Assembly: GCA_913020725.1 (NCBI GenBank)
Contig: CAJWCD010000069.1
Location: forward strand, 1 to 19,223
Direction: 5' to 3'
DNA: 19,223 nucleotides
Origin: an uncultured Pseudomonadota bacterium
Lineage (GTDB): Bacteria > SAR324 > NAC60-12
Part shown: positions 1 through 19,223 of the stretch, one piece after another
How positions within the stretch are numbered: position 1 is the first letter of the stretch
How the letters are laid out: every line of letters begins with the position of its first letter
Program-made: the position numbers and the translations under genes
The notes under the pieces: generated by a model
Databases searched by the model: none
What the model was told of the DNA's origin: nothing
The model's input: only the letters and a program-made list of their open reading frames with translations

Positions 1-131
1 CCCTTTTCGTTCAACCTGCGGCGTTCTGAGTATCCGAATTTTTTCAGAAGTCGGTACCATTGGGTTCTTGCGAGACCATCATATATTCTGCAAGGGATTT
101 TCTTTGCTTCACCCTTCTTCTCTGCTCCGCT

Positions 132-563
132 TCAGTATATTTTCTCCAGCAATCGAAGCAAGGTTTGAATCTCCTGAGAGGTGAGGCGCTGGCAGACTTC
201 GGCCTCGTGCTGGAGGATTTTCGGCCAGAGTTGCTTCAGCAAGGTCTTGCCTTGCGGGGTGAGGTCAATCTGGTGCCGCCGTCGATCCTCGCGGGAACGT
301 TGGCGTTTCACCCAGCCTTTGGCCTCCAGCTTGTCGAGAATGGCGACCATTGAGGTACGGTCGATTCCGGTGGCACTGGCGAGGTCGGTTTGGCTGAGTC
401 CGGCGTTTTGGCCGATGAGCATCAGCAGTCCGTGCCGTCCGGGAGTGAGCCCGTCCTCGGCGATCTTCTCAAAGAAATCTTGAAAAATCGCGCTCTGTGC
501 TCGCCGTAGCTGATAACCGATCAGTTGCGAGAGCTCGCCAAATTCGATTCCGGATGGGATCAT
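132..563 (-). CDS. MarR-family transcriptional regulator, divergent from the catabolic operon
   Basis: 143-aa ORF with a MarR winged-helix pattern (LSQTDLASATGIDRTSMVAILDKLEAKGWVKR...DRRRHQIDLTPQG) and N-terminal IGYQLRRAQ. Confidence 0.93.
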   Translation of the reverse strand: MIPSGIEFGELSQLIGYQLRRAQSAIFQDFFEKIAEDGLTPGRHGLLMLIGQNAGLSQTDLASATGIDRTSMVAILDKLEAKGWVKRQRSREDRRRHQIDLTPQGKTLLKQLWPKILQHEAEVCQRLTSQEIQTLLRLLEKIY

Positions 564-581
564 GGGGGCGTTTATTTTTTG

Positions 582-610
582 ATTATATGGACAAATTGTT
601 TGACATACAA
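582..610 (-). promoter_or_regulatory. Putative sigma70 promoter of the marR gene
   Basis: On the minus strand: TTGTAT (610-605), 17-nt spacer, TATAAT (587-582), about 20 nt before the ATG at 563. Confidence 0.65.
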
Positions 611-619
611 ATAATTTGT
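591..619. promoter_or_regulatory. Palindromic operator, probable MarR binding site
   Basis: ACAAATTGTTTG-acata-CAAATAATTTGT is an inverted repeat matching at 11 of 12 bp. It overlaps the marR -35 and a plus-strand TTGACA (600-605). Confidence 0.7.
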
Positions 620-696
620 GATGTCATTGATGTCAAGAGGTTTCTGGATAAGCAAAATTTTGCGCAGGTTGCCTCTGCCTATTTATCAGGAGAATT

Positions 697-1995
697 GTGC
701 CGTTTTTTGATCAAGCCACCGAAACCTTGTCTCGCGCAGAATTGCAGGCATTGCAAGAGCGCAAGCTACGGTCGCTGCTGGAGCAGCTTGCCGGACGCAA
801 CCGTTTCTACACTGAAAAGCTGAAAGCAGCGGGTGTGGCCTTTACGGAAATCCAAGCGCTGGACGATCTCTCCCGCCTGCCGTTGACGACCAAGTCCGAG
901 TTGGTGGAAGCACAACACGTCGCTCCCCCCTTTGGCACGAATGCAACCTTTCCGGAAACGGCGTACACGCGCTTTCACCAAACCTCCGGGACGACAGGAA
1001 CACCATTGCGCGTTTTGGACACTCCAGAAAGCTGGCATTGGTGGGGAAAGTGCTGGGGGCATGTGCTGGCAGGTGCGGGGTTGACGGCGGAAGATCGGCT
1101 CTTCCTGCCGTTTTCGTTTGGCCCGTTCATCGGTTTCTGGGCAACGGTCGAGGGTTCCCGGCAGTTGGGCACCCTGATGATTCCGGGGGGTGGGCGCGAT
1201 TCCTTGCAGCGTTTGCAGTTGATGAAGGAACTGGGCGCCACGGCGATCTGCTGCACCCCAACTTATGCGCTGCGGCTCGCCGAGGTGGCACGGGAATCCG
1301 GCTTCGACCTTGGCGACATTCCGATCCGCGTCACGGTTCATGCCGGAGAACCGGGCGCAAACCTGCCCGCGACCAAAGCCCGCATTGAAGAAACGTGGGG
1401 CGCCAAGTGCTTCGACCACGCCGGAGCCTCGGAAGTCGGAGCGCACAGCTTTGAGTGCGAGGCACAACCCGGCGGGACACACGTCATCGAAAGTGAGTTC
1501 ATCATCGAAGTGCTGGACCCGGAAACCGGCAAAGTGTGCACTCCGGGAGAGACCGGGGAACTGATCATCACCAATCTGGGGCGGATCGGCTACCCCATCC
1601 TGCGTTACCGCACAGGCGACTTGGTGCGTCTCAATCCAGAACCATGCGCATGTGGGCGCACCTGGACACGCTTCGAGGGCGGGGTGTTGGGTCGTGCCGA
1701 TGACATGGTGATCGTGCGTGGGGTCAACGTCTTTCCCAGCGCGATTGAAAACTTGGTGCGCCGCTTCGAGGAAGTGGACGAGTATCGCGTCACCGTTTCC
1801 AAAAGAGGGGAGTTGGGAGAACTGAGCATCGAGGTGGAACTAGCCAAAAACACGGATTCCGAAAATACCCGGCAGGCGATTGCGCACACCCTCCAGGACA
1901 AACTGGGGCTGCGGCCCTCCGTCACAGTGGCGCCGCACGGCACCCTGCCGCGTTTCGAGATGAAGGCCAAACGGTTTCATGCAAGTGGCCGATGA
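697..1995 (+). CDS. Phenylacetate-CoA ligase (PaaK)-like aryl-CoA ligase
   Basis: 432 aa with an AGGAG RBS before the GTG. Adenylate-forming motifs HQTSGTTG, DHAGASEVG, RYRTGD and GRADDM..RGVNVFP. The substrate cannot be determined from sequence. Confidence 0.88.
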   Translation: MPFFDQATETLSRAELQALQERKLRSLLEQLAGRNRFYTEKLKAAGVAFTEIQALDDLSRLPLTTKSELVEAQHVAPPFGTNATFPETAYTRFHQTSGTTGTPLRVLDTPESWHWWGKCWGHVLAGAGLTAEDRLFLPFSFGPFIGFWATVEGSRQLGTLMIPGGGRDSLQRLQLMKELGATAICCTPTYALRLAEVARESGFDLGDIPIRVTVHAGEPGANLPATKARIEETWGAKCFDHAGASEVGAHSFECEAQPGGTHVIESEFIIEVLDPETGKVCTPGETGELIITNLGRIGYPILRYRTGDLVRLNPEPCACGRTWTRFEGGVLGRADDMVIVRGVNVFPSAIENLVRRFEEVDEYRVTVSKRGELGELSIEVELAKNTDSENTRQAIAHTLQDKLGLRPSVTVAPHGTLPRFEMKAKRFHASGR

Positions 1996-2251
1996 AGTTT
2001 GAGTTTGACGCGCAAAAGAGTAAAGTGAACAAAACCAAGCACGGTGTTGATTTTGTCGAAGCCCAAACTCTGTGGAAAGACTTTGACCGTCTGGAAATCC
2101 GGGCAAGAACTGAGGATGAACCGAGGTCTTTGGTGGTTGGAAAAATTGGGACAAACATTGGTCTGCCATTATCACTTATCGCAACAAGAGTGTGCGGATT
2201 ATCTCCGTTAGGCGTTCACGCAAAGAAGAAAGCAGGCTGTATGAAAGCTAA
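1992..2251 (+). pseudogene. brnT: BrnT-family toxin, frameshifted
   Basis: MKFEFDAQKSKVNKTKHGVDFVEAQ...LVVGKIG continues in the -1 frame from about 2150 as DKHWSAIITYRNKSVRIISVRRSRKEESRLYES* (TAA 2249-2251). One base is missing near GGG 2148-2150. Confidence 0.85.
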
Positions 2252-2468
2252 AGAGTTAGACCAAACCTTTGATGAAGGAAAAGACATTTCTGGTTTTTTG
2301 GATTTATCCACGGCAGCAAGACCAGGACAAGCAAAAAAACGCATCAACTTGAATGCCCCCGTATGGATGGTGCAGTCCTTGGACAAACTAGCGACGTGCA
2401 GGAGGATTTCTCGACAGGCGTTGATTAAAATTTGGTTGAGCGAAAAAATTAAGCAAGCAGAAATATAA
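2241..2468 (+). CDS. CopG/RHH-type (BrnA-like) antitoxin
   Basis: 75 aa from ATG 2241, overlapping the restored toxin stop: MKAKELDQTFDEGKDISGFLDLS...KRINLNAPVWMVQSLDK..SRQALIKIWL. This is the typical partner of this BrnT subtype. Confidence 0.8.
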   Translation: MKAKELDQTFDEGKDISGFLDLSTAARPGQAKKRINLNAPVWMVQSLDKLATCRRISRQALIKIWLSEKIKQAEI

Positions 2469-2497
2469 CCCCGTTACGAAAGTCACTCCGGTATCCC

Positions 2498-2989
2498 ATG
2501 AAACAACTGCTGACCCTGAGCGTCAACGGCGAGACTCACGAGGTCTGGGTCTCGGTGCATAAGACGTTGCTGGAGGTGCTGCGCGAGGACTTGCACTTGA
2601 CCGGAACCAAGCATGGCTGCGAGTTGGGCGAGTGCGGCGCGTGTTCGGTTTTGGTGGATGGCGAATCTGCGCTTGCCTGCCTGCTGCTGCCGATTGAGGC
2701 ACAAGGCAGAGAAATCATCACTGTGGAGGGACTTGCCGAAAACGGGAAGCCGCATCCTTTGCAGACGGCCTTTGCGGAACTGGAGGCCTCGCAGTGCGGG
2801 TATTGTACTCCAGCGATGCTGGTCACCGCCAAGGCGTTGCTCGACCGAAATCCGCATCCGGACCGTGCAACCATCCGGGAAGCCTTGGCGGGCAACCTCT
2901 GCCGCTGCACCGGATACGGGAAAATCGTGGATGCCGTGCAGCAGGCCGCAGGGCAACTCAACTCTGCAACGGAGGCGCCCCATGCCTGA
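2498..2989 (+). CDS. hcrC: 2x[2Fe-2S] subunit of a 4-hydroxybenzoyl-CoA reductase-like molybdoenzyme
   Basis: GTKHGCELGECGACSV, SQCGYCTP and GNLCRCTGY motifs of the CoxS/XdhC family, adjacent to hcrA and hcrB. Confidence 0.9.
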   Translation: MKQLLTLSVNGETHEVWVSVHKTLLEVLREDLHLTGTKHGCELGECGACSVLVDGESALACLLLPIEAQGREIITVEGLAENGKPHPLQTAFAELEASQCGYCTPAMLVTAKALLDRNPHPDRATIREALAGNLCRCTGYGKIVDAVQQAAGQLNSATEAPHA

Positions 2990-5366
2990 GGCACAAACCT
3001 TCCAGACGGTCGGGAAGTTCCGTCCTAAGTTTGACTCGCATAGCAAAGTGCAGGGTGAGACCGTTTATGCGGACGACCTCTTTCTGCCAAGAATGCTCTA
3101 TGCAAAATTGTTGCGCAGTCCACATCCGCACGCTCGTATTACGCGCATTGACACCACGGCGGCCTTGCAGCGTCCGGGCGTGGTCTCGGTGATCACGGGC
3201 AAGGATGTGCCAATTCCCTACGGCATCCTGCCCGTCAGTCAGGACGAGGAAGCACTTTGCGGCGAAAAGGTGCGGATGGTCGGCGATCCGGTGGCGGCGG
3301 TGGCGGCGCTTGACGAGGAAACTGCTGAGGCCGCGCTGGAAGACATCATGGTCGAGTACGATCTGCTGCCCTCGATCATGTCCATCGAGGAGGGTTTAAG
3401 GCAGGATGAGGTGCAAATCCATGAATACGCTGATCGTGGCAACATCCACAAGCAGGTGGCGCTGGAATTCGGCAATGTCGAATCCGGATTCGCAGAGGCG
3501 GATCATATTCGCGAGGATATTTTCTACTACGAGGGCAACACCCACATGCCGATGGAGCAACACGCTGCGGTGGCGCAGTGTGGCGCCGACGGGCGCGTGA
3601 CGCTGTGGTCCTCCACGCAGACTCCGCACTATGTGCATCGGGTGTTGGCGAAGGTCCTAGAACTACCTGCGAGCCGCATCCGGGTGATTGCCACACCGGT
3701 TGGAGGAGGTTTTGGCGGCAAGACCGATCCCTTCAGCCACGAGGTCGTCGTCTGCAAACTGGCGATGCTCACGGGTCGTCCGGTGAAGCTCACGCTCAAC
3801 CGCGAGGAAGTGTTCTACTGCCACCGGGGGCGACATCCGGTGTTGATGTGGGTCAAGACGGGCATGAAGCGCGACGGTTCGATCACGGCGATGCACTTCC
3901 GCTCACACCTCGATGGTGGGGCTTACGGCAGCTACGGCGTGGCCAGCACCTACTACACCGGTGCCTTGCAGACCATCACCTATCCGATTGCGAACTACAA
4001 GTTCGAGGGCATGCGGGTCTTCACGAACAAGCCACCCTGCGGCCCCAAGCGTGGGCACGGCACGCCCCAGCCGAGATTTGCCCTTGAGGTTCAACTCGAC
4101 AAGTTCGCAGAAGACCTTGGACTTGACCCGGTCGAGTTGCGCCTCAAGCACCTGATGCCCCCCAACACGAAGGCAATCAACCACCTCACAGTCACGACCA
4201 TCGGGTTGAAGGAGTGCATCGAGAAAGTTGTGGAGGCATCAGGCTTTCAGGAACGGCGCAAGTCGTTGCCGTTAGGCAAGGGACTGGGGCTGGCCTGTGG
4301 CGCGTATCTCACTGGAGCCGGACTGCCGATTTACTGGAACAAGATGCCGCATTCCGGAGTGCAGCTTAAGGTGGATCGTGGGGGCGGCGTCACGGTGTTC
4401 TGCGGTAGCACCGATATTGGACAAGGTTCGAATTTCATCCTTGCAACCATCGTTGCAGAGGAATTCGGGATTGATCCGGAACACGTTATCGTTGTGACAG
4501 CGGATACGGATTTGACACCTGTGGACCTTGGCAGCTATTCCAGCCGTGTGACGCTGATGACTGGAAATGCGGTGATTGCCGCCGTCCGTCCACTCCGGAA
4601 GCAAATCCTCGTCGCTGCCGCCGAGGTGCTGGATAAAACTTCCGATGAGTTGACGATTGCAAACGGCGAGGTTGTTGCCCTAAATGGTTCTGGCGATCCG
4701 GTTCCGTTTGCGGAAGCGGTGCAGTGGGCCGAGGTGAAGTACGGCACCCTTGGCTCCGTGGGCAGCTACAAACCACCACGCCGGGGCGGACGTTTCAAAG
4801 GTGCTGGAGTGGGACCGTCTCCGAACTACAGCTACTCCGCTTGCATTGCCGAAGTCACCTGCGATCCGGACACGGGGTTGTACTCCGTGGACAAACTCTG
4901 GCTCGCTCACGATGTGGGCCGAGCTATCAATCCCACGCAGGTGCTAGGGCAGGTCGAGGGCAGCGCCTACATGGGTTTGGGCGAGGTGATGATGGAAGAG
5001 CAGGTCTTCCGGCGTGGACTGCACAAAGGCCCCTCGCTGCTCGACTACAAAAGCCCAACTTTTCTGGAAACCCCGGAAATGGAAGTTTTCCTGATTGAGA
5101 CCAACGATCCGGAAGGTCCGTATGGTGCGAAGGAAGCCGGACAGGGGCCGTTGTTGCCGATCATGCCTGCAGTCGCCAATGCGCTCTACAACGCGGTTGG
5201 AGTGCGTGTTGACGAAATTCCAGTTGCACCTGAAAAAGTGTTCCGAGGCTTACAAGCCTTGTCTGCGGGCAAGGACGGGCGTGTTGGTCCCACGAAAGTT
5301 CCGGACGTGGAATTCCCCGAGCCGATTCGGGTCGATCCTCCGGACGATTTGCCGTACCCGAACTGA
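2982..5366 (+). CDS. hcrA: Molybdopterin-binding large subunit, 4-hydroxybenzoyl-CoA reductase alpha-like
   Basis: Start reassigned to ATG 2982 (GGAGG at 2971-2975), giving 794 aa. Xanthine oxidase-family motifs GGGFGGK, RGHG, DLGSYSSR and GAKEAG. Confidence 0.88.
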   Translation: MPEAQTFQTVGKFRPKFDSHSKVQGETVYADDLFLPRMLYAKLLRSPHPHARITRIDTTAALQRPGVVSVITGKDVPIPYGILPVSQDEEALCGEKVRMVGDPVAAVAALDEETAEAALEDIMVEYDLLPSIMSIEEGLRQDEVQIHEYADRGNIHKQVALEFGNVESGFAEADHIREDIFYYEGNTHMPMEQHAAVAQCGADGRVTLWSSTQTPHYVHRVLAKVLELPASRIRVIATPVGGGFGGKTDPFSHEVVVCKLAMLTGRPVKLTLNREEVFYCHRGRHPVLMWVKTGMKRDGSITAMHFRSHLDGGAYGSYGVASTYYTGALQTITYPIANYKFEGMRVFTNKPPCGPKRGHGTPQPRFALEVQLDKFAEDLGLDPVELRLKHLMPPNTKAINHLTVTTIGLKECIEKVVEASGFQERRKSLPLGKGLGLACGAYLTGAGLPIYWNKMPHSGVQLKVDRGGGVTVFCGSTDIGQGSNFILATIVAEEFGIDPEHVIVVTADTDLTPVDLGSYSSRVTLMTGNAVIAAVRPLRKQILVAAAEVLDKTSDELTIANGEVVALNGSGDPVPFAEAVQWAEVKYGTLGSVGSYKPPRRGGRFKGAGVGPSPNYSYSACIAEVTCDPDTGLYSVDKLWLAHDVGRAINPTQVLGQVEGSAYMGLGEVMMEEQVFRRGLHKGPSLLDYKSPTFLETPEMEVFLIETNDPEGPYGAKEAGQGPLLPIMPAVANALYNAVGVRVDEIPVAPEKVFRGLQALSAGKDGRVGPTKVPDVEFPEPIRVDPPDDLPYPN

Positions 5367-5375
5367 GCCGAAACC

Positions 5376-6356
5376 ATGCTGCGTTTGCCGCCCTTTGAAT
5401 TCCTTGCGCCGCAGTCCGTGGCCGAGGCTGTTGCGCTGAAAGCCGAGCATGGCACGGATGCGATGTTTGTGGCCGGAGGCACGGACCTTTACCCAAACAT
5501 GAAGCGCCGCCAGTTTGAGCCGCCCAAGCTGATCGGCCTGAGTGCGCTGCAGGAACTCCACACCCTTGAGTTTGACGAGGGACTGACCCTTGGCGCAGGA
5601 GTCTCCCTCAGCAAAATTGCGTCCCATCCGGAACTCCAGAAACACTACCCCGCCTTGGCAGACGCGGCAGCCTTAGTGTCCTCGCCGCAGTTGCGGAGCA
5701 TGGGCACCATCGGCGGCAACCTCTGTGTGGACACGCGCTGCACCTACTACGACCAGACTTTTGCCTGGCGCAAGGCGCTGGGCTTCTGCATGAAAAAGGA
5801 TGGCGACATTTGCTGGGTCGCCCGCAGCAGCCCTAAGTGCCTCGCAGTGTCCTCGTCCGATTGCGCGCCGCTGGTGATTGCGCTGGATGCAGAATTCCGG
5901 CTGCTGGGATCGGCAGGCGAGCGCACGGTTCCGGCGTCTGCGTTCTACCAAAACGATGGCATGGCTTACCTCCAAAAACACGAGGACGAGCTGCTGGTTT
6001 CGCTGAAATTTCCGCCCCGCAACGGCTGGCGCATGAGCTACCAGAAACTGCGACGACGTGGTTCAATTGACTTCCCGCTGCTTGGCGTGGCAACGGCTTT
6101 GCGCTTGTCCGAGGACGACATCTGTGCGGAAGCGCGGATCGTGCTGGGTGCGGTGGCCTCGTGTCCACTCCAAGCAGAGGATGCAGAAGCCGCGCTCGTC
6201 GGGAAGGCGATTACGCCGGAGCGTATTCAGCAAGCCGCGCAACTTGCCGCCAGACTCGCCAAGCCGATGGACAACACCGACATGAGCTTGGGCTATCGCA
6301 AGAAAGTGACGACTGTGTTTGTGGCGAAGGCACTACAAGCGGCACTAGAGGGATAA
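5376..6356 (+). CDS. hcrB: FAD/[4Fe-4S] subunit, 4-hydroxybenzoyl-CoA reductase beta-like
   Basis: FAD motifs AGGTDL and TIGGNL, plus the HcrB-diagnostic Cys insert C-x15-C-x7-C-x8-C (RCTYY...GFCMKKDGDICWVARSSPKC). Confidence 0.9.
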   Translation: MLRLPPFEFLAPQSVAEAVALKAEHGTDAMFVAGGTDLYPNMKRRQFEPPKLIGLSALQELHTLEFDEGLTLGAGVSLSKIASHPELQKHYPALADAAALVSSPQLRSMGTIGGNLCVDTRCTYYDQTFAWRKALGFCMKKDGDICWVARSSPKCLAVSSSDCAPLVIALDAEFRLLGSAGERTVPASAFYQNDGMAYLQKHEDELLVSLKFPPRNGWRMSYQKLRRRGSIDFPLLGVATALRLSEDDICAEARIVLGAVASCPLQAEDAEAALVGKAITPERIQQAAQLAARLAKPMDNTDMSLGYRKKVTTVFVAKALQAALEG

Positions 6357-6796
6357 TGCCCTTCATCCAATCCCGGATTGTCCGTTGGGGCGACTGCGAT
6401 CCTGCGGGCATCATCTATACCCCCCGGATTCTCGACTATGCCATTGAGACGGTCGAGACGTGTTTGCGCGAAGTGATGGGTGCATCGTGGAATGTCATGC
6501 GGGAGCAGCACAACATTGGCGGACCGACCGTGCATTTCGAGTGCGACATTCGCAAGCCGCTCGCTCCGGACATGGCGGTGGACTTGGTGTTGACGCTCGA
6601 AAAGCTCGGCAGGAGTTCCATGACCTCCCGGATTGTTTGTGTTGATGCCGAGGGCGTGGAATACTTCCGGGTTCTGCTGGTGAATTGTTTCGTCACCGGT
6701 GATTCCCCAACGGACATCCGGGCGCTTCCGATTTCGGAGACATGGCGGGAGCGGCTGAAAACCTTGATTACGGAAAACGCTACAGAGGATGGTTGA
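6356..6796 (+). CDS. 4HBT-family (hotdog) acyl-CoA thioesterase
   Basis: Start at ATG 6356, overlapping the hcrB stop (TAATG), giving 146 aa. Motif VRWGDCDPAGIIY. Confidence 0.88.
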   Translation: MPFIQSRIVRWGDCDPAGIIYTPRILDYAIETVETCLREVMGASWNVMREQHNIGGPTVHFECDIRKPLAPDMAVDLVLTLEKLGRSSMTSRIVCVDAEGVEYFRVLLVNCFVTGDSPTDIRALPISETWRERLKTLITENATEDG

Positions 6797-6821
6797 CTTT
6801 TCCTATGGTGATAGGTATACT
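6793..6821 (+). promoter_or_regulatory. Internal sigma70 promoter for the ABC transporter unit, with a palindrome in the spacer
   Basis: TTGACT (6793-6798), 17-nt spacer, TATACT (6816-6821). CCTAT-ggtg-ATAGG lies at 6802-6815. Confidence 0.7.
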
Positions 6822-6887
6822 CCATCGCTTTCCAGCAGACCTAAAAGTTAGGTTCGCATTTTCTTGACTTCTCTCAGAAAGATGACT

Positions 6888-8057
6888 ATGAAAAAAATCG
6901 CTGCGATTCTGGCAAGCTTCGCCTTGCTGGCCACCTCCACCGCGTTGGCGGACACCGTGAAGATCGGCTTTGTCACCACCCTCACGGGCGGGGCCGGGGC
7001 GATGGGCAACGACATGCGGGACGCTGCGGAACTCGCACTTGACCACTTGGATCGCAAGATGGGCGGCTTGGATGTGCAAATGATCTACGAGGACGATGGC
7101 TTCAAGCCGGAAGTCGGCAAACAGAAGACCGAAAAACTTGTCAAAAAGGACCGGGTTCACTTCGTGGGTGGTTACATTTGGAGTCATGTTTTGCTCGCCT
7201 CGCGAGGTTCTGTGGTTGGCAAGGGGCCGTTCATGATCAGTTCCAACGCTGGACCTTCCCCCGTCGCGGGCAAGCTCTGTCACGAGGATTTCTTCTCGAC
7301 CTCTTGGCAGAATGACCAGACCCCGATGGCGATGGGCGAGGTCTTGAACCAGATGGGTATCAAAAACCTCTACATCATGGCTCCGAACTATGCTGCCGGA
7401 AAGAACATGGTTTCGGGTGTGGAGCGCACCTTCAAAGGCAAGATCGTTGGCAAAGACATGACTAAGTTCCCCGCCCAGCTAGATTTCTCGGCGGAACTGG
7501 CCAAGGTCCGCTCAGTTAAACCTGATGCAGTGTTCATTTTCTATCCGGGCAAGCACGGAGTTCAATTCTTCAAACAGTACGCGCAGTCCGGCCTGAAGGG
7601 AAACATCCCGCTCTACTCGGTGTTTGCAATCGATGCGCTCAGCTTGCCGCGCATTGGAGATCTGGTCGAAGGCACCCTAATGACCCAGTTCTGGGCACCG
7701 GATTTGGCAACACCTGTCTCTAAAATCTTTGTACAGGACTACCGCAAAAAGTATGGGCGCTACCCTACTTTCTACGCGGCCCAGTCCTATGACACGATCA
7801 TGTTGATCGACAGCGCGGTGCGGGCGGTCAACGGAGACCTCAGCAACAAAGATGGCATGCGGGCAGCCATGCGCCGGGCGGCTTTCCCCTCGGTGCGGGG
7901 ACCGTTCCGCTACGGCAACAACCACATGCCCATCCAGAATTTTTACTTGCGCAAGGTGGTCAAGGATGCTGAGGGCAACTACACGACAAGCATCGTGAAG
8001 ACGGTTTACACCAACCACCAAGATCCTTACGCGAAGGACTGCAAGATGTCTTGGTAA
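6888..8057 (+). CDS. ABC transporter substrate-binding protein, Liv/HbaE-like (likely aromatic acids)
   Basis: Signal peptide MKKIAAILASFALLATSTALA, then DTVKIGF...; motifs EDDGFKPEVG, SNAGPS and PNYAAG. The start may be 6882 or 6888. Confidence 0.9.
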   Translation: MKKIAAILASFALLATSTALADTVKIGFVTTLTGGAGAMGNDMRDAAELALDHLDRKMGGLDVQMIYEDDGFKPEVGKQKTEKLVKKDRVHFVGGYIWSHVLLASRGSVVGKGPFMISSNAGPSPVAGKLCHEDFFSTSWQNDQTPMAMGEVLNQMGIKNLYIMAPNYAAGKNMVSGVERTFKGKIVGKDMTKFPAQLDFSAELAKVRSVKPDAVFIFYPGKHGVQFFKQYAQSGLKGNIPLYSVFAIDALSLPRIGDLVEGTLMTQFWAPDLATPVSKIFVQDYRKKYGRYPTFYAAQSYDTIMLIDSAVRAVNGDLSNKDGMRAAMRRAAFPSVRGPFRYGNNHMPIQNFYLRKVVKDAEGNYTTSIVKTVYTNHQDPYAKDCKMSW

Positions 8058-8069
8058 GCTCATCTGACC

Positions 8070-8106
8070 AGATGGAGGAGCCCCGCTCCTCCATCTTTTT
8101 TGTTTT
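8070..8106 (+). terminator. Intrinsic terminator or stabilising hairpin after the binding-protein gene
   Basis: Perfect 12-bp stem AGATGGAGGAGC-ccc-GCTCCTCCATCT followed by TTTTTGTTTT. Confidence 0.85.
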
Positions 8107-8153
8107 CACATTCCTCAGTCCCATCCCCCACACTCACCGAGAAATAGGTTTAA

Positions 8154-9080
8154 GTGAGCTGGACCCTGCTCTTGGAGCAAATGCTCAACGGTTTCCAGTT
8201 GGGCTTCTTGCTGTTCCTGATCGCCGCCGGACTCACGCTGGTGTTTGGGATCATGGACTTCATCAACCTTGCGCACGGCTCGCTCTACATGGTGGGAGCG
8301 TACTTCGCGGCGACCTTCACCGAGTGGACGGGATCGTATTATTGGGGGGTGTTGTTGTCGTTGCCCGCTGCGTTGCTCGTTGGGGTCATCGTTGAAATCG
8401 TGGCGTTGCGAACGCTCTACGCCCGCGATCACCTCGATCAGGTGCTGGCGACCTTTGGATTAATTCTTTTCTTTGACGAAGGAGTGCGCTTGATCTGGGG
8501 GCCAATCGGACTCGACATTCCTCTCCCAGAAGCACTGAATCACAGCGTTGAGCTGATTCCGGACATTCCTTACCACACGCATCGTCTGGCGATCATTGCG
8601 GTGGGGATTGCTGTGGCGATCCTGCTCTGGGCACTTGTGACCAAAACGCGCATCGGTATGCTCATCCGTGCCGGAGCGAGCAACCGCCGCATGGTGAGTG
8701 CCCTAGGCGTGAACATCAAACTGCTCTACACGCTCGTTTTCGGACTGGGTGCGGTTCTGGCAGCGCTAGCGGGCGCGATGGATGGTCCCTTGCGCACCGC
8801 AGAGGTCGGCATGGGCAACGACATCCTCATCCTCGCTTTCGTGGTCACGGTCATCGGCGGAGTCGGCTCGATTCAGGGAGCCTTGATCGCAGCCCTGCTC
8901 GTCGGTTTGATTGACACAGTGGGACGCTCCTTCCTTCCGGATTTGCTGGGTTTCTTCGTTTCTAATAACTTTGCAGACACCGCAGGTCCGGCACTTTCCT
9001 CGATGCTGATTTACCTGCTGATGGCCGTGATTCTCGCCATCCGCCCGCAGGGCTTGTTCCCGCCGCGAGGAGCGCAATGA
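8154..9080 (+). CDS. livH: Branched-chain-type ABC permease (LivH-like)
   Basis: Hydrophobic 308-aa ORF with GLTLVFGIMDFINLAHG and VIGGVGS..GA. Confidence 0.92.
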   Translation: MSWTLLLEQMLNGFQLGFLLFLIAAGLTLVFGIMDFINLAHGSLYMVGAYFAATFTEWTGSYYWGVLLSLPAALLVGVIVEIVALRTLYARDHLDQVLATFGLILFFDEGVRLIWGPIGLDIPLPEALNHSVELIPDIPYHTHRLAIIAVGIAVAILLWALVTKTRIGMLIRAGASNRRMVSALGVNIKLLYTLVFGLGAVLAALAGAMDGPLRTAEVGMGNDILILAFVVTVIGGVGSIQGALIAALLVGLIDTVGRSFLPDLLGFFVSNNFADTAGPALSSMLIYLLMAVILAIRPQGLFPPRGAQ

Positions 9081-10054
9081 TGCCCCGGAGTCCCAAGCAG
9101 ATCGCCTATGCCTTGCTGCTCTTGGCTCTCGGATTGGTTCCGGTGATTGCCGGATGGCTCGACGAGCCATTCTACACGGTCCTCTTCTCCCGGATGGTGA
9201 TTCTCTCGATTGGTGCCCTGAGCCTCAACCTCATCCTTGGCTATGGGGGCATGGTGAGTTTTGGCCACGCAGTCTATCTTGGAGTGGGGGCGTATGTGGT
9301 CGGCATCGGCACCGTTCACGCCGTCGAGGACGGGATTGAATGGTTGGGTTCTGGACTTGTCCACTTCGCCATCGCCATCGCAGGTTCGGCGGCATTGGCT
9401 CTGATCTTCGGGTTGATCGCGCTACGCACACGAGGGGTGTACTTCATCATGCTCACCCTTGCGCTTGCACAAATGGTCTACTTTGTCATGGTCGGCAACG
9501 ATCGCTACTACGGCGATGACGGGCTTCCCCTCTACATGCGCAGTGAACTTCTGGGACTGGATCTCTCCAACGATAACACGCTGTATTATCTCAATTTCGC
9601 CTGTCTGCTTGCTTGTCTGTTCCTGATGCACCGCATTGTGCGTTCGCGCTTTGGCATGGTGATCCGGGGCACGAAATCGAATGAGACGCGCATGCAGTCC
9701 ATCGGCTTCCCAGTCTTCCGCTACCGTCTCACCGCCTTTGTGATTTCCGGAGCGATGGCGGGACTCGCAGGGGTGCTGCTCGCCAACCAGACGGATTTTG
9801 TGAGTCCGGCCATGATGCATTGGACACGTTCGGGTGAACTCATCTTCATGGTTGTGCTTGGTGGCATGGGCACCTTGTTCGGACCCGTGCTTGGCTCGGT
9901 TGGTTTTCTGCTGCTTGAAGAAATCCTCTCCGAATATACAGAGCATTGGCAGGTGATTTTCGGACCACTGCTTGTCCTCATCGTCCTCTTCGCCCGTGGT
10001 GGGCTGGACGCTTTTCTGGATCGGCTGGATGGATACCAAACTGAGCGTAAATAA
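9077..10054 (+). CDS. livM: Branched-chain-type ABC permease (LivM-like)
   Basis: LNLILGYGGMVSFGHA, GVYFIMLTLA and MVVLGGMGT; ATGA overlap with livH. Confidence 0.92.
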   Translation: MMPRSPKQIAYALLLLALGLVPVIAGWLDEPFYTVLFSRMVILSIGALSLNLILGYGGMVSFGHAVYLGVGAYVVGIGTVHAVEDGIEWLGSGLVHFAIAIAGSAALALIFGLIALRTRGVYFIMLTLALAQMVYFVMVGNDRYYGDDGLPLYMRSELLGLDLSNDNTLYYLNFACLLACLFLMHRIVRSRFGMVIRGTKSNETRMQSIGFPVFRYRLTAFVISGAMAGLAGVLLANQTDFVSPAMMHWTRSGELIFMVVLGGMGTLFGPVLGSVGFLLLEEILSEYTEHWQVIFGPLLVLIVLFARGGLDAFLDRLDGYQTERK

Positions 10055-10081
10055 ATCAGAAACGGGGAAAGGGGGAAAACC

Positions 10082-11005
10082 GTGTTAAAACGGAAATCTG
10101 CAGACACCAATTCCGCAACAGCCAAGGAAGCAATCCTGAGCTATTGCCTGAAGAAGGGGGCGTTGGTCGCCGGGGTTGCCGATCTTGATGCGATTGAACG
10201 CATTGCACCACCGGGGCACAGACCTAGTGATCTGATGCCACGAGTGAAGTCGGTGATCTCGCTTGGAGTTGGAGGACAAACACAGGGAGCTTGGACCGTG
10301 CCGGCCAAGGCACTGGCCTACTTTGGCAGCACGGAGGTGCGTGCTTACACCATCGCTTACGGTTTGGCGTTCATGATCGAGAGCCGCTTCGGAACGCGCA
10401 GCGTCTATTGCCCGCCGGATTTGGATAACGAGGAAGGTCCCAGGGTGCCTCTGCAAAGCCTCAAACTGCATGCCGAACTCGCGGGGATTGGTGCGCGCTC
10501 ACTTGCAGGCGACATCCTGCTCCATCCAGAGTTCGGTTATCTGTACTTTGCCTCGGTGTTCACCGAGTTGGCATTGCCGCCCGATCAACCGCTTACCGAG
10601 AACCCGTGTCCCGCTCCGTCTTGTGTGGACATGTACAACAAAATCGGCAAGACGCCGTGCATGAAGTTTTGCCCAGTGCAATGTTTGTCCGGTGAAATCG
10701 ATGCCGACGGCAATCAGGTGGAGATGCGCTATGAGATGGCCAAATGTGCCGAAGTCTCGGAGCAGTACGAAGCCCTGCCACGGATTCTCGGCGATGCGAT
10801 GGTGGCACAGAGCAACGGCCAGCGGGAAGAAATCCTCAATGACCTGGATCACTCCATGTACTGGTACAAGATGTCTGTGGGTTCAGGTGGATTATTAGGA
10901 CAGTGCTTTGAATGCATGCGTGTCTGTCCCATCGCCACGCAAGCACCGAGCGCGGACCCACTGGTGCGCGGCGCAGCGAAGCGTGCAGAACAGGAAAAGC
11001 CATGA
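10082..11005 (+). CDS. QueG/reductive-dehalogenase-like double [4Fe-4S] protein (possibly cobalamin-binding)
   Basis: SLKLHAELAGIG...ILLHPEFG..YFASVFTELALPPDQP resembles the QueG/RdhA core. Cys sets are CPAPSC..CMKFCP and KC...CFECMRVCP. No Tat signal is visible. Confidence 0.72.
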   Translation: MLKRKSADTNSATAKEAILSYCLKKGALVAGVADLDAIERIAPPGHRPSDLMPRVKSVISLGVGGQTQGAWTVPAKALAYFGSTEVRAYTIAYGLAFMIESRFGTRSVYCPPDLDNEEGPRVPLQSLKLHAELAGIGARSLAGDILLHPEFGYLYFASVFTELALPPDQPLTENPCPAPSCVDMYNKIGKTPCMKFCPVQCLSGEIDADGNQVEMRYEMAKCAEVSEQYEALPRILGDAMVAQSNGQREEILNDLDHSMYWYKMSVGSGGLLGQCFECMRVCPIATQAPSADPLVRGAAKRAEQEKP

Positions 11006-12969
11006 CCCGTGGTTTGACACGTCGGCAAATCGGAGTCAGCGAGGCGCTGATTGAAAGCTTTGGAGATTTCATTTTCCAGCTCAGCCACAATCACCAAGTG
11101 CGGCATGGTGATCCAATCCGGATGAAGGACTTCGACGCCATTGAGGAACAGCGGGCTGCATTAGGGATGTCAGACATTGAAATCGCGGGTCGTCTTGGCC
11201 TGAGCAAGGATCAGGTGACGGCGGTGCGCAACATTGTTGAGCGGCGTAAATTACGGATCAACTCCCATTTGCGACTGAACGATTTGGGGGGCGGCCGACG
11301 CTTTCGTGCCGAGCGTTTCACGCCTCATGAGGAGAGACCGACCTACACGGAGGACGCAATGACCCTTAAAGATGCTATGATTTTTGACGCTGATCGGACT
11401 CAGAAGTACATCGAGCAGGGCTGGTGGAATGGCGAAACCTTGCGTAGCTTGCTGGAGCGTAATGCCGCAGAACGTCCGGAGGCTCCAGCCATCATCGTAG
11501 CAGAAAAAACATTTACTTACCCTGAATTGGTCGAGAAAGTACGGCGGCTGGCGGCGGGTCTGCATGGACTGGGTATCAGGCGTGGAGACGTGGTCGGGGT
11601 GCAGTTGCCAAACACCATGGATTATTTGGTCGCCTACTTCGCCATCACTTGGCTCGGAGGGGTCATGACCACGGTTTACCTGCCCTACCGTGAAAAGGAG
11701 ACCGAAACCTTGCTTGACCACAGCCGTGCCCGTGCCTTCATCTGTCCGGCAGACATCAATGGCTACGGTGCAGCCGCTGCTGCGCAGGCCATGTGTACAC
11801 GACTTTCTGAGCTGAAACATGTGATTGTCAGGGGGGCTGCGGTTCCGGGCTGTGTCTCGTTCTCAGAGATTGCAGCAAGCGCCCCTCTTGAGACGAACGT
11901 GGATGCTCCCGTTGGTGCAGACCCTTTCCTGCTGCTCTACACTTCAGGCACCACAGCAAACCCCAAAGGGGTTCCGCAGTCCTACCAAACCATGCTGAGC
12001 AACGCTCGTTTGGGTGCCCCGGAACATGGTTTTACCGCCAATGACTGCCTGATGTCTGCGGCACCGTTTGGCCACCTGTTTTCTCTCTACAGTGTCCACT
12101 TGGCCCTGACTGTGGGGGGCACGGTCGCGCTGTTGCCAATCTTCAGTCCTCCTGATCTGATGCAAGCCATCGAGAGGCTGAAACCAACCGGGCTGTTCGC
12201 GGCCCCGGCACACATCGCCGCTTGTCTTGGCGCGGGTCTGTTTGACCGCCATGACGCTTCATCATTAAGGATGGCCATCCTGTCGGGGAGTCCTGTGCAA
12301 CCGAAGATGGCACAGGCGTTTGCCAAAAAACTTCCAGACACGGTGATCATCCAACTCTGGGGCATGACCGAAACTCAGGCGGGGCTCTACACTCGTCCGG
12401 ATGACCCCATCGAGGTCGCGGCTCGTTGTGCCGGTCGTTCCAGTCCGGGGGCACAGGCGCGTATCTCAGATGCAGACGGCACCGAGTTACCTTGGGGAGA
12501 AGAAGGGGAATTGCAGGTGTGTGGTTGTCATTTGTTTCCGGGTTACTTCAAGAACGAGGAAGCCAACCACAACGCCTTCACCTCTGACGGCTGGTTCCGT
12601 ACTGGAGATCTTGCGACCATGGACTCCGATGGCAACGTTTCCATCACCGGGAGAATCAAGGACATCATCAACCGGGGGGGGATTAAGTACAACCCCCGTG
12701 ATGTTGAAGAACTGCTCGACCGCCATCCAAAGCTCGGACAATCGGCCATTGTTCCTGTCCCTGATGAGGTGTTGGGGGAGCGGGCCTGTGTTTTCGTGAC
12801 GCTGGCTGGTGAGGAGGACGTCACGTTGCAGGAACTCTGTGACTACCTGCTGGAGAACAAGATCACAAAACTGAAACTGCCCGAACGTCTGGAGGTTATC
12901 GAGGAAATGCCACTGACCGCGACCCGCAAGATCATCAAGGGACGTTTGCAACCGAAAACGGCCGACTGA
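11002..12969 (+). CDS. Acyl/aryl-CoA ligase (AliA/EntE-like) with an N-terminal HTH-like extension
   Basis: Start reassigned to ATG 11002 (ATGA overlap with the upstream gene), giving 655 aa. Motifs YTSGTTANPKG, WGMTE, WFRTGD, GRIKD.INRGG and TATRKI. About 125 extra N-terminal residues include GMSDIEIAGRLGLSKDQV. Confidence 0.88.
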   Translation: MTRGLTRRQIGVSEALIESFGDFIFQLSHNHQVRHGDPIRMKDFDAIEEQRAALGMSDIEIAGRLGLSKDQVTAVRNIVERRKLRINSHLRLNDLGGGRRFRAERFTPHEERPTYTEDAMTLKDAMIFDADRTQKYIEQGWWNGETLRSLLERNAAERPEAPAIIVAEKTFTYPELVEKVRRLAAGLHGLGIRRGDVVGVQLPNTMDYLVAYFAITWLGGVMTTVYLPYREKETETLLDHSRARAFICPADINGYGAAAAAQAMCTRLSELKHVIVRGAAVPGCVSFSEIAASAPLETNVDAPVGADPFLLLYTSGTTANPKGVPQSYQTMLSNARLGAPEHGFTANDCLMSAAPFGHLFSLYSVHLALTVGGTVALLPIFSPPDLMQAIERLKPTGLFAAPAHIAACLGAGLFDRHDASSLRMAILSGSPVQPKMAQAFAKKLPDTVIIQLWGMTETQAGLYTRPDDPIEVAARCAGRSSPGAQARISDADGTELPWGEEGELQVCGCHLFPGYFKNEEANHNAFTSDGWFRTGDLATMDSDGNVSITGRIKDIINRGGIKYNPRDVEELLDRHPKLGQSAIVPVPDEVLGERACVFVTLAGEEDVTLQELCDYLLENKITKLKLPERLEVIEEMPLTATRKIIKGRLQPKTAD

Positions 12970-13715
12970 TGCTGCAAGTCCGGGATCTCTACAAGCATTT
13001 TGGTGGCGTGGTCGCTATCGATCATCTTGATTTGGAGGTGACGCCGGGCGAGGTCCATGCGCTGATTGGCCCGAACGGTGCGGGCAAAACCACACTGATC
13101 GGCCAACTCACCGGGCTGGTGTCGCCGGATTCCGGAACCATCCGCTTTGCTGGCAAAGACCTCACCGCGCTCCCGGTGCATGTGCGTTCCGGACTGGGTT
13201 TGGCGCGTTCCTTTCAGGTCACAAGCCTCTTCCTCGACCTCACAGTTCTCGACAACGTTGCGCTCGCGGTGCAGGCCCATGCGGGGCACAGCTTCCGGTT
13301 TTGGAAGAATGCCCGCAGCGAAAGCGTCCTGCGCGATCCGGCCCGCAAGGTGCTGGCGCAGGTGGGGTTGTCTGAACTGAAAGACGAAATCGCCGGGGTG
13401 TTGGCCCACGGTCAGCAGCGGCAACTGGAAATCGCCATGGCCCTTGCGACCAATCCAAAACTGCTCCTGCTGGATGAACCGATGGCTGGAATGGGATCCG
13501 AAGAATCGGCGGCAATGGTGAACCTGCTGCGCAACCTCAAAGGCGGCGTGACCATGCTGTTGGTCGAACACGACATGGATGCTGTCTTTGCGCTCGCTGA
13601 TCGCATCACCGTGCTGGTGTATGGACGCGCCATCGCCACCGGAACCCCTGACGCCATCCGCCAAAACCCGGAAGTCCGGGCGGCGTACCTTGGGGAGGAT
13701 TCCGCAGCAGTGTAA
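12969..13715 (+). CDS. livG: ABC transporter ATP-binding protein (LivG-like)
   Basis: Walker A GPNGAGKTT, LLLLDEP, and EHDM..V...AYLG; TGATG overlap with the ligase. Confidence 0.93.
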   Translation: MLQVRDLYKHFGGVVAIDHLDLEVTPGEVHALIGPNGAGKTTLIGQLTGLVSPDSGTIRFAGKDLTALPVHVRSGLGLARSFQVTSLFLDLTVLDNVALAVQAHAGHSFRFWKNARSESVLRDPARKVLAQVGLSELKDEIAGVLAHGQQRQLEIAMALATNPKLLLLDEPMAGMGSEESAAMVNLLRNLKGGVTMLLVEHDMDAVFALADRITVLVYGRAIATGTPDAIRQNPEVRAAYLGEDSAAV

Positions 13716-13741
13716 ACGAGAGATCACACAGCAAAATGCGT

Positions 13742-13770
13742 TTGACCCGTGTAACCTTTCAGGTTACATT
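13742..13770 (+). promoter_or_regulatory. higBA promoter with operator palindrome
   Basis: TTGACC (13742-13747), 17-nt spacer, TACATT (13765-13770). A perfect inverted repeat TGTAACCT-ttc-AGGTTACA lies at 13750-13768. Confidence 0.75.
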
Positions 13771-13776
13771 CACCGT

Positions 13777-14055
13777 ATGATTTGATCCTTCAGGCACAAA
13801 GGACTCGAAACCTTCTTCCGTTCCGGGAGCAAGAAAGGGATTCTCGCAGAACACGCCAACAGGCTTGCGAGAATTTTGGATCGCCTTGATGCCGCTCAGG
13901 AATTTCGAGACATGAGCTATCCCGGCTCCGGTCTTTACCCGCTAAGTGGAGACAAGAAAGGGCAGTATGCCGTCAAGATCTCCGGCAACTGGAGAGTATT
14001 CTTTGAGTTCAGTGACGGCGATGCCTTGCTGGTTGATTATGACGACGACCACTGA
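13777..14055 (+). pseudogene. higB: HigB (RelE-family) toxin with an in-frame stop at codon 3
   Basis: Manual translation (92 codons): MI*SFRHKGLETFFRSGSKKGILAEHANRLARILDRLDAAQEFRDMSYPGSGLYPLSGDKKGQYAVKISGNWRVFFEFSDGDALLVDYDDDH*. It is missing from the ORF track. Confidence 0.9.
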
Positions 14056-14064
14056 GAGTGACTG

Positions 14065-14388
14065 ATGCAGCAACAAACGAGACAACCCACCCATCCGGGA
14101 ACAATCCTCAAGGAGGATTACCTCCTCCCGCTTTCCCTGACGCTGACAGAGTTGTCGGGACGACTCAACGTTTCCCGCAAAACGCTCTCCAAGATCGTCA
14201 ACCGGAAAGGCTCGGTGACTCCGGAAATGGCCCTACGTCTAGCCCGTGTTTTCGACACGACCCCTCAGCTTTGGATGAATTTGCAGGGCAAGTATGACTT
14301 GTGGCAGGCTGAGTATGGCTCAGAGGCTTGGCAGGTGGTAGAACGGCTTCCTGCTCGAATTCTGCACTCGGACGTGGTTGGAGCATGA
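14065..14388 (+). CDS. higA: HigA antitoxin (Xre HTH)
   Basis: PTHPGTILKEDYL...LNVSRKTLSKIVN...TPEMALRLARVF.TTPQLWMNLQ..YDLW. Confidence 0.92.
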   Translation: MQQQTRQPTHPGTILKEDYLLPLSLTLTELSGRLNVSRKTLSKIVNRKGSVTPEMALRLARVFDTTPQLWMNLQGKYDLWQAEYGSEAWQVVERLPARILHSDVVGA

Positions 14389-14421
14389 TTTTCGGCGAGA
14401 CCGTTTTAGCAAGTAGCGGAC

Positions 14422-15123
14422 ATGCTTGAACTGTGCGGGCTGGAAGCGGCCTACGGGCGCAGTCAGGTGCTGTTTGGAGTGGACCTGCATGTTGGCACCG
14501 GGGAGGTGGTCACTTTGCTCGGACGCAACGGCATGGGCAAGACGACAACGATCCACACCCTGCTTGGGCTGGTTCCGGCCAAGTCCGGAACGGTGCGCTT
14601 CCGGGATCAGGACGTAAGCGGCTGGCCGGAGTATCGCATCGCGCAGGCTGGGATCGGTTTGGTTCCGGAAGGTCGACAGGTCTTCCCCAACCTCAGTGTG
14701 CGCGAAAACCTTGTGGCGACGGCGGCGAACCGCGCCGGGTTCGCGGATCCGTGGACCCTGAAACGTGTGCTGTCACTCTTTCCGCGACTGGCCGAGCGGG
14801 TGGAGAACATGGGCAACCAGCTTTCCGGAGGAGAGCAGCAGATGCTCGCCATTGGACGCGCCCTCATGACCAACCCCCGCCTGCTCATTCTTGACGAGGC
14901 CACCGAGGGTCTCGCCCCGCTCATCCGCGCCGAAATCTGGACCTGCCTCCAGCAACTCAAGACCTCCGGACTCTCGATCCTGCTTGTTGATAAAAATCTC
15001 GACACCCTCCTGCGCATCGCCGATCGGCACCACATCCTCGAAAAGGGGCGTGTCGTTTGGAATGGCGACTCCGACGCGCTCCGGGCCGACAAAGCCCTCC
15101 AGCATCGACACCTTGGGGTTTGA
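14422..15123 (+). CDS. livF: ABC transporter ATP-binding protein (LivF-like)
   Basis: GRNGMGKTT, VPEGRQVF, LSGGEQQMLAIGRALM and LDEATEGLAP. Confidence 0.93.
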   Translation: MLELCGLEAAYGRSQVLFGVDLHVGTGEVVTLLGRNGMGKTTTIHTLLGLVPAKSGTVRFRDQDVSGWPEYRIAQAGIGLVPEGRQVFPNLSVRENLVATAANRAGFADPWTLKRVLSLFPRLAERVENMGNQLSGGEQQMLAIGRALMTNPRLLILDEATEGLAPLIRAEIWTCLQQLKTSGLSILLVDKNLDTLLRIADRHHILEKGRVVWNGDSDALRADKALQHRHLGV

Positions 15124-15232
15124 CCTCTTTTCACGTTAGGGGTTGCTTTACGAGCAAGATGTCGCTAGGTTTTCCTGAAGAACACTAGCTGAGAAAAGTT
15201 CGAGTGCGAAATCTTCGCTTGACGGCGACTCG

Positions 15233-16102
15233 TCAGGAATCCGTGAACGACCGCAGGATGCGCTGAAGTTGGGCGGCGTCCTTGGCGACGGTGCAACTCT
15301 GGCGGTTGGAGGCGAGTTGGCAGAGGGTGTGGTAGAGCGGATCGCTCTTGCTGATGCCAAAGCCGATGGTGCGGATCAGCACCTGCGGGTGCTTGCGCTT
15401 GGCGGCAAGGACGTGAGGGAGTTTGATCGGCGAGAGGTCATCGTCCTGCCCATCGGCCAACACCACCACGAGCTTGCGGCGTTTTGCCCCCTTGGGCACT
15501 TGGTAGGCCGAACTGCGGAAGGAGCGGATGGCTTGGTGCAGGGCTTCGTAGAGATTGGTGCCGCCGCGGGTGTCGAGTTGGTCAATGACCTTGCTGAGGT
15601 GTCGGCGCACGGCAGAGCCGGAGGGGCCGATGGGTTCAAAGATCACCGTTGCTGAACGTGGTTTCAGAGCGGGTGAGTTCGGCTGCTGCTGGATGCGGGC
15701 GTTGAAAGTCCAGAACTGGATGCGGGTGCCCTCGCGCATGTGCTTGGCGAAATAGCGCAGCGCTTTTTTTGCGGAAGCAAGCTTGCTGAGACGCTCTCCC
15801 GGCGCGGGTGCGTCCATCGAACCGGAGGTGTCCATCACAAACAACACATCCGAAATCGAACGCTTGGGCTGCACCACAGGTTTGGGTTTTGGCTTTGGTT
15901 TTGGTTGCGGCGGTGCAGGTTTTGGTTGGAGTTTGAGTTTCGGCTGGGGTTTGGGTTGTGGCACAATGACCGCTGCGGGTGCTTGCTTTTTCGGTGGACT
16001 GCCAAAGAAATTGAAACCCTGCGCGGACACGGGTGTTTCCAAGCCGAGGATTCCCAGCAGAAATCCCAGCAGCAAAAAAAGTAAGCTGATCCGGATGTGC
16101 AA
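15233..16102 (-). CDS. Secreted VWA-domain protein with a Pro/Lys/Gln-rich linker
   Basis: TTG start with GAGG 7 nt upstream, signal peptide ending in VSA, linker PQPKPQPKLKLQPKPAPPQPKPKPKPKP, and a complete MIDAS (DTSGS..GGTNL..LADG). Confidence 0.82.
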   Translation of the reverse strand: MHIRISLLFLLLGFLLGILGLETPVSAQGFNFFGSPPKKQAPAAVIVPQPKPQPKLKLQPKPAPPQPKPKPKPKPVVQPKRSISDVLFVMDTSGSMDAPAPGERLSKLASAKKALRYFAKHMREGTRIQFWTFNARIQQQPNSPALKPRSATVIFEPIGPSGSAVRRHLSKVIDQLDTRGGTNLYEALHQAIRSFRSSAYQVPKGAKRRKLVVVLADGQDDDLSPIKLPHVLAAKRKHPQVLIRTIGFGISKSDPLYHTLCQLASNRQSCTVAKDAAQLQRILRSFTDS

Positions 16103-16123
16103 TTCTAAACCTCAGTTAAAGTG

Positions 16124-17281
16124 ATGTCGGCAACCCAATTGGTTTATCTTGACCACAACGCAACTGCGCCGCTGCTCCCGGAAGTTTGGGAGGCTCTGCA
16201 GGCGGTGGCGCCTCGTTGTCAGGGCAACCCTTCCAGTCCGCATCGCGCCGGACGCGAAGCACGGGCTGTGCTGGAGGACGCTCGTCGTCGCATTGCTGCG
16301 GAGGCCGGGGTGCCTCCCCAGAGTTTGTGCTTCACCAGCGGCGGCAGCGAGAGCAACAACGCGGTGCTCCGGCAGTTCGCTGAATCTGCAAATCCTGTGC
16401 ATCTCGTGGTTTCGGCGGTTGAGCATCCCTCCGTGCTGGAAACCGCGCGCACCCTCGCACAACGTCCCAACCTTAGCATAACCGAACTGCCCGTCAATGC
16501 ACAGGGGCTCGTGTCACCGGAATCGTTGTCTGCCGCTTTGCGTCCGGAAACCACGCTGGTCTCGGTGATGTCTGCGAACAACGAAACGGGGGCGTTGCAG
16601 CCACTTACCGAACTCGTCAGGATTTGCCAAGCACGCGGGGTGCGTTTTCATACCGATGCCACTCAAGTGTTTGGAAAACTCCCGGTGGACTGGTCCGGAG
16701 TCGATTTTGCCACAGCGACCGCGCACAAGCTCGGTGGCCCCCGTGGAATCGGGTTGCTCTATGTCCGGCCCGGAACCTCCTTCGTTCCACAGATCACAGG
16801 CGGACGACAGGAGCGGGTGCGCCGTGCTGGCACCGAGAACGACTGGCTGGCTCACGGATTTGCCGAGGCGGTGGCGTGGCATTCGCGGCATCGGGAGCAA
16901 ATGCAGGCGCAGTGGGCGGGTTTCCGGAAACGGTTGCTCGACGGACTGCAAGACGTGGACGGTTTTTTTCTCAACAGCCCGGACGCGGGATTCTGCCTCG
17001 CCCACACCCTCAACTTCGGCTTCCGGGGTTTGAGCGGGGAAAGCCTTGTGATCGCGCTTGATCTTGAAGGAATCGCGGTCTCCACCGGCTCGGCATGTTC
17101 CTCCGGCGCCTTGGAAGCCAGTCCCGTGCTGCTCGCGCAAGGGCGCAACCGCAAGGATGCCAAGGCGTCACTGCGCATCAGCTTCGGAGCCGCCACGACC
17201 GCTGCGGACGTGGCGCTGCTGCTCGCACGCCTCCGGCATCACGTCCGGCGGCTGCACTCCAAACGGACTTCCAAACCCTGA
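16124..17281 (+). CDS. iscS: Cysteine desulfurase, NifS/IscS group I
   Basis: YLDHNAT, FTSGGSESNN, SAVEHPSV, ANNETG, HTDATQ, TAHKLGGPRG (PLP Lys) and STGSACSSG (catalytic Cys). The start is GTG 16121 or ATG 16124. Confidence 0.92.
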   Translation: MSATQLVYLDHNATAPLLPEVWEALQAVAPRCQGNPSSPHRAGREARAVLEDARRRIAAEAGVPPQSLCFTSGGSESNNAVLRQFAESANPVHLVVSAVEHPSVLETARTLAQRPNLSITELPVNAQGLVSPESLSAALRPETTLVSVMSANNETGALQPLTELVRICQARGVRFHTDATQVFGKLPVDWSGVDFATATAHKLGGPRGIGLLYVRPGTSFVPQITGGRQERVRRAGTENDWLAHGFAEAVAWHSRHREQMQAQWAGFRKRLLDGLQDVDGFFLNSPDAGFCLAHTLNFGFRGLSGESLVIALDLEGIAVSTGSACSSGALEASPVLLAQGRNRKDAKASLRISFGAATTAADVALLLARLRHHVRRLHSKRTSKP

Positions 17282-17301
17282 AAAACCAAGGACAAATCCA
17301 C

Positions 17302-17330
17302 TTGCGGTGTGATTTTGTTGTGGGTACGCT
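17302..17330 (+). promoter_or_regulatory. Putative leaderless promoter of the second brnT
   Basis: TTGCGG (17302-17307), 17-nt spacer, TACGCT (17325-17330); the ATG follows 5 nt later with no SD. Confidence 0.45.
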
Positions 17331-17335
17331 GGTCC

Positions 17336-17579
17336 ATGGAGTATGAATGGGACAAAAGCAAACCGCGCATCAACAAAACGAAGCATGGTGTGGATTTTTC
17401 CAGCATTGCTGACTTTGACTGGACAACAGCGTTTGTCATGGAGGATCAACGACGTGATTATGGGGAAATTCTGAATATTGCGTTGGGGTTCATCAGGTCA
17501 AGGTTGCATGCGCTGGTGTTCACAAAACGAAATGAGAAAATCCGTCCTCAAGGAATGGGTCATCCAGCACTCAGGCTGA
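17336..17579 (+). pseudogene. brnT: Deleted brnT-brnA remnant (toxin N-terminal part joined to an antitoxin C-terminal tail)
   Basis: MEYEWDKSKPRINKTKHGVDF...DYGE...LVFTKRNEKIR stops resembling BrnT before the expected IISxR motif. From 17544 another frame reads VLKEWVIQHSG*, resembling a BrnA C-terminus. Confidence 0.75.
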
Positions 17580-17634
17580 GGGATTCGTCTCGTTGAAAAA
17601 AGTTTCGTCAACCCCTTGCAGATAAGGCATCCCA

Positions 17635-17877
17635 ATGCTCTACAAGATACCCTTGAAACTCATCCCTCAGCCGGAAGGGGGCTACACGGTTGTCTCCCCG
17701 TTGTTGCCGGAACTCATCACCGAAGGAGACACCGCCGAGGAAGCCTTGGAACATGCGCAAGATGCCTTGGCAGCGGTGCTGGAGGCTTATGAGGACTTGG
17801 GACACCCACTCCCTCCGGAACTTCATCCCGCAAACACCCGCCGTCCTGTGGAGTTGGAAACCCTGCTGACGGCATGA
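17635..17877 (+). CDS. hicB: HicB-family antitoxin (short, no DNA-binding domain)
   Basis: 80 aa: PQPEGGYTVVSPLLPELITEGDTAEEALEHAQDAL...YEDLG.PLP. Confidence 0.88.
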   Translation: MLYKIPLKLIPQPEGGYTVVSPLLPELITEGDTAEEALEHAQDALAAVLEAYEDLGHPLPPELHPANTRRPVELETLLTA

Positions 17878-18085
17878 CGTACCGTGAGGTCGTCCAGCGT
17901 TTGAGACAACTAGGCTGCACCGAGTTGCCGCGTCGTGGCGGAGGCTCCCATCGAAAATGGTATAATCCCGCCACTGAAAGAGTGACCGTGATCCCGGACT
18001 GGGAGGAAGTGATTTGCGGAACGGAACTCTCCGGGCAGTGGTCAAGCAACTTGGGTTGTCGTGGCAGGAATTTCTGGATGCCTAA
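17874..18085 (+). pseudogene. hicA: HicA toxin, frameshifted
   Basis: MTYREVVQRLRQLGC..RRGGGSHRKW..VTVIPDW continues in the -1 frame from 18002 as GGSDLRNGTLRAVVKQLGLSWQEFLDA* (TAA 18083-18085). One G is missing at 18001-18003. Confidence 0.85.
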
Positions 18086-18161
18086 AAAAAATGTTGCATC
18101 CTTTGACAAAGGGAGTAAAATATGAACGTTGTGTTTTCCGTAGGGTCAGGTTAATTTTTTC

Positions 18162-18190
18162 TTGACCTTTTCTTGAAGAGTGCGGACAAT
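18162..18190 (+). promoter_or_regulatory. Candidate sigma70 promoter for the structured leader and surface protein gene
   Basis: TTGACC (18162-18167), 17-nt spacer, GACAAT (18185-18190), preceded by the AT-rich tract TTAATTTTTT. An alternative is TTGCAT-16-TAAAAT at 18094-18121. Confidence 0.45.
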
Positions 18191-18196
18191 ACAGAA

Positions 18197-18627
18197 CTTT
18201 GAGTGCCTTGCTCGGGGCAAGGTGCGTGGACGAAACCCCTTGGCGGCTCGGCCTGAGCGTTGGTCGTCACGGGGGTCTCGGCTGCAAATCGCGGACGAGC
18301 GAAACGGCAATAGCGGCCGCTTCGAGGGTTTTCGTCCATGCATGCACCATCTTTAGGCTCTCCGAAGGAGTGCTGGCCGCACAGGACCAGCGCGGGTTCC
18401 TTCATGTTTTTCCGGTGCGGGCTCGATCCCGCCCAATGCCGCATTTGCGGCACCGTGGTCCGGAATCTGCACGATTCCGGGAAATAGTCCGTCTTCGTGC
18501 TGGAAATAGTTTCCGGCGTTAGAAACGGACGTGGGCAGTTGCACCTGTGCCTGCATCTGTACCGATTGAGACCCGCACCTCTGGATCGTCCGGGGGCTAA
18601 GGTGTTTGTAATCTCTTAAGGAGTATT
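18197..18627 (+). ncRNA. Unassigned large structured RNA or 5' leader
   Basis: At least 10 mutually compatible helices read by eye, several with G-U pairs that work on the + strand. No convincing protein ORF and no recognised RNA family signature. Confidence 0.6.
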
Positions 18628-19047
18628 ATGCAAAAGCTCAGCAAATTGATGCTCGCTGCCGTTGCAGCGATCGCACTGGCGACTCCCGCAATGGCGTGGG
18701 ATTTCGGCGTGACCGGGACTGCAACTGCAGGCTGGAACATGGCTACGGAAAAGGACAACAGCACTGATACCACTACCGCTTCCTCCATGCGGGTGAGTAG
18801 TGCTGGATCGAGCCTGAAGATTGCGTCTGGCAATACGGATGGAGACAAGACCGTGTCTTTCTCCTACACCCTTGACTGGGACGGCAACCTTGACGAAACG
18901 GTTGCGGCGTCCGGATCCACGAAAGTTGGGGATTGGACCGCATCCGGTGGTGTTTCCTACAACATGGATCGCAGAGGTTGCTCTGGGGACAATGACGACC
19001 ACGGTCTTCATGTCCCAGGTTGTCACGACAGTTTTCGCTGGAAGTAG
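18628..19047 (+). CDS. Secreted/outer-surface beta-strand-rich protein (porin-like), possibly 3'-truncated
   Basis: Strong RBS AAGGAG (18618-18623) and signal peptide MQKLSKLMLAAVAAIALATPAMA. The mature part is rich in G/S/T/D with alternating strands (VSFSYTLDWD, WTASGGVSYN). Only 139 aa. Confidence 0.7.
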   Translation: MQKLSKLMLAAVAAIALATPAMAWDFGVTGTATAGWNMATEKDNSTDTTTASSMRVSSAGSSLKIASGNTDGDKTVSFSYTLDWDGNLDETVAASGSTKVGDWTASGGVSYNMDRRGCSGDNDDHGLHVPGCHDSFRWK

Positions 19048-19223
19048 TTCCCCGTCAGGCCCGGGGAGCAAACAATCATGTCTAATTCTGATGAATAAAA
19101 TTACAATTTCATGAATTTGTTTGTTGAACATTCTACCCCAAAAATAAACTATTACAAAAAAAACAACTTTTGTAACTTCCGGGTCCCAAAATGTGTTTTC
19201 AAGCAATAATTCCATAGGTGAAA

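Follow-up and report, generated by a model that had tools for sequence, protein, structure and literature searches.

A conserved, folded RNA leader precedes a porin gene in several genera of the deep-sea SAR324 clade. The structure is transcribed, conserved and linked in cis to this gene, and it extends over 430–480 nt. Its first large domain is likely a captured ISNCY mini-transposon, and the leader as a whole likely acts in cis by protecting the porin mRNA from RNase E and adjusting how much of it is present; we regard this combined reading of origin and role as about evenly balanced between right and wrong. The DNA analysed, hereafter the window, is the 19,223-nt contig CAJWCD010000069.1, to which all positions refer. 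An earlier inspection of its letters (the original prediction) had marked positions 18197–18627, upstream of a surface-protein gene, as a multi-domain structured RNA that might be either an undescribed cis-regulatory element or a large ncRNA. The first of these proposals is upheld by the lack of an Rfam match, by covariation, by linkage to the porin and by RNA contigs that span the start of the ORF. The second, a large independent ncRNA, is not favoured.

The folded structure is real, and the original observation is confirmed in part. The region 18197–18627 folds with an energy of −203.6 kcal/mol on the plus strand (z −5.97), and 0 of 100 shuffled sequences equal or beat this value, which bears out the expectation that it would fold better than shuffled controls. 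The minus strand reaches z −4.00. For the last 300 nt of the leader, z is −4.2; of 45 upstream regions of 300 nt without ORFs that were sampled in this genome, two are stronger and one is equal. Homologous leaders also fold strongly, with z between −2.7 and −9.2 in 10 of 10. The plus strand had been proposed from the fold itself, and the sense energy is indeed the lower one in 10 of 10 homologues, but the sense z-score is better in just 7 of 10. Consequently, the choice of strand rests on gene context and the promoter, not on folding. Two other upstream regions of this genome are strongly folded, namely G000:C42 at about 15150–15450 (minus strand, z −7.6) and G000:C58 at about 15466–15766 (minus strand, z −6.3); both (L220, L221) precede genes with signal-peptide-like starts and have no Rfam match.

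Every helix named in the original prediction can be found where it was placed, and most of them dominate the computed ensemble. These include the 5' hairpin at 18203–18225 (9 of 9 pairs, P 0.74), which overlaps the start of domain 1 and whose sequence is kept only in the window's genus, g1; the 18-bp stem of domain 1 (17 of 18 pairs, P 0.77); the long-range stem 18414–27/18565–79 (P 1.00); the TGCCGC helix (P 0.99); the CCGGAATC helix (P 1.00); and the GTCCGT helix (P 0.99) with its inner stem (P 0.91). A hairpin also occurs in 13 of 13 homologues at the place of the last one described, 18578–18596, with differing sequences. Three elements fared less well. The GCGGC/GCCGC extension of domain 1 is present but shares the ensemble almost evenly with an alternative pairing (0.48 vs 0.49). 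The small hairpin at 18360–70 (−2.4 kcal/mol) is displaced by a GAAGGA/TCCTTC helix at 18364–69/18398–403 (P 0.96), and the GCCCA/TGGGC pair, thought to close the junction, has an ensemble probability of 0.04. A scan of the window with the covariance models of Rfam 15 returned nothing at the gathering score; the strongest match to the leader at E ≤ 10, to sX6, lies on the minus strand and has 15 bits versus 40. No match was found within the leaders of nine homologue loci either, as expected of an undescribed RNA.

Domain 1 (18222–18343, plus strand) is closed by a long helix, the two arms of which are similar to the terminal inverted repeats of ISNCY elements and their MITEs. The helix has at least 18 bp and lengthens into longer rods in genera g2, g5 and g12. 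In an alignment of 12 related sequences, which stand for about five lineages, 94.1% of the cells of the closing helix and P2 are paired and 17 two-sided changes occur; these values are reached by 0 of 500 shuffles. The check for covariation proposed earlier is thus positive in the sense that the genera differ by two-sided changes that leave the domain-1 helix intact. The number of individually covarying pairs, six, is equalled by 156 of 500 shuffles and is therefore not above chance.

The probable ancestry of this domain was recognized through a weak outlier in the search with the domain-1 model, a 154-nt element with inverted ends in genome G079 (E 5.6e-4). Its end motif was found in 13 of the 88 genomes, with as many as 125 occurrences in one of them (0 for the reversed control), often as inverted pairs that lie 111–247 nt apart and have TA-rich 6-bp duplications. 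The same ends bound elements of 1.9 kb that encode an ISNCY transposase (NF033593, 521 bits vs a cut-off of 325) and are also present on a gammaproteobacterial plasmid. Several MITE subfamilies with unrelated interiors share them, together with a TA-rich target of 6 bp (111–247 nt, one 517 nt; loci L156–L216 in G082, G077, G083, G079, G081, G074 and G010). Both arms of domain 1 carry the end sequence GTGYYTGAACGRAAA(CCC). The 5' arms agree with real element ends at 17–21 of 22 nt (20 in the window, 21 in G006 and L033, compared with a real MITE end) and the 3' arms at 16–18 of 22, against a maximum of 16 among 20,000 random 24-mers. Finding the MITE family with the domain-1 model biases toward an arm match; the best match is to an element of G083, not to that of G079 through which the family was found. 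Furthermore, the conserved block begins where the repeat begins, the span of domain 1 (121–164 nt) lies inside the MITE range, and the window's own genome contains two ISNCY transposase remnants.

Other features set domain 1 apart from its mobile relatives. The window's arms are degenerate, so that the pair ranks fifth among the inverted pairs of the genome. No target-site duplication was detected, since the flanks differ in all 11 homologues that have both, and no dispersed copies exist in the window's own genome, which has one copy. The domain-1 model matches MITEs through their ends only. Its interior shows no likeness to the short MITEs sampled, a small part of several hundred copies (nhmmer, best E 1.1). 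Without target duplication and dispersal, the domain is not a member of the active ISNCY MITE family. Being single-copy, fixed, free of a target duplication and kept as an RNA helix, it is likely a domesticated MITE, and on these sequence comparisons we consider such ancestry probable. The original prediction had treated dispersed copies as the mark of a MITE and a MITE as a refutation of its proposal. Dispersed copies are absent from this genome, yet domain 1 is likely a descendant of an ISNCY-type MITE; the MITE idea accounts for where one domain came from, but not for what the leader does now.

The gene downstream is represented in the window by its 5' part (18628–19047, plus strand), homologous only up to about 18996 and unsupported beyond. 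The annotated 139-aa ORF is the start of a protein of 385–430 aa. An allele 88% identical over the common part folds as a beta-barrel (AF2, pLDDT 73.5, 19-row alignment; prediction from a single sequence, at pLDDT 32, was unusable), and its best Foldseek matches are general porins (PorB, E 3.7e-12). By sequence, Pfam yields a weak Porin_4 match in only one of six alleles, and no relative was found in the PDB. The window's ORF follows full alleles to residue 112–123 only. RNA contigs diverge from it with loose ends at 18965, 18984 and 18996, and positions 18997–19190 have essentially no cover. Consequently, the stop at 19047 probably stems from the assembly, and the ORF is a truncated, probably misassembled porin start; a C-terminal part was sought in the assembly and not found. 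The end of the contig (18997–19223) is AT-rich and unique in the assembly, probably a misjoin or a truncated allele.

The coding region varies strongly behind a nearly constant leader. Leaders that are 98% identical precede mature porins only 35–51% identical, and a profile search gave 434 clusters at 90% identity among the 8,000 candidates scored. Alleles are mosaic and hypervariable within species (18628–18996, L029–L071), and assemblies repeatedly break inside them. Two g1 leaders (L052, L071) precede an allele with a different signal peptide. In three loci (L051, L043, L057) a common 3' motif lies just past the porin stop despite very different g1 alleles, and it could serve as a downstream anchor for allele exchange. 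The porin of G066 (L138/L016, G066:C2 793225–793951) carries frameshifts and a stop behind an intact leader, which reflects either a sequencing error or a pseudogene. That selection on a phage receptor underlies the hypervariability is a guess.

BLAST detects the leader in 5 of 61 genomes. The covariance model of domain 1 has one match each in 12 of 88 genomes of the SAR324 phylum (E 4e-27 to 3e-14; 9 of the 12 supplied training sequences), all from the window's family, f1, and its genera g1, g2, g5 and g12. A porin start lies downstream in nine of them, and the contig breaks in the other three. Among 44 metagenome matches to the motif of hairpin H9 (18533–18563), 22 extend the motif, and each of these has a porin start 90–97 nt further on; metagenome contigs L033 and L038 represent a fifth lineage. 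The leader is single-copy in its own genome as in every other genome matched, and it was never seen away from the porin gene. Upstream of the leader, the neighbouring gene changes from genus to genus, so it is with the porin that the leader travels. Many genomes have neither leader nor porin, which is not evidence of absence since contigs break at this locus. A second pattern match in the window's own genome (C4) was rejected because it has no partner arm. Viral sequences gave 18 matches to the domain-1 pattern, none with a partner arm, no matches to the g12 motif and three to the H9 motif; a phage collection gave no match.

In genus g3 a distant porin is preceded by a different long leader (z −2.7), which has none of the domains of the window's leader. 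This conserved and structured stretch, about 510 nt before a porin-like gene (L145, L149, L150, L152), follows a TTGACC-17-GATACT promoter and also has a hairpin over the Shine-Dalgarno sequence. Neither covariance models nor nhmmer revealed homology between the window's leader and those of g3 or other distant porins. Long leaders in this group therefore need no MITE.

A sigma-70-like promoter, TTGACC-17-GACAAT (18162–18190, plus strand), precedes the leader with a predicted start near 18197, and a TTGAC hexamer lies about 65–73 nt before the domain-1 core in g1, g2, g5 and g12. A candidate for a second promoter of this type, TTGCAT-16-TAAAAT (18094–18121, plus strand; predicted start near 18128), scored below the threshold of the promoter scan and was recognized by reading the sequence; genus g2 has a similar TTGCAC-17-TA.. 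site at the same place. Between the two predicted starts an additional 8-bp hairpin begins (18143–18168, plus strand, P 0.99). In two studies, RNA contigs stop at 18145 and carry a loose end of 21 nt, which we take to be library adapter, and contig L037 (library type not given) begins at about 18143, the base of this hairpin. As a weak hint, the RNA may thus start at 18143–45, about 50 nt upstream of the boundary originally drawn. Hairpins are predicted at both candidate 5' ends.

Transcription is indicated by marine RNA data sets. Of 24 listed runs from 17 studies, 20 contain at least half of the sampled sequence words. Contigs cover the leader and the porin start in all four runs examined, and one contig (18070–18747) links the leader to the porin ORF. 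These data are contigs, which may contain DNA and cannot show starts, strand or level.

The remainder of the window includes toxin–antitoxin genes at 17309–18125, 1992–2468 and 14065–14388. The set comprises a BrnT-like gene, HicB followed by HicA, a fused BrnT/CopG frame and an HTH gene resembling HigA; compared with G002, hicA is frameshifted near 18009.

The leader may be understood as a protective module. In the proposed course of events, a MITE would have inserted between the promoter and the porin gene in the ancestor of the five lineages and then become immobile, its inverted repeats being retained for the long helix that they close near the 5' end. With this helix and the packed hairpins of the 3' part, RNase E would find little single-stranded RNA to attack, while cleavage of the helix by RNase III, as with Correia elements, would tune the half-life of the mRNA. 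The leader would thereby form a constant expression module, with the coding region swapped among very different alleles. RNases E, G and III are encoded in the genome, which is 93% complete; Hfq and RNase J were not found in it. With no Hfq found, control exerted by Hfq-dependent sRNAs in enterobacteria would have to act in cis.

Stabilizing leaders are known from the mRNAs of ompA and of S-layer genes. The ompA leader, with its paired 5' end and few open stretches, slows the entry of RNase E. The window's leader is likewise a structured 5' UTR, with predicted 5' pairing, on an envelope-protein mRNA in an organism with RNase E. It is about three times longer than the ompA leader of about 130 nt and differs further in having several domains, one of them transposon-like, and invariant bases in its junction. 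Protection alone leaves two properties unexplained, namely the two-state core of domain 1 and the invariant unpaired bases of the 3' part (M1, the H7 loop and H9).

The two-state core spans 18237–18328 (plus strand). A CCCCUUG-RCGRC segment pairs either locally with 18263–18275 or distally with 18316–18328, and the two pairings are mutually exclusive. Across 12 sequences, 68 of 72 cells support the local pairing and 65 of 72 the distal one, and both are kept in every homologue. In predicted ensembles the local form dominates in five, the distal form in six, and one is even; for the window the values are 0.49 and 0.48, respectively.

The 3' part, from H4 to H11, is a series of hairpins on the plus strand. 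Hairpin H4 (18364–18403, P 0.96–1.0), which contains the GAAGGA/TCCTTC helix, shows a compensatory change in L037 (GAGGGA/TCCCTC). The short U run after it (18407–18411) occurs in g1 only; an intrinsic terminator at this position was rejected on account of this restriction, the 3-nt gap and a terminator scan at chance level. The long-range stem around the 3' multiloop (18414–28/18564–79, P 0.99–1.0) is restricted to g1 and absent as a shared feature from alignment A5. Motif M1 (UGGYCC...UGCA) and hairpin H7 with its unpaired GCA loop occupy 18456–18481. Within this stretch, the bases T, G, G, C, A, T, G and C are invariant in 13 of 13 homologues, as is one C-G pair of H7, two further helix positions of which show four pair types; the C of the loop is unpaired in 12 of 13. 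Hairpin H8 (18487–18530, P 0.84–0.99) varies in sequence. The 31-nt block of H9, with the 8-nt loop CCUGUGCC (18544–18551), is near-invariant across three lineages and diverged in g5 and g12; the only substitutions observed in it are from G-C to G-U, plus one at a U.U mismatch (L058). Hairpin H10 (18578–18596) lies 5' of the ribosome site, and H11 (18608–18630) covers the Shine-Dalgarno sequence (18618–23) and the start codon. These 3' counts derive from per-sequence folds anchored on motifs, which is weaker evidence than a consensus fold; RNAalifold yields little here (−3.1 kcal/mol) because of variable insertions.

Two further ideas about this part were rejected, and a third was not supported. 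A Cys-rich upstream peptide, GSCTCACICT, read from H9 has no common start codon, its stops differ and its third positions are invariant. An upstream ORF from an AUG in the H10 loop is missing in the window, L037 and G006, and its frames vary elsewhere. For a kissing interaction between the H9 loop and GCACAGG in H4 or domain 1, 18–115 of 300 shuffles were as good, and the partner site depends on lineage.

The two-state core and the invariant unpaired bases would be accounted for by a riboswitch-like or protein-bound switch, in which domain 1 flips and a pocket of M1, H7 and H9 controls translation through the start-codon hairpin; the sensed partner could be a small molecule, an ion, the porin precursor or a regulator. 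As protection leaves both properties unexplained, this model is the main rival of the protective reading, though judged less likely than it. Besides the preservation of both pairings, it draws on the persistence of the junction and loop bases across leaders of 45–60% GC, albeit in few lineages, and on the start codon, whose A and U are predicted to be paired in 12 of 13 homologues and whose pairing exceeds the genome median in all 15 close homologues. However, opening the region from −14 to +12 costs 7.9 kcal/mol, compared with a median of 7.7 for 40 low-GC genes, and the removal of domain 1 clearly lowers the opening energy in just 2 of 11 homologues (G019 and G068). The anti-start arm has no conserved partner, H9 is not kept in g5 and g12, and the element stands before one gene only. 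Moreover, the two pairings use short G-runs and may represent junction slippage instead of switching. A broader proposal makes the domesticated ISNCY mini-transposon the two-state switching domain of a new class of large riboswitch-like leaders; such a leader would respond to a ligand or protein and gate the hypervariable major porin, itself a likely phage receptor, of an abundant deep-ocean clade in which Hfq seems to be missing. We judge this proposal, taken as a whole, rather unlikely.

Domain 1 could also act through its cleavage. In E. coli adhE, processing by RNase III is an activating step; here, the strand freed 3' of domain 1 would pair with the anti-start arm and unmask translation. 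The length of the helix, at least 18 bp with longer rods in g2, g5 and g12, speaks for this reading, as does the presence of the enzyme in the genome. Truncation lowers the opening energy by 2.7–3.4 kcal/mol in G019 and G068, but the other 9 of the 11 homologues, among them the window, show no such effect. Run X2 has a deep contig with its start at 18340, yet this depth step occurs in one of four runs, and contig depth cannot rank the parts of a transcript and is hence not evidence. Activation by RNase III is accordingly considered improbable.

An independent ncRNA that is transcribed, or processed out, before the porin gene and works in trans is very improbable. Its size, multi-domain fold and own conserved promoter would suit it, but the scan before the ORF found one terminator where 1.7 are expected by chance, the element never occurs apart from the porin, and an RNA contig crosses into the ORF. 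Familiar large RNAs are accounted for elsewhere, with 6S on contig C43 and RNase P on C6, and ARAGORN finds no tmRNA in the window. Conservation at the DNA level, with the invariant block as an anchor for recombinational allele exchange or as an operator and domain 1 as a neutral transposon scar, is hardly credible: the alleles are clearly mosaic, H9 is palindromic and in some g1 contigs leader segments of more than one type are combined near H8–H10, but the sequence from H9 to the signal peptide is genus-specific, so cassette transfer does not homogenize H9, whose changes are of the G-U type, and the two-sided changes that keep the domain-1 helix are not those of a scar.

The protective, cis-acting leader with a domesticated MITE has partial counterparts among described systems. 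In transcripts of Neisseria, mtrCDE among them, Correia repeats are cut by RNase III (PMC10969869). These repeats (NEMIS) are likewise MITEs co-transcribed upstream of a gene, with inverted repeats that form an RNA helix, but they are multi-copy and recent, whereas the leader has one copy, no target duplication and an ISNCY origin and is fixed across five lineages with compensatory changes. Mobile and BIME-derived attenuators (Naville and Gautheret 2010, PMC2965389) similarly represent mobile-element sequence exapted as a 5' regulator of a cellular gene. Those regulators are repeats or the 3' terminators of IS elements and precede unrelated genes; the leader, in contrast, uses paired element ends, serves one gene and has no conserved terminator. 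Domain 1 shares the end sequence of ISNCY (NF033593) elements and MITEs and a span within the MITE range, but differs in its degenerate arms, unrelated interior and lack of the 6-bp TA-rich duplication and of dispersal. No description of a SAR324 porin leader was found in the literature listings searched, although supplements of surveys may hold one; groups of putative sRNAs from Station ALOHA, cited in PMC13414033, could include this RNA. As far as searched, the leader is undescribed, outside Rfam and not an active MITE.

These results add a structured leader in an abundant, little-studied marine clade and name the helices and invariant bases for probing. They also provide a well-anchored candidate for a bacterial MITE that was exapted long ago as RNA structure. 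Relatives still carry the donor element in mobile form, while the domain-1 copy is fixed across genera with compensatory changes; the published bacterial cases seen are recent multi-copy repeats or IS terminators. Finally, the leader offers a conserved point of entry to a porin locus in which assemblies break and whose product is annotated as hypothetical.
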